Positions 1 to 64,000 of a stretch of 64,000 nucleotides of DNA are shown in pieces (positions within the stretch are counted from its first letter, which is position 1; each line of letters begins with the position of its first letter). The translations under genes were made by a program, and so were the position numbers. This stretch comes from an uncultured virus (IMG/VR IMGVR_UViG_3300023119_000021) (lineage: Duplodnaviria; Heunggongvirae; Uroviricota; Caudoviricetes; Crassvirales). The notes beneath the pieces are model-generated. The model was not told the DNA's origin. It saw nothing but the letters and a program-made list of their open reading frames with translations, and searched no databases. The stretch is from the IMG/VR virus record IMGVR_UViG_3300023119_000021; one strand, written 5' to 3'.

Positions 1-122
1 ATATCAACAAGATCTCTTGTCCTTACTGTCGGATTTATAAACGGATCTTTGATTTGTAATTCTTTCTTGAATACATCTATGATAAATTCTGCCTTGTTGA
101 GTTCTTCTTTTATTTGTAACAT
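1..122 (-). CDS. Partial hypothetical protein, possibly DnaA C-terminal HTH-like; runs off window start
   Basis: ATG at 122 after an AT-rich leader; reads MLQIKEELNKAEFIIDVFKKELQIKDPFINPTVRTRDLVD and stays open to base 1. Family is a weak guess. Confidence 0.45.
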   Translation of the reverse strand, partial: MLQIKEELNKAEFIIDVFKKELQIKDPFINPTVRTRDLVD

Positions 123-150
123 ATTAAATTAGATTAAATTAAATAACTTG

Positions 151-179
151 AAAGGGAGCGGACTTGCCATTCGCCCCCA
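151..179 (-). terminator. Hairpin or weak intrinsic terminator after the SSB-like gene
   Basis: Minus strand GGGGGCG-N11-CGCTCCC followed by TTT. Confidence 0.4.
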
Positions 180-208
180 TGTATCAAGTAAAAAAAACAA
201 AAATTAAA

Positions 209-505
209 TCAGAACGGCAAGTCGTCATCAGCAGGAACTGTTTGTGCCTGTACTGAAGCTTGTTGTTGGGTAGGCTGTCCTTCTTGTTGTTTAGAAGGGA
301 ATACCTTACCGAGATTGTATCTACTCTTTGTTTCAGAGTTGTAACCTGATAAGGACTTTGATCCATCCTCCCAAGTTGTAAGGTCAAACCATACTGTCTT
401 TCCGTACTGATCGCTTTCAGTTACAGCTTTTGGTGTTTCCTTCATTAGTCTTCCGAGTTCTGTTGCGTTTAATGCAATTCGCTCTTTGTTTGTTGGTTGT
501 GCCAT
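209..505 (-). CDS. Single-stranded DNA-binding protein (putative)
   Basis: 98 aa with a Q-rich linker and acidic C-terminal tail DDDLPF typical of SSBs; adjacent to an exonuclease. Confidence 0.65.
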   Translation of the reverse strand: MAQPTNKERIALNATELGRLMKETPKAVTESDQYGKTVWFDLTTWEDGSKSLSGYNSETKSRYNLGKVFPSKQQEGQPTQQQASVQAQTVPADDDLPF

Positions 506-515
506 AATTGTAATT

Positions 516-1208
516 TTAAGTTAATAATTGATTTAAATTGTTGAGGTACTCTCTGGCAAGGGTAACTCGGTTATAGATTGCATCTATGTCTTTCTGGTTT
601 CTTTCGACCATAAATTCTTTAATCCTGTGTCTAGGGTTTATATCTTTAAACTTGTGAGAGTCCCAAACCTCTTGTTCGAGTTCCTCTGGTAATTCAATCA
701 TCCCAAGCTTAGACCTAATCCTTTTCATCTCATCAAAGATTAGTTCATCAGGTGTGTCAACAAGACAATAAACTAGCTTTGATTCTTCAAAATCTGTCAA
801 AGCCATATACCCTTGAAGTTGCCAATAATAGTCTTTCTCAGGAACATCTTCGTCAGTCAAAGGAAATGTTTTGTGATTCCATGAGCATTTAATGTCCACT
901 AAAGTGTCTGCAAAGAGGTCTGGCTCTCCAGTTATGTACTCGTTGTTATACCTCTTTGTGTTCTTTACAACATCCCTTGCGATATATTGTCCATACATTG
1001 CAATAGCCTCTTCTTCAGCCATGATACCTTTGTCAAGGTATTTGGACTTTATTTGTCCAGATTTACCGTATAGTTCCTCTTTAAATATCTCGCCCAAGTA
1101 AGTTCTCGTGCCCACTGCAAGCAGGTCCTTCTTGTTTCTTGGTTTCGTCATCAACTTACCAATGGACGAGCATCTAAAAAGGTAATTATCAAATAAGATT
1201 TTACTCAT
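516..1208 (-). CDS. YqaJ/lambda-exonuclease-like PD-(D/E)xK nuclease
   Basis: Motifs RCSSIG, KG..AEEEAI, TGEPD, VDIKCSW, YYWQLQGYM. Confidence 0.85.
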   Translation of the reverse strand: MSKILFDNYLFRCSSIGKLMTKPRNKKDLLAVGTRTYLGEIFKEELYGKSGQIKSKYLDKGIMAEEEAIAMYGQYIARDVVKNTKRYNNEYITGEPDLFADTLVDIKCSWNHKTFPLTDEDVPEKDYYWQLQGYMALTDFEESKLVYCLVDTPDELIFDEMKRIRSKLGMIELPEELEQEVWDSHKFKDINPRHRIKEFMVERNQKDIDAIYNRVTLAREYLNNLNQLLT

Positions 1209-1641
1209 GATTTTTTATTTTTTTCATCTGTTGGATAATTGTTTTTGCTCTTTTATGTAATATGTTTTTTGAAAAAACAGAAAGAACATCTTCATAATTA
1301 AGCAAGTCTTTGGTGATTTTATTAAACTCTTCACTCAACTCAATACTCATGTTTCTTCTTATTATAGCAATTTCATCTATAGTTGTACATGAATACGCTG
1401 TGTTTGGCTTTTTAGATCTGTTATTTATTTTCTCACCTACCTCTTTTATAAATCCAGATTGATGAAGCTCAGTGAATCTTGGAGCCACCTCATTAAATTT
1501 CATTTGGTAAATTTCGCAAACTTCTTGAGGGGAAACGGGTTGATGTTTTTGTATGTATTCATATATTTTCAACCTTCTTTTTGGCAGACTATCCATTATA
1601 CTCTTGTAGGATTCGTTTCTATTTAAAGTAGAAATATTCAT
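1201..1641 (-). CDS. Winged-helix DNA-binding protein
   Basis: KIYEYIQKH..VSPQEV..NEVAPRFTELHQSGFIKEVG fits a wHTH pattern. Confidence 0.6.
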   Translation of the reverse strand: MNISTLNRNESYKSIMDSLPKRRLKIYEYIQKHQPVSPQEVCEIYQMKFNEVAPRFTELHQSGFIKEVGEKINNRSKKPNTAYSCTTIDEIAIIRRNMSIELSEEFNKITKDLLNYEDVLSVFSKNILHKRAKTIIQQMKKIKNHE

Positions 1642-1643
1642 AA

Positions 1644-2033
1644 CTATTTTCTTTTAAAGTCCTCTGATTCATCTTCTCCAAAAACCCCTAGTTCATAGAA
1701 CCCTGTGAGTTTTAGTACTGCACGAGACATTGCTCGTTTCTCTGCCATCTCCATGACATACCAGGTGTTACAGTTACCACTCTTATAGTCTCCTTTAAGA
1801 GCAGAGCCAAATGTTTCTATTGACGCACCTTCTTTGTCTGCATTTGCTTTCACAACTGCAAACTCAGGTTTGCATTCAATAACATCGTAATGTATTTTGA
1901 TTTGCTCTACGCCCTGTATCTTGTCGATACCTGCACGAGTAATGATCGTGTAGTGTTGGTGCTTGAATACCTCATCTGGTGTGAGGTCATACTTCTTGTA
2001 TAGCTTCGCTATCTTTTCTCTGTTTGTTGCCAT
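1644..2033 (-). CDS. Putative single-strand annealing protein (Rad52/Sak-like fold)
   Basis: ETFGSA...MAEKRAMSRAVLK resembles the terminal helix motif of Rad52/ERF/Sak-type proteins; lies upstream of exonuclease and SSB. Confidence 0.45.
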   Translation of the reverse strand: MATNREKIAKLYKKYDLTPDEVFKHQHYTIITRAGIDKIQGVEQIKIHYDVIECKPEFAVVKANADKEGASIETFGSALKGDYKSGNCNTWYVMEMAEKRAMSRAVLKLTGFYELGVFGEDESEDFKRK

Positions 2034-2415
2034 AATTTGATTTAATTTGATTTATATGTATTACTTTATTTAAGTTGAACCCATTCAAAGCACTCTTGTG
2101 TCGGTTGATAGAAGCCTCTGTGGCGTCCTTTTCATTGCTCTGTAGTGTCTCAAGCTTATCGAAGTGATAAGAGTAGCACAGAGCGTCTGATAACGCCCTT
2201 AAACCGCATTCATATGCATACTCGACAAAAGAGTCTTCGTAGGGTCTGTAAATGTCAACGGCAGTATCTAATAAACTATACGTACCATTTTCATCTTTCT
2301 CAAGTTTAACTCTTGGTAGGAAGTATTGTTGCGAGCCATCAAGGAAGTCAATCCTTGAAGCTGTATCCATAGTCTTCCACACCACGCTTAACTTGTACTG
2401 TCTATCTCTCTCCAT
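1987..2415 (-). CDS. Hypothetical protein
   Basis: 142 aa ORF in a tightly packed minus-strand operon. Confidence 0.65.
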   Translation of the reverse strand: MERDRQYKLSVVWKTMDTASRIDFLDGSQQYFLPRVKLEKDENGTYSLLDTAVDIYRPYEDSFVEYAYECGLRALSDALCYSYHFDKLETLQSNEKDATEASINRHKSALNGFNLNKVIHINQIKSNYGNKQRKDSEAIQEV

Positions 2416-2611
2416 TAAATTCTTTCTGTTCGTCTATAATTTCATTTAGTTCGGCTATAATGCCATCTTGAAACTTGACTTGTCTTTGAGACATTTCTAA
2501 TTCATACTCAAGCTTTGATACCTTCTCATGAAGCTCTCTTTTTTTGTCGTAGAGCTTGTAGACTTGTTCTAAAGCCCATTCTCTTTGCATATTTTCAAAT
2601 GTTTGTTCCAT
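2402..2611 (-). CDS. Hypothetical coiled-coil protein
   Basis: 69 aa with heptad pattern; operon packing. Confidence 0.65.
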   Translation of the reverse strand: MEQTFENMQREWALEQVYKLYDKKRELHEKVSKLEYELEMSQRQVKFQDGIIAELNEIIDEQKEFNGER

Positions 2612-2613
2612 AA

Positions 2614-2817
2614 TTATAATAGTATTAGTCTTAAGTATTCTTTTAGTTCATTCATCCTACCGCTTAATGCTCTCATCTCTTCTGCTTTCTGATACAGTTC
2701 GATGTCACTAAGCTCATGTAGGTCTTTGACTATTCTGGTCATTTTCATGTGTAGATTGAATATGTGATCCCTCACTTTCTCCACATGACTTCTCTTCTTG
2801 CTTTTTAGATTTATCAT
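2614..2817 (-). CDS. Hypothetical protein
   Basis: 67 aa, 2 bp from the next gene. Confidence 0.6.
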   Translation of the reverse strand: MINLKSKKRSHVEKVRDHIFNLHMKMTRIVKDLHELSDIELYQKAEEMRALSGRMNELKEYLRLILL

Positions 2818-2941
2818 ATAACATGTTATTTCTGTTTGGCGTTGCTAAAGTACCAAAATATTCCTCTTCCATCCAATGAAGTTCCACTCTACTTGAGTAT
2901 TCATACCAAGTCTCATCTAAAGTTCTCTTAATTCCACTCAT
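2714..2941 (-). CDS. Hypothetical protein
   Basis: Starts at ATGA overlap with the upstream stop; its 3' end overlaps the next gene by about 100 bp. Confidence 0.5.
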   Translation of the reverse strand: MSGIKRTLDETWYEYSSRVELHWMEEEYFGTLATPNRNNMLYDKSKKQEEKSCGESEGSHIQSTHENDQNSQRPT

Positions 2942-3144
2942 AGTTTCTCGGATTCATAGTTCAAATGTCTTGATTCATAGCATCCTACACTACAATAGGA
3001 ATCGTTGTAATCAGGCTCTGCATCTCCGCTGTCTACACCGAGTTTAGAGCCACAAGTTTTACAATAATTAAATTCTTGCTTTAATTTGCCTACCAATGCA
3101 TCCTTTACTTCAGGAGAAAGATGGCTGAAATCGAATATACTCAT
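2938..3144 (-). CDS. Small zinc-binding protein (CxxC...CSxxC, TRASH-like)
   Basis: YCKTCG...YCSVGC; likely start at ATG 3144 (MSIFDF), overlapping the upstream TGA. Confidence 0.65.
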   Translation of the reverse strand: MSIFDFSHLSPEVKDALVGKLKQEFNYCKTCGSKLGVDSGDAEPDYNDSYCSVGCYESRHLNYESEKL

Positions 3145-3320
3145 GATGTTGTTGATATTTGCTGTGATGATAGTGAACGTTTCACTTTGCTCCACCACAC
3201 ATTCATTTTGTATGCGTTATTGAATTGCCTTTGTGTCATTGCTCTGAACCGAACCACACCATCTGCCCCTTTGTAGGAGCAGACGTGCAATCCTGTCTCA
3301 AGCTTTTTAAAGTTATCCAT
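3141..3320 (-). CDS. Hypothetical protein (59 aa, not in ORF track)
   Basis: MDNFKKLETGLHVCSYKGADGVVRFRAMTQRQFNNAYKMNVWWSKVKR...; fills the gap with overlaps at both ends. Confidence 0.6.
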   Translation of the reverse strand: MDNFKKLETGLHVCSYKGADGVVRFRAMTQRQFNNAYKMNVWWSKVKRSLSSQQISTTS

Positions 3321-3678
3321 TTAAAGCTGTGAATAAATCTATCTTAGCTTCATTTTCTCTAACATCCAAGTACTCTAATGGAGTGTAAGTGTTTCCTTTA
3401 TAACTTACAGTAACAGTTACCTTGTTTGACTTGGTGTTTTCAACTACTGACTTATTGTTGTCTTTAGTTGTAGCCTCATTTTTCATAGGCGTGTAGCGTC
3501 TTAACGCACTCTCAATCGTAGACTCTCTAAGCCATACCCCATACTTGTTGTGGTAAGCCTTTTGAATCACACGAAGGTCTTGACCCTTCTGATTGTAAAT
3601 AAACTGAAGGTTTGCATTGGGAATACGACCTCTGTAAAATTTAGTGGGTTTTCTTCCTCTTCTTGTCATTGTACTCAT
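3313..3678 (-). CDS. Hypothetical basic protein, possibly DNA-binding
   Basis: 121 aa with an R/K-rich N-terminus; directly downstream of structured leader copy 1. Confidence 0.65.
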   Translation of the reverse strand: MSTMTRRGRKPTKFYRGRIPNANLQFIYNQKGQDLRVIQKAYHNKYGVWLRESTIESALRRYTPMKNEATTKDNNKSVVENTKSNKVTVTVSYKGNTYTPLEYLDVRENEAKIDLFTALNG

Positions 3679-3698
3679 AGTTAATTAAATTAAATTTC

Positions 3699-3730
3699 GC
3701 CTACTCTATAAGGTTTTCGGCATCCCCTTT
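3699..3730 (-). ncRNA. Structured leader motif copy 1 (Flavo-1-like)
   Basis: AAAGGGGATGCCGAAAACCTTATAGAGTAGGC; GCC/GGC stem closing a GAA/AGUA bulged-G module; 28/29 nt identical to 4267-4295. The Flavo-1 resemblance is from memory. Confidence 0.5.
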
Positions 3731-3849
3731 AGCTTCAGGAGTAGGACTCGAACCTACCCTTTTCCCATTCTCAGCTCTCTTACTCAATGTGCACCTTGAG
3801 TCCTCGTCTTCAAGCGAATGTAATGTGCTACCGACTACACTATCCTGAT
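3730..3849 (-). ncRNA. tRNA-like RNA with an enlarged, branched anticodon domain
   Basis: Acceptor TCAGGA/TCCTGA, D arm GTGT-AGTCGGTA-GCAC, T arm GTAGG-TTCGAGT-CCTAC; about 65 nt between D and T arms and no 7-nt anticodon loop. Confidence 0.75.
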
Positions 3850-3884
3850 GTTTGATAAAGGGAGGTAATTCCTCCCTTGTTAAA

Positions 3885-4208
3885 TTAATAACCCTTCTCA
3901 CTCAACAAAGAGTTTTCAAGATTAGACACTCTGTTTCTCATTATAACGTGTGCCGAAATAAACTGAAACAATCTGTCATATTCATCCTTAGATTTGAGTT
4001 GAAACAACACATTGCCAACTACCCTAAATCCAAGATAGAATGATGCAATAAAGTTTTCTTCTAAATCTAAATTTAATCCGTTCTCGTTAAACCACACTTT
4101 AGTGCCATCGGGCTGTGTGTATAATTCAACAAGTCCTTCAACAGCTTTTTGCTTGTCCTCCAATCCTTTGATTTCTACATCAAAAGAAACGTTCTCATTC
4201 GATTTAAT
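3885..4208 (-). CDS. Hypothetical protein (start uncertain: ATT 4208 or TTG 4163)
   Basis: Frame is open well upstream of the TTG at 4163 with no in-frame ATG; ATT at 4208 follows an AT-rich leader. Confidence 0.55.
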   Translation of the reverse strand: MKSNENVSFDVEIKGLEDKQKAVEGLVELYTQPDGTKVWFNENGLNLDLEENFIASFYLGFRVVGNVLFQLKSKDEYDRLFQFISAHVIMRNRVSNLENSLLSEKGY

Positions 4209-4262
4209 TAAAATATACTTTTCGAAATTTTCGTGAGGCTCTCAACCCCTTTTATTAAATTG

Positions 4263-4296
4263 TGCTTACTCTGTAAGGTTTTCGGCATCCCCTTTT
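4263..4296 (-). ncRNA. Structured leader motif copy 2 (Flavo-1-like)
   Basis: AAAAGGGGATGCCGAAAACCTTACAGAGTAAGCA, immediately downstream of a promoter-like site. Confidence 0.5.
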
Positions 4297-4302
4297 CTGT
4301 TC

Positions 4303-4334
4303 GCAAGTTAATAACAATGTTTATAATTTCCAAA
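4303..4334 (-). promoter_or_regulatory. Bacteroidota-type promoter (variant -7)
   Basis: TTTG (4334-4331), N20, TAACTTGC (4310-4303). Confidence 0.5.
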
Positions 4335-4353
4335 TTTATTTTTAACTTACTGA

Positions 4354-4425
4354 TTATCTGTCGTTTAGTGTCCAATATATAGCCACGAATGAAGCTATAC
4401 TAATAATTGTCCAGGCACTAATCAT
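4354..4425 (-). CDS. Hydrophobic micro-peptide (23 aa)
   Basis: MISAWTIISIASFVAIYWTLNDR; ATGA overlap with the upstream gene. Confidence 0.4.
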   Translation of the reverse strand: MISAWTIISIASFVAIYWTLNDR

Positions 4426-4673
4426 TCCTTTATGTATTTTATATTCTCATTGTATTGTCTAATCAGAAAATCTTGCTGATGGTCTGGAAGATCTTGTACG
4501 TTTACAACGCTATATCCTTTGTGTAACCTTGTTTCTTTCCTTGCCTCAGCACTAACCCCATAAATTCTTGGGGGTCTGTTAAAATGCTCTTGGAGAATCT
4601 TATCCTCCTTTTTGTTGTACAGAACAAACTCCTCTTGTTCCGTTACGTTTGGGTAGTACGTATAGTTTTTCAT
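4422..4673 (-). CDS. Hypothetical early protein
   Basis: 83 aa ORF with an AT-rich leader. Confidence 0.65.
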   Translation of the reverse strand: MKNYTYYPNVTEQEEFVLYNKKEDKILQEHFNRPPRIYGVSAEARKETRLHKGYSVVNVQDLPDHQQDFLIRQYNENIKYIKE

Positions 4674-4685
4674 ATTTATTTGATT

Positions 4686-4922
4686 TTAATTGTTTAGTGT
4701 TGATTGTTTTTCTATCCATCTTCTAAATCCAATAGCCACATCTCCATCGTGCCAATTATCCCAGTCCGCAGTATAATAAACATCCCAATAAACAAACTCT
4801 ACTATGTTTTCAAAATTGCTTGGCACATCTATTCCTATTCTGTGAAATATTTCTATTAACATCGAATTAATTTCATCCCATTTTTTAGCATCTATTTTAT
4901 TATTTGTTATCTCCATTTTCAT
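4686..4922 (-). CDS. Hypothetical early protein
   Basis: 78 aa; ATGA overlap with the upstream gene. Confidence 0.65.
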   Translation of the reverse strand: MKMEITNNKIDAKKWDEINSMLIEIFHRIGIDVPSNFENIVEFVYWDVYYTADWDNWHDGDVAIGFRRWIEKQSTLNN

Positions 4923-5155
4923 TTGATTTTAATTTTACTCATTACTTCCTTAATTATTTCTTCGATGAAGTCATACTTTTGGTCGATTATTGCATCGTAC
5001 CATTGTGGAGGAATGTCGAAGTACTCCTCAACGTGTTCTCTTACTTTCTCTTCTATCATTTCGGATAGATCTCTGATTATTTCGTGTGCTGTATCTGATA
5101 CTGCATTGTCAAATACGTCCTCGAATGGGTCTGTGTCATAAGGTGGATATCTCAT
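4919..5155 (-). CDS. Hypothetical acidic early protein
   Basis: 78 aa, D/E-rich. Confidence 0.65.
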   Translation of the reverse strand: MRYPPYDTDPFEDVFDNAVSDTAHEIIRDLSEMIEEKVREHVEEYFDIPPQWYDAIIDQKYDFIEEIIKEVMSKIKIK

Positions 5156-5166
5156 AATGTTTGTTT

Positions 5167-5334
5167 TTATAGTTTGTTATATTTTCTCATATCTTCAAAT
5201 ACTTGTTGTATCACATGGTCGTTGTCGCTTTCTTGTATTGTGTTGACAAGCCAAGTTATCTCATCTATTGGGTCTGAACATTCAGTCAGTATCCAATCAG
5301 CATATTTCTCTGCTTCTGTTTGTGTTATTCTCAT
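5167..5334 (-). CDS. Hypothetical protein (55 aa, not in ORF track)
   Basis: MRITQTEAEKYADWILTECSDPIDEITWLVNTIQES...; leader AAATCAAACATTATG. Confidence 0.6.
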   Translation of the reverse strand: MRITQTEAEKYADWILTECSDPIDEITWLVNTIQESDNDHVIQQVFEDMRKYNKL

Positions 5335-5392
5335 AATGTTTGATTTAATTCGATTAATTCATCTATACAATACTTTTTTAATTCTTGTTTTG

Positions 5393-6061
5393 TCATTTTA
5401 TTGTTGGTTTTAGATTAATAATATACTCTGAATACTGAGTTGCAATTGCCCTTGCCATTCCTGGAAATGTCTTACTTCTCAATGTTCTCCTTTCTTCTGG
5501 GGTCTTAGCTTTTGCTAATGCATCCATATACCATTGTGCTTGTCTTTTCTTTTTTCCATTCTTATCTGTCCATTCGAAGAAGTCGCCTTTATCAACAACA
5601 TCTGTTGGCTTGAGAAGAGGAAGGTTCTTTGTCCAAAGACACGTTTGCTTTGATGCTTTATCTCCAAACATGTAGGGCTGAACAATTTGATTAGGCTTCC
5701 TTATTTGTGATGATATAACGCTTATTGGATTTTCAATAGCTATATGTTTTATTGGGGCATCCATCAGTTGCTTGACAAATAATAACGCTTTATCTCTGTT
5801 CTCCCATCGCTCTTGATTCTTTGAGCCATCCTTGTTGTATAGCCATCTGTTACCGCTGACTGCTAAGAATGTGCATGGAGGATGAGCAATCATTAAATCG
5901 TATTTTCCACTATATGCTTCCTTCAATGCATCTCCTTGTATGTGCCATTCGGGATGACCACCACTACAAGGGATCAAGTCGCAAGAATAGGCTTCGTGTC
6001 TAAGTTTTCTAAATTCTTTTGTTATCGCTTGGCTTTCTTCACAAGCTACTAATACTTTCAT
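5393..6061 (-). CDS. DNA (cytosine-5)-methyltransferase, compact phage type
   Basis: VLVACEESQ (motif I variant), HPPCT (catalytic PC), IENP (motif VI), QPYMFG, KQTCLW, RSKTFPGMA. Confidence 0.85.
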   Translation of the reverse strand: MKVLVACEESQAITKEFRKLRHEAYSCDLIPCSGGHPEWHIQGDALKEAYSGKYDLMIAHPPCTFLAVSGNRWLYNKDGSKNQERWENRDKALLFVKQLMDAPIKHIAIENPISVISSQIRKPNQIVQPYMFGDKASKQTCLWTKNLPLLKPTDVVDKGDFFEWTDKNGKKKRQAQWYMDALAKAKTPEERRTLRSKTFPGMARAIATQYSEYIINLKPTIK

Positions 6062-6063
6062 AA

Positions 6064-6204
6064 TTACTTATTTTGTTTTATAAATTCTTTTATTTTATAT
6101 TCAATAATTGCCAATTGATATGGTGTTATGTCTCCGCTTTTTAGGTTATAATCCTCACAGATTAAATCCCAATCTACGTATCTGTCGATATCAAAATTTT
6201 CCAT
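6064..6204 (-). CDS. Hypothetical protein (46 aa)
   Basis: Likely start MENFDIDRY at 6204, 1 bp after the upstream stop. Confidence 0.55.
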   Translation of the reverse strand: MENFDIDRYVDWDLICEDYNLKSGDITPYQLAIIEYKIKEFIKQNK

Positions 6205-6205
6205 A

Positions 6206-6406
6206 TTATTTATATTCTTGTTTTGCTCCTTGTTCGTTATGGTATACTTCGTATAGCCAATCTTCAATAGACATTCCATCTTCGTATTTCACACTTGTAA
6301 GTGATGCTATTGTATTCTCGTTTTGAATCTGTTCCTTACTACCCCAATAATCGGGTAGGTGTATTCGTTCCATTTCTTGTAAGACAAATTGTTTTAAGCT
6401 TTCCAT
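6206..6406 (-). CDS. Hypothetical protein
   Basis: 66 aa; operon packing. Confidence 0.6.
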   Translation of the reverse strand: MESLKQFVLQEMERIHLPDYWGSKEQIQNENTIASLTSVKYEDGMSIEDWLYEVYHNEQGAKQEYK

Positions 6407-6531
6407 TTTTTGTTAGGGTTTTTATCGTTAATAAATGTTTTTCCAAAGGCAAGAATGAATAGTCTTTCTTGTTCTTTTTTTGTTATCGTTTTGTTGTTAA
6501 ATTTTCTGTAAAGTCTTTTATATTCTTCCAT
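6394..6531 (-). CDS. Hypothetical basic protein (45 aa, not in ORF track)
   Basis: MEEYKRLYRKFNNKTITKKEQERLFILAFGKTF...; leader AAATCAAACGGAATG. Confidence 0.5.
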   Translation of the reverse strand: MEEYKRLYRKFNNKTITKKEQERLFILAFGKTFINDKNPNKKWKA

Positions 6532-6542
6532 TCCGTTTGATT

Positions 6543-7076
6543 TTAAATTAATTTTCCTTCTTCTGTAAATTCATATTCGTTTGCTTCAATCGTTTCAATG
6601 ATTGCTTCTTCGCTTGTAAGGTATTCGTACTCATCCCTCAGCCATCTTAGTATCTCGTACTCCAAATTCTTCTTTAAATCGATTGTAATACCCTCTACAT
6701 CCTCATCAAATTCATCGTATAATTCCATCTTGACTGAATAGCCATCTGTATCATTTCCCTCCCCATGATGCTTTACAAGGGCATCCCATTTCTCTATAAA
6801 GTCTTTAGCATCTTTCACAATTTCCATTGCTTGACCAAATGTGCCTACAATGTTTGTTGCTATTTCATATCCTCCCTCTAAAAATTCAATCTCACATTCT
6901 TGTCTTCTTCCTATGTCAAAGGAGTTAACTTTTATCCCACATTCTCGCAATGTTTCGTATGTGCAATCCCACCAATCAAATTCTACATTGATATGAATAT
7001 TATCCTCGATAACTTGCAATTTTGTTTGTTCATCTAATTCGTCAAACTTGTACGCTTGTAATTCTATTGTTCTCAT
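6543..7076 (-). CDS. Conserved acidic phage early protein
   Basis: N-terminal YKFDEL and C-terminal EYEYLTSEEAIIETIEANEYEFTEEG motif, recurrent in phage early regions. Confidence 0.75.
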   Translation of the reverse strand: MRTIELQAYKFDELDEQTKLQVIEDNIHINVEFDWWDCTYETLRECGIKVNSFDIGRRQECEIEFLEGGYEIATNIVGTFGQAMEIVKDAKDFIEKWDALVKHHGEGNDTDGYSVKMELYDEFDEDVEGITIDLKKNLEYEILRWLRDEYEYLTSEEAIIETIEANEYEFTEEGKLI

Positions 7077-7077
7077 T

Positions 7078-7254
7078 TTATTTAGTTTTTAATTTTTTTG
7101 ATAATTTATTTATTTTTATTTCTAAACATTGTATGTAGTCCATAAAAGAGTTTATGTAATATTTGTCATCAGTTTTAAGTTCTTCTAATCTGTAATTGAA
7201 GTAATTAAATCCATCATCTACTGTGTCAATTAGTTTCACTTCTTTTACTTTCAT
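7078..7254 (-). CDS. Hypothetical protein
   Basis: Likely start MKVKEVK at 7254 after a hairpin and ACAAATCCAAACACAATG leader. Confidence 0.6.
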   Translation of the reverse strand: MKVKEVKLIDTVDDGFNYFNYRLEELKTDDKYYINSFMDYIQCLEIKINKLSKKLKTK

Positions 7255-7300
7255 TGTGTTTGGATTTGTGAGGGGGAATCTCACCCCCTCGTTATTTGTT

Positions 7301-7633
7301 TTAAATTGTTTCAAGTTGTTCGTTGTATCTGTTTTCAATAGCCTTTAAATCTCTTTTTAGGCATCCTCTTTCAATCTTTGAGTTTAATTGTACCCCTACC
7401 CTTTGACAGTATCTCGAAAGGCTCTCAAAGTCTGTTGAAATCTTGTTAAATTGGGTTAGTATTGCTTTTGCTTCTTGCTCGTATTGTGAGCCATACCCAT
7501 ACTGAAACGGCATCAAAAATACTTCCTCTGTTTCTGTTCCTTTGTTTAGGGTTATCGTTCCCGCAAAATAACTGTTTCCGTTTACCTTGTCAAACCATTC
7601 TTTGGATCGAATGTCTATTGTCTTTGTTTTCAT
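7301..7633 (-). CDS. Conserved phage early protein
   Basis: WFDKVNGNSYFA...PFQYGYGSQYEQ motif; leader ACAAATCAAACACAATG. Confidence 0.7.
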   Translation of the reverse strand: MKTKTIDIRSKEWFDKVNGNSYFAGTITLNKGTETEEVFLMPFQYGYGSQYEQEAKAILTQFNKISTDFESLSRYCQRVGVQLNSKIERGCLKRDLKAIENRYNEQLETI

Positions 7634-7682
7634 TGTGTTTGATTTGTGGAGGGAGTTTCCTCCCCTCCGTTGGTTTATATGT

Positions 7683-8030
7683 TTATGCTACTTCTGTTTT
7701 TTCGTTGTATCTGTCTACGGCATGACCTACCAATTCTCTGTCGGTTGCAAAATCATAAAGCATTGCAAAAGCGAGTTGATAGATTGAATTAATCTCAAGA
7801 CCTAATTCATTTTCTTCAAATTCTGTGAATGTTCTGAGGGCATTTATCACGTCAAATTGAGTGCTATAATATATTAGCATATCGTCTAAAATTTGCATGA
7901 GGTTTTCCTCTAATTCTGTGTAGATGTCCTCTTCATCTTTTCCGTTTTCATTGTCGTACAAAATGACGTCTTCAATGTATCCTATTAGATTGTTGATGAC
8001 TGCTTCTCTTACTTCAAATTCTGTTTTCAT
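7683..8030 (-). CDS. Acidic early protein
   Basis: 115 aa, strongly D/E-rich, second gene after the early promoter; an Ocr-like DNA-mimic role is only a guess. Confidence 0.65.
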   Translation of the reverse strand: MKTEFEVREAVINNLIGYIEDVILYDNENGKDEEDIYTELEENLMQILDDMLIYYSTQFDVINALRTFTEFEENELGLEINSIYQLAFAMLYDFATDRELVGHAVDRYNEKTEVA

Positions 8031-8161
8031 AATAATAAAATTTAATTGTGTTTGATTTTAATTAATATTTGATAAATGTATTTAGTTGTTTTTTGATATC
8101 ATAGAAATTTAACATTTCATTAAGAAAGGGAGGAGCCGAGACCCCTCCCGATAATTTTTGA

Positions 8162-8350
8162 TTATAATTCTAATCTGTTTAATCTATCAGAAATTTTTTC
8201 AAGTTTGCCAATAATATTGTTTTGGGTAACAGAACCGCATTTCACTTGAATAGCTAAAATTTCTACTTGTGCGATAATACTACCGACTTCTTGGGCTCGG
8301 TTCATTCGTTCTGTGTGTAACTCTTGGGAATGATGTGTAATAGTTTTCAT
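8162..8350 (-). CDS. First early gene, hypothetical
   Basis: Start more likely MKTITHH at 8350, since the track's 8377 start overlaps the promoter. Confidence 0.6.
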   Translation of the reverse strand: MKTITHHSQELHTERMNRAQEVGSIIAQVEILAIQVKCGSVTQNNIIGKLEKISDRLNRLEL

Positions 8351-8374
8351 GTTATTTTGTTTTTGATTACATGG

Positions 8375-8407
8375 CAAACATAAGGCGGGAAAGTAATACC
8401 ATCCAAA
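8375..8407 (-). promoter_or_regulatory. Consensus Bacteroidota housekeeping-sigma early promoter
   Basis: TTTG (8407-8404), N21, TATGTTTG (8382-8375), pointing into the early operon. Confidence 0.8.
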
Positions 8408-8952
8408 ATTTTAACAAAACTTTAACATTTGAAACCATTTTACTGGGGTTGCGAGATGGTTTGCACGAATGGACACAAAGCAAATTTTAGGCAATTCCTA
8501 TGATTTACAAGGGATTAACCAGGCTGGAAAGGATTGTATTTGGTGGGGGTTTGTGTGGGGGATTTGCTAAATGCGTTGGTGGTTATTCCATTGCTCAGCC
8601 CATGCAATGCAAAACGTAAAACTTTAACCGCTCCAATAAATTAAAGCTAGATAGTAGCTACCACACGGACAGACATAAAGCAAAACCTAAAAAGTTTGTT
8701 GACGTTGACAAAAAAAGGAATGGGGGTGGGTTGAGAGAAACGGTTTTCTGTGGAAGACGTGGAGTGTATATTGTATATATAACCCACAACCTCTATACAT
8801 CTCATAACCTCTATATATCCTCTCCTATACTCTTCCTTGTCTTTTGCAAGTAAATGGCATACTTTTGTGACATTTAATATGTATACTATATGTGTTACTT
8901 TATTTGGCACAAAATCATGCCAACTGTTGTATGTACAAATGTTATGTTATGT

Positions 8953-8984
8953 TTTGTTTTGTAAAGAATATTGTATTATATTTG
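8953..8984 (+). promoter_or_regulatory. Consensus Bacteroidota promoter driving a small RNA
   Basis: TTTG (8953-8956), N20, TATATTTG (8977-8984). Confidence 0.7.
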
Positions 8985-8989
8985 ATTAA

Positions 8990-9060
8990 TCTTAAAGATT
9001 TTATTTGTTTCATAGTTTGATTGAGGGAGGTTTCAGTAGGTTGAGCCTCCCTTTTTCTTT
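8990..9060 (+). ncRNA. Putative trans-acting sRNA (about 70 nt)
   Basis: Lies between the promoter and a terminator AGGGAGG..CCTCCCT-T-run (9024-9063); no ORF on +; core TTTGTTTCATAGTTTGATT. Confidence 0.55.
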
Positions 9061-9074
9061 TTTACCTTTGGATC

Positions 9075-9242
9075 ATGTTTATTATAGCATTCACATTCCC
9101 TAATGCCATGATGTTAGGGTTCGAGTACTTCGAAGAGAACGATACATTGCAGTTCAATGAGTTCAATCTGTATCTTTTGTTCCTTTCTGTGGCATACAGA
9201 TGGAGAAATAATGGAGAGAAAATACAAAACTTAGATCTTTAG
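9075..9242 (+). CDS. Hypothetical protein (55 aa, not in ORF track)
   Basis: MFIIAFTFPNAMMLGFEYFEENDTLQFNEFNLYLLFLSVAYRW...; TACCTTTG box at 9063-9070. Confidence 0.55.
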   Translation: MFIIAFTFPNAMMLGFEYFEENDTLQFNEFNLYLLFLSVAYRWRNNGEKIQNLDL

Positions 9243-9290
9243 TTACAAAATTGTGTTATATTTGTATTATAAATTTAATTTATTTTACAA

Positions 9291-10880
9291 ATGATTGAAA
9301 AAGACATCGATTTTAATGAAGATGCGAGGTATAAGTTGACAAATGGAGTCAATAATCTTGCAAATGCCGTCAAACAAACTTTAGGAGCGGCAGGAAATAC
9401 AGTTATTTTAGAGGATGAGATAGGCAGACCGCATGTAACTAAGGATGGGGTTACAGTTGCTAAGAGCATCAACCTATCAGATCCAGTGGAACATCTTGGA
9501 GCTACAGTTGTAAAGCAGGCATCTATAAAAACTGCTGACGAAGCAGGGGATGGAACTACAACTTCTATCGTTATCACACAAGAACTCATAAACAGAGCAT
9601 TCGAAAAGATAGAAAACAAGAACCTCAACGTCACCAAGCTTAGGAATGCCTTAGAGACGCTGTCCCATGATGTTATAGAAGGAATAAAGAAGAGGTCTAA
9701 GGAGGTTACTGAAGAAAACCTTAAGAGTGTAGCTACAATATCAGCAAACAACGATTCAGAGCTTGGAAATATTATAGCAGATGCATACCTAAAGGTTGGA
9801 GTTGATGGTGCTGTGACTATAGAGGAGTCTATGACAAAGGATACCTATACAGAGATTGTAGAGGGAACAAGAATCAAAAGAGGGTTTGACAGTCCATACA
9901 TGATCACGGACAAGGAAAAGAATCAAGCTGTACTTGAGAATCCACTTGTATTGATCTCCGACAAGAAGATTACCGTTGTGGAGGACATAGAGCCTTGCCT
10001 AAGAGTGGCTATGCAGTCTAAGCGTCCTATGCTAATTATATCAGATATGGAGACCGCTGTAATGAACTTGCTCAATGTGAACAAAGCAAGAGGTGTTGTA
10101 AGCGTTAATGTGGTAGCCCCAGAGGGGGTTGGGCTAAATCGATTTGAGCTTTTAGAGGACCTGGCTATCATGACAGGAGCTGTCCTGGTATCTGATGAAA
10201 CAGGGAATGACTTTACAGCAATAGACGAAAGTTTTCTTGGGGAAGCTAAAAAGGCTGTGTCTACAGATAAGGAGACTATTATTAGTTTAAAATATGAAAA
10301 AACAGCTGACGCTGTTAAAGAACGTGCCGAGATGGTTAGGGGGATATTGAAAAAGAAAGAAGACGTATCTAACACTTGGCATTATAAAGATAGACTATCA
10401 CGTCTATCAGGGGGGATTGCCGCTATTCATGTAGGAGCACTCACTGAAGTTGAAATGAAAGAGAAGAAGGACCGTGTAGAGGATGCCATATTTGCAACTC
10501 GTGCAGCATTAGAAGAAGGAATTGTAGCTGGTGGAGGAGTATCCCTGTACAACGCAGCTATGGATATGCAGACGAGATACTTCAAAGAAAAGGATAATGA
10601 AATGAAAGAAGCGTGTGCTATCCTATCAGCGGCATTAACCTCCCCTATCAAACAAATACTTGCAAATGCCTCTATGAGTTATGACGAGTTTGTGGAAAGA
10701 ATAGATAGCGTTAGAAGACGCAACTACGGATACGATGTAAAAAAGAAAAGATTTGGTAATATGTTTACAATGGGAATCATTGATCCGTTCAAGGTCACAA
10801 AGAATGCCCTACAGAACGCCATATCTGTATCTATAACAATCTTGACAACAAACTGTGTAATATCAAATAAACGAGCATGA
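9291..10880 (+). CDS. groEL: Phage-encoded chaperonin GroEL
   Basis: TKDGVTVAK, AGDGTTT, KDRVEDA, EEGIVAGGG, GIIDP; lacks the GGM tail; TATATTTG box at 9257-9264. Confidence 0.97.
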   Translation: MIEKDIDFNEDARYKLTNGVNNLANAVKQTLGAAGNTVILEDEIGRPHVTKDGVTVAKSINLSDPVEHLGATVVKQASIKTADEAGDGTTTSIVITQELINRAFEKIENKNLNVTKLRNALETLSHDVIEGIKKRSKEVTEENLKSVATISANNDSELGNIIADAYLKVGVDGAVTIEESMTKDTYTEIVEGTRIKRGFDSPYMITDKEKNQAVLENPLVLISDKKITVVEDIEPCLRVAMQSKRPMLIISDMETAVMNLLNVNKARGVVSVNVVAPEGVGLNRFELLEDLAIMTGAVLVSDETGNDFTAIDESFLGEAKKAVSTDKETIISLKYEKTADAVKERAEMVRGILKKKEDVSNTWHYKDRLSRLSGGIAAIHVGALTEVEMKEKKDRVEDAIFATRAALEEGIVAGGGVSLYNAAMDMQTRYFKEKDNEMKEACAILSAALTSPIKQILANASMSYDEFVERIDSVRRRNYGYDVKKKRFGNMFTMGIIDPFKVTKNALQNAISVSITILTTNCVISNKRA

Positions 10881-11134
10881 AAGCAATAGGATCATATATC
10901 GTTCTCAGAAAGCAAGAGGAGGAAGTTAAAAACAAGAGTGGTCTTATAATGACACAGTACACCGATAAGGATATTCGGTACAAGCTTGCTGAAGTTGTTT
11001 CAGCAGGAGACGATGTAAAGGGTTTACAGCCTGGAGATAAAGTTTACTATGACTCTGCTGCTGGATCCGACATACGCATTGATGGAGAAAAACTCACAGT
11101 TGTACCCGATAGACAAATCGTAGCTGTGCTTTGA
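10877..11134 (+). CDS. groES: Co-chaperonin GroES
   Basis: KSGLIM mobile loop, AEVVSAG, QPGDKVYY; translationally coupled to groEL. Confidence 0.9.
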   Translation: MKAIGSYIVLRKQEEEVKNKSGLIMTQYTDKDIRYKLAEVVSAGDDVKGLQPGDKVYYDSAAGSDIRIDGEKLTVVPDRQIVAVL

Positions 11135-11871
11135 GAGTGTTTGAGCTTGAAAATGATAGTATAGTACTAAAGACGAGTCATGACTTTCGTGGTTGTGACT
11201 TTGTCTGGTACGACAATCCTGTGGATCACTTCGACTTAGAGACTATAGATCATAGGGTTATATCATTCGAACAGCTCAAGTACTATGCAGAAATACTGTT
11301 CTATCTCAACCCTGATATTGATTTTAAGATCTTTCAAGGCATCTTTAGGTGGATAGGTAATAGAGAGAGTGGAAAAACTATAAGAACGTATTCTACGGCT
11401 CGTGTCGATCAAATGACAGAGGAGGTATATAAGGTTAGGAAAGATCCATACTGCCGAAGAATGAGAAGAGTAGTCTTCAATCCAGAGATTATTATTTCTT
11501 TCGAAGAGAAAATGTCGATTACAGCAAGACTATCGAAGAGAGGAATTAACTATACTGAGATGGATATATTGCGTGCAATAGACCAAATGTCTCATAGTCA
11601 GTTAGTTATAAACCAAGAGATGATTGCTTCGCATTTAACTTGCAGCAGAAGAACAATAAATAGGCTAATGACAGATCAAATTAAATCAAAAATACAGACA
11701 GAAAACAAAAGAGTCAAAAGAGAAAAGGCTATATCGAGTGCTATAGAGTGGATAGATGTCTTGTCTGATTCTGGTAATGAAGTTAAAATGCAGGAACTCA
11801 AGAGTTTAACTAATATCAGAGACTACACAATAATAAAAGAAGCTATTCATCGTTATGAGATTGGGTTTTAG
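11131..11871 (+). CDS. Hypothetical protein with C-terminal HTH
   Basis: TTG start overlapping the groES stop; INQEMIASHLTCSRRTINR fits an HTH. Confidence 0.65.
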   Translation: MRVFELENDSIVLKTSHDFRGCDFVWYDNPVDHFDLETIDHRVISFEQLKYYAEILFYLNPDIDFKIFQGIFRWIGNRESGKTIRTYSTARVDQMTEEVYKVRKDPYCRRMRRVVFNPEIIISFEEKMSITARLSKRGINYTEMDILRAIDQMSHSQLVINQEMIASHLTCSRRTINRLMTDQIKSKIQTENKRVKREKAISSAIEWIDVLSDSGNEVKMQELKSLTNIRDYTIIKEAIHRYEIGF

Positions 11872-12334
11872 AGTTCATCTTCTTTATTATCTTTTTGTAT
11901 ACCTTATCCATGTGAGATTTCCCTTTGAATATTTCATTTCTGTAGGGGTCTTCGGAAATGATTTCTTCTTGCATAAGCTTCTTATACAGGTGGTTACATA
12001 TTCTTTTTGACTTTATAGTCAACTCCCATAGGTTTGACCTTTGAGTTTCTTTACGATCCCTCCATTTTTTTATATACCCTTGCTGAACCATAGATGCGAA
12101 TCTATTCTTATCCCAGCTCATTGTTCTGGCAAAATGATTGAACGTGTCTTTAGTGAATACGGTTTCATCGTATAAGAACAAAATCATGTCGAGCTCAGCA
12201 TCTGTCAATTCGTATTTGCTTTTCATATAATACTTGACAACCCTCCAATACTTAAGGAAGTTGTGTTGTCTGGGTCGATACTGATATGTTGGGGTTTTCG
12301 GTGGTTTTTTTATTGCGTAAAATCGCTTGTACAT
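11843..12334 (-). CDS. Winged-helix (MarR-like) protein, candidate transcription regulator
   Basis: LTDAELDMILFLY...MVQQGYIKKW...WELTIKS; only minus-strand gene in the late region. Confidence 0.65.
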   Translation of the reverse strand: MYKRFYAIKKPPKTPTYQYRPRQHNFLKYWRVVKYYMKSKYELTDAELDMILFLYDETVFTKDTFNHFARTMSWDKNRFASMVQQGYIKKWRDRKETQRSNLWELTIKSKRICNHLYKKLMQEEIISEDPYRNEIFKGKSHMDKVYKKIIKKMNSKTQSHNDE

Positions 12335-12408
12335 ATGTTATGCTGTATGTGGTTAACAAATATACAAGTTTATTTTTTTAACTATCTTTGTGGCATATAA
12401 ATATTTGC

Positions 12409-12708
12409 ATGGCAGCGAGAATCGACAAATCCAAAATGAAGTGTAACTCTCCACGAAAAAGCCCTAATCCAAAAAAGAAAAAGGTTGTTAAGGCTTGTTC
12501 TGGTGGACAAGAAAAAATTATACACTACGGAGCATCTGGATACGGTCATAATTACTCAGCAGCGGCTCGTAAATCGTTCAAAGCACGTCACAAGTGTTCA
12601 AGTGCAACAAACAAGCTTACGGCTCGCTATTGGGCTTGTAAAGATCTATGGGCTGGAAAAGGAGGGTCCACTAAATCATCTCCTAAATCAAGACAAGGAA
12701 AATATTAA
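12409..12708 (+). CDS. Small basic Cys-containing protein
   Basis: Start ATG 12409 after TATCTTTG (12383-12390); RKSFKARHKC..LTARYWAC..W motif common in phage late regions. Confidence 0.7.
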   Translation: MAARIDKSKMKCNSPRKSPNPKKKKVVKACSGGQEKIIHYGASGYGHNYSAAARKSFKARHKCSSATNKLTARYWACKDLWAGKGGSTKSSPKSRQGKY

Positions 12709-12711
12709 AAT

Positions 12712-12888
12712 ATGCAAGAAAGAAGAAAAAAACCAGTTTACGGACCAGGCAAAAAAGAAGAATACGATGCTTTTGGGTTTAGAAACAACGTAGTAGATAG
12801 ATTTTCTGCAAATCAAGTTAAGGATGTAGAAAAGTACGATCCTAAAACTGGCAAAAGCAAGATGATTTATAAACCAGCAAAAGGATGA
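12712..12888 (+). CDS. Small basic protein (58 aa, not in ORF track)
   Basis: MQERRKKPVYGPGKKEEYDAFGFRNN...; coupled to neighbours. Confidence 0.55.
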   Translation: MQERRKKPVYGPGKKEEYDAFGFRNNVVDRFSANQVKDVEKYDPKTGKSKMIYKPAKG

Positions 12889-13055
12889 ATCCATTAAAAA
12901 ACCATAAAGGGCTTGGAGATACTGTAGAAGCTATAACAGAAGCTACTGGTATTAAGGCTGTTGTAGAGGCAGGATCAAGGGCTTTTAAAAAGCCATGTGG
13001 CTGCCAACAAAGAAAGAAAACGTTAAACGACCTTTTTCCTTATGGCAAAAAGTAA
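12885..13055 (+). CDS. Small protein with KGLGDT...CGC..R motif (56 aa)
   Basis: MNPLKNHKGLGDTVEAITEATGIKAVV...PCGCQQRKKTLNDLFPY. Confidence 0.7.
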   Translation: MNPLKNHKGLGDTVEAITEATGIKAVVEAGSRAFKKPCGCQQRKKTLNDLFPYGKK

Positions 13056-13158
13056 AACTAAAATGAATCGTCCTTGTTGGAAGGGATACGAGATGGTTGG
13101 AACTAAGAAAAAGGGAGGGCGCACCGTCCCTAACTGTGTTCCTAAAAAGAAAAAGTAA
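13042..13158 (+). CDS. Basic micro-protein (38 aa), CWKGY...VPNCVP motif
   Basis: MAKSKTKMNRPCWKGYEMVGTKKKGGRTVPNCVPKKKK. Confidence 0.7.
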   Translation: MAKSKTKMNRPCWKGYEMVGTKKKGGRTVPNCVPKKKK

Positions 13159-13295
13159 TGCCACTAAAAACAGGAAAAAGTAGTGCAGTAGTATCTGCGA
13201 ACATTAGTAAACTTATATCGGAAGGGTATTCCAAAAAACAAGCCGTTGCTATTGCTTTAAGTAATGCAGGCAAAAGTAAAAAGAAAAGAGGATAA
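13158..13295 (+). CDS. Basic micro-protein (45 aa), KQAVAIALS motif
   Basis: MPLKTGKSSAVVSANISKLISEGYSKKQAVAIALSNAGKSKKKRG; TAATG coupling. Confidence 0.7.
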   Translation: MPLKTGKSSAVVSANISKLISEGYSKKQAVAIALSNAGKSKKKRG

Positions 13296-16200
13296 ATGGC
13301 TGACACTAAAATAAAAGCAGGGCAGTTCTTTGGCGTAATAGGTCACGGAACAGATGGTTATTTCCTAATGACAAATGCAGATGGCAGTATGTCATGGGCT
13401 GAAGGAGGTGCTTCGGGTCCATCGGTTACGTCTGTTGATTATCCAGGTGATGATACTGCTGCAGATCCTGCAGGAGGACAAACTGTAGTATTAACAGGTA
13501 CTAATTTTGGCAGCAGTATGACAGTTAGTATTGGTGGCACAACTGCACCTTCTGTTGCACACGACTCCAGCACACAGCTTACAATTACAACCCCTGCTAA
13601 AGCTGCTGGCGATTATGATATTGTTGTAACCAACACTGTAACTGGTGCATCAGGTACATTTGTAAATGGTATATCATATAACGGTATTCCAACATGGACA
13701 ACCGCTGCTGGATCTTTAGGTACATTTGATTCTGAAACAACAATCAGTACAATTACATTGCAAGCCACTGAACCAGATGGTGGGACAATTACTTTTAATA
13801 TAACCAATGGGGCTTTGCCGTCTGGGCTGTCATTGACGGGTGCAAATATTGACGGTACTACAACTGCTGAATCATCTACAACACTATACAGCTTTACTAT
13901 TGAAGCTATTGATGATGAAAACCAATCCACCCCAAGAAACTTCTCTATAACAGTTAATGCTGCTGAATTAACAAATTACGAAAACTTTACAATCAACACC
14001 TATACAGGTAATGGTTCAACACAAAGCATAGAGGGTAAGATTGGTACTGCTGCCTATTTTGATGGGAGTAGTAGTTATATACTAACATCAGGTGATTATC
14101 CAATACAAGGTGGGCAAGCGCATTCAGTATCTTTTTGGGTTAATTTTAATTCTACTTCTGCTCAATTTCTTTATGGTATAGGTGACACGGTTACATCTTT
14201 TACGCATACAAGTTTAAGATTTGACACTTCTTTAACAAGGGCTTATTTAGATAACAATGGAGGGGCTTATATATATTCCACATCATTATCGTTATCAACA
14301 GGAACTTGGTACTATATAACACATACTTATGATGGTAGCGGAACATCCGAATTATTTATAGATGGTACAAGTGTTGGAACTCAATCAGTTACTTTAAATA
14401 TAGATGGAGTATTAGTAATTGGTCGCAGACCTTATTATGGTTCGGATTATTTTAACGGTAAAATAGACCAATTTAGAGTATTTAATAAAGAAGTTTCTTC
14501 ATCTGAAATTACAACCCTATACGGTGAAAACAATACTTCATCCACTAAATCTACAACTGATATTTTTGATGACGGCTCTGGTGTTGTTTTATATGAATTT
14601 GAAGAAGGAGCAAAAGACACTGGAGGTGCATCTGGATATATTGGAAGTGGTGGTATGTTCGATGGTAGCACTAGTTATACAACAATTAATTCTACATCTA
14701 CAACTCCTTTTGATGCTTCTTCTGAAGATTTCAGTATATCTGCTTGGATAAATGTATCGTCATTTCAAAATGATGCTTGCGTAATTTCTAAATGGGGTTC
14801 TACTTCAACTGATCAATCGTATTTCTTTGGCTTTAACGGCTCTGCAGATAATACTAAGTTAATTGTTTATGAAAAATCTGGTAGTACTACCCATGTTATA
14901 AATTCTACTTCTACAACTATTACAACGGGAAATTGGTTTCATGTTGCCTATGTAAGAAATTCTACTCAAACAATTATTTATATAAACGGGGTAGCTGAAA
15001 CTTTTAGCAATACTAATACAATTAATTCAGGAAATTCTCAACCAATAATTGTTGGGCGCCAATATGGCTATCCAGGCACCTCATTTAATGGTAAAATAGA
15101 TCAAATGCGTTTATTTAACAAAGCGCTATCATCAAGTGAAATAACAACCTTATATCAAGAAACATCAGCATCAGCTACAAAATCAACTACAGATATATTT
15201 GATGATGGTAGTGGTGTTGCATTGTATGAATTAGAAGGAAATGCTAATGATACAGGGGGTTCTTTTGGTTCTTTAGTTACAGGCTCTAAAATAGATTTAG
15301 ATGTTGATGGTTATACGAGTGGCAGTGTTGCTGATTTAAGCGGTAATAGTAATACTGCAGCAGTAACAGGTGCAACTTACGGAACAGACCCTAATGGGGG
15401 CGGATATTTTGATTTAGATGGAGCGAGTGATTATTTACAAATTTCATCAAGTACAGATTTTAATTCAGCTACAAATTTTACTATTGAAGGTTGGTTTAAA
15501 CCTGATAGTTTAACGTCAGCAGACCATTTCTTTTCTATATATAGTTTATCTACACCTGCAGATAGAAAGTTTCTTTTAAGGTTAGCAGATGCTGATGGAG
15601 ATTTAGAATTTGCAAGCTATAATACCGGCGGTAGTGGAGCTTCAGGCGTCCTTGAAACAAGCAATTCAAACGTAAGGGTTATTGCTAATCAATGGAATCA
15701 TATAGCTTTATCGTATCAATATAGTGGTACAATAGAAGCGTTTATAAATGGGATTTCTGCGGGAACAAGTAGTTCAAGTGGCACGTTAAATACAGTAGGA
15801 AGTGGAGATTTATATATTGGAACTTTAAATGGTTATATAGGAAGTTATGATTTTGATGGAAAAGTAGGAGATGTAAGATTTTACGATTCTGCTTTAACAT
15901 CTTCTCAAATAGTACAAAACTTTAATGCTTCTAAAGGTAGCTATGGATTTGCGTATAATGGCACAGCAACAAATGTATCCTACGCTTATGACGGAACACC
16001 TACAAATGTAAGTTTCGTAGGAACTTCATTCCAACCTGATTTGATTTGGACTAAAAATAGAAGTGCAAGTAGCAATCACGGATTAATAGATAGCGTTAGG
16101 GGAAGTTATGTATCGTTTGCTGATTCAACTGACCAACAATATGCATTAGTAGCAAGTGATGATGTTGTTTTTGATTCAAATGGATTTACAATAAACTCTT

Positions 16201-16928
16201 ATAATGGAGCTTGGATTAATTCTAATAGTGATGATTTTGTCGCTTGGTGTTGGAAAGCAGGGGGAACTGTTTCCGCTAACAACAATACTGATGGAGATAT
16301 AACCTCAACAGTTAGTGCTAATCAAGATGCAGGGTTTAGTATTGTGAAGGGTTCAGTTCCTTCTGTAGGATATACCAATACTTTTGGACACGGATTATCT
16401 TCTGCTCCTGAATTAATAATCTATAAATGTGCAGATATTATAAGTCCTTGGTATATATTTTCAAATTATGGTGGAAGTTTACTTGGAAACAATAATGTTT
16501 TGAGATTTGACACAAGCGCTGCAACTTCTGATAGTTTATTTGATATAACAAGCACAGCGTTTAAAACAGGTGCTTCAAGCTCTGCCCACGATTTTATCGC
16601 CTACTGCTTCCATTCAGTAGATGGGTATCAGAAGGTGGGGAGTTATACGGGGAATGGAACATCAACTGCTTCAACACAATCAATAGATGTTGGTTTTGAG
16701 CCAAGATTTGTAATGATAAAAAATACGACATCAGGTTCTACTAATTGGGTTGTAATAGATTCATTAAGAGAAAATGGAGACAAATGGTTGTATCCAAATG
16801 CATCTGATTCAGAATATGATGATGGAAACACTTATACTGAATTAACTTCTACAGGATTTACTTTGAATAATAATAGTTCATATGCAAATAAAAATAATGA
16901 TGTATACATCTATTTAGCAATAGCATAA
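13296..16928 (+). CDS. Large fibre/adhesin: IPT/TIG, Ig-like, three LamG (ConA-like) domains and a C-terminal phage beta domain
   Basis: GGQTVVLTGTNF (IPT), GALPSGLSL (Ig), repeated FNGKIDQ.R.FNK.LSSSEI..LY (LamG), FQPDLIW..YCFHSVDGYQKVGSYTG..YIYLAIA. Confidence 0.85.
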   Translation: MADTKIKAGQFFGVIGHGTDGYFLMTNADGSMSWAEGGASGPSVTSVDYPGDDTAADPAGGQTVVLTGTNFGSSMTVSIGGTTAPSVAHDSSTQLTITTPAKAAGDYDIVVTNTVTGASGTFVNGISYNGIPTWTTAAGSLGTFDSETTISTITLQATEPDGGTITFNITNGALPSGLSLTGANIDGTTTAESSTTLYSFTIEAIDDENQSTPRNFSITVNAAELTNYENFTINTYTGNGSTQSIEGKIGTAAYFDGSSSYILTSGDYPIQGGQAHSVSFWVNFNSTSAQFLYGIGDTVTSFTHTSLRFDTSLTRAYLDNNGGAYIYSTSLSLSTGTWYYITHTYDGSGTSELFIDGTSVGTQSVTLNIDGVLVIGRRPYYGSDYFNGKIDQFRVFNKEVSSSEITTLYGENNTSSTKSTTDIFDDGSGVVLYEFEEGAKDTGGASGYIGSGGMFDGSTSYTTINSTSTTPFDASSEDFSISAWINVSSFQNDACVISKWGSTSTDQSYFFGFNGSADNTKLIVYEKSGSTTHVINSTSTTITTGNWFHVAYVRNSTQTIIYINGVAETFSNTNTINSGNSQPIIVGRQYGYPGTSFNGKIDQMRLFNKALSSSEITTLYQETSASATKSTTDIFDDGSGVALYELEGNANDTGGSFGSLVTGSKIDLDVDGYTSGSVADLSGNSNTAAVTGATYGTDPNGGGYFDLDGASDYLQISSSTDFNSATNFTIEGWFKPDSLTSADHFFSIYSLSTPADRKFLLRLADADGDLEFASYNTGGSGASGVLETSNSNVRVIANQWNHIALSYQYSGTIEAFINGISAGTSSSSGTLNTVGSGDLYIGTLNGYIGSYDFDGKVGDVRFYDSALTSSQIVQNFNASKGSYGFAYNGTATNVSYAYDGTPTNVSFVGTSFQPDLIWTKNRSASSNHGLIDSVRGSYVSFADSTDQQYALVASDDVVFDSNGFTINSYNGAWINSNSDDFVAWCWKAGGTVSANNNTDGDITSTVSANQDAGFSIVKGSVPSVGYTNTFGHGLSSAPELIIYKCADIISPWYIFSNYGGSLLGNNNVLRFDTSAATSDSLFDITSTAFKTGASSSAHDFIAYCFHSVDGYQKVGSYTGNGTSTASTQSIDVGFEPRFVMIKNTTSGSTNWVVIDSLRENGDKWLYPNASDSEYDDGNTYTELTSTGFTLNNNSSYANKNNDVYIYLAIA

Positions 16929-16931
16929 ACA

Positions 16932-17081
16932 ATGGAACAGTTGAAGATATATTTATTTAACGCAATCGCATTAGCAATCAGTATAACAGAGATTAATCCG
17001 TATCTTCAAACAATATCACTATTATTGGCAATAGGGTACACAACAATACAAATAATAAAGAAACTAAATGGCAAAAATTGA
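16932..17081 (+). CDS. Small membrane protein (49 aa), holin-like
   Basis: MEQLKIYLFNAIALAISITEINPYLQTISLLLAIGYTTIQIIKKLNGKN; two hydrophobic segments and a basic tail. Confidence 0.6.
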   Translation: MEQLKIYLFNAIALAISITEINPYLQTISLLLAIGYTTIQIIKKLNGKN

Positions 17082-17352
17082 TATAGACGGAGACGGAAAG
17101 GCTGATGTTTCAATCAGCATCACACAGATAATAACGATCTTAGCTATGTTTGCTTCTATTGTAGGTTCTTATTACACTCTTTCCAACAGAATAACTATTG
17201 CGGAAGAGGAAGTGGAAAAACTAAAATATAATCAAAAAGAATACACTTGGAAAAACCAAAGAGCTTTAGAGGAAGAAGTTAAAAACATGAAGCTTGAGAT
17301 GAGGGATTTTATGAAAGACCTTGAGTGGATTCAAAAGGATAAAAGAAAATAA
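17068..17352 (+). CDS. Single-TM coiled-coil protein
   Basis: DIDGDG motif, TM segment, then coiled coil. Confidence 0.65.
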   Translation: MAKIDIDGDGKADVSISITQIITILAMFASIVGSYYTLSNRITIAEEEVEKLKYNQKEYTWKNQRALEEEVKNMKLEMRDFMKDLEWIQKDKRK

Positions 17353-17600
17353 TGGCATTAGGAAAAACAGCACGGTACTACAGAGACAACCTTGAAGCAA
17401 GGGCTGTAAAGGCTGCTTATGACAAAAAATTTCAAAAGAAAAAAAATCAAGTCAAGAAGCGTGTTGAATGCAATAAGTTTAACAGAGACAATAAAAAGTA
17501 TGGGAATGGAGACCATATGGACTGCTCTCATAAAAACGGTACATTAGTGTACGAACACAGGAAAAAAAACAGAGCCAGAGGAGGCGCAAAAAGAGCTTAA
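17352..17600 (+). CDS. Small basic HNH-like protein
   Basis: GDHMDCSHKNG...KNRARGG resembles degenerate HNH-type phage proteins. Confidence 0.5.
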   Translation: MALGKTARYYRDNLEARAVKAAYDKKFQKKKNQVKKRVECNKFNRDNKKYGNGDHMDCSHKNGTLVYEHRKKNRARGGAKRA

Positions 17601-17617
17601 TTTTAATTTATATACAC

Positions 17618-17914
17618 ATGACAACTATTATTTTTATTTTAATCGCAGTTATAGCACTTTTAGTAGTGGTTAATATTGCAGCAATTTGGATGACCAGAAA
17701 AGGTTTGACTCGTGATGACAACAACAACATGATTCCTGACCTCTTAGAGGAGAAAATGGCTGAACTGAAGCAAGATGTATCTATTCGTGTAGAACGTGTA
17801 GGAGAAGAGCTTAAAGACGTTGGTAAGGCTATTAAAGAAGTTGGTAATCAACTTGGAGATATCCCTGCGGCTGCTACAGGAAAAACAAGACCAGGACGCA
17901 AGCCTAAAAAATAA
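17618..17914 (+). CDS. N-terminal TM plus coiled-coil protein (possible lysis accessory)
   Basis: Hydrophobic residues 4-24, DDNNNMIPD, coiled coil, basic tail. Confidence 0.6.
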   Translation: MTTIIFILIAVIALLVVVNIAAIWMTRKGLTRDDNNNMIPDLLEEKMAELKQDVSIRVERVGEELKDVGKAIKEVGNQLGDIPAAATGKTRPGRKPKK

Positions 17915-17919
17915 AACAA

Positions 17920-18120
17920 ATGCCAAGAATTGAAACATACGTTGAGGATCAACAGATATCTGATGCGGATGTACTATTAGGTAGTGATGGGGACAATAAC
18001 AACGTAACCAAAAAATTTACTGTAGGCGATCTTAAGACGTATATTATTCCGTCAGGAGGTCAGGCTGGGCAAGTTTTAAAGTCTGACGGTCTTGGTGGAG
18101 TGTATTGGGATAATCCATAA
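17920..18120 (+). CDS. Small virion-associated protein with shared N-terminal module
   Basis: MPRIETY..D..LGSDGDN..TKKFT, paralogous to 20759; GQAGQVLKSDG fibre motif. Confidence 0.65.
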   Translation: MPRIETYVEDQQISDADVLLGSDGDNNNVTKKFTVGDLKTYIIPSGGQAGQVLKSDGLGGVYWDNP

Positions 18121-19784
18121 TGAGAGTTAGAGGTACACAAAAGCAGGTTGATGATTACACAAATGACCAAGCCATATCGCCAAATGATAAGGTAATTGGT
18201 CAAGACTCTCAGTTTTTTAAACATACAAAAAATTATACTGTACAAGGATTAGCTCTTCATGTTAGAGGAGGGGGTGGTGGATATGGTCAGGTATTAACAA
18301 ATAACGGTGATGGTACTTGGAGTTTTCAAGGAGAGATTCAGACTACAACTACAACATTAGCTCCTGGAGCAACCACTACTACAACTGCAGCGCCAGGAAC
18401 TACGACAACAACTACGTCTGCTCCATTAACAACCACCACTACTACCTCAGCTCCAGTTACAACAACAACAACGCAAGCAGGAACTACAACAACGACAACT
18501 TCTGCCCCTGCAACAACCACTACCACAACTCAAGCTGGAACCACTACTACTACGACTGCGGCAGCTACTACTACAACCACCACACAGGCAGCTACTACTA
18601 CAACTACGACTGCGGCAGCTACTACTACAACTACGACACAAGCTGCTACAACAACTACAACTACGACACAAGCTGCTACAACAACTACAACTACTGCTGC
18701 TGCTACAACAACTACAACTACTCAAGCGTTTACTTCATATACGCTTCAGTATCCTGTAACAGATAACTCTACAGATTTTACTACATATGAAATAACAGAT
18801 ACATCAGGAGGTAAATGGGAAGTTACTGTTAAGGGGATTAGTTTGCTCAAATCAGCTGCAACTCCAACAATCGTTTCTGGAGGCTCTGGAGTGACAATAG
18901 GAAGTGCTGGGACAAATCAACTTAGTGAATGGGGTTATGGGGGTAATGTCGCTGTAAATGTACAGTATGGTGAAACTCTTTATGATTTATATAACCAAAC
19001 AGGCACATATACAACCAAGCAGGTTAACTTTAAAAATGGATCATCTACAGATTGGTATGTAGTTGGAGGTGGTATACATAATGATAATGAAAAAACTGTA
19101 GCAGGAACATTTTACCAACCTAATGGATACTATAGATATGGTTTTCCAGGAGCGACAATGGACTATGCTGAAGTTCAAAATGGAATAGTACAAAGTTTAG
19201 GTCAGATAACTTCATCTCCAACCACCACAACAACCACTGTGGCACCTACTACGACTACGACAACTGCTGACCCATACAATGGATTAACGCCTTTCTACGT
19301 GCAAGATAATGGAAGCGGTGGTGTATTGAGAGAAACTATTAGTGGGGCATATCAATCATGTATACCTAAATACGGAATAACCATAGAGATGTATCATGAT
19401 GGAATTTATCCATTGCCACAAGTGGGTGACAAAGTATACACTTATCCAGATCCACAGTCTTACAATACATTTACAGGATATGGTTACAAGTATCAAATAG
19501 CTACTGTTGATGGTAAAAATGGAACCTATCCTGAAGGTGCTATGCAGATGAATGATTCTAACGGTTCTGTTTCTCAAAGATGGTTTGAATGTGAAGATAC
19601 TGGAATATGGGACTTCCAAAATCCAAGTAGTATTTCTGTTAATCTTACATATACTGAAGAAGACGGAACAGTAACTACAGTATCTGTACCTTCTCAAGCA
19701 ACTCACAGGTCTCCATGTGTAAGACACCAAACATTTGTAGAGCAATATACTTTTAACAAAACAAGAGTTGGCGATTGTCCATAG
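18120..19784 (+). CDS. Mucin-like Thr-rich virion/fibre protein
   Basis: About 125-residue (T5-8 + AP/QA/AA) tract at 18342-18723, a second tract near 19221-19266, and Cys-flanked beta modules. Confidence 0.8.
   Translation: MRVRGTQKQVDDYTNDQAISPNDKVIGQDSQFFKHTKNYTVQGLALHVRGGGGGYGQVLTNNGDGTWSFQGEIQTTTTTLAPGATTTTTAAPGTTTTTTSAPLTTTTTTSAPVTTTTTQAGTTTTTTSAPATTTTTTQAGTTTTTTAAATTTTTTQAATTTTTTAAATTTTTTQAATTTTTTTQAATTTTTTAAATTTTTTQAFTSYTLQYPVTDNSTDFTTYEITDTSGGKWEVTVKGISLLKSAATPTIVSGGSGVTIGSAGTNQLSEWGYGGNVAVNVQYGETLYDLYNQTGTYTTKQVNFKNGSSTDWYVVGGGIHNDNEKTVAGTFYQPNGYYRYGFPGATMDYAEVQNGIVQSLGQITSSPTTTTTTVAPTTTTTTADPYNGLTPFYVQDNGSGGVLRETISGAYQSCIPKYGITIEMYHDGIYPLPQVGDKVYTYPDPQSYNTFTGYGYKYQIATVDGKNGTYPEGAMQMNDSNGSVSQRWFECEDTGIWDFQNPSSISVNLTYTEEDGTVTTVSVPSQATHRSPCVRHQTFVEQYTFNKTRVGDCP
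18342..18723 (+). repeat. Coding tandem repeat (ACN-rich, poly-Thr)
   Basis: Imperfect tandem units such as ACTACGACTGCGGCAGCTACTACTACAAC and ACTACGACACAAGCTGCTACAACAACTACAACT, each present twice. Confidence 0.9.
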
Positions 19785-19798
19785 TAAAATAAAATAAA

Positions 19799-20257
19799 AT
19801 GAAAATATCAGAACATATAAGCTTTCAAGAAGCAATTAAGTCTAACACAGCCCTTAGAAGGGGTATAAATAACGAACCAGATGATTATCAAATTACTAAT
19901 ATGGTTGGCATTGCTCACAATGTTTTCGAGCCTCTTAGAGAGTATGTAGGAGGTCCAATCAAAATAAATAGCATGTTCAGATGTGAAGAGCTAAATCGTG
20001 CTATTGGTGGATCTTCTCGGTCACAACATTGCGAAGGAAGAGCGATTGACTTAGACGATACATTCGGATATAAAACAAACGCAGAGATGTTTGAATACAT
20101 AAGAAAAAACCTCAGCTTCGACCAATTAATTTGGGAGTTTGGGGATGATAATAACCCTGCTTGGGTTCATGTTAGCTACATTTCTAAAGATGAAAATAGA
20201 GGACGTGTAATGCGTGCTGAAAAAATAAATGGTAAAACACAATACAGATACATATGA
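19799..20257 (+). CDS. Endolysin, peptidase M15A family
   Basis: SMFR..LN.AIGG..SQH..GRAID...WVHVS zinc peptidase motifs. Confidence 0.9.
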   Translation: MKISEHISFQEAIKSNTALRRGINNEPDDYQITNMVGIAHNVFEPLREYVGGPIKINSMFRCEELNRAIGGSSRSQHCEGRAIDLDDTFGYKTNAEMFEYIRKNLSFDQLIWEFGDDNNPAWVHVSYISKDENRGRVMRAEKINGKTQYRYI

Positions 20258-20721
20258 GTGAAGAGAAAAAACCTTTTAAGGAAACAGGATTAGGAAAGAT
20301 ATTGCTTGGAGTATTGCCAAGCGTTGTTAAGGGTGCAAGCAAAGTATTACCAGATAGTGGAGTGCTTGGTGTTATTAAGAATCTTATAGATACTGACCCT
20401 GATATGTCAGAAGAAGAAAAAGCTGCGGCACATGATCAACTTGTAGAGCTTTACAGACTTGAGGTGGCGGATAGAGATTCAGCAAGAAAAAGAGAGGCTG
20501 CTATTGTAGCTTCTGGAGGTAGAGACTGGATGATGACCCTAACTGGTGTTGTTGGATTAGCAGCATTTGCATTTCTTGTATACACTGTTGTAACTACAAA
20601 AGTTCCAGAGACAAACAAAGAAATATTCATTCATATGATTGGTATTGTTGAAGGTGTTGCTCTTAGTATATTTGGATACTATTTTGGATCCGCAGTCAAG
20701 AAAGATGACAAAAACGGATAA
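20254..20721 (+). CDS. Holin-like membrane protein
   Basis: DRDSARKRE followed by two TM helices and YYFGS; coupled to the endolysin. Confidence 0.7.
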   Translation: MSEEKKPFKETGLGKILLGVLPSVVKGASKVLPDSGVLGVIKNLIDTDPDMSEEEKAAAHDQLVELYRLEVADRDSARKREAAIVASGGRDWMMTLTGVVGLAAFAFLVYTVVTTKVPETNKEIFIHMIGIVEGVALSIFGYYFGSAVKKDDKNG

Positions 20722-20733
20722 GCTTTATTTTTG

Positions 20734-20741
20734 TAAATTTG
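20734..20741 (+). promoter_or_regulatory. Late promoter -7 box
   Basis: Intergenic TAAATTTG; TTTGCATAAAAC is shared with the 48044 site. Confidence 0.55.
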
Positions 20742-20758
20742 CATAAAACTATTAGGTA

Positions 20759-21100
20759 ATGCCAAGAATAAGTACATATCCGAAAGATACTAATGTCAGT
20801 GGGAATGACATATGGATTGGATCGGATGGAGACAATGGACTGATAACAAAGAACTTTAGTCCAGATGGTCTTGGAACGTATTACAATGACAATAATACAT
20901 TTAATCAAGGCACATATAGTTTTGTTCAATCAAGTGCATCCTCTGTTTGGACTATAAATCATAATATGCAAAAGTATCCTGCCATTACAGTTGTGGATTC
21001 GTCTGGGAATGTAGTTGTAGGATTTGAAACATACAATAATAACAACCAGATAACAATAACATTTTCAGCACCCTTTTCTGGGACTGCTTACTTAAACTAA
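20759..21100 (+). CDS. Virion structural/fibre-associated protein
   Basis: Shared N-terminal module plus WTINHNMQKYP.ITVVD...ITFSAPFSGTAYLN. Confidence 0.75.
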   Translation: MPRISTYPKDTNVSGNDIWIGSDGDNGLITKNFSPDGLGTYYNDNNTFNQGTYSFVQSSASSVWTINHNMQKYPAITVVDSSGNVVVGFETYNNNNQITITFSAPFSGTAYLN

Positions 21101-21107
21101 GGGCAAT

Positions 21108-22187
21108 ATGGCAATAAATTACTTAAATAGCATAGACTTAAACAAGAATGAGCTTCAGAATGGAGTTATTCACGTCTTAGCTGCTGCACCAAGCAATCCA
21201 GTTGAAGGTCAAATTTATTATAACTCTACAGATAGTAGACTATACTTCTTTGATGGATCGAGTTGGATAGATGCTTCTGGTGATATTAAAAGTGTTACAA
21301 CACAAACTTCAAATCAACTTGATATAACAGATCCTAATGGTCCAAATCCAAGAGTTGACGTTATAACAGCTGCAGTGACAAATGGTGGAACTGCTTTAGT
21401 GACTTCTGGTGATATCTATAATCATGTTGCAAGTTCTATCGGAAATGTTTCAGTTACAATAAATGGAACTACAAATGAGGTTGAAGTAACAACTACTGGA
21501 ACTGGACAAGCGTTCGGAGATGGAGATACTATTACTGTGGGTCTTCCTAATGACGTTACTATCACAAATGACCTCAATGTAGGTAATAACTTAGATGTAA
21601 CAGGAAATGCTGTTATAGATGGAAACCTTACTGTTAGCGGAACAACTACTACTGTAAACTCCAATACAGTTAACATCGGAGATAGTATTATTACATTAAA
21701 CTCTGACGAAACAGGAGCTCCCTCTCAAGATGCAGGTATTGAGATAGAAAGAGGAACGTCTCCCAACAGAAGCCTTATATGGGACGAAAGTGCTGGAGAG
21801 TGGACCATTCAACAGGCATCTGGAACTTATGAAAGAATTGCAACATATGCAGACTCAGTAGAAGATGTTATTGTACAGGAAACAGGAGCTAGTGGTATTA
21901 CAGTTACAGAGACTCTTTCTGGTACAGACAACAGAATTAAAACATATGACCTTGCAGTTAATCTAGATGATTTAAGATACAAGGCAGATATTGGTGATGG
22001 ATCAACAACAGCTATTGCAGTTACACATAATCTTGGTACAGAGGATGTAATTGTTCAGCTTTTTGATAATTCAACAAAAGAAACAGTATATGCTGACGTT
22101 ACAAGAAACAGCGTAAATCAAGTTACAGTTAGCTTTGCTACTGCTCCATCATCAGCAGCCATCAGAGTGCTCATTCAGAAATTATAA
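21108..22187 (+). CDS. Tail fibre-like protein
   Basis: PSNPVEGQIYYN, GNLTVSGTTTTVNS..IGDSIITLN, AGIEIERG, VTHNLGT motifs. Confidence 0.8.
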   Translation: MAINYLNSIDLNKNELQNGVIHVLAAAPSNPVEGQIYYNSTDSRLYFFDGSSWIDASGDIKSVTTQTSNQLDITDPNGPNPRVDVITAAVTNGGTALVTSGDIYNHVASSIGNVSVTINGTTNEVEVTTTGTGQAFGDGDTITVGLPNDVTITNDLNVGNNLDVTGNAVIDGNLTVSGTTTTVNSNTVNIGDSIITLNSDETGAPSQDAGIEIERGTSPNRSLIWDESAGEWTIQQASGTYERIATYADSVEDVIVQETGASGITVTETLSGTDNRIKTYDLAVNLDDLRYKADIGDGSTTAIAVTHNLGTEDVIVQLFDNSTKETVYADVTRNSVNQVTVSFATAPSSAAIRVLIQKL

Positions 22188-22195
22188 TATAAAAC

Positions 22196-25100
22196 ATGGC
22201 GAATCGTTTCCTGAATAACATAACGATAAATGACGAGTATACGTTACCATCAGTAGACGGTACAGCTGGTCAGGCAATAACAACGGATGGTGCTGGAAAC
22301 TTAAGTTTTTCCACAGTTGATTCTGACTCAGCGCTTAAGATAACTCTTAGGGTTAAAAATGTATCTGGTGCAACTTTAAATGCAGGTACTCTTGTTAGAG
22401 TTGCTCCAACAGCTACTCCACCATCAGGAAATGTATTAGAGGTTGATGTTGCAGATAATAGCGCTGCATCTACAATGCCAGCAATTGGTATCACAATAGC
22501 GGCAATTACAGATGGAAGTGAAGGTGATGCGGTAGCTTTTGGTAGAGCAGATGGATTTTCTACATCTGGATATACAGAAGGAGACCCAATATGGGTTGGA
22601 TCAAATGGAGCTTTTGTAGGTACAAAACCAACAGGATCTGATTTAATTCAAAAGGTTGGGCAAATAATTAAAGTGCATGCTTCAAACGGAAGTATTGAAG
22701 TTTTTGGTGCTGGAAGAACAAATGATGTTCCTAATCTCTCTGTTGGTAAGATATGGGTTGGTACAACAACCAATACAGCAGAGTCTACTCTTGTAGAGAT
22801 AGATGAGACAAACAATATTTTAACTGTAGGAGGGAAGATATACTATTCAAACGTATTTTCTCAAGAATCAGATTTACCATCTGCGACTACCTATCACGGT
22901 ATGTTTGCTCATGTGCATGGAACTGGGTATGCTTACTATGCTCATGCAGGAGCTTGGGTTAAATTAGCTAAACACAGTGAGCTTGTTGCTGCGGCAAATG
23001 ATGCAACAATAACATTAACAGCTGGAACAGGATTATCGGGTGGTGGTACATTTACTACAGACCAAGCAACAGATAGCTCAGTTACAGTTAATTTAGCAGA
23101 TACAGCAGTAACTCCAGGAACTTATGGGGATGCTAATAATACTCCACAGATTACAATAGACCAACAAGGTCGTGTTACTTCTGCTACAACAGTTGCTACT
23201 GCAGGATCAGGTGGTGGAGGTGGTGGAAATGAGCTTTCTATTGAAAGAGATGTATTCACAGCAACTGCATTACAAACAGCATTTACAATATCATCTGAAA
23301 TAACTGCATCAAGTAATACACAGGTGTATATTGATGGGGTGTACCAAGCTAAAAGCAACTACACAACAAGCGGATCAACAATAACATTTTCAACAGGGGT
23401 TCCAGCAGGGGCTGAAGTTGAAGTTGTGCATTTTATTTCCGTATTATCAAAAGTTTATACAGATACGTTTACTGGAGACGCTTCTACATCCAATTTCACG
23501 GCTTCTAAGGACGTTACAGACGAAAACGTTACACAAGTATACATAGACGGAGTTTATCAGTCTAAAGATAACTATACGACTTCTGGGACAACTATCACTT
23601 TTTCCACCGCACCTCCAAGTGGTAGTGCAATAGAGGTCGTACATTTTACGCCTGCAGTTTATTCAACAATGAATAGCAACCAGTTTACTGGTACAGGGTC
23701 GCAAACAGATTTCACTTTAACGCAAGGGGTTACAGTTGATAATTCTTTTGTATTTATACAGGGTGTGTATCAAGAAAAGGACACATATTCTATAAGCGGA
23801 ACAACATTAACATTAACTCCCGCACCATTAAGCGGTTATAGTATTGAGGTTATCACAGTAGGGTCAGTATCTATATTTAATGATACGCTTTATGTGGATA
23901 ACTTTAACGGAACAGGTTTGCAGTCTGATTATATACTTTCTACAAGCCCTGCAAGTGAAAATGCTATCGATGTTTACATTAATGGATTATATCAGCAAAA
24001 AGATACATTTAGTTTGTCTGGAAGTACGTTGACATTTTCTGCAGCTCCTCCAAACGGTTCAACTATAGAGGTTAAATCAACAGGGGGGTTGAATAATGTT
24101 GTTTCTTCTTCAGGAGGCGGAATAGATTGGCAAACAACACCTAAAACAGCAGATTTTACTGCTACAGCAGGCGAAGGATACTTTGTAAATACTACAAGTG
24201 CTGCAGTAACTGTAACATTACCATCTTCTCCAACTGCTGGCGATGAATTAACTATAGTAGATTACGCTGGTACTGCTGGTACTAACAATATTACAATAAC
24301 ATCCTCTGATAATATTAATGGCTCATCTGATGATGTTAAAATAGATTACGAAAGAGGTGGAGTATCTTTAGTTTATGTAGATGCTACTCAAGGCTGGATA
24401 GCTTATAATGCCGCTAATGAAACTGCTACAAGTTTAATTGATTCACCTAATACAGTAACAGTTGATTATTTGGTAATTGCTGGAGGAGGTGGGGGTGGCT
24501 CTACTGGAGATAATATTGGTGCTGGAGGTGGAGGTGCTGGAGGGTTGCGCACATCTTATGGCTCAACAAGTGGAGGTGGAGCATCTGCTGAATCATCTTT
24601 AACAATATTCCCAGCCACAAATTATACTGTTACAGTAGGTAGTGGAGGTTCTACTATTCCTGGTAGCTATAATGCAACTGCAGGTGGTGATGGAAATAAT
24701 GGATCGGACTCTGTATTTTCAACCATAACATCTACTGGAGGTGGCGGCGGTGGTGGCGGTGGTAGTTCAAATAATCAATTCAATGGATTATCTGGAGGAT
24801 CTGGTGGTGGTGGATCTACTTGGGGATCTGGAACAGCTGGAGCTGCAACAAGTTCGCCAGTACAAGGATATGCTGGAGGTGCTGGAGCGGACGCTACTGG
24901 CACAAGAGTAGGTGCTGGAGGTGGCGGTGCTGGATCAGTTGGTTATGATGGAGGTAGTAATAATACTGGAACTATTGGTGATGGAGGTAGTGGCTTGGCT
25001 GTTAGTATTACAGGATCATCTGTTACTTATGCTGGCGGAGGCGGTGGTGGCGCTGGCACAAGCAGTGGATCTGGGGCTGATGGAATTGATGGCGGAGGTG

Positions 25101-25354
25101 ATGGAGGAAATCACTCTGCTGGTAATGGCACAAATGGTGCAACAAATACAGGTTCTGGTGGCGGTGGAGGTGCTGGATCTGGCGGTACAGGTGGTACAGG
25201 TGGCTCTGGAGTAGTTATACTACGCTATCCAAACACATACACAATAACAGAAACAACCTCGCCAAGTGTATTAACATTTAGTACTACAACAGATGGTAGC
25301 GACAAAGTTACTACGTTTACATCTGGAGAAAACGGAACTATACAATTTAGTTAA
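22196..25354 (+). CDS. Mosaic tail fibre with four VYIDGVYQ repeats and a C-terminal Gly-rich domain
   Basis: Four ~72-aa FTG..VYIDGVYQ..ITFSTAP repeats; YHGMFAHVH module; DYLVIAGGGGG...GSGVVILRYP. Confidence 0.85.
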   Translation: MANRFLNNITINDEYTLPSVDGTAGQAITTDGAGNLSFSTVDSDSALKITLRVKNVSGATLNAGTLVRVAPTATPPSGNVLEVDVADNSAASTMPAIGITIAAITDGSEGDAVAFGRADGFSTSGYTEGDPIWVGSNGAFVGTKPTGSDLIQKVGQIIKVHASNGSIEVFGAGRTNDVPNLSVGKIWVGTTTNTAESTLVEIDETNNILTVGGKIYYSNVFSQESDLPSATTYHGMFAHVHGTGYAYYAHAGAWVKLAKHSELVAAANDATITLTAGTGLSGGGTFTTDQATDSSVTVNLADTAVTPGTYGDANNTPQITIDQQGRVTSATTVATAGSGGGGGGNELSIERDVFTATALQTAFTISSEITASSNTQVYIDGVYQAKSNYTTSGSTITFSTGVPAGAEVEVVHFISVLSKVYTDTFTGDASTSNFTASKDVTDENVTQVYIDGVYQSKDNYTTSGTTITFSTAPPSGSAIEVVHFTPAVYSTMNSNQFTGTGSQTDFTLTQGVTVDNSFVFIQGVYQEKDTYSISGTTLTLTPAPLSGYSIEVITVGSVSIFNDTLYVDNFNGTGLQSDYILSTSPASENAIDVYINGLYQQKDTFSLSGSTLTFSAAPPNGSTIEVKSTGGLNNVVSSSGGGIDWQTTPKTADFTATAGEGYFVNTTSAAVTVTLPSSPTAGDELTIVDYAGTAGTNNITITSSDNINGSSDDVKIDYERGGVSLVYVDATQGWIAYNAANETATSLIDSPNTVTVDYLVIAGGGGGGSTGDNIGAGGGGAGGLRTSYGSTSGGGASAESSLTIFPATNYTVTVGSGGSTIPGSYNATAGGDGNNGSDSVFSTITSTGGGGGGGGGSSNNQFNGLSGGSGGGGSTWGSGTAGAATSSPVQGYAGGAGADATGTRVGAGGGGAGSVGYDGGSNNTGTIGDGGSGLAVSITGSSVTYAGGGGGGAGTSSGSGADGIDGGGDGGNHSAGNGTNGATNTGSGGGGGAGSGGTGGTGGSGVVILRYPNTYTITETTSPSVLTFSTTTDGSDKVTTFTSGENGTIQFS

Positions 25355-25356
25355 CT

Positions 25357-26574
25357 ATGGCATTAACAAAACTTACAACAGATTTAATTGACGGTTCTTT
25401 AGGAACAGACTGGCAGGCTACTACAAAAACAGCAGACTTTACAGCTGTAGCTGGGGAAGGTTATTTTGTTGACACCACAAGTGCTGCAATTACTGTTACA
25501 CTACCAAGTAGTCCAACTGCTGGAGATGAAGTTTCTATTATTGACTATGGAGCTAATGCCTCAACAAATAATATTACAATCACATCGAGTGATAATATAG
25601 AGGGTGCTGCTGATGATTTAACATTATCCACAAACAAAATATCAAAAACATTAGTTTATTCAGATGCTACTAAAGGCTGGTTAATTGCTAATGATGCAGG
25701 TGGAGCTGCACCAGCACCAGATTTAACAGTTGATTATTTAGTAGTTGCTGGTGGTGGCGGTGGGGGTAGATTAGGTGGTGGAGGTGGAGCTGGAGGTTTG
25801 AGATCTACAGTAGATTCATCTGGAGGCGGAGCATCTGCTGAATCATCTTTATCATTAGCTACTGCAACAGATTATACAGTGAGTGTAGGTCCTGGTGGCG
25901 GTGGTGGTACAAGTTTAAATGGATCAGCAACTAATGGCACAGGCTCAACTTTTGCTAATATAACATCTGATGGCGGTGGTGGTGGAGGTAATCATTCTTC
26001 TGGAGATGGTGCGGTTGGCGGCTCTGGAGGGGGTGGTTGTTCATCAGGCACTCAACATTATGGTGCATATGGAACATCTGGACAAGGATATGCTGGTGGT
26101 AATACCGGTCCAACCTCACCCGCTTATGGCGGTGGTGGAGGTGGTGGTGCTGGTGGTGCTGGAGCAAATGGAACATCAACAACTGGCGGAAATGGTGGTA
26201 TTGGTGATCAAATATCTATAACTGGAACAGCTACATATTATGCTGGAGGTGGTGGAGGTGGATGCCAAAGTAGTAATACTCCTGGTACTGGTGGATCTGG
26301 TGGTGGAGCGAATGGAACTGGTGACACATCTACTCCGAGTAATGCTACCCCTAACACTGGAGGTGGAGGAGGTGGTAGTGGATATACTACTGCTTTTGCT
26401 AATGGAGGCAATGGCGGATCTGGGGTAGTTATATTGAAATACCCAGATGCGTATACTATAAGTGAAACAACTTCACCGAGCGTACTAACATTTACTACTG
26501 ATTCATCATCGGTATCTGGATATAAGATTACAACATTCACAGCTGGAGAAAACGGAACTATACAATTTAGCTAA
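25357..26574 (+). CDS. Gly-rich fibre/receptor-binding protein, paralogue of the C-terminal part of 22196-25354
   Basis: Shares DWQ..KTADFTA.AGEGYFV and the C-terminal GENGTIQFS. Confidence 0.85.
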   Translation: MALTKLTTDLIDGSLGTDWQATTKTADFTAVAGEGYFVDTTSAAITVTLPSSPTAGDEVSIIDYGANASTNNITITSSDNIEGAADDLTLSTNKISKTLVYSDATKGWLIANDAGGAAPAPDLTVDYLVVAGGGGGGRLGGGGGAGGLRSTVDSSGGGASAESSLSLATATDYTVSVGPGGGGGTSLNGSATNGTGSTFANITSDGGGGGGNHSSGDGAVGGSGGGGCSSGTQHYGAYGTSGQGYAGGNTGPTSPAYGGGGGGGAGGAGANGTSTTGGNGGIGDQISITGTATYYAGGGGGGCQSSNTPGTGGSGGGANGTGDTSTPSNATPNTGGGGGGSGYTTAFANGGNGGSGVVILKYPDAYTISETTSPSVLTFTTDSSSVSGYKITTFTAGENGTIQFS

Positions 26575-26600
26575 TATGGTAAAAATTAATAATAAATAAA

Positions 26601-26999
26601 ATGGCACACTACGCATTACTAAACTATCAAAACATAGTTACTAAAGTTTGCACAGGCAAAAATGAAGATGAAACCGATGCTAATATCGAAATAGTCTATC
26701 AAAATATGTTTGGACAATTATGTAAGCGCACCTCTTATAATACCAGAGGCGGGGTACATTATGATCCTGAAACAGGAGAGCCAAGTGCTGATCAGTCAAA
26801 AGCATTTAGAAAGAACTATGCAGGAATAGGATATACATACGATGAATCTCGTGATGCTTTTATTCCGCCAAAACCATTTGATAGCTGGACATTAAACGAA
26901 GACAGCTGCCTATGGGAAGCTCCTGTAGCTATGCCAGACGATGGACAGCAATACTCTTGGAATGAAGAAACAACAAGTTGGGATTTAATAACAGAATAA
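26601..26999 (+). CDS. Fibre-associated accessory protein
   Basis: MAHYA..TSYNT..FRKNYAGIGYTYD..DAFIPPKP..W..PV motif, usually adjacent to Gly-rich fibres. Confidence 0.75.
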   Translation: MAHYALLNYQNIVTKVCTGKNEDETDANIEIVYQNMFGQLCKRTSYNTRGGVHYDPETGEPSADQSKAFRKNYAGIGYTYDESRDAFIPPKPFDSWTLNEDSCLWEAPVAMPDDGQQYSWNEETTSWDLITE

Positions 27000-27009
27000 A
27001 TAAATAATT

Positions 27010-27330
27010 ATGGCACTAACTAAAATCACGTCAAATGTTTTAGCGGACGAGTTTACTACAGTAGCAGCAATGTCAACTGATGACGTTGATTTTACGTCTG
27101 CTCAAGTATTTACAAAAACATTGTCAGCTGATACAACATTGACATTTTCAAACGTATCAACTGGAATGGTTAAAGACCTTGTGATCACAGGGGACTTTAC
27201 ATTAACTCTTCCAGGATCAGTTAAGGTTATATCTGGGACGTATGACGGAACAGTATCAAACCTAATTCAAATAGTAGCAACCAACGGTGCAACTGAACAG
27301 TGGGCATCTATAAGTCAAGAAGCAGTATGA
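27010..27330 (+). CDS. Small fibre-associated protein
   Basis: MALTK start shared with 25357; beta-rich. Confidence 0.7.
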   Translation: MALTKITSNVLADEFTTVAAMSTDDVDFTSAQVFTKTLSADTTLTFSNVSTGMVKDLVITGDFTLTLPGSVKVISGTYDGTVSNLIQIVATNGATEQWASISQEAV

Positions 27331-27791
27331 TAGCAATACAACACGAAGGAGCAATTAAAAAATTCACTGCCTTACCAAAGGTATGGACAGATGAAAACGG
27401 CACGCATTTAAACATCACAGACGGAGCTTCTTTTGGATTCTATCCTGTAGTAACTCCAACGTATAATAGTTCAACACAGAGCTTAGGAGACATTATGTGG
27501 GATGCTGATGCATCTGTATTCACCTACCCTGTGATCGACAAAGTATGGACACAGACTCTTGAAGAAATGAAGGCTGCTAAAGTAACTGCATTGAAAAGTT
27601 TATACCATGCTGAATATGAAAAGACAGATTGGTATTATATTAGATTAACAGCTACAGGAGAAGCGGTTCCGCAAGGTGTTATAGATGCAAGAGCAAATTT
27701 TAAAACAGACTGTGATGCTCGTGAGGCAGAAATAAATGCATTAACAACACAAGCAGAGGTCGCTGAATATCAACTACCAAGCTTTATGTAA
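27327..27791 (+). CDS. Tail fibre assembly/chaperone-like protein
   Basis: Likely start ATG 27327; TDWYYIR...R...EAEINAL pattern. Confidence 0.65.
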   Translation: MIAIQHEGAIKKFTALPKVWTDENGTHLNITDGASFGFYPVVTPTYNSSTQSLGDIMWDADASVFTYPVIDKVWTQTLEEMKAAKVTALKSLYHAEYEKTDWYYIRLTATGEAVPQGVIDARANFKTDCDAREAEINALTTQAEVAEYQLPSFM

Positions 27792-30178
27792 TGGTTGGAA
27801 AAAGATTAGTTAATACAGGAGGGGCTGTTGCAGCATTTGACTCTTTACAAAACTTTGAAACTGTAACCTATACAGGGAATGGTGGTACACAAAAGATAAC
27901 AGGGTATATAAGAAAGGGTGCTGCTTTTAATGGGAGTAGTAGTAGAATAAATTACAGTTCTATTTTTACAGGAGAAGAAATTAGAACCTATTCGTTTTGG
28001 TTTAATACAGATTCTAATAATACAGGAACTGTTTTTATTTCAGGAGGAAAATTACAATTTACTATAGACCCTGACGCAACTAATTCTGTTACAATATATA
28101 AATGGAAAAATGGTCAATCACAATTTACTACAGGCACTCCTAATAATATGCGACAGGGAGTTGCCAATCCTACAATAAACCTAAATCAATGGTATCACGG
28201 AGTAGTAATTATGAGCGGTACAGCCGATGATGATTTTTCATTTTATTTAAACGGAAGTCAAGTATCGCTAACGTATTCAGATAATTATACAGCAGGATAT
28301 ACAAATGATGGTGATTGGATTGGAACAAATGGTAGGTATTCAAATGTATATTACAGTAATTTTTCAGGCAAAATAGACCAAGTAAGAATCTTTGACAAAG
28401 CATTATCTTCTTCAGAAGTAACTACTCTATACGGAGAAACCTACGCAAGTAGTACTAAATCAACTACGGATATATTCGGAGATGGTTCAGGTGTTGCTTT
28501 ATATCAGTTAGATGAGGATGCAAATGATACAGGAACAGGAGGAATAGATAGTGGACAGAGTGCGGTGTTTAATGGGAGTAGTAGTTTTATTGATACAGGA
28601 ATATCAGGACATAGTTTAGCTTGGGGTTATTCAGGTTGGTTTAATACAACCGCTACTTCAGGTGTAATATTAGCAAGTTTGAATGGTTCAGGTTCTTCAG
28701 ATGGGGTAAGTATATCTTTGCTATCAGGAGGAGTACTTAGGTTTATATTTGCAGTTGGAGGTACTCTTACTGTTTCTTCAGGTTTTGATCTTGGTAGTGG
28801 TTTAAATGATGGTAATTGGCATTTCTTTGCTTATACTTGGGATGGTGTTTCGGGTAATGATGTTGCCATAAGAATTGATAATAATAGTTATAGCTATACC
28901 CCAACAATAGGAGGAACAACAACTTCAGATACAACGCTTAAAATTGGTAGGGCGGGCATTGCTGCAGCAGGTGGTTATTTAAATGGCAAAATTGACCAAG
29001 TAAGAATATACTCTTCAGCATTAAGTGGTTCAGATTTAACTAACTTATACAATGAATCAAGTGTGCCAACTGCAAATCTTGTTGCCCACTATAAATTAGA
29101 TGGAGATGCAACAGACGAGCAGGGAAGCTATAATGGAACCGCAACATCAATAACATATTCAGACCCCGCAGCGATAGTTTACAACGGAACACCTACCAAC
29201 GTAAACTTTTTAGGTATGGCATTCCAGCCTGATTTGGTTTGGATTAAATCTCGCAATCACGGATATAGTCATCACATTCAAGATGTTATAAGGGGGGCGG
29301 GTCCATTAAAAGATATTAGTTCTGACGGAACTTGGGCAGAAGGCACATATAATTATGGTTCTGTTGATAGTTTTGATACAAATGGATTTACTGTTGGTAG
29401 TGGTGGACATTCTACTTATGGTCGAGCTCAAGTAAACGAAAGTGGAAAAACCTACGCTGCTTGGTGTTGGAAAGCAGCAGATACTACAACTTCTTATTCA
29501 GCAAGTGGTAGTCAATTAGCTGCGGATGTAAGAGCAAATACTGCTGCAGGATTCAGTATAATTAAATTTACAGGAACAGCAGGTAATGCAGAAGTACCGC
29601 ACGGATTAAATGAAGCACCCGAAATGTGGATTGTTAAAGATACGGATGCAGCCGACCATTGGTGGGTATATCATAAAGATATAGGTACTACAAAATCTTT
29701 TATGTTAAACCGAGATTCTGAAGCAAAAACTCCATCTGCTTGGGGATATGGTTCGGGAACATTTTTTAATAATTTAGCACCAACATCAAGCGTTATAAAT
29801 ATAGGAAAACTTACCAATTATTTTAGTGGAAACGTAAATATAATGTATGCCTTCCATTCAGTAGATGGGTATCAAAAGGTGGGGAGTTATACAGGTGCAG
29901 GTTCGTCAGGATTAAATGTTACTACAGGATTCAGACCAAGATGGGTAATGATTAAAAGGACTGATTCTGCTAATTATTGGACTATTTTTGATTCTGTAAG
30001 AGATACTATCGATCCTTATTCATATAGATTATATCCAAATACTTCAGATGCAGAATCTGATGGAGGTTCTACAACTGCTATAAGTTTTTCAGATACAGGA
30101 TTTAGTATGAGTACCTCAGCAATTGGGGGTTCTATTAACCAATCAGGAGGAACATACATCTATTTAGCAATAGCATAA
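27791..30178 (+). CDS. Fibre/adhesin with two LamG domains, paralogue of 13296-16928
   Basis: TYTGNGGTQ, GKIDQVRI twice, FQPDLVWIK, HSVDGYQKVGSYTG, YIYLAIA. Confidence 0.85.
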   Translation: MVGKRLVNTGGAVAAFDSLQNFETVTYTGNGGTQKITGYIRKGAAFNGSSSRINYSSIFTGEEIRTYSFWFNTDSNNTGTVFISGGKLQFTIDPDATNSVTIYKWKNGQSQFTTGTPNNMRQGVANPTINLNQWYHGVVIMSGTADDDFSFYLNGSQVSLTYSDNYTAGYTNDGDWIGTNGRYSNVYYSNFSGKIDQVRIFDKALSSSEVTTLYGETYASSTKSTTDIFGDGSGVALYQLDEDANDTGTGGIDSGQSAVFNGSSSFIDTGISGHSLAWGYSGWFNTTATSGVILASLNGSGSSDGVSISLLSGGVLRFIFAVGGTLTVSSGFDLGSGLNDGNWHFFAYTWDGVSGNDVAIRIDNNSYSYTPTIGGTTTSDTTLKIGRAGIAAAGGYLNGKIDQVRIYSSALSGSDLTNLYNESSVPTANLVAHYKLDGDATDEQGSYNGTATSITYSDPAAIVYNGTPTNVNFLGMAFQPDLVWIKSRNHGYSHHIQDVIRGAGPLKDISSDGTWAEGTYNYGSVDSFDTNGFTVGSGGHSTYGRAQVNESGKTYAAWCWKAADTTTSYSASGSQLAADVRANTAAGFSIIKFTGTAGNAEVPHGLNEAPEMWIVKDTDAADHWWVYHKDIGTTKSFMLNRDSEAKTPSAWGYGSGTFFNNLAPTSSVINIGKLTNYFSGNVNIMYAFHSVDGYQKVGSYTGAGSSGLNVTTGFRPRWVMIKRTDSANYWTIFDSVRDTIDPYSYRLYPNTSDAESDGGSTTAISFSDTGFSMSTSAIGGSINQSGGTYIYLAIA

Positions 30179-30198
30179 ACAACAGAAAATTAAATAAA

Positions 30199-30417
30199 AT
30201 GAACTATATTAGAAAGATTTCAGTAGGCGCAGATTACAAGAACGCCATGCATTATATAATAAACCAAGAGGTTTTAGGAGGGTCTTACGTTATAAGTGAT
30301 ATAGCTCAAGAACAAGAAGGATTCAGCGTTTGGGTTAAGAAAAACGAAGAGTCTGTAAAATGGAAAGAGTTTAAGGACATTCCAATAGTAGTTGAATACA
30401 ATATAAATTTAATATGA
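30199..30417 (+). CDS. Hypothetical protein
   Basis: IRKISVGADYKNAMHY; coupled to the GroES-like gene. Confidence 0.7.
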   Translation: MNYIRKISVGADYKNAMHYIINQEVLGGSYVISDIAQEQEGFSVWVKKNEESVKWKEFKDIPIVVEYNINLI

Positions 30418-30959
30418 AACCAAGATGGGATTATTTAATCAAACCACTCGGGAAGGAATACAACAACACAAAGAAAATAGCAGGAGAAAGCTTCGTAGTC
30501 AACACGTCTTTGGAGGATGCAACCTTTGTGAACAGGCTGGGAGTTGTGTGTGCGGTGCCGAATGGTGGACAAGTACCTGTGGGTAGCATTGTCGTAGTAC
30601 ATCATAATGTATTTAGAACTTACCTTGACATGAAGGGTAATAAAAGAAAGAGTAACGAATACTTTCGTGATGATGAGTATTTAGTTAGTCCCGAAAGAAT
30701 ATACATGTATAAGGATGATGAAGGGTGGAAAACTACAAAAGACTATTGCTTTATTTCTCCTGTCGATTATAATCAAGATAGTGAAATTTATAGATCAGAC
30801 AAGAAAGAAGAGGAGCATGTGGGAATTGTAAAACATAGTAGTATCTTTGAGAAAGGAGAGAAAGTAGGCTTTACAAGAAACTCAGAGTACGAGTTTACTA
30901 TAGACGATGAAAGATTCTATAGAATGAAGCATAACGATATTTGTATTAAATTTAATTAA
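30414..30959 (+). CDS. Second, enlarged GroES-like protein (probably two GroES-fold halves)
   Basis: YLIKP...GVVCAVP...VGSIVVVHH, then CFISPV...GIVKH...GEKVGF...IDDERFYRM. Confidence 0.6.
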   Translation: MKPRWDYLIKPLGKEYNNTKKIAGESFVVNTSLEDATFVNRLGVVCAVPNGGQVPVGSIVVVHHNVFRTYLDMKGNKRKSNEYFRDDEYLVSPERIYMYKDDEGWKTTKDYCFISPVDYNQDSEIYRSDKKEEEHVGIVKHSSIFEKGEKVGFTRNSEYEFTIDDERFYRMKHNDICIKFN

Positions 30960-31023
30960 ATGGAAGAGTATTGGGTCACCACATCAACGTGGGAAAATTA
31001 TTGTTTCACTTATACATACACTG

Positions 31024-31323
31024 ATGAGTAATACTAAGGATACAATATTAAGAGTTATATCGGCAGGAGAAAAGGCTGTGGATGAGCTTATAAAAGTTGC
31101 TGAGGAAAAAATCATTACAGGACACAAGGATGACGATTTAGCTGCTGATAGATTAAAAAATGCTGCGGCAACTAAAAGATTAGCTATAGAGGATGCATTT
31201 GCAATACTGCAACGTATAGAGAACGAAAGAGAAAAGCTAAATGGCGAAGACCAGACTAAGGACAGTAAAGGAAAAGATAAAGGATTCCAAAGCTTTGCAG
31301 AATCTCGAGGACGAAAGTCTTGA
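31024..31323 (+). CDS. Terminase small subunit candidate
   Basis: Helical 99 aa protein immediately upstream of terL; positional inference. Confidence 0.5.
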   Translation: MSNTKDTILRVISAGEKAVDELIKVAEEKIITGHKDDDLAADRLKNAAATKRLAIEDAFAILQRIENEREKLNGEDQTKDSKGKDKGFQSFAESRGRKS

Positions 31324-33520
31324 GCTATGTAAGGTTGTATCTCATATTAATTCAAAAGTGATAGACAAGCTAAACAAAAACAAAGCTTGGAATTATGGCT
31401 ACAACAAAGATCATGATGTTGTGGTTATATCTAAATCTGGTAAAATAGGAGAGGTTGTAGAGATACAGAATCTAAAAATAGCATTACCTTTGCAACCTGA
31501 AAAAATACATCAAAGGAGTGCCAAAGAATCAGAACAGTATTGGGAGCCATTTGAAAACCCAAGAGAACTTACGAAAATCAAGACCATATTCCAGTGGAAT
31601 GAGTACCCGAATGCATTCAAAGAGTCATGGGTCGATTACATTGAAAATGAGTTCGAGAGAAGGGAGGATGGTTTTTGGTTTAAAAATAATGGTTTTCCTA
31701 CTTACATTACTGGCACTCATTACATGTACCTCCAATGGACAAAGATTGATGTCGGACATCCAGAGTACAGAGAATCGAACAGAATCTTTTTTATCTTCTG
31801 GGAAGCATGCAAGGCGGATGAAAGGTCATACGGAATGTGCTATCTTAAGAACAGACGGTCTGGTTTCTCATTCATGTCTAGCGCAGAAACAGTCAATCAA
31901 GCTACAGTCACCTCCGATGCTCGGTTCGGTATTCTTTCCAAGAGTGGTGCAGATGCCAAAAAAATGTTCACAGACAAGGTCGTTCCAATATCAACAAACT
32001 ATCCTTTCTTTTTCAAGCCCATTCAAGACGGTATGGATAGACCAAAAACAGAACTGGCATATAGGGTGCCTGCATCAAAGCTTACCAGAAGATCTATTGC
32101 GGACACAGAAAATGAAGAAATACTTACTGGACTCGATACAACAATCGACTGGAAGAACACTGGAGACAACTCCTACGATGGTGAAAAGCTACGACTTCTT
32201 GTCCATGATGAATCTGGAAAGTGGGAAAAACCCGATAATATCCTCAACAACTGGCGTGTCACTAAAACTACACTAAGACTTGGACGCAGGATTATTGGCA
32301 AATGCCTTATGGGGTCCACATCGAATGCTTTAGATAAAGGTGGTAACAACTTTAAAAAATTATACAACGACTCTGACGTAACACAAAGAAACGCTAACGG
32401 TCAAACCAAAAGCGGAATGTATTCTTTGTTTATACCTATGGAGTGGAACTTTGAGGGGTTTTTAGATCAATACGGACAGCCAGTATTCAGAAAGCCAAAT
32501 AAAGCCATTTTAGACCCTTATGGGGATGTTATAGATGGAGGGGTACTTGACTACTGGGAAAATGAAGTAGAGAGCCTTAAAAACGATTCTGATGCACTCA
32601 ACGAGTTCTATAGACAGTTTCCTCGAACAGAGGGTCATGCATTTAGAGATGAGGCAAAGAATAGTTTATTTAATCTCACAAGAATATATGAGCAGATAGA
32701 CTTTAATGATGGGCTTCAAAGGCAAAGAGTTGTACAGAGAGGTTCTTTTCATTGGAAGAATGGAGTGAAAGATTCAGAGGTTATATGGACTCCAGAGAAG
32801 CACGGAAGATTCTATGTGAGCTGGATACCACCACGAGAGCTTAGGAATAGAGTTATAAACAAAAATGGATTTAAGTATCCTGGAAACGAACACATTGGTT
32901 CTTTTGGTTGTGACTCCTATGATATATCAGGAACAGTAGGGGGTGGAGGATCTAACGGAGCTCTTCATGGGTTTACAAAGCCAAACCTTGATGGACCATC
33001 AAACTCATTCTTTTTAGAATATATATACAGACCACAGACGGCAGAACTTTTTTATGAAGATGTTCTTATGGCTATGGTGTTTTATGGAATGCCTGTGTTA
33101 GCAGAGAACAATAAACCAAGATTACTATATCATTTAAAAAATAGAGGATATAGAAAGTGGAGTATAAACAGACCTGACAAACATAGAAACGACTTGTCAA
33201 AAGCAGAAAAAGAACTCGGAGGCATACCATCCTCACCAGCAGTAATTTCCATTCATGCCGAAGCAATAGAAAGCTATATAGAAGAGAATGTTGGATTTAG
33301 TGATGAGGGCACTGGAGACATGTATTTTACAAGGACTTTGCTCGATTGGGCAAACTACGATATAAACAAAAGAACCAAATTTGATGCTACTGTTAGTTCA
33401 GGTTTAGCAATCATGGCAAACCAGAAGTATGTGGTTAAGCCTCAGAAAAATAATATAGAAATAAATGTTAACTTTGCAAAGTATAATAATGGCGGCATAG
33501 TTAGCTCTATTATAAAGTAA
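31241..33520 (+). CDS. terL: Terminase large subunit
   Basis: Walker A-like KNRRSGFS, Walker B LLVHDESGK, GST motif, nuclease GCDSYD...FDATVSSG; upstream of portal. Confidence 0.92.
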   Translation: MAKTRLRTVKEKIKDSKALQNLEDESLELCKVVSHINSKVIDKLNKNKAWNYGYNKDHDVVVISKSGKIGEVVEIQNLKIALPLQPEKIHQRSAKESEQYWEPFENPRELTKIKTIFQWNEYPNAFKESWVDYIENEFERREDGFWFKNNGFPTYITGTHYMYLQWTKIDVGHPEYRESNRIFFIFWEACKADERSYGMCYLKNRRSGFSFMSSAETVNQATVTSDARFGILSKSGADAKKMFTDKVVPISTNYPFFFKPIQDGMDRPKTELAYRVPASKLTRRSIADTENEEILTGLDTTIDWKNTGDNSYDGEKLRLLVHDESGKWEKPDNILNNWRVTKTTLRLGRRIIGKCLMGSTSNALDKGGNNFKKLYNDSDVTQRNANGQTKSGMYSLFIPMEWNFEGFLDQYGQPVFRKPNKAILDPYGDVIDGGVLDYWENEVESLKNDSDALNEFYRQFPRTEGHAFRDEAKNSLFNLTRIYEQIDFNDGLQRQRVVQRGSFHWKNGVKDSEVIWTPEKHGRFYVSWIPPRELRNRVINKNGFKYPGNEHIGSFGCDSYDISGTVGGGGSNGALHGFTKPNLDGPSNSFFLEYIYRPQTAELFYEDVLMAMVFYGMPVLAENNKPRLLYHLKNRGYRKWSINRPDKHRNDLSKAEKELGGIPSSPAVISIHAEAIESYIEENVGFSDEGTGDMYFTRTLLDWANYDINKRTKFDATVSSGLAIMANQKYVVKPQKNNIEINVNFAKYNNGGIVSSIIK

Positions 33521-33524
33521 CAAT

Positions 33525-35948
33525 ATGCAAGGATCTTCTGGGAGATACGTTATAGGATTTCCAAATCAATTAGCTTCTGATGCTGAAAAGGCATCTAATG
33601 AATATGGGCTCATGGTTGGGCGTGCTATAGAATCAGAGTGGTTCAGAAAAGAAGGCGGACAATCAAGATTCTACAACAATAGAGATACATATCATAAACT
33701 AAGAACTTATGCTATGGGTGAGCAGTCTGTACGAAAGTATAAAGACGAGCTTGCTGTAAATGGTGACATTTCATATCTAAACTTAGATTGGACACCAGTG
33801 CCTATTATACCTAAGTTTGTTGACATTGTAGTCAATGGTATATCTAATAGACTATTTGACGTTAAGGCTGAGGCAGTAGACCCAGTATCTTCTAACAAAA
33901 AGGCAATGTATAAAAACCGCATCCAGACAGAGATGCGAAACAAAGAAGACTTTGAAGAGATTGGAGCATTGTTAGGGAAGAATATGTTTTCTACCCAACC
34001 TGATATGTTACCAGAGACTGACGATGAGCTTGATCTTCACATGAAGATTGACTACAAAGACGATATTGAAATTGCTGAAGAAAAGGCAATTGAAACTACA
34101 TTAAAATTTAACAACTACGAGTTGGTTAAAAGAAGAGTAGACGAAGATGCTACTGTTCTTGGAATATCTGCTGTAAAACATTCATTCAACAGACATGAAG
34201 GTATTCGTGCTGAATATGTGGACCCAGCAGACTTAGTATACAGTCCAACAGAGGATCCATACTTTGATGATTGCTATTACTTTGGTGAGGTTAAAAATGT
34301 AAACATAACTGAATTAAAGAAAATAGATCCATCATTGAGCCAAGAGGAGATTGACGAAATTGCAAAGTCTTCCTCTAAGTTTGATGCATATCAAGGTATG
34401 AGAGGTGGGTATAAGACTGATAATTTTGATTTTAACACAGCTACATTGCTGTATTTCTGTTACAAGACGGATAAGAATATCGTATACAAGAAAAAGAAAA
34501 ACGCCTACGGAGGAGAGAAGGTATTAAAAAAGGACGATCAATTCAACCCACCAAAAACAGAACAAGCACGTTTTGAAAAACTCTCTAAAAGAATTGATGT
34601 ATGGTACGAAGGTGTACTTGTATTAGGCACAAACAAAATCCTCAAGTGGGAACTGATGAAAAACATGGTGCGTCCGAAAAGCTCGATGGAGAAGGTATAC
34701 GCTCCATTTATTGTCAGTGCGCCAAAAATGTACAGAGGTCAGATTGATTCTCTTGTAAAAAGAATGATTCCATTTGCCGATCAGATACAGCTATTACATC
34801 TTAAGTTACAGCAAGTAGCAGCTAAAATGATACCAGATGGAGTATTTATTGATATCGATGGTCTTTCTTCTATTAATCTTGGTAACGGAAATAGTTACTC
34901 ACCGCAAGAAGCGTTGAACTTGTACTTCCAAACAGGATCAGTTATAGGAAGAAGCTATACAGAAGAAGGTGAGTTTAATAATGGTAAGGTGCCAGTGCAA
35001 GAGCTAACCTCGTCTGGAGCCAATGCTAAGATCTCATCTCTTATCAATATGTATAACTACAATCTCAATTTATTGAGAGGCGTGACAGGCTTAAATGAAG
35101 CAAGAGACGGTTCTATGCCAGACTCAAATGCTTTAGTTGGAGTTCAGAAGCTTGCAGCATTAAACTCTAATACAGCTACAAGACACATTCTTAAATCAGG
35201 ACTGTTTACCACACAAAGATTGGCAGAGTGTGTTAGCTACAGAATCTCAGACATATTAGAATACTCTGATATGAAAGAGGACTTCATCAAGAACATAGGA
35301 AGACACAGTGTGGATATTCTGGAAGAGATTAGTGAGCTACACTTACATGACTTCGGCATATTTATCGAGCTACATCCTGATGAAGAAGAGAAGCAAATGC
35401 TTGAGCAAAACATTCAGACCTCTCTATCAGCTGGCAAAATCGATATAGATGATGCTATTGATATTCGTAGCATTAAGAATGTAAAGATAGCCTCACAACT
35501 ACTTAAGGTTAGAAAAAGACGTAAAGAAAAACTCGACAACAAACGTCAGCAAGAAAATATTGCGTTACAAGCTGAAGCAAACCAACAAGCGGCTATGGCT
35601 GCAGAACAAGGCAAGCAGCAAACAGCTTTAGCTACAATGGAAGCTGAGGCTAAAATAAAACAGCTTGAAGCTGAGCTTGATATGCAAAAAATGCAGCAAG
35701 AGTTCTACTATAAGATGGAGCTTATTAAAATGCAGAAAGGTATTGACAGTCAAATCAAATCTACAGAGCTACAACTACAAAGAGAAAAGGAAGCTTACAA
35801 AGAAGACAGAAAAGATAAAAGAACTGCGAAGCAAGCAACTCAACAATCTAAATTAATTCAACAAAGACAACAGGACTTAGATCCTATAGATTTCGATGGT
35901 CAAGACTTGTTAGGATCTGGCATGGAGGGAATCGTGGGCGTTGAATAA
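33525..35948 (+). CDS. Portal protein
   Basis: 807 aa following terL; VPIIPKFVDIVVNG, VTGLNEARDG; long C-terminal Q/E coiled coil (P22-like barrel). Confidence 0.88.
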   Translation: MQGSSGRYVIGFPNQLASDAEKASNEYGLMVGRAIESEWFRKEGGQSRFYNNRDTYHKLRTYAMGEQSVRKYKDELAVNGDISYLNLDWTPVPIIPKFVDIVVNGISNRLFDVKAEAVDPVSSNKKAMYKNRIQTEMRNKEDFEEIGALLGKNMFSTQPDMLPETDDELDLHMKIDYKDDIEIAEEKAIETTLKFNNYELVKRRVDEDATVLGISAVKHSFNRHEGIRAEYVDPADLVYSPTEDPYFDDCYYFGEVKNVNITELKKIDPSLSQEEIDEIAKSSSKFDAYQGMRGGYKTDNFDFNTATLLYFCYKTDKNIVYKKKKNAYGGEKVLKKDDQFNPPKTEQARFEKLSKRIDVWYEGVLVLGTNKILKWELMKNMVRPKSSMEKVYAPFIVSAPKMYRGQIDSLVKRMIPFADQIQLLHLKLQQVAAKMIPDGVFIDIDGLSSINLGNGNSYSPQEALNLYFQTGSVIGRSYTEEGEFNNGKVPVQELTSSGANAKISSLINMYNYNLNLLRGVTGLNEARDGSMPDSNALVGVQKLAALNSNTATRHILKSGLFTTQRLAECVSYRISDILEYSDMKEDFIKNIGRHSVDILEEISELHLHDFGIFIELHPDEEEKQMLEQNIQTSLSAGKIDIDDAIDIRSIKNVKIASQLLKVRKRRKEKLDNKRQQENIALQAEANQQAAMAAEQGKQQTALATMEAEAKIKQLEAELDMQKMQQEFYYKMELIKMQKGIDSQIKSTELQLQREKEAYKEDRKDKRTAKQATQQSKLIQQRQQDLDPIDFDGQDLLGSGMEGIVGVE

Positions 35949-35983
35949 TTTTATAATTTTGTAATTCAATTTAATTTAATCAT

Positions 35984-37141
35984 ATGGAATGGAAAGTGAG
36001 GGCTTTGGATGACGAAGGTAATCCTATTGAGCCAAAACAAGAAGAGCAACAGCCAGTACAAGAACAGGCTACTGAGACTCCTGAAGTTCAGGAAACACAA
36101 GAACCTGAGGTACAGACTGAAGTAAAAATAGAAGATGCTGCACAGCAAGAGCAAGAAGTCGTCAGCGAGCAAGTTCAAGAAGTGCAAGAAGACGTAAAGG
36201 TTGAAAAGCCTATAGAGTTAGACGATACAAGCATCTTAAGTTATTTAAAGGATAGGCACAACCTTGAGGTTGAGTCTATTGACGTTCTTAAAAATACTGG
36301 AAACAAACAAGAGCAATCTATACCAGAGGACATTGCTAAGTTTATGGAGTATAAGAATGAGACAGGACGCTCATTTGATGATTACGCAAAACTGCAGCAA
36401 GACTGGACTCAGGTAGAGGATACTACAGTTCTTCGTGAGTACTATCGACAAGATAAACCTCACTTGGATGCTGAAGAGATTGATTTCTTAATTAACGAAG
36501 AGTACAGCTATGACGCTGAGCTTGACGATGAAAAGGATATCAAAAAGAAAAAGATTGCTTATAAAGAAGAATTATCAAAGGCAAGAAGCTACTTTGAAGG
36601 ATTGAAGGAAAAATACAAGGCACCACTTGAGTCAAGAGATGCTGAGATTCCTGATAACTACAAGGAGGCTTTTAGTTTTTATAATCAATACAGAGAACAA
36701 TCTGAGCAAGAAACAAAAGCTCAAGAGGAACGATCTCGTATCTTTACGGAGAAGACTAACAATCTTTTTTCCAATGAGTTCAAAGGTTTTGAGTTCAATG
36801 CTGGAGATAAGAAGCAAGTCTACAAGCCGTCAGATGTAAATAAGGTTAAGGAAGTTCAATCAGATATAAACAACTTCTTTAATCAACATTTAGATGAAAA
36901 CGGTGTAGTTAAAGATATTAATGCGTACCACAAAGCTTTGTACGCTGCACAGAATGCTGATGCAATATTTAAGTTCGCTTACGAACAAGGTAAAGCTGAT
37001 GCAACTGATGGGTTAGTCAAAGAAACAAAGAACATCGATATGAATGTTCGTGAAAACATAAAGACTGACAGTACAGGTACAAAGTTTAGAGCAGTTTCAA
37101 GTGATGATTCGTTTTCGTTTAAAATTAAAAAACGACAATAA
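35984..37141 (+). CDS. Capsid scaffolding protein (putative)
   Basis: Acidic, E/Q-rich, between portal and capsid; TAATTTTG box at 35954-35961. Confidence 0.75.
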   Translation: MEWKVRALDDEGNPIEPKQEEQQPVQEQATETPEVQETQEPEVQTEVKIEDAAQQEQEVVSEQVQEVQEDVKVEKPIELDDTSILSYLKDRHNLEVESIDVLKNTGNKQEQSIPEDIAKFMEYKNETGRSFDDYAKLQQDWTQVEDTTVLREYYRQDKPHLDAEEIDFLINEEYSYDAELDDEKDIKKKKIAYKEELSKARSYFEGLKEKYKAPLESRDAEIPDNYKEAFSFYNQYREQSEQETKAQEERSRIFTEKTNNLFSNEFKGFEFNAGDKKQVYKPSDVNKVKEVQSDINNFFNQHLDENGVVKDINAYHKALYAAQNADAIFKFAYEQGKADATDGLVKETKNIDMNVRENIKTDSTGTKFRAVSSDDSFSFKIKKRQ

Positions 37142-37160
37142 TCACTAAAAAAACTTTAAA

Positions 37161-38498
37161 ATGAGTGTAACTATTTCTGGAGTACAAGGTGCGTTAACAC
37201 CAGCTCCATCAAAGTCGACATTATCGACTAACTATTTAGGGTCAGCTATTGAGTTTACTTCTCAGTATCTACCTGATGTTTACGAAGCAGAGTTCGAAAA
37301 GTACGGTAACCGTTCTGTATCTTCTTTTTTAAGAATGGTAGGAGCTGAGATGCCTTTCCAATCTGACGTTATCCAATGGTCAGAGCAAGGTCGTCTTCAC
37401 TTGGCGGTTTCTGGTGCTACTCGTACAGCTGACGTTGTAACTTCAAATGGTCATCCTTTCCGTTTAAACCAAACAGTTATCATTTCTGACGGAACTAACC
37501 AAGACAAAGCTATCGTTACTGCAGTAACTACTAACACATTTGACTTAGCTTCTTACTCTGGAGCAAACTTGAATGCGTCTTTAGGAACTACTGGACTTAG
37601 CGTATTTGCTTTCGGTTCTGAATTTAAGAAAGGTACTGCTGGTATGAGCGGTTCTTTAGAGGCACCAAAAGACATCCAAACTACTACTCCTATCATCATC
37701 AAAGACAAATACGAAGTCAATGGTTCTGATATGGCACAGATCGGATGGATCGAGGTAACTACTGAGAACGGAGCTACTGGATACCTATGGTACTTGAAGT
37801 CTGAGCACGAAACAAGACTACGTTTCGAAGACTACATGGAGCTTTCTCTTATCGAAGGAGAACCAGCTGCAAGTGGATCAGGAGCTGAGACTGAAGGATA
37901 CAAAGGAACAAAAGGTTTATTCTACGAAATCGAAAACAGAGGTAACATTTCTACTGGATCTATTGCTGCACGTGGAGATATCGAAGAACTAATCAAAGTT
38001 TTAGATAAAGAAGGAGCTATTCAAGAGAATGTTCTTTTCGTTAACCGTACTAAATCTTTCGAGATTGACAAAGTATTAGCTGATCAAAACAACAGCGGTG
38101 CTTCTACAAGCTCTTATGGTTTATTCGACAACGATGAAGAAATGGCTATTAGCTTAGGATTCAAAGGGTTCAACTTAGGATACGACTTCTACAAAACTGA
38201 CTGGAAATACTTAAACGATGCTACTACTGGAGCCTTAACTTCTGCTGTAGATGGTGTATTAGTACCTGCTGGTACAACTACTATCTACGATCAAGTATTA
38301 GGTAAGAACGCTGTTCGTCCTTTCTTGCACGTGAAGTATAGAAAATCAGAAGCTGAAGATCGCAAGTACAAATCTTGGATTACTGGTTCTGCTGGTAATG
38401 CTGGAATGACAAGCGACTTAGACGCTATGGAAGTTCACTTCTTAAGTGAAAGAGCGCTTTGTGTACACGGAGCTAACAACTTTATCTTAATGAAGTAA
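37161..38498 (+). CDS. Major capsid protein
   Basis: 445 aa with highly biased codons; QYLPDVYE.EFEKYGNR, WSEQGRLH; followed by a strong terminator. Confidence 0.88.
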   Translation: MSVTISGVQGALTPAPSKSTLSTNYLGSAIEFTSQYLPDVYEAEFEKYGNRSVSSFLRMVGAEMPFQSDVIQWSEQGRLHLAVSGATRTADVVTSNGHPFRLNQTVIISDGTNQDKAIVTAVTTNTFDLASYSGANLNASLGTTGLSVFAFGSEFKKGTAGMSGSLEAPKDIQTTTPIIIKDKYEVNGSDMAQIGWIEVTTENGATGYLWYLKSEHETRLRFEDYMELSLIEGEPAASGSGAETEGYKGTKGLFYEIENRGNISTGSIAARGDIEELIKVLDKEGAIQENVLFVNRTKSFEIDKVLADQNNSGASTSSYGLFDNDEEMAISLGFKGFNLGYDFYKTDWKYLNDATTGALTSAVDGVLVPAGTTTIYDQVLGKNAVRPFLHVKYRKSEAEDRKYKSWITGSAGNAGMTSDLDAMEVHFLSERALCVHGANNFILMK

Positions 38499-38506
38499 TA
38501 TTAATT

Positions 38507-38538
38507 AGGGGGATGGGATTCCTGTCCCCCTTTTTTTT
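38507..38538 (+). terminator. Intrinsic terminator
   Basis: AGGGGGATGGG-ATT-CCTGTCCCCCT plus T-run. Confidence 0.9.
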
Positions 38539-38560
38539 AATTTAATCTAATTCTAATAAA

Positions 38561-39319
38561 ATGGCAAAAAAGAATACGGCTACCCAGCCACAATGGGAAG
38601 TAAAGGATAGAATATATATCCTATCAAATAACAGAACACCTGTTAACTATATATTACGTTCAAGACATCACTTGAACAAACCACTACAACATTTTGACGG
38701 AACAATGACACGCTCACTGCGTTTTGCATCTAATCAAACTTCAGTGTTTGAAGACGAGCAATACGGAGATGTTACGCTACCAGCTATCGTATTTAAGGAC
38801 GGTAAGCTTGTTGTGCCAAAAGAGCAAGTTTTATTGCAGCAGTTCTTGTCTTTGTATCACCCTGACAAAGGTTCAGAATACGAAGAGTTTGACCCTAACA
38901 AAACAGCAGAGGTAGAGATTGCTTCTGAAGAAGAAAAACTTGACGCTCAGCTAATTGTTCGTGAAATGGACATTGAAGATCTTGAAGCTATTGCTCGTGT
39001 AGCATTAGACGGAAGAGTTTCTGATATGACATCTAAGGAGATTAGAAGAGATATGCTCGTATACGCAAGAAAGAACCCTAAAGAGGTTATGGACTTAGCT
39101 GAAGACGAAAATATCAAACTTAGAAATGTCGCTGTACGTGCAGTTGAGATGGGCGTTATCTTTATTAAAGACGACAACAGAACTGTATGCTGGAATAATA
39201 AGACAAAGGATAAGATTGTGACTGTTCCTTTTGGTGAGAATGTATATTCAGCACTTGGGTCTTATTTCAAAACAGATGACGGATTAGATGTTTTACAAGG
39301 CATCACTAATAAACTATAG
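38561..39319 (+). CDS. Conserved virion-region protein
   Basis: 252 aa downstream of the capsid gene. Confidence 0.75.
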   Translation: MAKKNTATQPQWEVKDRIYILSNNRTPVNYILRSRHHLNKPLQHFDGTMTRSLRFASNQTSVFEDEQYGDVTLPAIVFKDGKLVVPKEQVLLQQFLSLYHPDKGSEYEEFDPNKTAEVEIASEEEKLDAQLIVREMDIEDLEAIARVALDGRVSDMTSKEIRRDMLVYARKNPKEVMDLAEDENIKLRNVAVRAVEMGVIFIKDDNRTVCWNNKTKDKIVTVPFGENVYSALGSYFKTDDGLDVLQGITNKL

Positions 39320-39341
39320 CGTTTCCACCTGACGCTATGAC

Positions 39342-39377
39342 GAGAGGGGAGTTGCGAAAGTGACTCCTCTTTTTTTT
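39342..39377 (+). terminator. Intrinsic terminator
   Basis: GAGAGGGGAGTTGC-GAAA-GTGACTCCTCT plus T-run; preceded by the small hairpin TAGCGT..ACGCTA. Confidence 0.85.
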
Positions 39378-39401
39378 GTATTTTTGTGGAAAGAATTAAT
39401 A

Positions 39402-40091
39402 ATGATAGATCACGTTAGAAGAACGGTTTTAAGTGTCCTTAACAAAGAGAATAGAGGTACGTTGACAGTGTCTCAATTCAACTCTTACGCTAAGCATGCA
39501 CAACAATTACTGTTTGATCAATATTTTTCAGAGTATGCACGATTGAATACCATGAAGAATGCAAGAAGATTATCAAGAGATCAAGGAGACAAGCTTGCTA
39601 TTCTAAGATCTAACATTGATAAGTTTATGAAGACTACAAGTCAAGGGATTACAAATACCTATGTACAGAAGCCTACAGACCTATACACACCTATATCTTT
39701 AGTATACAGCGGTAAGATTATGGAGTATGTGCCTAAGCACAAAGAGACTTACTTAGAGTCTTCTAATATCGCTGGACCATCAGCACTTTATCCAGGATAC
39801 TGTGATGAAAACGACTACTGGTATGTGAAGCCAAGTACATTGACTGGAGAAGTAGATATAAACTACATTAGAACTTTAGCAGACCCTAACTGGACTTACA
39901 CTGTTGTTGGTGAAAACGTACTACACAATCCATCAGCTGCAGACTTTCAAGATTTTGAGTTAGGTCCAGACGATATGACAAGTCTTGTTATTGAGATACT
40001 CAAACTTTCTGGAGTTACAATCAGAGAAGCGGAGGTTGCTCAAGCAGCAGCTCAGATAGATGCTGTTGAAACACAAAAAGAAAATACTTAA
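39402..40091 (+). CDS. Head-tail adaptor/ring protein (putative)
   Basis: Start ATG 39402 after TATTTTTG; VLNKENRG.LT..QFN motif; position. Confidence 0.65.
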   Translation: MIDHVRRTVLSVLNKENRGTLTVSQFNSYAKHAQQLLFDQYFSEYARLNTMKNARRLSRDQGDKLAILRSNIDKFMKTTSQGITNTYVQKPTDLYTPISLVYSGKIMEYVPKHKETYLESSNIAGPSALYPGYCDENDYWYVKPSTLTGEVDINYIRTLADPNWTYTVVGENVLHNPSAADFQDFELGPDDMTSLVIEILKLSGVTIREAEVAQAAAQIDAVETQKENT

Positions 40092-40094
40092 TAG

Positions 40095-40952
40095 ATGGCA
40101 CTAACAGATCAACAATATTACAGCGATAGCGCCAACTGGGGAGATAACCAGTTTGTTCTATTAAAAGACATTATCAATAACTTCAATGCATTTTATGTAG
40201 GGGATGATAAAATAATTAATGACGTTCAGCGTTATGATGTTGTGTTTCATGCAAAGAGAGGTCTACAAGAGCTTCATTACGATGCTTTAAAGGACGTTAG
40301 AGCGCTTGAATTAGAACTTCCTGATGATTTACAGCTTGAGCTTCCAAAAGACTTTGTAAGGCTTGTTAGACTGTCTTGGGTGGACGATAGGGGTAGGCTG
40401 CATCCTATGATGATGGACACAGAAACCACTATTGCAAAGGCATACCTTCAGGATGACAACTACAACATTATATTTGACAATGACGGTGCAGCTACAGAGG
40501 GTACTTCTGTAATCGACACAAAGTTATCACAAGTTCAAAGCGTAGATAATGATACATTCACAAACCTTGATTATGAGTTTTTTGGAGGTAGATTTGGAAT
40601 GGCTACAGAGAAAACTAATGTCAATGGCAAATACAATATCGACAAGAACTTAGGATATATTAGATTCAGTTCTGAGGTTAAAGGAAAGGCTATTGTTATA
40701 GAATATATTACGGATGGTTTAGAGTACCTTACAGAAGACGAATTAAAAGTGAATAAGCTTGCTGAAGACTTTTTATATAAATATATTGCATATCAAATAA
40801 TTCAATACAAGTTTGGCGTTCAAGAATACATTGTTAGACGAATGAAGAATGAACAATTTGCAGCAATGAAGAACATGAAAATCAGAATGATGGATATACA
40901 CCCATTCGATTTAGTTCATGCATTCAGAGGACGTAACAAGTGGATTAAATAA
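40095..40952 (+). CDS. Tail ring/tubular protein (putative)
   Basis: FHAKRGLQE..YD, LPKDFVRLVR, IEYITDG; position before the nozzle gene. Confidence 0.65.
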   Translation: MALTDQQYYSDSANWGDNQFVLLKDIINNFNAFYVGDDKIINDVQRYDVVFHAKRGLQELHYDALKDVRALELELPDDLQLELPKDFVRLVRLSWVDDRGRLHPMMMDTETTIAKAYLQDDNYNIIFDNDGAATEGTSVIDTKLSQVQSVDNDTFTNLDYEFFGGRFGMATEKTNVNGKYNIDKNLGYIRFSSEVKGKAIVIEYITDGLEYLTEDELKVNKLAEDFLYKYIAYQIIQYKFGVQEYIVRRMKNEQFAAMKNMKIRMMDIHPFDLVHAFRGRNKWIK

Positions 40953-43900
40953 TGAAAATACAAAACCTATTTACATCTGGTAAGATGAATAAGGATCTCG
41001 ATGAGAGACTTGTTCCTCAAGGAGAATACAGAGACGCATTAAACGTTAGAGTTGCTAATTCAACAGGATCTGACGTAGGGGCTATTGAAAACGCTTTATC
41101 TAACAGCGCATTAACTTCCTTAGAACTAGGGTCTAACGCTGCTTGTATTGGAGCTGTATCAGATGATGAAGATAGAATTATATATTGGTTTGTTAAGTCA
41201 GATACAGGTAGCTATATATGCTATTATGATGAAAAAATACAAGAGTCAGGTTTTATTCTTAGTGATACTAGACTGCTTACTAATGAGAATCCGAAAGAGA
41301 GTGTATTGAACTTCAATCAGTCTTATATGATAGAAGGCAACATTCTTACTGATGCCGACAATCTTAAGAAGTTTCTTTACTTTACCGATGGATTTAATCC
41401 GCCTAGAAAAATAAACATAGCAAGAGCCAAGTCTCTAGATCCAAATAGTTTTGAAGATGAAGATATCAATGTTATCGTAAAACCGCCTTTATTTTCTCCT
41501 TCATTAAAAAACGCAACTAATGACCAAGACTTAGATGAGAACAATCTAAAAGAAAAGATACTCATGTTTGCTTACAGGTATGTGTATCTTGATGAGGAGA
41601 AGAGTGCTTTGTCTCCATTTTCTGAAATTGGGTTTCTCCCAAAATCTTTTTCTTACGACTTTATAGGAGCCATCAATCATTCGATGGAAAATAACTATAA
41701 CGCAATAGACGTAAAATACAATACAGGTAGTCATTTAGTTAAAAAAATAGACATTGTCTTTAAGGAGTCTGGAAATAACAATATATATCTAGCTGCAACT
41801 ATAGATAAGGCAGAGAAAAAATATGACAACGATTCTAACCAGATATTTAGCTTCAAGAACAATAGCATATACAAAGTATTGCCAGAAGACGAAATATATA
41901 GACTGTATGACAATGTTCCTTTGACAGCTAAAACGCAGGAAATAATCAGCAATAGACTTGTATACGGTAACTATACAGAAAACTTCAATCTAACCGATTC
42001 AGATGGCAATGAAGTGATACTGGACTTAGATGCAGATTATGAATTTTCTGGCTCTGATAATGACGACCCTAAACCTACGGCTAGAAGCGGTAGGGATTAC
42101 GAAATAGGGGTGGTTTACTTAGACGATTACGGCAGGTCAACAACAACTATCTTAAGCGACAATAATCACACCTTTGTACCGCATTCTTTGTCTACATATC
42201 AGAACGAACTGACAGCGACTATATCTAGTAAAGCGCCTAGTTTTGCTAAGTATTACAGATTTTTTGTAAAGCAAACGCAAGAAAACGATTATCATGTAAT
42301 AAGTCCTATAACAATTTACGATGATTCTGACTATACTTGGATAAGACTAGAAGGTGATGACGTTCAAAAAATTGGTAATCAAGAATACTTGATAGTAAAG
42401 GCAGACCTATCTGGACCGAAGGCAAACGAAATAAAAGTAAAAATACTAGACAAAGGCGTAAAGAGTAAAAACTTTCTAGAGGATTCAAGCTACACAGGAC
42501 CAACTCAACAAGAATCTGGATATTACATTAAAATAAATGGATACAATGTTGATATAAATGAGACTTCTTACACCAAATACTTAATTAGTGATTTCGATGT
42601 ATCTTCAAATGATTACAGCACAAAGTTTAGCGGTCAAGCAACTAGCTATATAGAAGGACCTTTCTTTTACACTTTAGAGGACGAGGCTGTTAAAACTCTT
42701 ACAGTAAATAGCACCTATAGCGGAACTTGCGATAGAAGATATGAGATAAAAATACAAGAATCTGGAACGACAGATAAGTTTGTATGGAGGGGATGGGATA
42801 TAAATCAAAATAGCAAAGGAGCATGGTCTTCTCAAATAGATTGCTCTACATCTCCAATAACGTTAGACACTGGAATAACTGTATCTTTTGGGGTGACTAC
42901 TGGTCACTTAGTTGGAGATAAATTTACATTCAACTATAAAACAGACATAACGACTACAGAAAACGGATTTAATGATTTCGATCAGAGAACGTATATTACT
43001 TTACCTGGCTTCCCTGTCAATGACGAGAGTATTACTCCAGGAAGTAAAATAGCACTGTACTATAAGGAGTATAAGGGAGTAAATGAAAAGGAAATAGTTG
43101 TAGAGGTTGATGATGTTTACTATTCTGTAAACGAATATTCAAATATAGAGGAATGGTATTGGGAAGAAGGATACGATCAGATAATACAAAGTGATTTAGT
43201 GCCAGACGAAAATATCAGATTTAGAAGAGGTATATATACTGACTCTACAGATTCTGATAACACTTTTCAAATTACAGGGGCATCTACAGATAAGCTGTCT
43301 ATGATAATAGAATCTAGAGCAGAACAGCCTGATGGATTCGCTGGACTTGGAAAAATCGTAAATAAAAGAGCTTACGCTACTGCTGAGATGAGTATTTTAA
43401 AAAGAGGTACTGACTCTTTCGTTGTTTTGGAGACAATTCCAAGCAAAACAAACGCAGACGTTTTTTACGAAATACCAGGAACTTATGAGATAAACGATTG
43501 TGGATATCATTTAGGAATAAAGGGAAGGGATGTTGACCAAACATTTAACACTTCAGCTAAAATATATCTAAACTTTTTTAACGCATATACTTTTAGCAAT
43601 GGATTTGAATGCTACAAAATCAGAGATGCTTTTATATCTGACTCTATTAGTATTAAAAACAGACCATTAAGTTATGTAGAAAATTACAGAAAGAACAATA
43701 GAGTTTGTTCTGTAACATATTCTGATGTATATGAGCAATCCACAAATTACAATGGTCTGAATGAGTTTAACTTAGCCAAAGTAAACTACATAGATTTGGA
43801 TGATGAATATGGATCTATACAGAAAATACACTCAAGAGATACAAATCTCATTGTTTTCCAGGATAATAAAGTAAGCCAGTTGTTATATAACAAATCTGTT

Positions 43901-45169
43901 ATATATAATGCCGATGGAAGCGGAAATGTATCTCAGAATTTAAACATATTTGGTCAACAGATCCCTTTTGTTGGAGAGTATGGTATATCAAAAAACCCAC
44001 ATTCTTTTTCAAGTTGGGCAAGTAGAATGTATTTTGCTGACGAAAGAAGAGGAGCTGTACTTAGGCTAAGTCAAAATGGAATCACGGAGATATCTCAATA
44101 TGGTATGCGTGATTGGTTTAGAGATAACTTAAAAACAGAAAATAAAAATGTAATCGTAGGGGGATACGATCCTTTTACTGGTCAATATGTATTGTCTATA
44201 AAAAATCCTGTAGAAGAATGGAGAGAAGATGCCTTTGAGTGTGACCAATCTTCTTGTGATTTGGAGGCAATTATATATCAGAAAACAACTACTACAACAA
44301 CAACAAGCACTACGACTACGACAACTACTACAGCAGCGCCTTCAACTACGTTAACTCTATATGCTGACGTTTCTACTAGTACAAATCCACTGCAAGGATG
44401 GGGATCTAGTACTGATGCTTGCGCTGGAACTGGGACACCTATAACTGTATATCTATCTACAGCAGCTTCTTCTTTACAACAAGCATACACGAACGGATAT
44501 ACACTATATTTAGATTCTGGATTAACAACTCCTTACGCTGGAAACAATACGTATTTTAAAGATGTAAGTTCTCCAGACTCAGGAAATTCATTGCAAGTTG
44601 GTAATGATGGAGCTATAGCTACATTTAGCGCTTGTCCAGCACCACCACCACCCCCAATTCAATTAGATTTATATATGTCTAGTCTAAATTCTGGCGGATG
44701 GACACAGTCTGGTTTAGCTTGTGCAGGAGAAGGAGTGTTGACAACAGTATATATAGACGGAAGTTCTAACGCTACTAATCTTTATCAAGCATATCAAAAT
44801 CAAGATGTTCTTTACGGAGATAGTAATTTAAGCGTTCCTTTTATAGGTCAAAATTCATATTTCAAAACAGTTTCTACGGCTAGTGCTGGTAGTGCTGTAA
44901 AAATAACTAGTGGAGGATTAATATCTGATTATCAAGATTGTGCTCCTGGAACAACTGAGCCTCCGACAGGTTCTTACAATCTATTCTTCTGTGATACAGG
45001 CATAGGAGCTGGATTGAGAGTATTGGATGATGGAAATATTGATCCAGGAATGGTAATAGAACATAATGGAATTTGCTACATTGTAGATACGTATTCTAAC
45101 ATAACAGCAGGAGCATTTAGTGACTACACAGATTATTCGGATTGTCAAGAATGTCTAGATAATTTATAA
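40952..45169 (+). CDS. Tail nozzle/stabilisation protein (P22 gp10-like), N-terminal part, with Thr tract and Cys modules appended
   Basis: KMNKDLDERLVPQGEYRDALN, FTDGFNPPRKIN, YGISKNP.SF, GGYDPF..YVLS; then poly-Thr at 44285-44332. Confidence 0.8.
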   Translation: MKIQNLFTSGKMNKDLDERLVPQGEYRDALNVRVANSTGSDVGAIENALSNSALTSLELGSNAACIGAVSDDEDRIIYWFVKSDTGSYICYYDEKIQESGFILSDTRLLTNENPKESVLNFNQSYMIEGNILTDADNLKKFLYFTDGFNPPRKINIARAKSLDPNSFEDEDINVIVKPPLFSPSLKNATNDQDLDENNLKEKILMFAYRYVYLDEEKSALSPFSEIGFLPKSFSYDFIGAINHSMENNYNAIDVKYNTGSHLVKKIDIVFKESGNNNIYLAATIDKAEKKYDNDSNQIFSFKNNSIYKVLPEDEIYRLYDNVPLTAKTQEIISNRLVYGNYTENFNLTDSDGNEVILDLDADYEFSGSDNDDPKPTARSGRDYEIGVVYLDDYGRSTTTILSDNNHTFVPHSLSTYQNELTATISSKAPSFAKYYRFFVKQTQENDYHVISPITIYDDSDYTWIRLEGDDVQKIGNQEYLIVKADLSGPKANEIKVKILDKGVKSKNFLEDSSYTGPTQQESGYYIKINGYNVDINETSYTKYLISDFDVSSNDYSTKFSGQATSYIEGPFFYTLEDEAVKTLTVNSTYSGTCDRRYEIKIQESGTTDKFVWRGWDINQNSKGAWSSQIDCSTSPITLDTGITVSFGVTTGHLVGDKFTFNYKTDITTTENGFNDFDQRTYITLPGFPVNDESITPGSKIALYYKEYKGVNEKEIVVEVDDVYYSVNEYSNIEEWYWEEGYDQIIQSDLVPDENIRFRRGIYTDSTDSDNTFQITGASTDKLSMIIESRAEQPDGFAGLGKIVNKRAYATAEMSILKRGTDSFVVLETIPSKTNADVFYEIPGTYEINDCGYHLGIKGRDVDQTFNTSAKIYLNFFNAYTFSNGFECYKIRDAFISDSISIKNRPLSYVENYRKNNRVCSVTYSDVYEQSTNYNGLNEFNLAKVNYIDLDDEYGSIQKIHSRDTNLIVFQDNKVSQLLYNKSVIYNADGSGNVSQNLNIFGQQIPFVGEYGISKNPHSFSSWASRMYFADERRGAVLRLSQNGITEISQYGMRDWFRDNLKTENKNVIVGGYDPFTGQYVLSIKNPVEEWREDAFECDQSSCDLEAIIYQKTTTTTTTSTTTTTTTTAAPSTTLTLYADVSTSTNPLQGWGSSTDACAGTGTPITVYLSTAASSLQQAYTNGYTLYLDSGLTTPYAGNNTYFKDVSSPDSGNSLQVGNDGAIATFSACPAPPPPPIQLDLYMSSLNSGGWTQSGLACAGEGVLTTVYIDGSSNATNLYQAYQNQDVLYGDSNLSVPFIGQNSYFKTVSTASAGSAVKITSGGLISDYQDCAPGTTEPPTGSYNLFFCDTGIGAGLRVLDDGNIDPGMVIEHNGICYIVDTYSNITAGAFSDYTDYSDCQECLDNL

Positions 45170-45178
45170 TAAAAAGTA

Positions 45179-46051
45179 ATGGCAAACAGAACGGTTGTAA
45201 TAAAAGGTAAAAATGTTGGTCTAGATATCAATAGGATAGCTATATACAGAAATTCAATTAATCCAGACAACTTAGTATCGATAGTAACTAAGGCTGCATT
45301 TATGTCTGGGTACGAATTTGAGGATGACGATTCCCAAGATCAATATGTTTGTCAATGTGATGACCCATGCAAAACTGTTGTTAACTTATTTTTAAGAGAG
45401 AAAAATTATCCTCCTACCGTTAATATAACTGGCGCAACTAGTGCTTTAGTTGGATCTAACATAACATTGACAGCTACTGCAACAGATCCGAATGGAGATG
45501 TCGTTACTTACGAATGGAACGATGGAACTACAAGTTCAACAAATTCTGTAACCTCTGGTTCAGCTGGGGATGTAAACTATAGTGTTGTTGCTACGGATGT
45601 AGTTGGTGATTGGGGAAATGACAGTCATACAGTAAATTGGTATACAACAACAACAACAACCACAGCTGCACCAACAACTACAACTACCACATCAGCTCCA
45701 ACAACCACAACAACCACTTCTGGTGGAGGTGGAGGTGGAACCACAACAACTACCACTACAGTAGATCCTGGAACAACGACTACTACGACTACAACAACTA
45801 CCACAACAACGACAACTACAACTTCAGCGCCAACAACTACAACAACAACGTGCTTGAATTGTACTCAATACACAATAACTAATGCTGGATCTAACTTTAT
45901 GTCATTCTCGTATACAGATTGCTCAAGTCTTAATACGCTAGGTGTTAGTTTAGGTGCTGGTAGTTCTCAAACATTCTGTTCTTGTACTTATCCAAGTCAA
46001 ACGTCTGGAGACAGCAATTACAATATTCAAGATCAAGGAATCTGTCCATAA
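45179..46051 (+). CDS. Ig/PKD-like domain protein with a long poly-Thr tract
   Basis: PPTVNITG..TLTATATDPNGD..TYEW (Ig-like); about 69-residue Thr-rich tract at 45644-45850; Cys-rich C-terminal module. Confidence 0.8.
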   Translation: MANRTVVIKGKNVGLDINRIAIYRNSINPDNLVSIVTKAAFMSGYEFEDDDSQDQYVCQCDDPCKTVVNLFLREKNYPPTVNITGATSALVGSNITLTATATDPNGDVVTYEWNDGTTSSTNSVTSGSAGDVNYSVVATDVVGDWGNDSHTVNWYTTTTTTTAAPTTTTTTSAPTTTTTTSGGGGGGTTTTTTTVDPGTTTTTTTTTTTTTTTTTSAPTTTTTTCLNCTQYTITNAGSNFMSFSYTDCSSLNTLGVSLGAGSSQTFCSCTYPSQTSGDSNYNIQDQGICP

Positions 46052-46068
46052 AATGAAAATTAAATTAA

Positions 46069-46974
46069 ATGAAATACATATGCGCTCAACCTGCTACGAA
46101 ATATTATGCGTGGCAGATAGACACGATGCTTCATAGTTTTAGGACCACTGGAGTTAATTTAGACGATGTTCATATAGTTTGCGCAATACATGGAGAAATA
46201 GACCCATACTTTGACAAGCTTATGAAGAAGTATACTGGAGTGTTGTTTTCTTTTTATGAGGATACACGATACGACAAAACATATATATCTTCCATAAGAC
46301 CTCATATCTTAAAAAAACACTTTAAGGCTTTTCCTGATTTAGAGGGAGAAACATTTTTTTATCATGATTGTGATATAGTTTTTACAAAACCATTGCCTTT
46401 AGAAAATATTATTGATAACGATATCACGTATTTATCAGATACAATATCATACATAGGATATAGCTATATAAAATCTAAAGGGGATGATGTTCTACAGAAG
46501 ATGCTTCATATTGTGGGAATAGACGAGGCTACTGTAAAAAAGAATCAAGAAAACTCTGGAGGAGCACAATATTTAATCAAAGGAGTTGATAAGTATTTTT
46601 GGCATGATGTCGAAAAAGATTCCACTACACTGTTTAAAGATATAACAGAACTTAATATAGAGAAAAAAGCCAAAGACCCAACTCACCATGAAATACAAAT
46701 ATGGTGTGCGGATATGTGGGCTGTTTTGTGGAATATATGGAAAAGAAACATGGAAACAAAAGTTGTGAAGGAGCTAGATTTTTCTTGGTCAGTAACTCCT
46801 ATAGGGGAATGGCACAAAAGAGCTATATATCATAATGCTGGTGTAGTAAATAGTTCAACTGGTATGTTCTACAAGGGTGATTACTTAAATGATTTGCCAA
46901 ATTTAAACTTAGAAATATCTCCTAAAAAATGCTCTTATAATTATTACAAAATAATCCAATCGGCTCTAATATGA
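46069..46974 (+). CDS. GT-A glycosyltransferase, resembling peptide O-glycosyltransferases of the SGT1 (GT96)/HPAT (GT95) type
   Basis: DxD motif YHDCDIVF; YYAWQ..MLHSF; Y..SIRP; GGAQYLI; WCADMWA; IYHNAG. Confidence 0.7.
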   Translation: MKYICAQPATKYYAWQIDTMLHSFRTTGVNLDDVHIVCAIHGEIDPYFDKLMKKYTGVLFSFYEDTRYDKTYISSIRPHILKKHFKAFPDLEGETFFYHDCDIVFTKPLPLENIIDNDITYLSDTISYIGYSYIKSKGDDVLQKMLHIVGIDEATVKKNQENSGGAQYLIKGVDKYFWHDVEKDSTTLFKDITELNIEKKAKDPTHHEIQIWCADMWAVLWNIWKRNMETKVVKELDFSWSVTPIGEWHKRAIYHNAGVVNSSTGMFYKGDYLNDLPNLNLEISPKKCSYNYYKIIQSALI

Positions 46975-48020
46975 GAGATATTGAACAAATAATAAGGGAA
47001 GCTTTTGGAAAGCATAAAATATCACAAATGCAACTTGACCCTAATGGTCACTGTAATGCTGGGTGTTGGTTCTGTCCTGTATCTATAAAAGGCAATCCGA
47101 GTCATGCTAAGAAGCCTATGCCTGTTGATTTATTAGAAAAAATAATAAGCAATATAATAGAAGAAAGAGATCGTGAGGATGGGCTGGTATCTAAAAATTT
47201 TGGAGGATTTTACACTTCACATTACAATGAAACTCTTCTTTACCCATACCTAGAGGATTTTTTCAAGATACTTAGGAGATATAAGCTGATGACAATGATT
47301 CTTTCGAACGGATCAACGTTGACTCCAAACAAAACAGACTTAATAAAAGAGTACAAAGACGTTATAAATGGAGTTAATTTGAATGTTCCGATACTTAGTA
47401 ATGACGAACTTTGGGCAAAAAGAGCTGGAATGAAAAAAGGAATGTACCCCAATATGATAAGAAACATAAACTATTTTATATCGGAAATTCCAGACTGGGC
47501 TACAAACGGAATATTTAGCATAGGAATGAACGGTATAAATAATTCAGCACTACACTCTAATGGGGGATGGATAGAAACTGGAGAAAAGTTTCCTCAAGAT
47601 ATTGATTTAGATAACGAGCAAGGTGAGAATGCTAGAGAAGTGCGTACAGCAAAGCAAATGTTTCCAACGGTAAGGAATATATATGGAGTGCCTCACTTGA
47701 TAGATAGAGCTGGGCTAATGGATGGGATTATAGACAACAAGAAAGCCATACATAAATACCTAAAAAGAGGTGATGAAAACGCTAGAGTTATTGGTTGTGG
47801 AAACGGAATAGAGGTTGGAGGCAGACCTGTAGGGTGGATACACATAAACTCAATTGGAGAAGCATTTCTGTGCTGTAATGATTACGACATGGAAGTTGTT
47901 ATTGGTGATTTGTCAAAACAGCGTCTAAGAGATTTTTGGGGTAATGAGAATCATATTCAAAAAATAAAAGAGTCTTACGAAGGTATGTGTACTGTTTGCG
48001 CTTCAGCAAGGTTTGAGTAA
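46971..48020 (+). CDS. Radical SAM protein with SPASM/twitch domain
   Basis: CNAGCWFC (CX3CX2C), LSNG, DRAG, C...CCND..IGDL...CTVC; ATGA-like overlap with the GT gene. Confidence 0.92.
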   Translation: MRDIEQIIREAFGKHKISQMQLDPNGHCNAGCWFCPVSIKGNPSHAKKPMPVDLLEKIISNIIEERDREDGLVSKNFGGFYTSHYNETLLYPYLEDFFKILRRYKLMTMILSNGSTLTPNKTDLIKEYKDVINGVNLNVPILSNDELWAKRAGMKKGMYPNMIRNINYFISEIPDWATNGIFSIGMNGINNSALHSNGGWIETGEKFPQDIDLDNEQGENAREVRTAKQMFPTVRNIYGVPHLIDRAGLMDGIIDNKKAIHKYLKRGDENARVIGCGNGIEVGGRPVGWIHINSIGEAFLCCNDYDMEVVIGDLSKQRLRDFWGNENHIQKIKESYEGMCTVCASARFE

Positions 48021-48043
48021 GTAAGAGAAAATCATATATTTAG

Positions 48044-48051
48044 TATCTTTG
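48044..48051 (+). promoter_or_regulatory. Late promoter -7 box
   Basis: TATCTTTG in the 45-bp intergenic gap. Confidence 0.55.
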
Positions 48052-48065
48052 CATAAAACGTATAC

Positions 48066-50042
48066 ATGGCAAACTCTGGGATAAAAAAAATTACAAAACT
48101 CCGTAAATACATAAACGGAAGTCCTACTGACGAAGTCAAAGACAACGTAATAACAGATAGTGATTACATCCCTAATTACGTGTCTACAAAAGAATGTCCA
48201 ATTGGATGTGATGCTATAGTTAGTGGTAGTGTTTTGATTAATGCGTCAAGCACTGGTTCTGCTGAGTTTGCTTCTACAACAACAACTACAGCTGCAACAA
48301 CTACTACTACTACGTCTAGTCCTGTTTCTGCTGTTAAAGACTACGGAATACAAAATAATGACTTAAATAATCCCGTTACTTTAGTGTATGCTGATGAGTT
48401 CAATGTTACACAAGAGGTAATAGTTCAACCGAACACTTCAAGTTCTATATCCTCATCCACAGAGCCTTATAGAGCATCTGGAGCTACATCTATATTTATT
48501 GAATCACAAAGTCCTTTGTATATTCCAACTACAACTACAACAACCGTAGCTCCTACAACAAGTGACGACTACGTTATTGACAATAGCAATGGAACAGAAA
48601 CTGTTGTTGTTTCGTTGAGGCAAATGGGATCTTCTACAGCTACAGAGACAGAGATAAAACCTGGAAAAATAGTTAAGGTTAGCTCAGACGACACGGTAAC
48701 TAGAGTCTCGGGTAGTACAGATGCTGTGATTACTCAATCAAATACTAGTATCGCACCTACACAAACAGAGTATACTATTACAAATAATAGCTTTTACGAG
48801 TCAGATGTAATAGAATATAGACCATACTTAGGTGTTACTGATGAAATAGAGTTAAGTCCAGGAGAGACTATAACAATAAAATCACAAGATCCACCAAAAA
48901 CTTCTAGCGAGGTTGCGTTTGATACGTTTACTGGTAATGGTACAGATGACACTTTCCAATTAGCTACTGAGCCTAAGAATCAAAATAACATACAAGTGTA
49001 TATTGATGACAGCTTTCAAGGCGTTGAAGAGTACAGTATATCTGGAACTGATTTGACCTTCAATACTCCTCCAGCTAACAATTCAACCATAGAGGTTACT
49101 GAAACAAAGCTTTCCGTTACATCAGGGGGCAATGCTACACAAGAGGCTGACCCTGCAACAATAGAGACAAGGATATGCAATCAAAACGTTATATATAATG
49201 ATAGTGAATCGAACGCCATCTTCTCATATCAAAACTGTAATCAAGAGCAAGAGAAAATATCTTTAGAACCTCATGAATCAGCTACTGTTTCATCTATAGG
49301 AGAGCCTACATTAATAACGTCTGAAAGTCCAAATGTTGGAACTAATTTTGCTGTAGAGACTATTGAAAAGGAAATAGGTACAAGCGGTTCAGCAACCCCA
49401 GTAATTCCAAAAACAACTACTACAACTACAACTACTACTGCAGCTCCTACTACAAAAGCACCAAACACTCAAACAAACGTTGTTCAGCCAGTAGTTACTG
49501 ATTTCCCTTCTGGTGAGCCTCAAGAGATAAAAGAGTCTGGTTTAGGAAGGCATAATGCTTCTAAATGGTTCCCTAAGACAATTAAAGTTCCTATTGATAA
49601 AAAAACTGGTCAATTCAAATTCATATCATATGATAGCCCAGCTTCTATGACGTTATATAAGGTTAAAGATGGAAGCAATCTACTGTTAGATGTTTCAATA
49701 CTCACCAACGGCTATAATGGTAGATATCAGCAAATAATGAGAACTAATCTCATTGGAGAAGGTATGTCTCAAACTGAAGCTAACGAGTACACTAATGACG
49801 ATGGAGCTAAAAGAGTTGAGGCAAGAAAACTTGGTAGAGTTAAAAGAAGATTAATTGGATGGAAGGAATTATATAATCCATTCGGAAACAAATGGCACAC
49901 AGAGTTTGTGTTAAACAAAGTAACGTCCAATGATTACGTAACTGTTGAAGTTTATCAAGCATCATACAATGGAGATTCTTCTGGAGGGAATCAGGCTATT
50001 AGTTATGTAGCTAGGTTCGAAGTAACTGGAATACAAAGCTAA
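48066..50042 (+). CDS. Virion protein with three poly-Thr tracts and repeated small beta modules
   Basis: Tracts near 48275, 48527 and 49413; repeated Y.I.N.....V.Y...E..L.P module; one VYID-type fibre repeat. Confidence 0.8.
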   Translation: MANSGIKKITKLRKYINGSPTDEVKDNVITDSDYIPNYVSTKECPIGCDAIVSGSVLINASSTGSAEFASTTTTTAATTTTTTSSPVSAVKDYGIQNNDLNNPVTLVYADEFNVTQEVIVQPNTSSSISSSTEPYRASGATSIFIESQSPLYIPTTTTTTVAPTTSDDYVIDNSNGTETVVVSLRQMGSSTATETEIKPGKIVKVSSDDTVTRVSGSTDAVITQSNTSIAPTQTEYTITNNSFYESDVIEYRPYLGVTDEIELSPGETITIKSQDPPKTSSEVAFDTFTGNGTDDTFQLATEPKNQNNIQVYIDDSFQGVEEYSISGTDLTFNTPPANNSTIEVTETKLSVTSGGNATQEADPATIETRICNQNVIYNDSESNAIFSYQNCNQEQEKISLEPHESATVSSIGEPTLITSESPNVGTNFAVETIEKEIGTSGSATPVIPKTTTTTTTTTAAPTTKAPNTQTNVVQPVVTDFPSGEPQEIKESGLGRHNASKWFPKTIKVPIDKKTGQFKFISYDSPASMTLYKVKDGSNLLLDVSILTNGYNGRYQQIMRTNLIGEGMSQTEANEYTNDDGAKRVEARKLGRVKRRLIGWKELYNPFGNKWHTEFVLNKVTSNDYVTVEVYQASYNGDSSGGNQAISYVARFEVTGIQS

Positions 50043-50046
50043 AAAT

Positions 50047-50802
50047 ATGGCAGAAAATACAATAACATTTGATGAAAAAGTATCTGGATGGACTTCATTC
50101 CATTCCTATATACCTGAGTATATGACTAACTTGAACAATAACTTTTTTACATTCAAGGACGGTCAGCTTTATAAGCACAATGTTGAGACTAACGGTAGAA
50201 ACACTTACTATGGTACATCTTACAACACTGAGGTAGAGATTAGCTCAAATGCTGCTCCATCAGAGGTTAAGATATACAAGACTATAGAGATTGAAGGAAA
50301 TAGTCCTGGATGGGACGTGACAGTCATAACAGATTTAGACAGAGGTCATATTGATAAGTCGTCTTTTACTAAAAACGAAGAGCTTGACAATACATACAAC
50401 GAAGGTATCTACTCTACACACATCAGAAGAAACACGGATGACGAAGTAAACACAGAACTATTGTCTGTACAAGGGATAGGTAACTTAGATCTAATAGCAG
50501 GTACCACCTATACTTTTGGAACAGTACCAACAACAACATCAGTTGGAGATGTACTGTATCAAGCAGTAGGAGGATCATATAACAGAATAGGAACAATAAC
50601 GAATAAAGACGGAACTACAATTACAGTTGGTACAGCAGCCATTGTGCCTAGTGTAAACGACTTTATATTCTCAGCTAAGAGCCCTATAGCAGAGTCTTAT
50701 GGACTCAAAGGATACTATGCAAGCGTAAGGCTTGTAAGTAACAGTACAAGCGCTGTAGAGCTATATGCTGTCAATAGTGAAGTTAGCAAAAGCTTCTCAT
50801 AA
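50047..50802 (+). CDS. Tail nozzle/stabilisation protein, C-terminal part
   Basis: TITFDE..GWTSFHSY.PE..NNFFTFKDGQLYKH, KIYKTIEIEG, ESYGLKGYY. Confidence 0.7.
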   Translation: MAENTITFDEKVSGWTSFHSYIPEYMTNLNNNFFTFKDGQLYKHNVETNGRNTYYGTSYNTEVEISSNAAPSEVKIYKTIEIEGNSPGWDVTVITDLDRGHIDKSSFTKNEELDNTYNEGIYSTHIRRNTDDEVNTELLSVQGIGNLDLIAGTTYTFGTVPTTTSVGDVLYQAVGGSYNRIGTITNKDGTTITVGTAAIVPSVNDFIFSAKSPIAESYGLKGYYASVRLVSNSTSAVELYAVNSEVSKSFS

Positions 50803-50821
50803 TATTCGTATATTTGCAGTA

Positions 50822-51310
50822 ATGATTTTATTGGGAAGTTTAAAAAATATAATCAAAAGAGTAAAAGATAAATTTCTACCCGAAAAATCTTTTAAAGACA
50901 AGATATCGAATGTATTACAAAGCATATATTCTCAAGAGAATAGTGAGTTAGTGATACATGATAGAGGAAAAATAGTAAGAGACGGCAAAGATTTGTTTCA
51001 AATTGAGCATGATTTTACAGATGGAATCTATTTAAGAAGGATGATACTAAAAAAAGGAACTACAATAGTGAGTGGTATACACAGAAGAGATCATGTTTGG
51101 TTCTTGATGATTGGAAACATAACGGTGTCATCAGAAGAAGGAGTAAATGATTACGAAGCACCTTATATTGGGTTTTCAAAAAAGGGAACTCAAAGAGCTA
51201 TACATGCCAACGAATATTCTGTGTTTCAAAATGTTTTTCAAAACCCACAAGGGTTGAGCGATCTAGACGAGCTAGAGGACTTTAATTATATCATGGAATA
51301 CAAAGCATAA
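50822..51310 (+). CDS. Cupin-fold protein
   Basis: Start ATG 50822 after TATATTTG (50809-50816); H.FTDGIY.R..G.IH..H..FL..G..AP..GTQR. Confidence 0.65.
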   Translation: MILLGSLKNIIKRVKDKFLPEKSFKDKISNVLQSIYSQENSELVIHDRGKIVRDGKDLFQIEHDFTDGIYLRRMILKKGTTIVSGIHRRDHVWFLMIGNITVSSEEGVNDYEAPYIGFSKKGTQRAIHANEYSVFQNVFQNPQGLSDLDELEDFNYIMEYKA

Positions 51311-51321
51311 AAAATATAACT

Positions 51322-52101
51322 ATGGCAGGAGTATTGGCAGCAGTTGGTATAGGGTTAGCAGTAGCAGGGTCTACTGCTCAAATTATATCTGGTGAATCAA
51401 GAAGAGTTAAAGCTAAAAGAGCTCTACAAAATTTCCAAAGACAAGAGTTAAAAAACATAACTCAAGGATTGAGAGTATCTACATTAGGTGCTGAATTACA
51501 AACTCAAGAAGCTCAGAGACGTTTTTCTACGTCTGTTGATGCACTTAGGTCGGCAGGAGTTAGAGGTTTGGTTGGTGGTCTTGGGCAGCAAGAAATGCAG
51601 CAACAAAAGCTACAACAGCAAATATCTTCTGATTTAGATCGTCAACAAATGCAGATTGAGCAAATGAGAGTTCAGGATGAAGCAAGAATAAGAGGCATGA
51701 TTGAGCAAAGAGAATCAGGACAGATTGCAGGACTTGGTTCTGAAATGGCTCAAGGGTCTAAAATGGTTCAAGCTGGATTAGGAGGTCTTGCCTCTGCTGG
51801 TATTGCTGGAGCTCAAATTGCTGGAATGGGTGGATTTGATGGATTGAAAAAAGGAGCAGATAGTGCAATTTCTTTAGGATCAGGGGCTAAATTTATTGCA
51901 GACGCCTCCAAGTCGCAAATTTCAGATTACAACTCATCTACGAGAAGTGCTGCTGCCGAAGCTTTTGGAGGTCAAGGTAATTTGTTATCTCCAAACTTAA
52001 GCGCCACTCAAGCTTATGTTTCTGCTTCAGGATTTTCTCCAACCATGATGACCGAAAGGAGTAATTATTTAGTTAATCAAATGGACCAGTACCGAAAATA
52101 G
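51322..52101 (+). CDS. Internal virion/ejection protein (small)
   Basis: G/A-rich hydrophobic N-terminus and Q-rich coil; position. Confidence 0.65.
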   Translation: MAGVLAAVGIGLAVAGSTAQIISGESRRVKAKRALQNFQRQELKNITQGLRVSTLGAELQTQEAQRRFSTSVDALRSAGVRGLVGGLGQQEMQQQKLQQQISSDLDRQQMQIEQMRVQDEARIRGMIEQRESGQIAGLGSEMAQGSKMVQAGLGGLASAGIAGAQIAGMGGFDGLKKGADSAISLGSGAKFIADASKSQISDYNSSTRSAAAEAFGGQGNLLSPNLSATQAYVSASGFSPTMMTERSNYLVNQMDQYRK

Positions 52102-52108
52102 ATTAATA

Positions 52109-53572
52109 ATGGCAAAAGGAGGATACGTACCAAGTAACGCAGCATACTACGAAGGTCTTCAGTATGCAAATAAAGATGTTAAGCCAGTTGATTTTGGAGC
52201 TTTAGCTTTGGGCGTTTCTGGTGCCGTCAAAGAAAAATACGAGAGAGAAGAGAAAAAAAGAAAGGAAGACGAAGCTTTTCAGATGAAAATCGATGAAAAC
52301 TTCGGAGATGTAATATACCCTTCTTTTGACAAGACTGGTCTCGAAAATATAGATATATATCAGAGTGGTGTTGTTGAAATGATTTCAGCTAGATCTCAAG
52401 ATCTAAATGCTCAGTACAATAATGGATCTATAAGCAAAGTACAGTATAACAGGGAGATGACCAAACTTAAGGGTCAAACGCATCAGTTTAGAAGCAATTT
52501 CAACATGATAACTAAATTTGCTAATGACTACCAGGAAATGGGAGATAACATAGACCCTGCTTCTGAGGACACAATGCAAATGCTTCAAGATTTGTTTTCT
52601 GATGCCAAGCCTTATTTAACAGAAGACAATAGGCTAGGCAATATGTCTGCTTCTAGAAATGAAAAGGGTGAAATTATACCGAAAGCTTTTCTGTGGGATA
52701 AGGCAGCTTCAATGCTACAAGTTGAAGCTAAATATGACACTTTTGGAATACCAAAGCAAATATTAGGTATTCAAGGAGAACTGAGTAAGTTTATCGGTAG
52801 TGAAGCAGTTCTTAACACACATTTAGATAAACAAGGAAATCTCAAAGAGGGAACTTCAAACCTAATAGCAGAAAGTATCGATGCTCTTTCAGATCGTCAA
52901 GTTATAAGTTACGCTAGACAATTAGGTCTTGATCCAGATTATGACGATAATGACATAACCTCTATAACCAATAGAGATGAGCTTGAAAGAGAGATTGTCA
53001 AAGATCAGCAAGAAAAAACATTAGCATTATTGCAGCAAAAGCAATCTCTTGACGAGGTAGAGAAGACCAATCTTGATATAGCCTTGCAAGATTCTTATCT
53101 AAGGCAAAAGAAAATGTCTAATGACGAGAGGGCTAAGAAGGGATACAACTATTCTTATTATACTAAAGAAAACGCACAAGTTGAAGGTATAGGATTATCT
53201 GGTGACGTAGAAGAGTTTACCGCAACAAAAGAGATACCCGTAAAAGGAATACCTTTAACTGATTTGAAACTTGAAGGTCAAATATCTGCGGAGGCAGCTG
53301 AGACTGGAACCGTTAAGCAGTTGTACAGAAACGCAAACGGAGAATATATTGCTGTTATAGGATATGTTGAATCTGTTCCTGGAACTGGAACTATGGCTGG
53401 TCAATTAGTTAAAACCCCACAGGTTAGAAAGGTAAGATTGACTACGAGGGCTCAAAAGAATTATTTCTTAACTAAAATGGACCCAGATTTAGGGGTTATA
53501 AGTGATCCTATACCAAAACCAGGTCAGAAAAATGAAGTTGACGAAAGCAATCCTTTAGGCTTAGATATATGA
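52109..53572 (+). CDS. Internal virion/ejection protein (medium)
   Basis: 487 aa, helical; position between ejection-type genes. Confidence 0.6.
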   Translation: MAKGGYVPSNAAYYEGLQYANKDVKPVDFGALALGVSGAVKEKYEREEKKRKEDEAFQMKIDENFGDVIYPSFDKTGLENIDIYQSGVVEMISARSQDLNAQYNNGSISKVQYNREMTKLKGQTHQFRSNFNMITKFANDYQEMGDNIDPASEDTMQMLQDLFSDAKPYLTEDNRLGNMSASRNEKGEIIPKAFLWDKAASMLQVEAKYDTFGIPKQILGIQGELSKFIGSEAVLNTHLDKQGNLKEGTSNLIAESIDALSDRQVISYARQLGLDPDYDDNDITSITNRDELEREIVKDQQEKTLALLQQKQSLDEVEKTNLDIALQDSYLRQKKMSNDERAKKGYNYSYYTKENAQVEGIGLSGDVEEFTATKEIPVKGIPLTDLKLEGQISAEAAETGTVKQLYRNANGEYIAVIGYVESVPGTGTMAGQLVKTPQVRKVRLTTRAQKNYFLTKMDPDLGVISDPIPKPGQKNEVDESNPLGLDI

Positions 53573-56500
53573 CACAGGACAAAAAATACACAAAATCAGA
53601 GTTCATTTCATCTATAAGATCAAAGTATCCTCAATATAGTAATATTGATGATGAAACTTTGTACAATAAGATAATTGAAAAATATCCTGTATACGAAGAT
53701 CAGATAGAAAAACAAGAAGAGGTTTTAAAAAAAAAAGAAAATCAAGATTCTACTTTAGAAGAGAAAGATTTGGACTTTACATTGGTTCAGGATTCTTCGG
53801 ATATCAAAAAGAAAGTATCTGAAGAAGATTACGATAAGGGATACTTTGAATTTGATGATAGATTCTCTGCTGGAGCCAACGAGGTCATGGCTTCAATCTC
53901 CAGAATACCTGTTTTTATAGCAGAACAAGTTGCTACCGCTTACTCTTATTTTGATGATGATTTTAAGGAACAGTTAAATTCCATGTCAAGAGAAGAGAGG
54001 GATTTGGCTTTGAGTGGAGCTGTTGATGCTGTGCCTAAAATAATAGGTGGACAAAACCTAAGTGTCATGGATTCTACAAAAGCATCAGAAGAGTACACTA
54101 AGGAAGCGGAAAAAATAAGATCTTCTTTTGATACATTTGATACTTCAATAACTGAAGATATAGCTGCAGGAGACTTAGGTCAAGCAGCAGGAAGACTTTT
54201 TAATGAGGCAGCTGGAGCTGTTCCATCTATGATTCAAGCTATGGTTCCATATGTTGGTATAGCATCCATAGGTATTGGATCGGCAGCTCAAAAAAGCAAA
54301 GAACTCCAAGATAAAGGAGAAGATTTGAATTGGAGAACATCAACCAACTCGATTGTTAGTGGTACAGCTGAAGGATTGGCTGATTTAGTCACTAAAAAAA
54401 TTGGAGGCAGATTCTTTAATTCTATTGCAGGGAAAGGAAAAGATTACACTGTAAAGGCTTTGAAATCATTCGCAAAGGATTTTGGTATTGATTTTGTAGA
54501 AGAAGGAGCCTCAGAAACAGGGAGTCTTTTAGTTAGCAAGCTTGCTGATTATGCAATCTCTGGAGACGAAGAGGCTTTTACAAACACTCTTTATGAATTT
54601 ACAGATACATTTTTAGTTGGAGGATTTGCTACTGGTCCTTTGTCGACAGGAAAGATAGGTATAGATATCACAAGACAAAACATAAGGAGAAAAAATATAA
54701 ATAATAAAATAAAGGATAGCAAGTATAAGAGTTTATCTGATGCGTTTTCTAAAACCAATATGGATGAGATCGACTCAGATCAAATTGATGTAGCTAAAAC
54801 AAAAGGATCTAAGGAGGCTCTTGAGTTTGATCTTGCCGAAAAAGTAAAAAATAAAATTATCACAAAAGAGGATGCTGATTCTAGGATAAAGGCATTTGAA
54901 GAGGTTTCTGAATTGGCTGAAAAAACTGACGGATTAGAACTAACAAAAGAGAAAGAAAAGACAGCTATAGAGCTGTTAAGGGAAAAAATGCGTCTTGAAA
55001 AAACAATAGAAGGAAAAGACGAAAACTTAGTTGCCCCTCAAAAGAAAAGAATAGATGAAATTAACGATCAGCTTTCTAAAGTGCAACAAGAAGAGGCTGT
55101 TGAAGAGGTTACGGAACAAGAAACTACAGAAGAGGTTGTTGCAGAAGAATTAGTTAAACCTGAGTTAGAACCAAAACTAACTTACCAAACCTCAAATCAA
55201 ACACAAGTTACAGTAGATGAGTCTGGTAAATTTCAAGAAGCTGTTGATCTAAAGACTGGAAAGAAAAGAACTAAAGAAACTGCAAGAAAAGCTCAAAATG
55301 AACTGATAGCTCAAAGAGATTATACTACAGGCAAATCAGCTTTTGATGGGGTTCCAGAAGGTCAGGATGTTGGAGATCCATCGCAGTTCATTGCAAATGA
55401 AAGTGAAAATGCTCAGGAAATAGCTCAGGAATACAAAAGAAAGAAAGAAGAGCAAGGTATTATTGATCCAGTAATAGATGCTTTTTTAGGTAAGTATATA
55501 GTTAGCAGAGAGTCTTTGAAAGATTATTATGGAAGCACAGATGATCTAAAATTAATAAGAGCTTACACTAACAAGAAAAAGGGCAAAACAGCCATGCCTT
55601 TAGATGTGATAGCTATGCAGGTTTCTGAAGAGGTAGGAAGAGAGGTAACTCCAGCTGAGCTTTTTGACATCATGATAGATCCTAAGTATAAATCTAACTC
55701 TGCCCCTAAAGAGGCTGATATAGTTACTGAACTTAGGAACAGGTTTATAGAGATTACAGGTTTTGATGGTACGGATGCTCAAATAAATGCTATCGCAGAA
55801 CAAGATCCATCTAAATTAAAACCATTCAGGGAGCCTATTGAGGTAGCTCAAGAGCAAGCAGCTAAACAAGAAGAGCTTCAAGTAGAAGAAAAGGTTGAGC
55901 AAGCCGAAGAACAAGCAAAAGCAGAGAGAGAGGCTGCTGTAGAGCCAAAAACAGAGGGAATTTCAAGTAGGGTGTTAGATGCGTTTAAAAAGACGAGAGA
56001 TTTTCTAAAAAAACAAGTTAAGATACATTTTACAGCGCAGGGATTGCAGCCAGACATTATCTATAAAGAAAGGCAAAAGAGAGATGCAAAAATAAGGATG
56101 TATCAAAATAGAATTGATCAAATGAGAAAAAACATCAATTCTGCTCTTAAAAAAATACCAAAAGATCAGAGAGACTCTGTAATGAAAGAGTTCGATCAAG
56201 TATTTAGAGGACAAGTAAAGTCAAAAGATAGTAATTTGTCTCTTGACATGAGAATTTTGGCGGACAGAATGAGAATGGAAATAGACGGTCTTTCTACTAT
56301 GATCATCGAAAGTGGTTATTTTGATACTAAAGAAGGTCTGGAGGCGGTACAAAAAAACATAGGCTCTTATGTAAACAGAAGCTATAGGCTTTTCAGCGAT
56401 TCAAATTGGGCAAACAAGGTTTCTGAAGAGGTTAAAGAAAATGCAAGAAGATTTTTTAGAAGGCAAGCAATTCAAGAAGGTAGAACTGTTTCTGAACAAG

Positions 56501-58503
56501 AAATAGAAAACCAAATCAATGAGATACTTAACAAGGCTGAAGACAATAAATATATTGTAAAAGGTAAGGATGGTCGAATAGATAAGGATATTCTTAGAAG
56601 AAGAAAAGATGTTCCAGCAGAGCTTCGTGCTTTAATGGGAGAGGTAACTAACCCACTTGAAAACTATCAAAACACTGTTGCTAAGCAAGCGATGCTTTTG
56701 TTTAATTATAAGTTTCAAAGAAAGATTGCACAATCAGGATCAAACACTTTTTTCACAAAAAGTCCTACTAAAGAAAATACAGTTCAAATAGTAAAAGAAG
56801 GTAATGAGGCTTATCCAGAACTTGCTGGACTTTGGACTACACCAGAGATTGCAAAAACATTTGAGATGCCAAATCCAATGAATGGTCATTATGATGCGTT
56901 TGTAAAATTCAGTAGTGCTATCAAGTGGGGTAAAACTGTTGGGTCTATTGCTACTCATGCTAAAAACATTTTAGGTAATCATGGTTTTCTTTTAATGAAT
57001 GGTCATTTAGACTGGAATGAAGTTAAAAATGCTTCGGATTTAGTAATAAAAGAATTTAGAGGTAAAACAAACGAAGAGCAAAGAGCTTATTTGGATGAAC
57101 TTATTTCTCTTGGTATCGTAAAACAAAGCACAACACTTGGAGACATTACATCAATGTATGGAGATAAATCTTTTGAAGAAGCATATAAGAGAACCATTAT
57201 AGATCAGGCTAGAAATGTAGCTTCTAAAAAGGAAAAACTATCAGATTTATTCAGAGAAAGTAAAGCTGGAAAAACGACAAAAGCTTTGGTTGACAAATTA
57301 AATGATGCTTATCAGTCAGAAGATGATTTCTTTAAGATTATGGCTTATGGTATAGAAAAACAGAGATACGCTAAAGCTCTATTTGGAAAAGATAAGGCAG
57401 ATTTAACAAAAGCGGAATCTGATCAGGTTAATGAAGTTGTATCTGAGATTGTAAAAAATACATATCCAACGTATGATAGAGTACCTCCTATAATCAAAAG
57501 ACTTGGTAGGAGTCCATTACTAGGTGCATTTGTTTCGTTTAGAGCAGAGTCAATTAGAACTGCCTTCAATACTTACAAAATAGCATTGGACGAAGTAAAT
57601 TCTAAAAACAAAGAAGTTGCTAAAATAGGAGCCAAAAGACTTGCGAGTGCTGGACTGTATACTGGGCTAAAAGTGACCCTAGCTACTCAACTTGGTCTTG
57701 CTGCTACATCTTTTATATTTGGAGGAGAAGATGATGAATCAGAAGAATATAATGATTTAAGGAAGTTTGTTGCGAAATGGTCTCAAGATTCTCTGATTGC
57801 AATTACAAACAAGGAGCCTGGAAAATACACTTTTATAGATCTAACGGCAAATGATCCACACTCATTTTTGTCTGAGTTAATAATAGCAGGTAGAGATGAT
57901 AATGATTCGACTCCGCTTCTTATAGATAAGCTTGTGGCTTTAGGGGAGCCGTTTTTAGGTAAAGATTTAGTTTTTTCTTTTGCTTCTGAATCTTATCTCG
58001 TTTATGAAGATAAAAAATTAACGTCATCTGAAAAGGCTGACAAGATTATGAATAAGTTTTTCAAGTTAATACAACCAGGAACAATAACAACTGCAATAAG
58101 ATTACAAAAAGCGGCGAGTGGTAATGATAATAATGTTTTTAATGAAGGAATCGGAGCTTTTACTGGATATAGACCTGTCGATGTAGATGTCCAAAAATCA
58201 TATTTATTTAGAGCTATAGACTTGAAAGAAAGAAAAACTGCGCTCAATGGTAGATATAATAGAGTTAGATACAATGAAAAATCAACTGAGGTTGAGTTAG
58301 AAAAAGCGTATGAGGAGGTTAACAGAGATTATTCTCAAATGATTAAAGAAGCTCAGGAATTAACTCAGTCAGCAATAAGATTGGGTGTTGACTCAGGTGA
58401 AATAGTTAATATTCTTAAAAAGAATGGATTCAGCCGTAGAGACATAGCATTTATTCTGAGTCAAGACGAATACACATACATTCCAACTAAAATGCGTCAA
58501 TAA
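53569..58503 (+). CDS. Large internal virion/ejection protein
   Basis: 1644 aa, last late gene; helical; YQSEDDFFK, NTYPTY, FVSFRAE motifs recurrent in podovirus core proteins. Confidence 0.7.
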   Translation: MTQDKKYTKSEFISSIRSKYPQYSNIDDETLYNKIIEKYPVYEDQIEKQEEVLKKKENQDSTLEEKDLDFTLVQDSSDIKKKVSEEDYDKGYFEFDDRFSAGANEVMASISRIPVFIAEQVATAYSYFDDDFKEQLNSMSREERDLALSGAVDAVPKIIGGQNLSVMDSTKASEEYTKEAEKIRSSFDTFDTSITEDIAAGDLGQAAGRLFNEAAGAVPSMIQAMVPYVGIASIGIGSAAQKSKELQDKGEDLNWRTSTNSIVSGTAEGLADLVTKKIGGRFFNSIAGKGKDYTVKALKSFAKDFGIDFVEEGASETGSLLVSKLADYAISGDEEAFTNTLYEFTDTFLVGGFATGPLSTGKIGIDITRQNIRRKNINNKIKDSKYKSLSDAFSKTNMDEIDSDQIDVAKTKGSKEALEFDLAEKVKNKIITKEDADSRIKAFEEVSELAEKTDGLELTKEKEKTAIELLREKMRLEKTIEGKDENLVAPQKKRIDEINDQLSKVQQEEAVEEVTEQETTEEVVAEELVKPELEPKLTYQTSNQTQVTVDESGKFQEAVDLKTGKKRTKETARKAQNELIAQRDYTTGKSAFDGVPEGQDVGDPSQFIANESENAQEIAQEYKRKKEEQGIIDPVIDAFLGKYIVSRESLKDYYGSTDDLKLIRAYTNKKKGKTAMPLDVIAMQVSEEVGREVTPAELFDIMIDPKYKSNSAPKEADIVTELRNRFIEITGFDGTDAQINAIAEQDPSKLKPFREPIEVAQEQAAKQEELQVEEKVEQAEEQAKAEREAAVEPKTEGISSRVLDAFKKTRDFLKKQVKIHFTAQGLQPDIIYKERQKRDAKIRMYQNRIDQMRKNINSALKKIPKDQRDSVMKEFDQVFRGQVKSKDSNLSLDMRILADRMRMEIDGLSTMIIESGYFDTKEGLEAVQKNIGSYVNRSYRLFSDSNWANKVSEEVKENARRFFRRQAIQEGRTVSEQEIENQINEILNKAEDNKYIVKGKDGRIDKDILRRRKDVPAELRALMGEVTNPLENYQNTVAKQAMLLFNYKFQRKIAQSGSNTFFTKSPTKENTVQIVKEGNEAYPELAGLWTTPEIAKTFEMPNPMNGHYDAFVKFSSAIKWGKTVGSIATHAKNILGNHGFLLMNGHLDWNEVKNASDLVIKEFRGKTNEEQRAYLDELISLGIVKQSTTLGDITSMYGDKSFEEAYKRTIIDQARNVASKKEKLSDLFRESKAGKTTKALVDKLNDAYQSEDDFFKIMAYGIEKQRYAKALFGKDKADLTKAESDQVNEVVSEIVKNTYPTYDRVPPIIKRLGRSPLLGAFVSFRAESIRTAFNTYKIALDEVNSKNKEVAKIGAKRLASAGLYTGLKVTLATQLGLAATSFIFGGEDDESEEYNDLRKFVAKWSQDSLIAITNKEPGKYTFIDLTANDPHSFLSELIIAGRDDNDSTPLLIDKLVALGEPFLGKDLVFSFASESYLVYEDKKLTSSEKADKIMNKFFKLIQPGTITTAIRLQKAASGNDNNVFNEGIGAFTGYRPVDVDVQKSYLFRAIDLKERKTALNGRYNRVRYNEKSTEVELEKAYEEVNRDYSQMIKEAQELTQSAIRLGVDSGEIVNILKKNGFSRRDIAFILSQDEYTYIPTKMRQ

Positions 58504-58580
58504 AAAAAGACCCAGCTACTATCTTCACTGGGTCATTCTCGTTCGAAAATTTTTGATAGGAATCACCACAACCCTATCGT
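58502..58580 (-). ncRNA. Putative two-hairpin sRNA with its own promoter and terminator
   Basis: TTTG (58615-58612), N20, TACTTTAG (58591-58584); GATAGG-GTTGTGGTGATT-CCTATC; GACCCAG-TGAAGATAGTAG-CTGGGTC-T7. Confidence 0.6.
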
Positions 58581-58612
58581 TAGCTAAAGTATAAAAAGTT
58601 TTTTTATATAAC

Positions 58613-58643
58613 AAAAAAAGAGCCAGAAATTATTTCCAGCTCT
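58613..58643 (-). terminator. Intrinsic terminator of the right-arm operon
   Basis: AGAGC-TGGAAATAATTTCTG-GCTCT plus T-run; an extra hairpin GTGAGA..TCTCAC lies at 58669-58698. Confidence 0.7.
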
Positions 58644-58716
58644 ATTAAAATAAAAAAAATCTAGAAATGTGAGACGATCTTAGAGAGATCTTTCTCACTT
58701 AATGAACACTGTAAAC

Positions 58717-59184
58717 CTACAATATATTTTTTAAAATTGCAATAGTTTCGTCACAATCTTTTTGATTTCGTGGCATAAATAGGTTTGTTTGTATTCCTTC
58801 CCTAACTAAATGCATCTTGAACAGCTTCCATCTGATAGGAAAGCTTTCGTTTGGGTTACCCTTTGTCTCTATTATGAATCGTGGTGGATCTTGTACGTCT
58901 ATGAAGTCTGGAGTATACTTGATGCCTAACAACTTCTTATTACCTCTGTCGTGTAGTATTTTCTTAGACTTAGTCTTCTCATAGGAAGCCATAGGAAAGT
59001 TGCAACCGTTGATGATAGTGAACGTTTTGCCTTCATACTCATTTTTAATCTTAGCCTTCTTCAGAGCTCTGTACATGTAAAGCTCAAGCTTAGAGGCAAA
59101 TTCAATACCATCTTCCTTAACCTTTGTAGATCTGGTGATCTGTCTTCTCTTAGTAGTCTTCCTCCTCCTCATCGTCCATTTCAA
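58717..59184 (-). CDS. Endonuclease, T7 endonuclease I/DUF1064-like
   Basis: DGIEFASKLE, YTPDF, IIETKG. Confidence 0.85.
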   Translation of the reverse strand: MKWTMRRRKTTKRRQITRSTKVKEDGIEFASKLELYMYRALKKAKIKNEYEGKTFTIINGCNFPMASYEKTKSKKILHDRGNKKLLGIKYTPDFIDVQDPPRFIIETKGNPNESFPIRWKLFKMHLVREGIQTNLFMPRNQKDCDETIAILKNIL

Positions 59185-59623
59185 TTACAGATATCACATC
59201 ATCAATCAGGAGTATGTCCCTGAAAAATTCTACAGCTTCCTCATGGCTTTCCCCTAAGTATTCCTCCCAAGTTCTGTTTCCTTCACCCATGAGATCATTC
59301 TTTGTGAATACAGTGTATCTTTTATAGTTGTTTATTTTATTATAGAACAGTATGTCTTTAAGGTTCTCCCAGAAGTAAGGATACTCTATAAGGCAAACCA
59401 ATGCTTGTCTATCATCAATCCCCAACCTGTCGGCAAGCCAGAAGACTTCAATATCAGATATTGTTTCTATGAATATATCCAAGTCTTTTTTGACGTAAAC
59501 GTAAAAGTAGTTATCATCGATAGTAGAGTAGTCAATAACTTCCTTCATGATGGTAAAGACCCTAACAGCCTCCTCCAGGTCAAGAGGTCTATTAAATACT
59601 ATTTTCTTTGCGTCTAATCTCAT
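59150..59623 (-). CDS. Hypothetical protein
   Basis: 157 aa with an acidic tail. Confidence 0.6.
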   Translation of the reverse strand: MRLDAKKIVFNRPLDLEEAVRVFTIMKEVIDYSTIDDNYFYVYVKKDLDIFIETISDIEVFWLADRLGIDDRQALVCLIEYPYFWENLKDILFYNKINNYKRYTVFTKNDLMGEGNRTWEEYLGESHEEAVEFFRDILLIDDVISVIEMDDEEEEDY

Positions 59624-59828
59624 CTATAGCTCTTTGCAGGTAGAGAACCTGATCCATCGCTTCCTCCTTAGCGTGTTGCAACCACTGCAACAAAGATAGG
59701 TCATTTTCCGCAAGAGTGGTTCCATATTTTTTAAAACCAACAGCGCTTCTTCTTTTAAATTCGTGTATAGTTTTTACAACGACAGGATCTCTTTTCCAGT
59801 CTTCAAAGTCAAATCTATCCATCTTCAT
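59592..59828 (-). CDS. Small all-alpha protein, MazG/NTP-pyrophosphatase-like (tentative)
   Basis: RS.VG.KKYGTTL...WLQHAKEEAMD..LY. Confidence 0.55.
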   Translation of the reverse strand: MKMDRFDFEDWKRDPVVVKTIHEFKRRSAVGFKKYGTTLAENDLSLLQWLQHAKEEAMDQVLYLQRAIDEIRRKENSI

Positions 59829-60024
59829 TCGTGTTCCCAGAATCTTTGAGTATATTCTCCTTGAGTTGATCTACTGCTTCCTGGTATCCGTCCATTAATT
59901 TTAAAGTCTCGAGCGTCCCAATCGAGAGGTCTTTTAAGTTTTGCATCTGACTTAGGATTGCGTTTTGCATCCCCACCATGTTTTTTACTTGATTCTCCAT
60001 TTGAATCAATCTGCTTTCCTTCAT
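59815..60024 (-). CDS. Hypothetical protein
   Basis: 69 aa, helical; A-rich leader. Confidence 0.65.
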   Translation of the reverse strand: MKESRLIQMENQVKNMVGMQNAILSQMQNLKDLSIGTLETLKLMDGYQEAVDQLKENILKDSGNTNEDG

Positions 60025-60092
60025 TTTTTATTGTATTTAATTCGCAAAAGCAACCACCGACATCAAGCCAGCAGTTACATATTCTCATTTGT

Positions 60093-60188
60093 TTATTTGA
60101 ATCCATTGTTTGAGCTGTAAAGAAAGTAAACCCACAAGGCAATGGCTACAATAACTGATATGGCTCTGGCAATGTCAAGTGGTGTCAT
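60093..60188 (-). CDS. TM micro-peptide (31 aa)
   Basis: MTPLDIARAISVIVAIALWVYFLYSSNNGFK; TAATG coupling to the upstream gene. Confidence 0.45.
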   Translation of the reverse strand: MTPLDIARAISVIVAIALWVYFLYSSNNGFK

Positions 60189-61342
60189 TAGAAAAGGTGT
60201 GTTAGTCTCGCCATTTGTCCATGACTTTTTGAATGAATAAATCCTTCAACGGCTTTAGGCGCATGCTGATAACCCTTTCTGTGGTGCCATCCGTCTGTTC
60301 CAGAAGGAGATCGCAAAGCCTCAACAGTAACACCAATAAAATCTTTAGACATCTTGTGATGTATGTGATGTATGTATACATATCTGTTTTTAGCATTCGA
60401 CCAATCTTCACCAGCCTCTTGAGCCATAAGTAGCGGAAGGTCTTGTGGTTTTGCTCCGTCTCCGTGTGTTGTTCCAATGAGATTATTATGGTATCGATAG
60501 TATTTACGATGCGCAATTGAAGTGTCAAAGGTAATATTTTTGCATTTATTATACCACGAGGCTATCGAGTCGGCTAAAAAGAACCCACTCTGATAGTCAT
60601 GGTTGGATGGGTTATACATGAAGTGCACATCTGCAATCTGAAGCAGTGTATCTAAAACGTCAATATAGAGCTTCTTAGCGATTAAAAAGTTGTCATACCA
60701 CATTCCATCAGTATCTTGTGGAGTTCCGCTCGTAGTCGTCCTCTTAGGGGTGTCTATGTGGAGAATATCATTACCTGCGACAAATACAATTTTGTCAATT
60801 GTAAATCCAGAGGCTTTTTGTAGTATTCCTTCGACTCCTGATTTGACTCTTTGAACTGCTATTTGTGAGTTGTAATCCTCTCCTGTTTCGAATGATGAGG
60901 CTAACTTGCCAATATGTACATCAGCAGGATCAATAACAAGTAAACAGCCATCAGGATCGTTGTTTCTGATAATCTTTTCATAATTAAATGCGTGTTGTTT
61001 GATCTCTTCAACATGGTCTTTGAGCATTTGCTCGAATGTAGGTCCACTGTCTTTGCTTGGCTTAAACTGTATGGACCACTTCTTGTCTTTCGACCAGGCT
61101 ATTCCTACGCTTGATATATCAATACCTCTTTCTTCACATGCCTGTGCAAGAGCTGGTTGCTCTTCTATCCTTGTAATCTTCTGTATGTGCTTTGATATAG
61201 ATCTTCTTGTTGACTCTATAGTCTTTTCGTTCGGATCTATCTGTAGGTCTTCATGTATTAGCTTAGCTATATCAGTAAAACCTCTGTGTCCTTGCTTGTA
61301 GTAATCCTCAGCAAGTCTTTTTATTTCTTCAACGTTAATCAT
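60188..61342 (-). CDS. Calcineurin-like metallophosphoesterase (SbcD/Mre11-like)
   Basis: DVHIG, GNDILH, SNHD, THGD, HHIHH motifs. Confidence 0.88.
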   Translation of the reverse strand: MINVEEIKRLAEDYYKQGHRGFTDIAKLIHEDLQIDPNEKTIESTRRSISKHIQKITRIEEQPALAQACEERGIDISSVGIAWSKDKKWSIQFKPSKDSGPTFEQMLKDHVEEIKQHAFNYEKIIRNNDPDGCLLVIDPADVHIGKLASSFETGEDYNSQIAVQRVKSGVEGILQKASGFTIDKIVFVAGNDILHIDTPKRTTTSGTPQDTDGMWYDNFLIAKKLYIDVLDTLLQIADVHFMYNPSNHDYQSGFFLADSIASWYNKCKNITFDTSIAHRKYYRYHNNLIGTTHGDGAKPQDLPLLMAQEAGEDWSNAKNRYVYIHHIHHKMSKDFIGVTVEALRSPSGTDGWHHRKGYQHAPKAVEGFIHSKSHGQMARLTHLF

Positions 61343-61505
61343 CCTTTTTAATTTGATTCTGTAATTTTTCCAGATTTATTTTGAAAGATGCTATTGAAGT
61401 TTTAGTTATTCCAAAGTCAGGTTCGTAGAGAGAGTCGATGATCTGGTCTACACTTTTATGCAGACTAATTCTCAGCCTCTCTATAAACCTCACTCTTTGC
61501 GTCAT
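61335..61505 (-). CDS. Hypothetical protein (56 aa, not in ORF track)
   Basis: MTQRVRFIERLRISLHKSVDQIIDSLYE...; fills the gap with overlaps at both ends. Confidence 0.6.
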   Translation of the reverse strand: MTQRVRFIERLRISLHKSVDQIIDSLYEPDFGITKTSIASFKINLEKLQNQIKKDD

Positions 61506-61807
61506 ACATCCTCATCCATGTGCTGTAAAAACAGATCTCCTACTGATTTGTTAAAAGTCTTTATAGCTCTGTATATTATTCTGGATTTCTTTTTGGTTTC
61601 TCTTTTGTCCTTGAGACTTGAGTCAATCCCAAGTCTTGTATAAAGTAATGTGTCAAGCTCTAACAGTGCATCCATCTTTTCTTTTTCTGTTTTAGTTGTG
61701 TAGCCTGTTACAGTATTACAGAAAGAGTTTACATCCAATTCATGGATATTAAACATCCTCTGTTTTATCTTAGCATATTCTCTATCAAACAATGTATTTT
61801 TTCTCAT
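61502..61807 (-). CDS. Hypothetical protein
   Basis: 101 aa; DALLELD..LYTRLGIDS..SR.IYRAIK. Confidence 0.7.
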   Translation of the reverse strand: MRKNTLFDREYAKIKQRMFNIHELDVNSFCNTVTGYTTKTEKEKMDALLELDTLLYTRLGIDSSLKDKRETKKKSRIIYRAIKTFNKSVGDLFLQHMDEDV

Positions 61808-61817
61808 TTTATCAAAT

Positions 61818-62129
61818 TTAGTTATTATTGCTGAAACTCAAGTACTTATCTTCAGATTTTTTTATTATATCATCATTTGCCATTCTCTTAAAGTAGGTCA
61901 AGTAAATCTCGTAAATTGGTCTCGAGACCTCATGGTTACTGTACGTAACAGGGGATACCATGTTTTTTACAAGCCCATCTTTTTCTATCCTTATGTTTAA
62001 TCTTAACTCATTATTCTTAATCAATTCAGGTTCTATTGTTATTCCATTCACAATACAAAATGCCATAGCATTCTGATGAATCTTGTTAGGATAAAAGTCT
62101 ATTGTCGGTTTTTTCTTAGGTCTTCCCAT
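61818..62129 (-). CDS. Hypothetical protein
   Basis: 103 aa, coupled to the primase-helicase stop. Confidence 0.65.
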   Translation of the reverse strand: MGRPKKKPTIDFYPNKIHQNAMAFCIVNGITIEPELIKNNELRLNIRIEKDGLVKNMVSPVTYSNHEVSRPIYEIYLTYFKRMANDDIIKKSEDKYLSFSNNN

Positions 62130-63922
62130 TAGAATGGTAAATCATCGTTATCTACTGCAAATGCGTCTGATGGAAACATTTTAGGCACCACATCTTCATC
62201 CTTGTCAAACACAAACGTAGGTGGGTTCTGATCCTTTGCATAGTATCTACCAGATACAACATCAAACCTGAAGAACTCCTTTCCATTCATCTCTCCTTGA
62301 AACTTCATCTTGACCTTCTGTGTCACAAACTCGACATCATTTTCATCAATCTTTGAGGCAGGTATTTCTGCAAAGTGCCTATAGATTGTAAAGCCATCGT
62401 GCGTTTGATTCCTGAAGTCAGCAGATCCACTACAATCGTAGAGGGTAGGGAGATCGTATATCCCTGCATCATTCTTGCGCATTTTAGTTGGATGCACCAC
62501 CAGGAATATAATCACATTGTTCATCTGAGCAAACATAGTCAGGTGCGTAAGCACACGCTTTATCTTAGAAAGCTCAGAGTCACTTGACTTATCAAAGTCA
62601 ATTTTATTAAAGGCATCGATTATAAACATATCAACTCCATAGATAAACATCTGCTCCTTGAACTTCTCCATAATCCAACTCCATGTGGGTATCTCTCCTC
62701 TTTCAGGAGCAGTAATGTATATCTTTTCGTTTGCCCACTTAATATATCTATTAATTTCTTCTTTAGTTATCTTGGGTCTGTTGGGGTTGTCTTGCCAAAA
62801 GTTTTTACCAAAAAACTTCTCAATGAATGTTGTTTGGTGTAGAGCCATTGGGTTGTGCTCTGGAGAAAAGAACGATGCCTTGAGGTTGTAGTCTCTGATT
62901 AGGTTGAGTACATACCACTCAGTAAAGTTAGACTTACCATGAGAGGGTATACCTGTAGACACGACCAAGTGTCCTCGCATAACTGTGAAGACGTTATTGA
63001 GATTACCGAAGCACTTGTGTTTTGGATACAGTGTTTCAGGCAATCCGTTGTCGTATAAATCATGTATACCCCCAGCAAGGTCCTCTATGGTAAACGTTCC
63101 TGATGCAGGATACCTTTTACCATTTGCTATTGATTCTTTTACTAAGTCATCCCCTCCATCGATGAGGTCTCCATTGGCATCTTTGTTCTTGAATAAAACC
63201 CTCAAGCATCTGTATCTACCAAGACGCTGTGCTATCTTATCAGCTACAATCTCTCCCTTGTCGTCATTGTCTGTGGCTATATAAAACTTACTTACATCCT
63301 TCAGATACTTCTCGCAGTTTATCCAGAAGTCATCGTTGTCGTTCGCTCCGTTGGGAATGCTTATTGTATTCTTAAATCCACACTGGTGCATAGCTAACAC
63401 ATCAAACTCTCCCTCCACTATAAACACCTCATCTTGACCAATGGCGGCATTGATGTTGTAGAATATTGGTTTTGTTTGTGCTGTTTGTGTAAAATGCTTT
63501 CCTCCTGATCTAAATTTCTTGTTGACCAAAGTATCTCCCTCAAAGTAATTAAAAACAATGTTGTTCATCTTCTTTCCTGCTTGTGGCTGAAAGTATTCCT
63601 CTTCAGTTATACCTAACTCCTTGAGTGTAGACTGACGAATCTTTCTTGACTCACACCATTTAACCATGCCATCAGATAGCTTTGTATAGTTAATCCAGTT
63701 CTGCTCAGGAAGTTTGTACACCTTGTCACGAACCAGAGGCTTCTCGTCTCTTATCGATATGCCATCACAGTGATGACACTTCGCTACACCTTCATTAATA
63801 TTTACACTAAGACATCTGTCAGCTTTGTTCCTTCTTTCAGGAGAGCATGCTGGGCAAACAGTTTTAATCTGACCAGACGTTTTCCCTTTTAGATTTATAT
63901 CGTTCCATTGTATTGTTTTCAT
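62129..63922 (-). CDS. Primase-helicase (T7 gp4/Twinkle-like)
   Basis: Zinc finger CPAC..CHHC, TOPRIM EGEFD/TDNDDKG/KDAN, Walker A TGIPSHGKS, VVHPTK, GSADF; acidic tail DDLPF. Confidence 0.95.
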   Translation of the reverse strand: MKTIQWNDINLKGKTSGQIKTVCPACSPERRNKADRCLSVNINEGVAKCHHCDGISIRDEKPLVRDKVYKLPEQNWINYTKLSDGMVKWCESRKIRQSTLKELGITEEEYFQPQAGKKMNNIVFNYFEGDTLVNKKFRSGGKHFTQTAQTKPIFYNINAAIGQDEVFIVEGEFDVLAMHQCGFKNTISIPNGANDNDDFWINCEKYLKDVSKFYIATDNDDKGEIVADKIAQRLGRYRCLRVLFKNKDANGDLIDGGDDLVKESIANGKRYPASGTFTIEDLAGGIHDLYDNGLPETLYPKHKCFGNLNNVFTVMRGHLVVSTGIPSHGKSNFTEWYVLNLIRDYNLKASFFSPEHNPMALHQTTFIEKFFGKNFWQDNPNRPKITKEEINRYIKWANEKIYITAPERGEIPTWSWIMEKFKEQMFIYGVDMFIIDAFNKIDFDKSSDSELSKIKRVLTHLTMFAQMNNVIIFLVVHPTKMRKNDAGIYDLPTLYDCSGSADFRNQTHDGFTIYRHFAEIPASKIDENDVEFVTQKVKMKFQGEMNGKEFFRFDVVSGRYYAKDQNPPTFVFDKDEDVVPKMFPSDAFAVDNDDLPF

Positions 63923-64000
63923 AGTGTGTTGTTGAATATAGATTTTGGTTTGCCAGTCTTGAGGTTGATGTTATATCTTTTGAGATACCAACTTCTGAAA
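63919..64000 (-). CDS. 3' end of an upstream gene (partial)
   Basis: ...FRSWYLKRYNINLKTGKPKSIFNNTL* with ATGA overlap onto the primase start. Confidence 0.5.
   Translation of the reverse strand, partial: FRSWYLKRYNINLKTGKPKSIFNNTL

Follow-up and report, generated by a model that had tools for sequence, protein, structure and literature searches.

A soluble phage glycosyltransferase family remotely related to HPAT/SGT1 that accompanies threonine runs on virion proteins

The window analyzed here, a stretch of 64,000 nucleotides from an uncultured crAss-like virus, encodes a soluble glycosyltransferase of the GT-A type among its virion genes. We consider it very probable that this enzyme O-glycosylates threonine tags on the phage's own virion proteins, starting with the first sugar. 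Sugar on the threonine runs is the most likely reading because, in the phage groups compared, the gene has been gained or lost together with such runs on particle proteins.

Fold, active site and nearest relatives of the enzyme

The open reading frame is intact, begins with ATG and encodes 301 amino acids (Table 1). The motifs quoted in the preliminary description are all present in the order that it gave, with YYAWQ at residue 12, MLHSF at 20, SIRP at 75, YHDCDIVF at 98, GGAQYLI at 164, WCADMWA at 212 and IYHNAG at 253. Its statement that the protein is soluble and lacks a transmembrane anchor agrees with a maximal 19-residue Kyte-Doolittle mean of 0.61. Across 101 aligned rows, little or no variation is seen at residues D100, D102, G165, Q167, W212, M216, F238, G258 and K269. 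Both aspartates of the DxD motif are found in every member of the three groups that make up the alignment (43/43, 34/34 and 24/24; 101/101 rows). Additionally, H255 is likely to be the C-terminal metal-binding histidine of retaining GT-A enzymes.

The protein matches the full-length profile of phrog_4417 (E=4.6e-72; residues 1-298 against 1-290 of 293), a family without an annotated function. At E<=0.001 the family takes in 2562 of 2925 candidates, which form 849 clusters at 50% identity. Among 50,697 GenBank phage records 77 match, and all 60 of the matches listed are without a product name. No NCBIfam model matches the enzyme. A Pfam scan of the 301-aa protein returned nothing credible, with GT8 (PF01501) and PF23452 both unmatched (none at E<=1 for PF23452); a Pox_RNA_pol match at E 0.042 was rejected as below the cut-off. 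Sequence searches of the PDB yielded a single match at E 1.3, which is not credible, and TAL-repeat matches, which were discarded as a short-motif artefact.

In a FastTree of 105 selected domains, whose root is unresolved, the window protein falls within a supported aquatic-phage clade of 36 rows. The same tree contains a clade of 24 rows that are mostly from Bacillota phages and a Bacteroidota chromosomal clade of 38 rows. A diverged structural relative, Orf49 of Lactobacillus phage LP65 (BFVD Q5ULR5; TM 0.72, 22% identity), suggests that the family is wider than sequence searches reveal. In other members the transferase domain is fused to GT2, GT6, GT32-type, methyltransferase or radical SAM domains. 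GT2, GT6, GT32-type and methyltransferase domains are fused or adjacent at L008:8975-11289 and in P0124, P0128, P0134, P0154 and P0171. We also observed an unannotated family of 291-aa proteins in 28 of 88 loci; in its representative (L060:7754-8626) it lies directly after the gene.

The AlphaFold2 model, built on a 100-row alignment, reached a pLDDT of 98, and on this model the protein belongs to the GT-A glycosyltransferase superfamily. The top matches in the VIA search were GT-A enzymes aligned over residues 1-301 at an rmsd of 3.3-4.4, with Z scores of 14.5 for glycogenin, 14.4 for Skp1 alpha-galactosyltransferase, 14.1 for LgtC, 13.9 for WbbM and 13.0 for UGGT. By both Foldseek and VIA the best solved-structure matches are GT8, GT24 and GT6 enzymes (Z 12-14.5, including alpha3GalT), which share the DxD and the C-terminal histidine with the phage protein. 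They differ from it in that Foldseek gave TM scores of at most 0.52 at 9-15% identity and in that their sequence profiles scored poorly (see below). No GT95 or GT96 entry is among the fold-search matches listed.

By sequence profile and modeled structure, the nearest named family is HPAT/SGT1 (PF23452), of which the protein is a remote relative and not a member. The preliminary description had proposed this resemblance without computing it, and it held when computed. The Atlas model matched a plant HPAT cluster (99% PF23452) with a TM score of 0.76 over 267 residues. For profile comparison, metagenomic ORFs with the SGT1-type motif were collected, giving 19 domains after de-duplication from 41. 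These are PF23452 family members, since 10 of 10 scanned exceed the PF23452 cut-off, and not characterized enzymes; they are presumably of eukaryotic origin. Against these 19 domains the family profile scored 89.5% in hhalign (E 2e-6, 205 columns), with the counterparts of YFxWQ, SIRP, DxD, GG and WCADMW facing each other. With the collecting motif cut away the score was 92.7%, and four-row subsets gave 35-92%. The control alignments, which were small (3-10 rows), scored 3.8% for four GT8 sequences (E 0.011), 0.2% for ten GT2 sequences and 1.7% for three DUF7164 sequences. DUF7164, which had been raised by language-model features, may be a more distant relative. The profiles favor HPAT/SGT1 over GT8 and GT2, while among the solved structures listed GT8, GT24 and GT6 enzymes came out best.

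The distance to PF23452 is nonetheless large. Just 1 of 100 aligned relatives matches this family (E 1.3e-4), and our own PF23452-type profile gives the window protein 7.6 bits. Together with the missing PF23452 match of the protein itself, these values make it a remote GT95/GT96 relative and not a member. GT8 (PF01501) is absent among the 25 of 31 families listed for the 100 relatives. Because identity is only about 15%, the GT95/GT96 comparison offers no usable root. HPATs are described as the founders of GT95 and as Golgi type II membrane proteins related to GT96, which includes SGT1, and both are described as peptide O-glycosyltransferases that initiate on peptide hydroxyls (PMC8012813). 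Like HPAT (CAZy GT95) and SGT1 (GT96), the phage enzyme has a GT-A domain and the same motif order, and it is presumed to share with them the placing of a first sugar on hydroxy-amino-acid repeats. Unlike them, it is soluble rather than held by a type II Golgi anchor, and it pairs with poly-Thr, whereas their acceptor repeats are Hyp or Ser-Hyp4. The evidence supports a protein that acts like HPAT/SGT1 in everything testable, yet stands outside that family.

Table 1. Coordinates of the enzyme, its motifs, its neighbors and the chromosomal precursor loci (window positions unless a locus is named)
Feature	Position	Strand	Remark
phrog_4417-family GT-A glycosyltransferase, soluble	46069..46974	+	ORF, fold, profiles; remote HPAT/SGT1 (PF23452) relative
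DxD, D100-C101-D102	46366..46374	+	putative metal and nucleotide-sugar binding
W-x-A-[DE]-M-W, residues 212-217	46702..46719	+	aligns with WISEMY of SGT1-type proteins
H255-N-A-G motif	46831..46842	+	His in 100/101 rows
290-aa protein, mucin-like block at residues 156-224	45179..46051	+	directly upstream; candidate acceptor
crAss-type muzzle protein	40952..45169	+	PF25731 E 4.8e-10; phrog_14478 virion structural protein; candidate virion acceptor
658-aa protein, 4 Thr runs, conserved 45-aa N-terminal module	48066..50042	+	candidate acceptor
554-aa protein amid fibre-like genes	18120..19784	+	94 Thr in 16 runs; enzyme 26 kb away; candidate acceptor
Radical SAM/SPASM protein	46971..48020	+	PF04055 and PF13186; overlaps enzyme stop codon; possible tailoring partner
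Muzzle C-terminal domain protein	50047..50802	+	PF25729 E 7.5e-10; far border of inserted block
RiPP precursor loci (examples)	L487:6446-6715, L528:7609-7854, L543:7636-7869, L536:7596-7841, L509:2250-2495		GTDB Bacteroidota

Threonine runs in the window, across phages and in matched capsid families

In the window, the gene lies in the virion (tail) module of a crAss-like phage, past terminase-, portal- and capsid-like genes, between the muzzle gene (PF25731) and the gene for the muzzle C-terminal domain (PF25729). The muzzle is split here into an N-terminal part (40952-45169) and a C-terminal domain (50047-50802), with Thr proteins, the transferase and the radical SAM gene in between. Contigs in Flavobacteriales bins contain the nearest GTDB matches (71% and 68%) and also carry the muzzle gene, which points to a Bacteroidota host.

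The Thr-repeat neighbors reported earlier are real. Four window proteins carry Thr runs, and the one encoded at 45179-46051, directly upstream of the enzyme, has 6 runs of at least 4 Thr, the longest of 17, with 49 Thr in its mucin-like block. The muzzle protein carries a T7/T8 tract of 2 runs at residues 1112-1127 (44285-44332), before its C-terminal extension. All four ACN codons are used, so the runs are not a simple DNA microsatellite. The window capsid protein has no Thr tail. The radical SAM/SPASM family occurs in 6 of 88 loci and is fused to the transferase domain in P0144.

The 45-aa N-terminal module of the 658-aa protein (window 48066-48215) ends in D-P/S-D-Y-I-P...C-P and was found in 26 ORFs from 24 loci, including Chryseobacterium phage MA9V-3; further sites are L002:9606, 10354 and 10709, L005-L010 and L085-L097. 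The module often runs straight into poly-Thr, in some cases occurs as a fusion with the muzzle C-terminal domain, and is possibly a docking peptide for fibres. Elsewhere in the window, the product of 9291-10880 looks GroEL-like by eye, and a 181-aa protein 20 kb away (30414-30959) may be its co-chaperonin.

To measure the link between gene and runs, the best 80 of 316 IMG/VR loci with the gene were compared with 80 control loci chosen by TCN repeat. A run of six threonines (T6) was present in 58 of 80 gene loci vs 3 of 80 controls, one of which also has the gene, and a T5 run was present in 63 vs 7. In 56 of the 80 loci the ORF directly upstream of the gene carries T5, and T5 is present in 25 of 30 clusters at 75% identity. 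This association between gene and Thr repeats is stronger than could be known from the window itself, where it was first noticed, and the capsid contrasts below concur with it. Cultured phages gave a similar picture: T5 or longer was found in 11 of the 12 fetched from the 77 matching records, the typical site being the C-terminal end of a capsid or tail-tube protein (examples are bIL285, 1706, iLp84, phiFL1A, CHPC836 and phiCTP1). The twelfth, 521B, has PTTV repeats only, on an Ig-domain protein encoded directly upstream. Among the best 80 of 133 GTDB loci, all 13 labeled as Bacillota contain T5. Within the clade of the window protein, a search with the muzzle C-terminal domain gave 13 of 13 loci with both gene and Thr runs; six of these are on contigs already in the first set, and the search yielded no gene-less control.

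The association is one-way, as most poly-Thr viral ORFs have no gene nearby. In the reverse comparison the gene was found in 7 of 80 loci chosen by ACN repeat vs 1 of 80 controls, which is not significant (p=0.064), and of the 42 loci where an ORF of at least 150 aa contains T8, only 7 have the gene. Conversely, the fetched DNA of 7 of the 80 gene loci shows no Thr-rich stretch. Two of these seven are cut short upstream, one (G071, a complete genome) has 27 tract matches elsewhere, and the remaining four are tract-free, incomplete records (5-56% complete).

Thr runs are also found on maturation proteases, a portal protein and holin-like proteins (L690:3376-4500, L694:4918-6039, L693:1434-3023, L696:18983-19564 and L692:18718-19329) and on what is likely a single-strand binding protein, which implies that some acceptors would lie off the particle surface. 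In Staphylococcus phage RQ1 (L690:9620-9931), TPWB06 (L694:9720-9926) and VPE25 (L691:8462-8620), the gene for the tail tube or capsid has its stop overlapped by a long mucin-like Thr ORF that lies in a different frame. The junction in RQ1 and TPWB06 reads CCC-TAA, a +1 frameshift site in phage tail genes. Programmed frameshifting may lengthen the tag. In a Lactiplantibacillus prophage (L546:8001-8876 region), the Thr tails are intact, while ORF calling from ATG gave just a short frame inside the gene; the gene probably uses a non-ATG start.

Matched capsid families allowed gene and tag to be compared among close relatives. One siphophage capsid family was sampled with 51 loci at 56-100% identity. 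Eight contain the gene, and all eight encode a capsid with a poly-Thr C-terminus; in the other 43, T5 is absent from every ORF on the same strand. Of these 43, ten were dropped because they end less than 3.5 kb downstream, leaving 33 that are informative. The Thr-tailed capsid is therefore found in 8/8 gene loci vs 0/33 informative gene-less loci, a contrast whose Fisher p of 1e-8 overstates the independence of the loci. On a capsid tree built with the tails excluded, the gene requires 5 changes, 4 of them forced by supported branches, indicating repeated joint gain or loss of gene and tag. A further family, the capsid of Enterococcus phages, was examined in 80 of its 104 loci. The tail is present in 73 near-identical loci and the gene in 69 of these, the other 4 ending within 155 bp, and 7 relatives at 83-86% have neither tail nor gene (one of these ends 53 bp after the family's gene). 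This family amounts to about one more independent contrast. The bIL285 tail protein, with at least 194 distant relatives, was left out of the controls.

Proposed activity and alternative explanations

The enzyme would be a cytoplasmic, metal-dependent GT-A transferase, presumably made late, that draws a nucleotide sugar from the host pool. With a divalent metal at the DxD motif, it would place the first sugar onto threonine hydroxyls while the tracts are unfolded, either ahead of assembly or in the course of it. Its acceptors in the window would be the muzzle extension and the three mucin-like proteins; those in Bacillota phages would be capsid and tail-tube proteins at their C-termini. Sugar configuration would probably be retained, by analogy with the structural neighbors in GT8, GT6 and GT24, which are retaining enzymes. 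The fusions and neighbors of GT2, GT6, GT32-type, methyltransferase and radical SAM type suggest that some phages make longer or tailored glycans; adjoining GT2/GT6/GT32-type enzymes could extend the glycan and the radical SAM protein, where present, could tailor it. The outcome would be a particle with mucin-like glycosylated bristles. These might shield it against proteases, grazers, antibodies or host sensors, stiffen flexible fibres, or serve adhesion.

The tracts could also be modified in some way other than by an initiating sugar, either with a sugar-phosphate or other group or by extension of a sugar placed by the host. GT-A folds do include phosphotransferases (CpsY and GNPTAB, at Z 9-10) as well as chain extenders (LARGE1, WbbM and LgtC, at Z 13-14), and Bacteroidota have a general protein O-glycosylation system. 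However, HPAT/SGT1, closest both by structure and by profile, initiates on peptide hydroxyls; several Bacillota phages have no second glycosyltransferase annotated in the fetched module; and the pairing of gene and tag persists across unrelated hosts. We regard this alternative as unlikely. The gene might instead be a passenger that modifies a host surface receptor, lipoteichoic acid or phage DNA, with the Thr tracts as co-travelling linkers. A single recombination event could move both, as the gene usually sits right behind a Thr-tract gene (56/80), and LPS and glycan enzymes are among the best solved-structure matches. But the tails belong to two or three different genes, which can be as much as 2-3.5 kb from each other and have genes without a tag in between; one tract protein of the window is 26 kb away and the tracts of G071 are far from the gene; gene-less relatives are without any tails; and the enzyme has no membrane anchor. 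We judge a passenger role to be very unlikely.

A non-catalytic role, as a chaperone or adaptor with a glycosyltransferase fold that binds Thr tracts during assembly, would fit the insertion of the gene amid assembly genes, often beside tail chaperones or head-tail adaptors, and the tracts on proteases and portals. Such a protein would hardly be expected to keep DxD, GAQ, W-x-x-[DE]-M-W and His-x-x-Gly invariant or nearly so in 101 rows, or to be fused to GT2, GT6, GT32-type, methyltransferase and radical SAM domains, and this explanation appears extremely improbable.

Chromosomal relatives and the wider setting

Relatives encoded on Bacteroidota chromosomes point to peptide acceptors independently of the phages, through their location in RiPP clusters. 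A match to a C39 peptidase transporter, LanB or LanC was found in 39 of 59 Bacteroidota chromosomal loci; as background, C39 matches occur in 18 of 61 sampled Bacteroidota genomes, at 34 places in total. The chromosomal domain is usually fused to a second domain, in proteins of mostly 450-770 aa. NCBIfam and Pfam matches at the scanned RiPP loci include transporters, HlyD, thiol-disulfide and lanthionine enzymes, a pinensin-type leader and further glycosyltransferases. A pattern search gave double-glycine-type precursors in 21 loci (examples in Table 1), plus one false-looking match. The cores of these precursors often start Thr/Ser-rich, and four contain Thr runs of 5-13; all were counted at loci with the gene, and lanthipeptide cores are Thr/Ser-rich anyway.

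The chromosomal loci resemble glycocin systems, in which RiPPs are S- or O-glycosylated, in having double-glycine-leader precursors, C39 transporters and disulfide or lanthionine enzymes beside the transferase. They differ in that known glycocin glycosyltransferases are GT2 enzymes, whereas here an HPAT-related domain, usually fused to a second domain, is found in Bacteroidota. The ten characterized glycocins come from Bacillota (PMC9576775). A broader picture can be offered only tentatively, and we hold it to be possible rather than probable: an ancient family of soluble peptide O-glycosyltransferases that reads a Thr-run tag, serving Bacteroidota in the glycosylation of secreted ribosomal peptides (a glyco-RiPP class not yet described), carried by unrelated phages as a portable kit of enzyme and tag (the latter sometimes appended by ribosomal frameshifting) that makes their capsids, tails and fibres into mucin-like glycoproteins, and giving rise to a membrane-anchored eukaryotic branch, the extensin enzymes HPAT and SGT1 of plants and algae.

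Virion glycosylation has a precedent. As far as the accessible portions of the sources go, mycobacteriophages glycosylate proteins of the capsid and the tail tube with their own enzymes, lowering antibody binding (PMC12363180, PMC13313380), and virion glycosylation is described there for mycobacteriophages and suggested for other actinobacteriophages. Like the systems of Che8, Corndog and Myrna, the present one has a phage-encoded glycosyltransferase among structural genes. The mycobacteriophage enzymes apparently belong to a different family, as no Mycobacterium phage is among the 77 matching records, judged by organism names. Unlike those systems, the present one pairs a single gene with a poly-Thr tag that can be seen in siphoviruses, herelleviruses, a Chryseobacterium phage and crAss-like phages. 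No description of the family, of poly-Thr virion tags or of such RiPP enzymes was found in the full-text literature, a body that leaves most subscription journals outside. On the proposed reading, virion glycosylation would here have a distinct enzyme family, a readable tag and a bacterial RiPP branch.

The cultured, food-grade dairy phages bIL285 (a prophage of Lactococcus IL1403, in which the gene is orf45), 1706 (also from Lactococcus) and iLp84 (from Lacticaseibacillus) make the proposed reading directly and cheaply testable. The family also offers small soluble relatives of GT95/GT96 for structural work, and directs attention to a class of glycosylated RiPPs in Bacteroidota that has yet to be explored. 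If the reading is true, a soluble enzyme that glycosylates such a short tag would give protein O-glycosylation a simple bacterial tool, and a phage family without an assigned function would gain one. Virion glycosylation would then extend to dairy, gut and aquatic phages and, since the tag is readable in sequence, glycosylated particles would be predictable from genomes.
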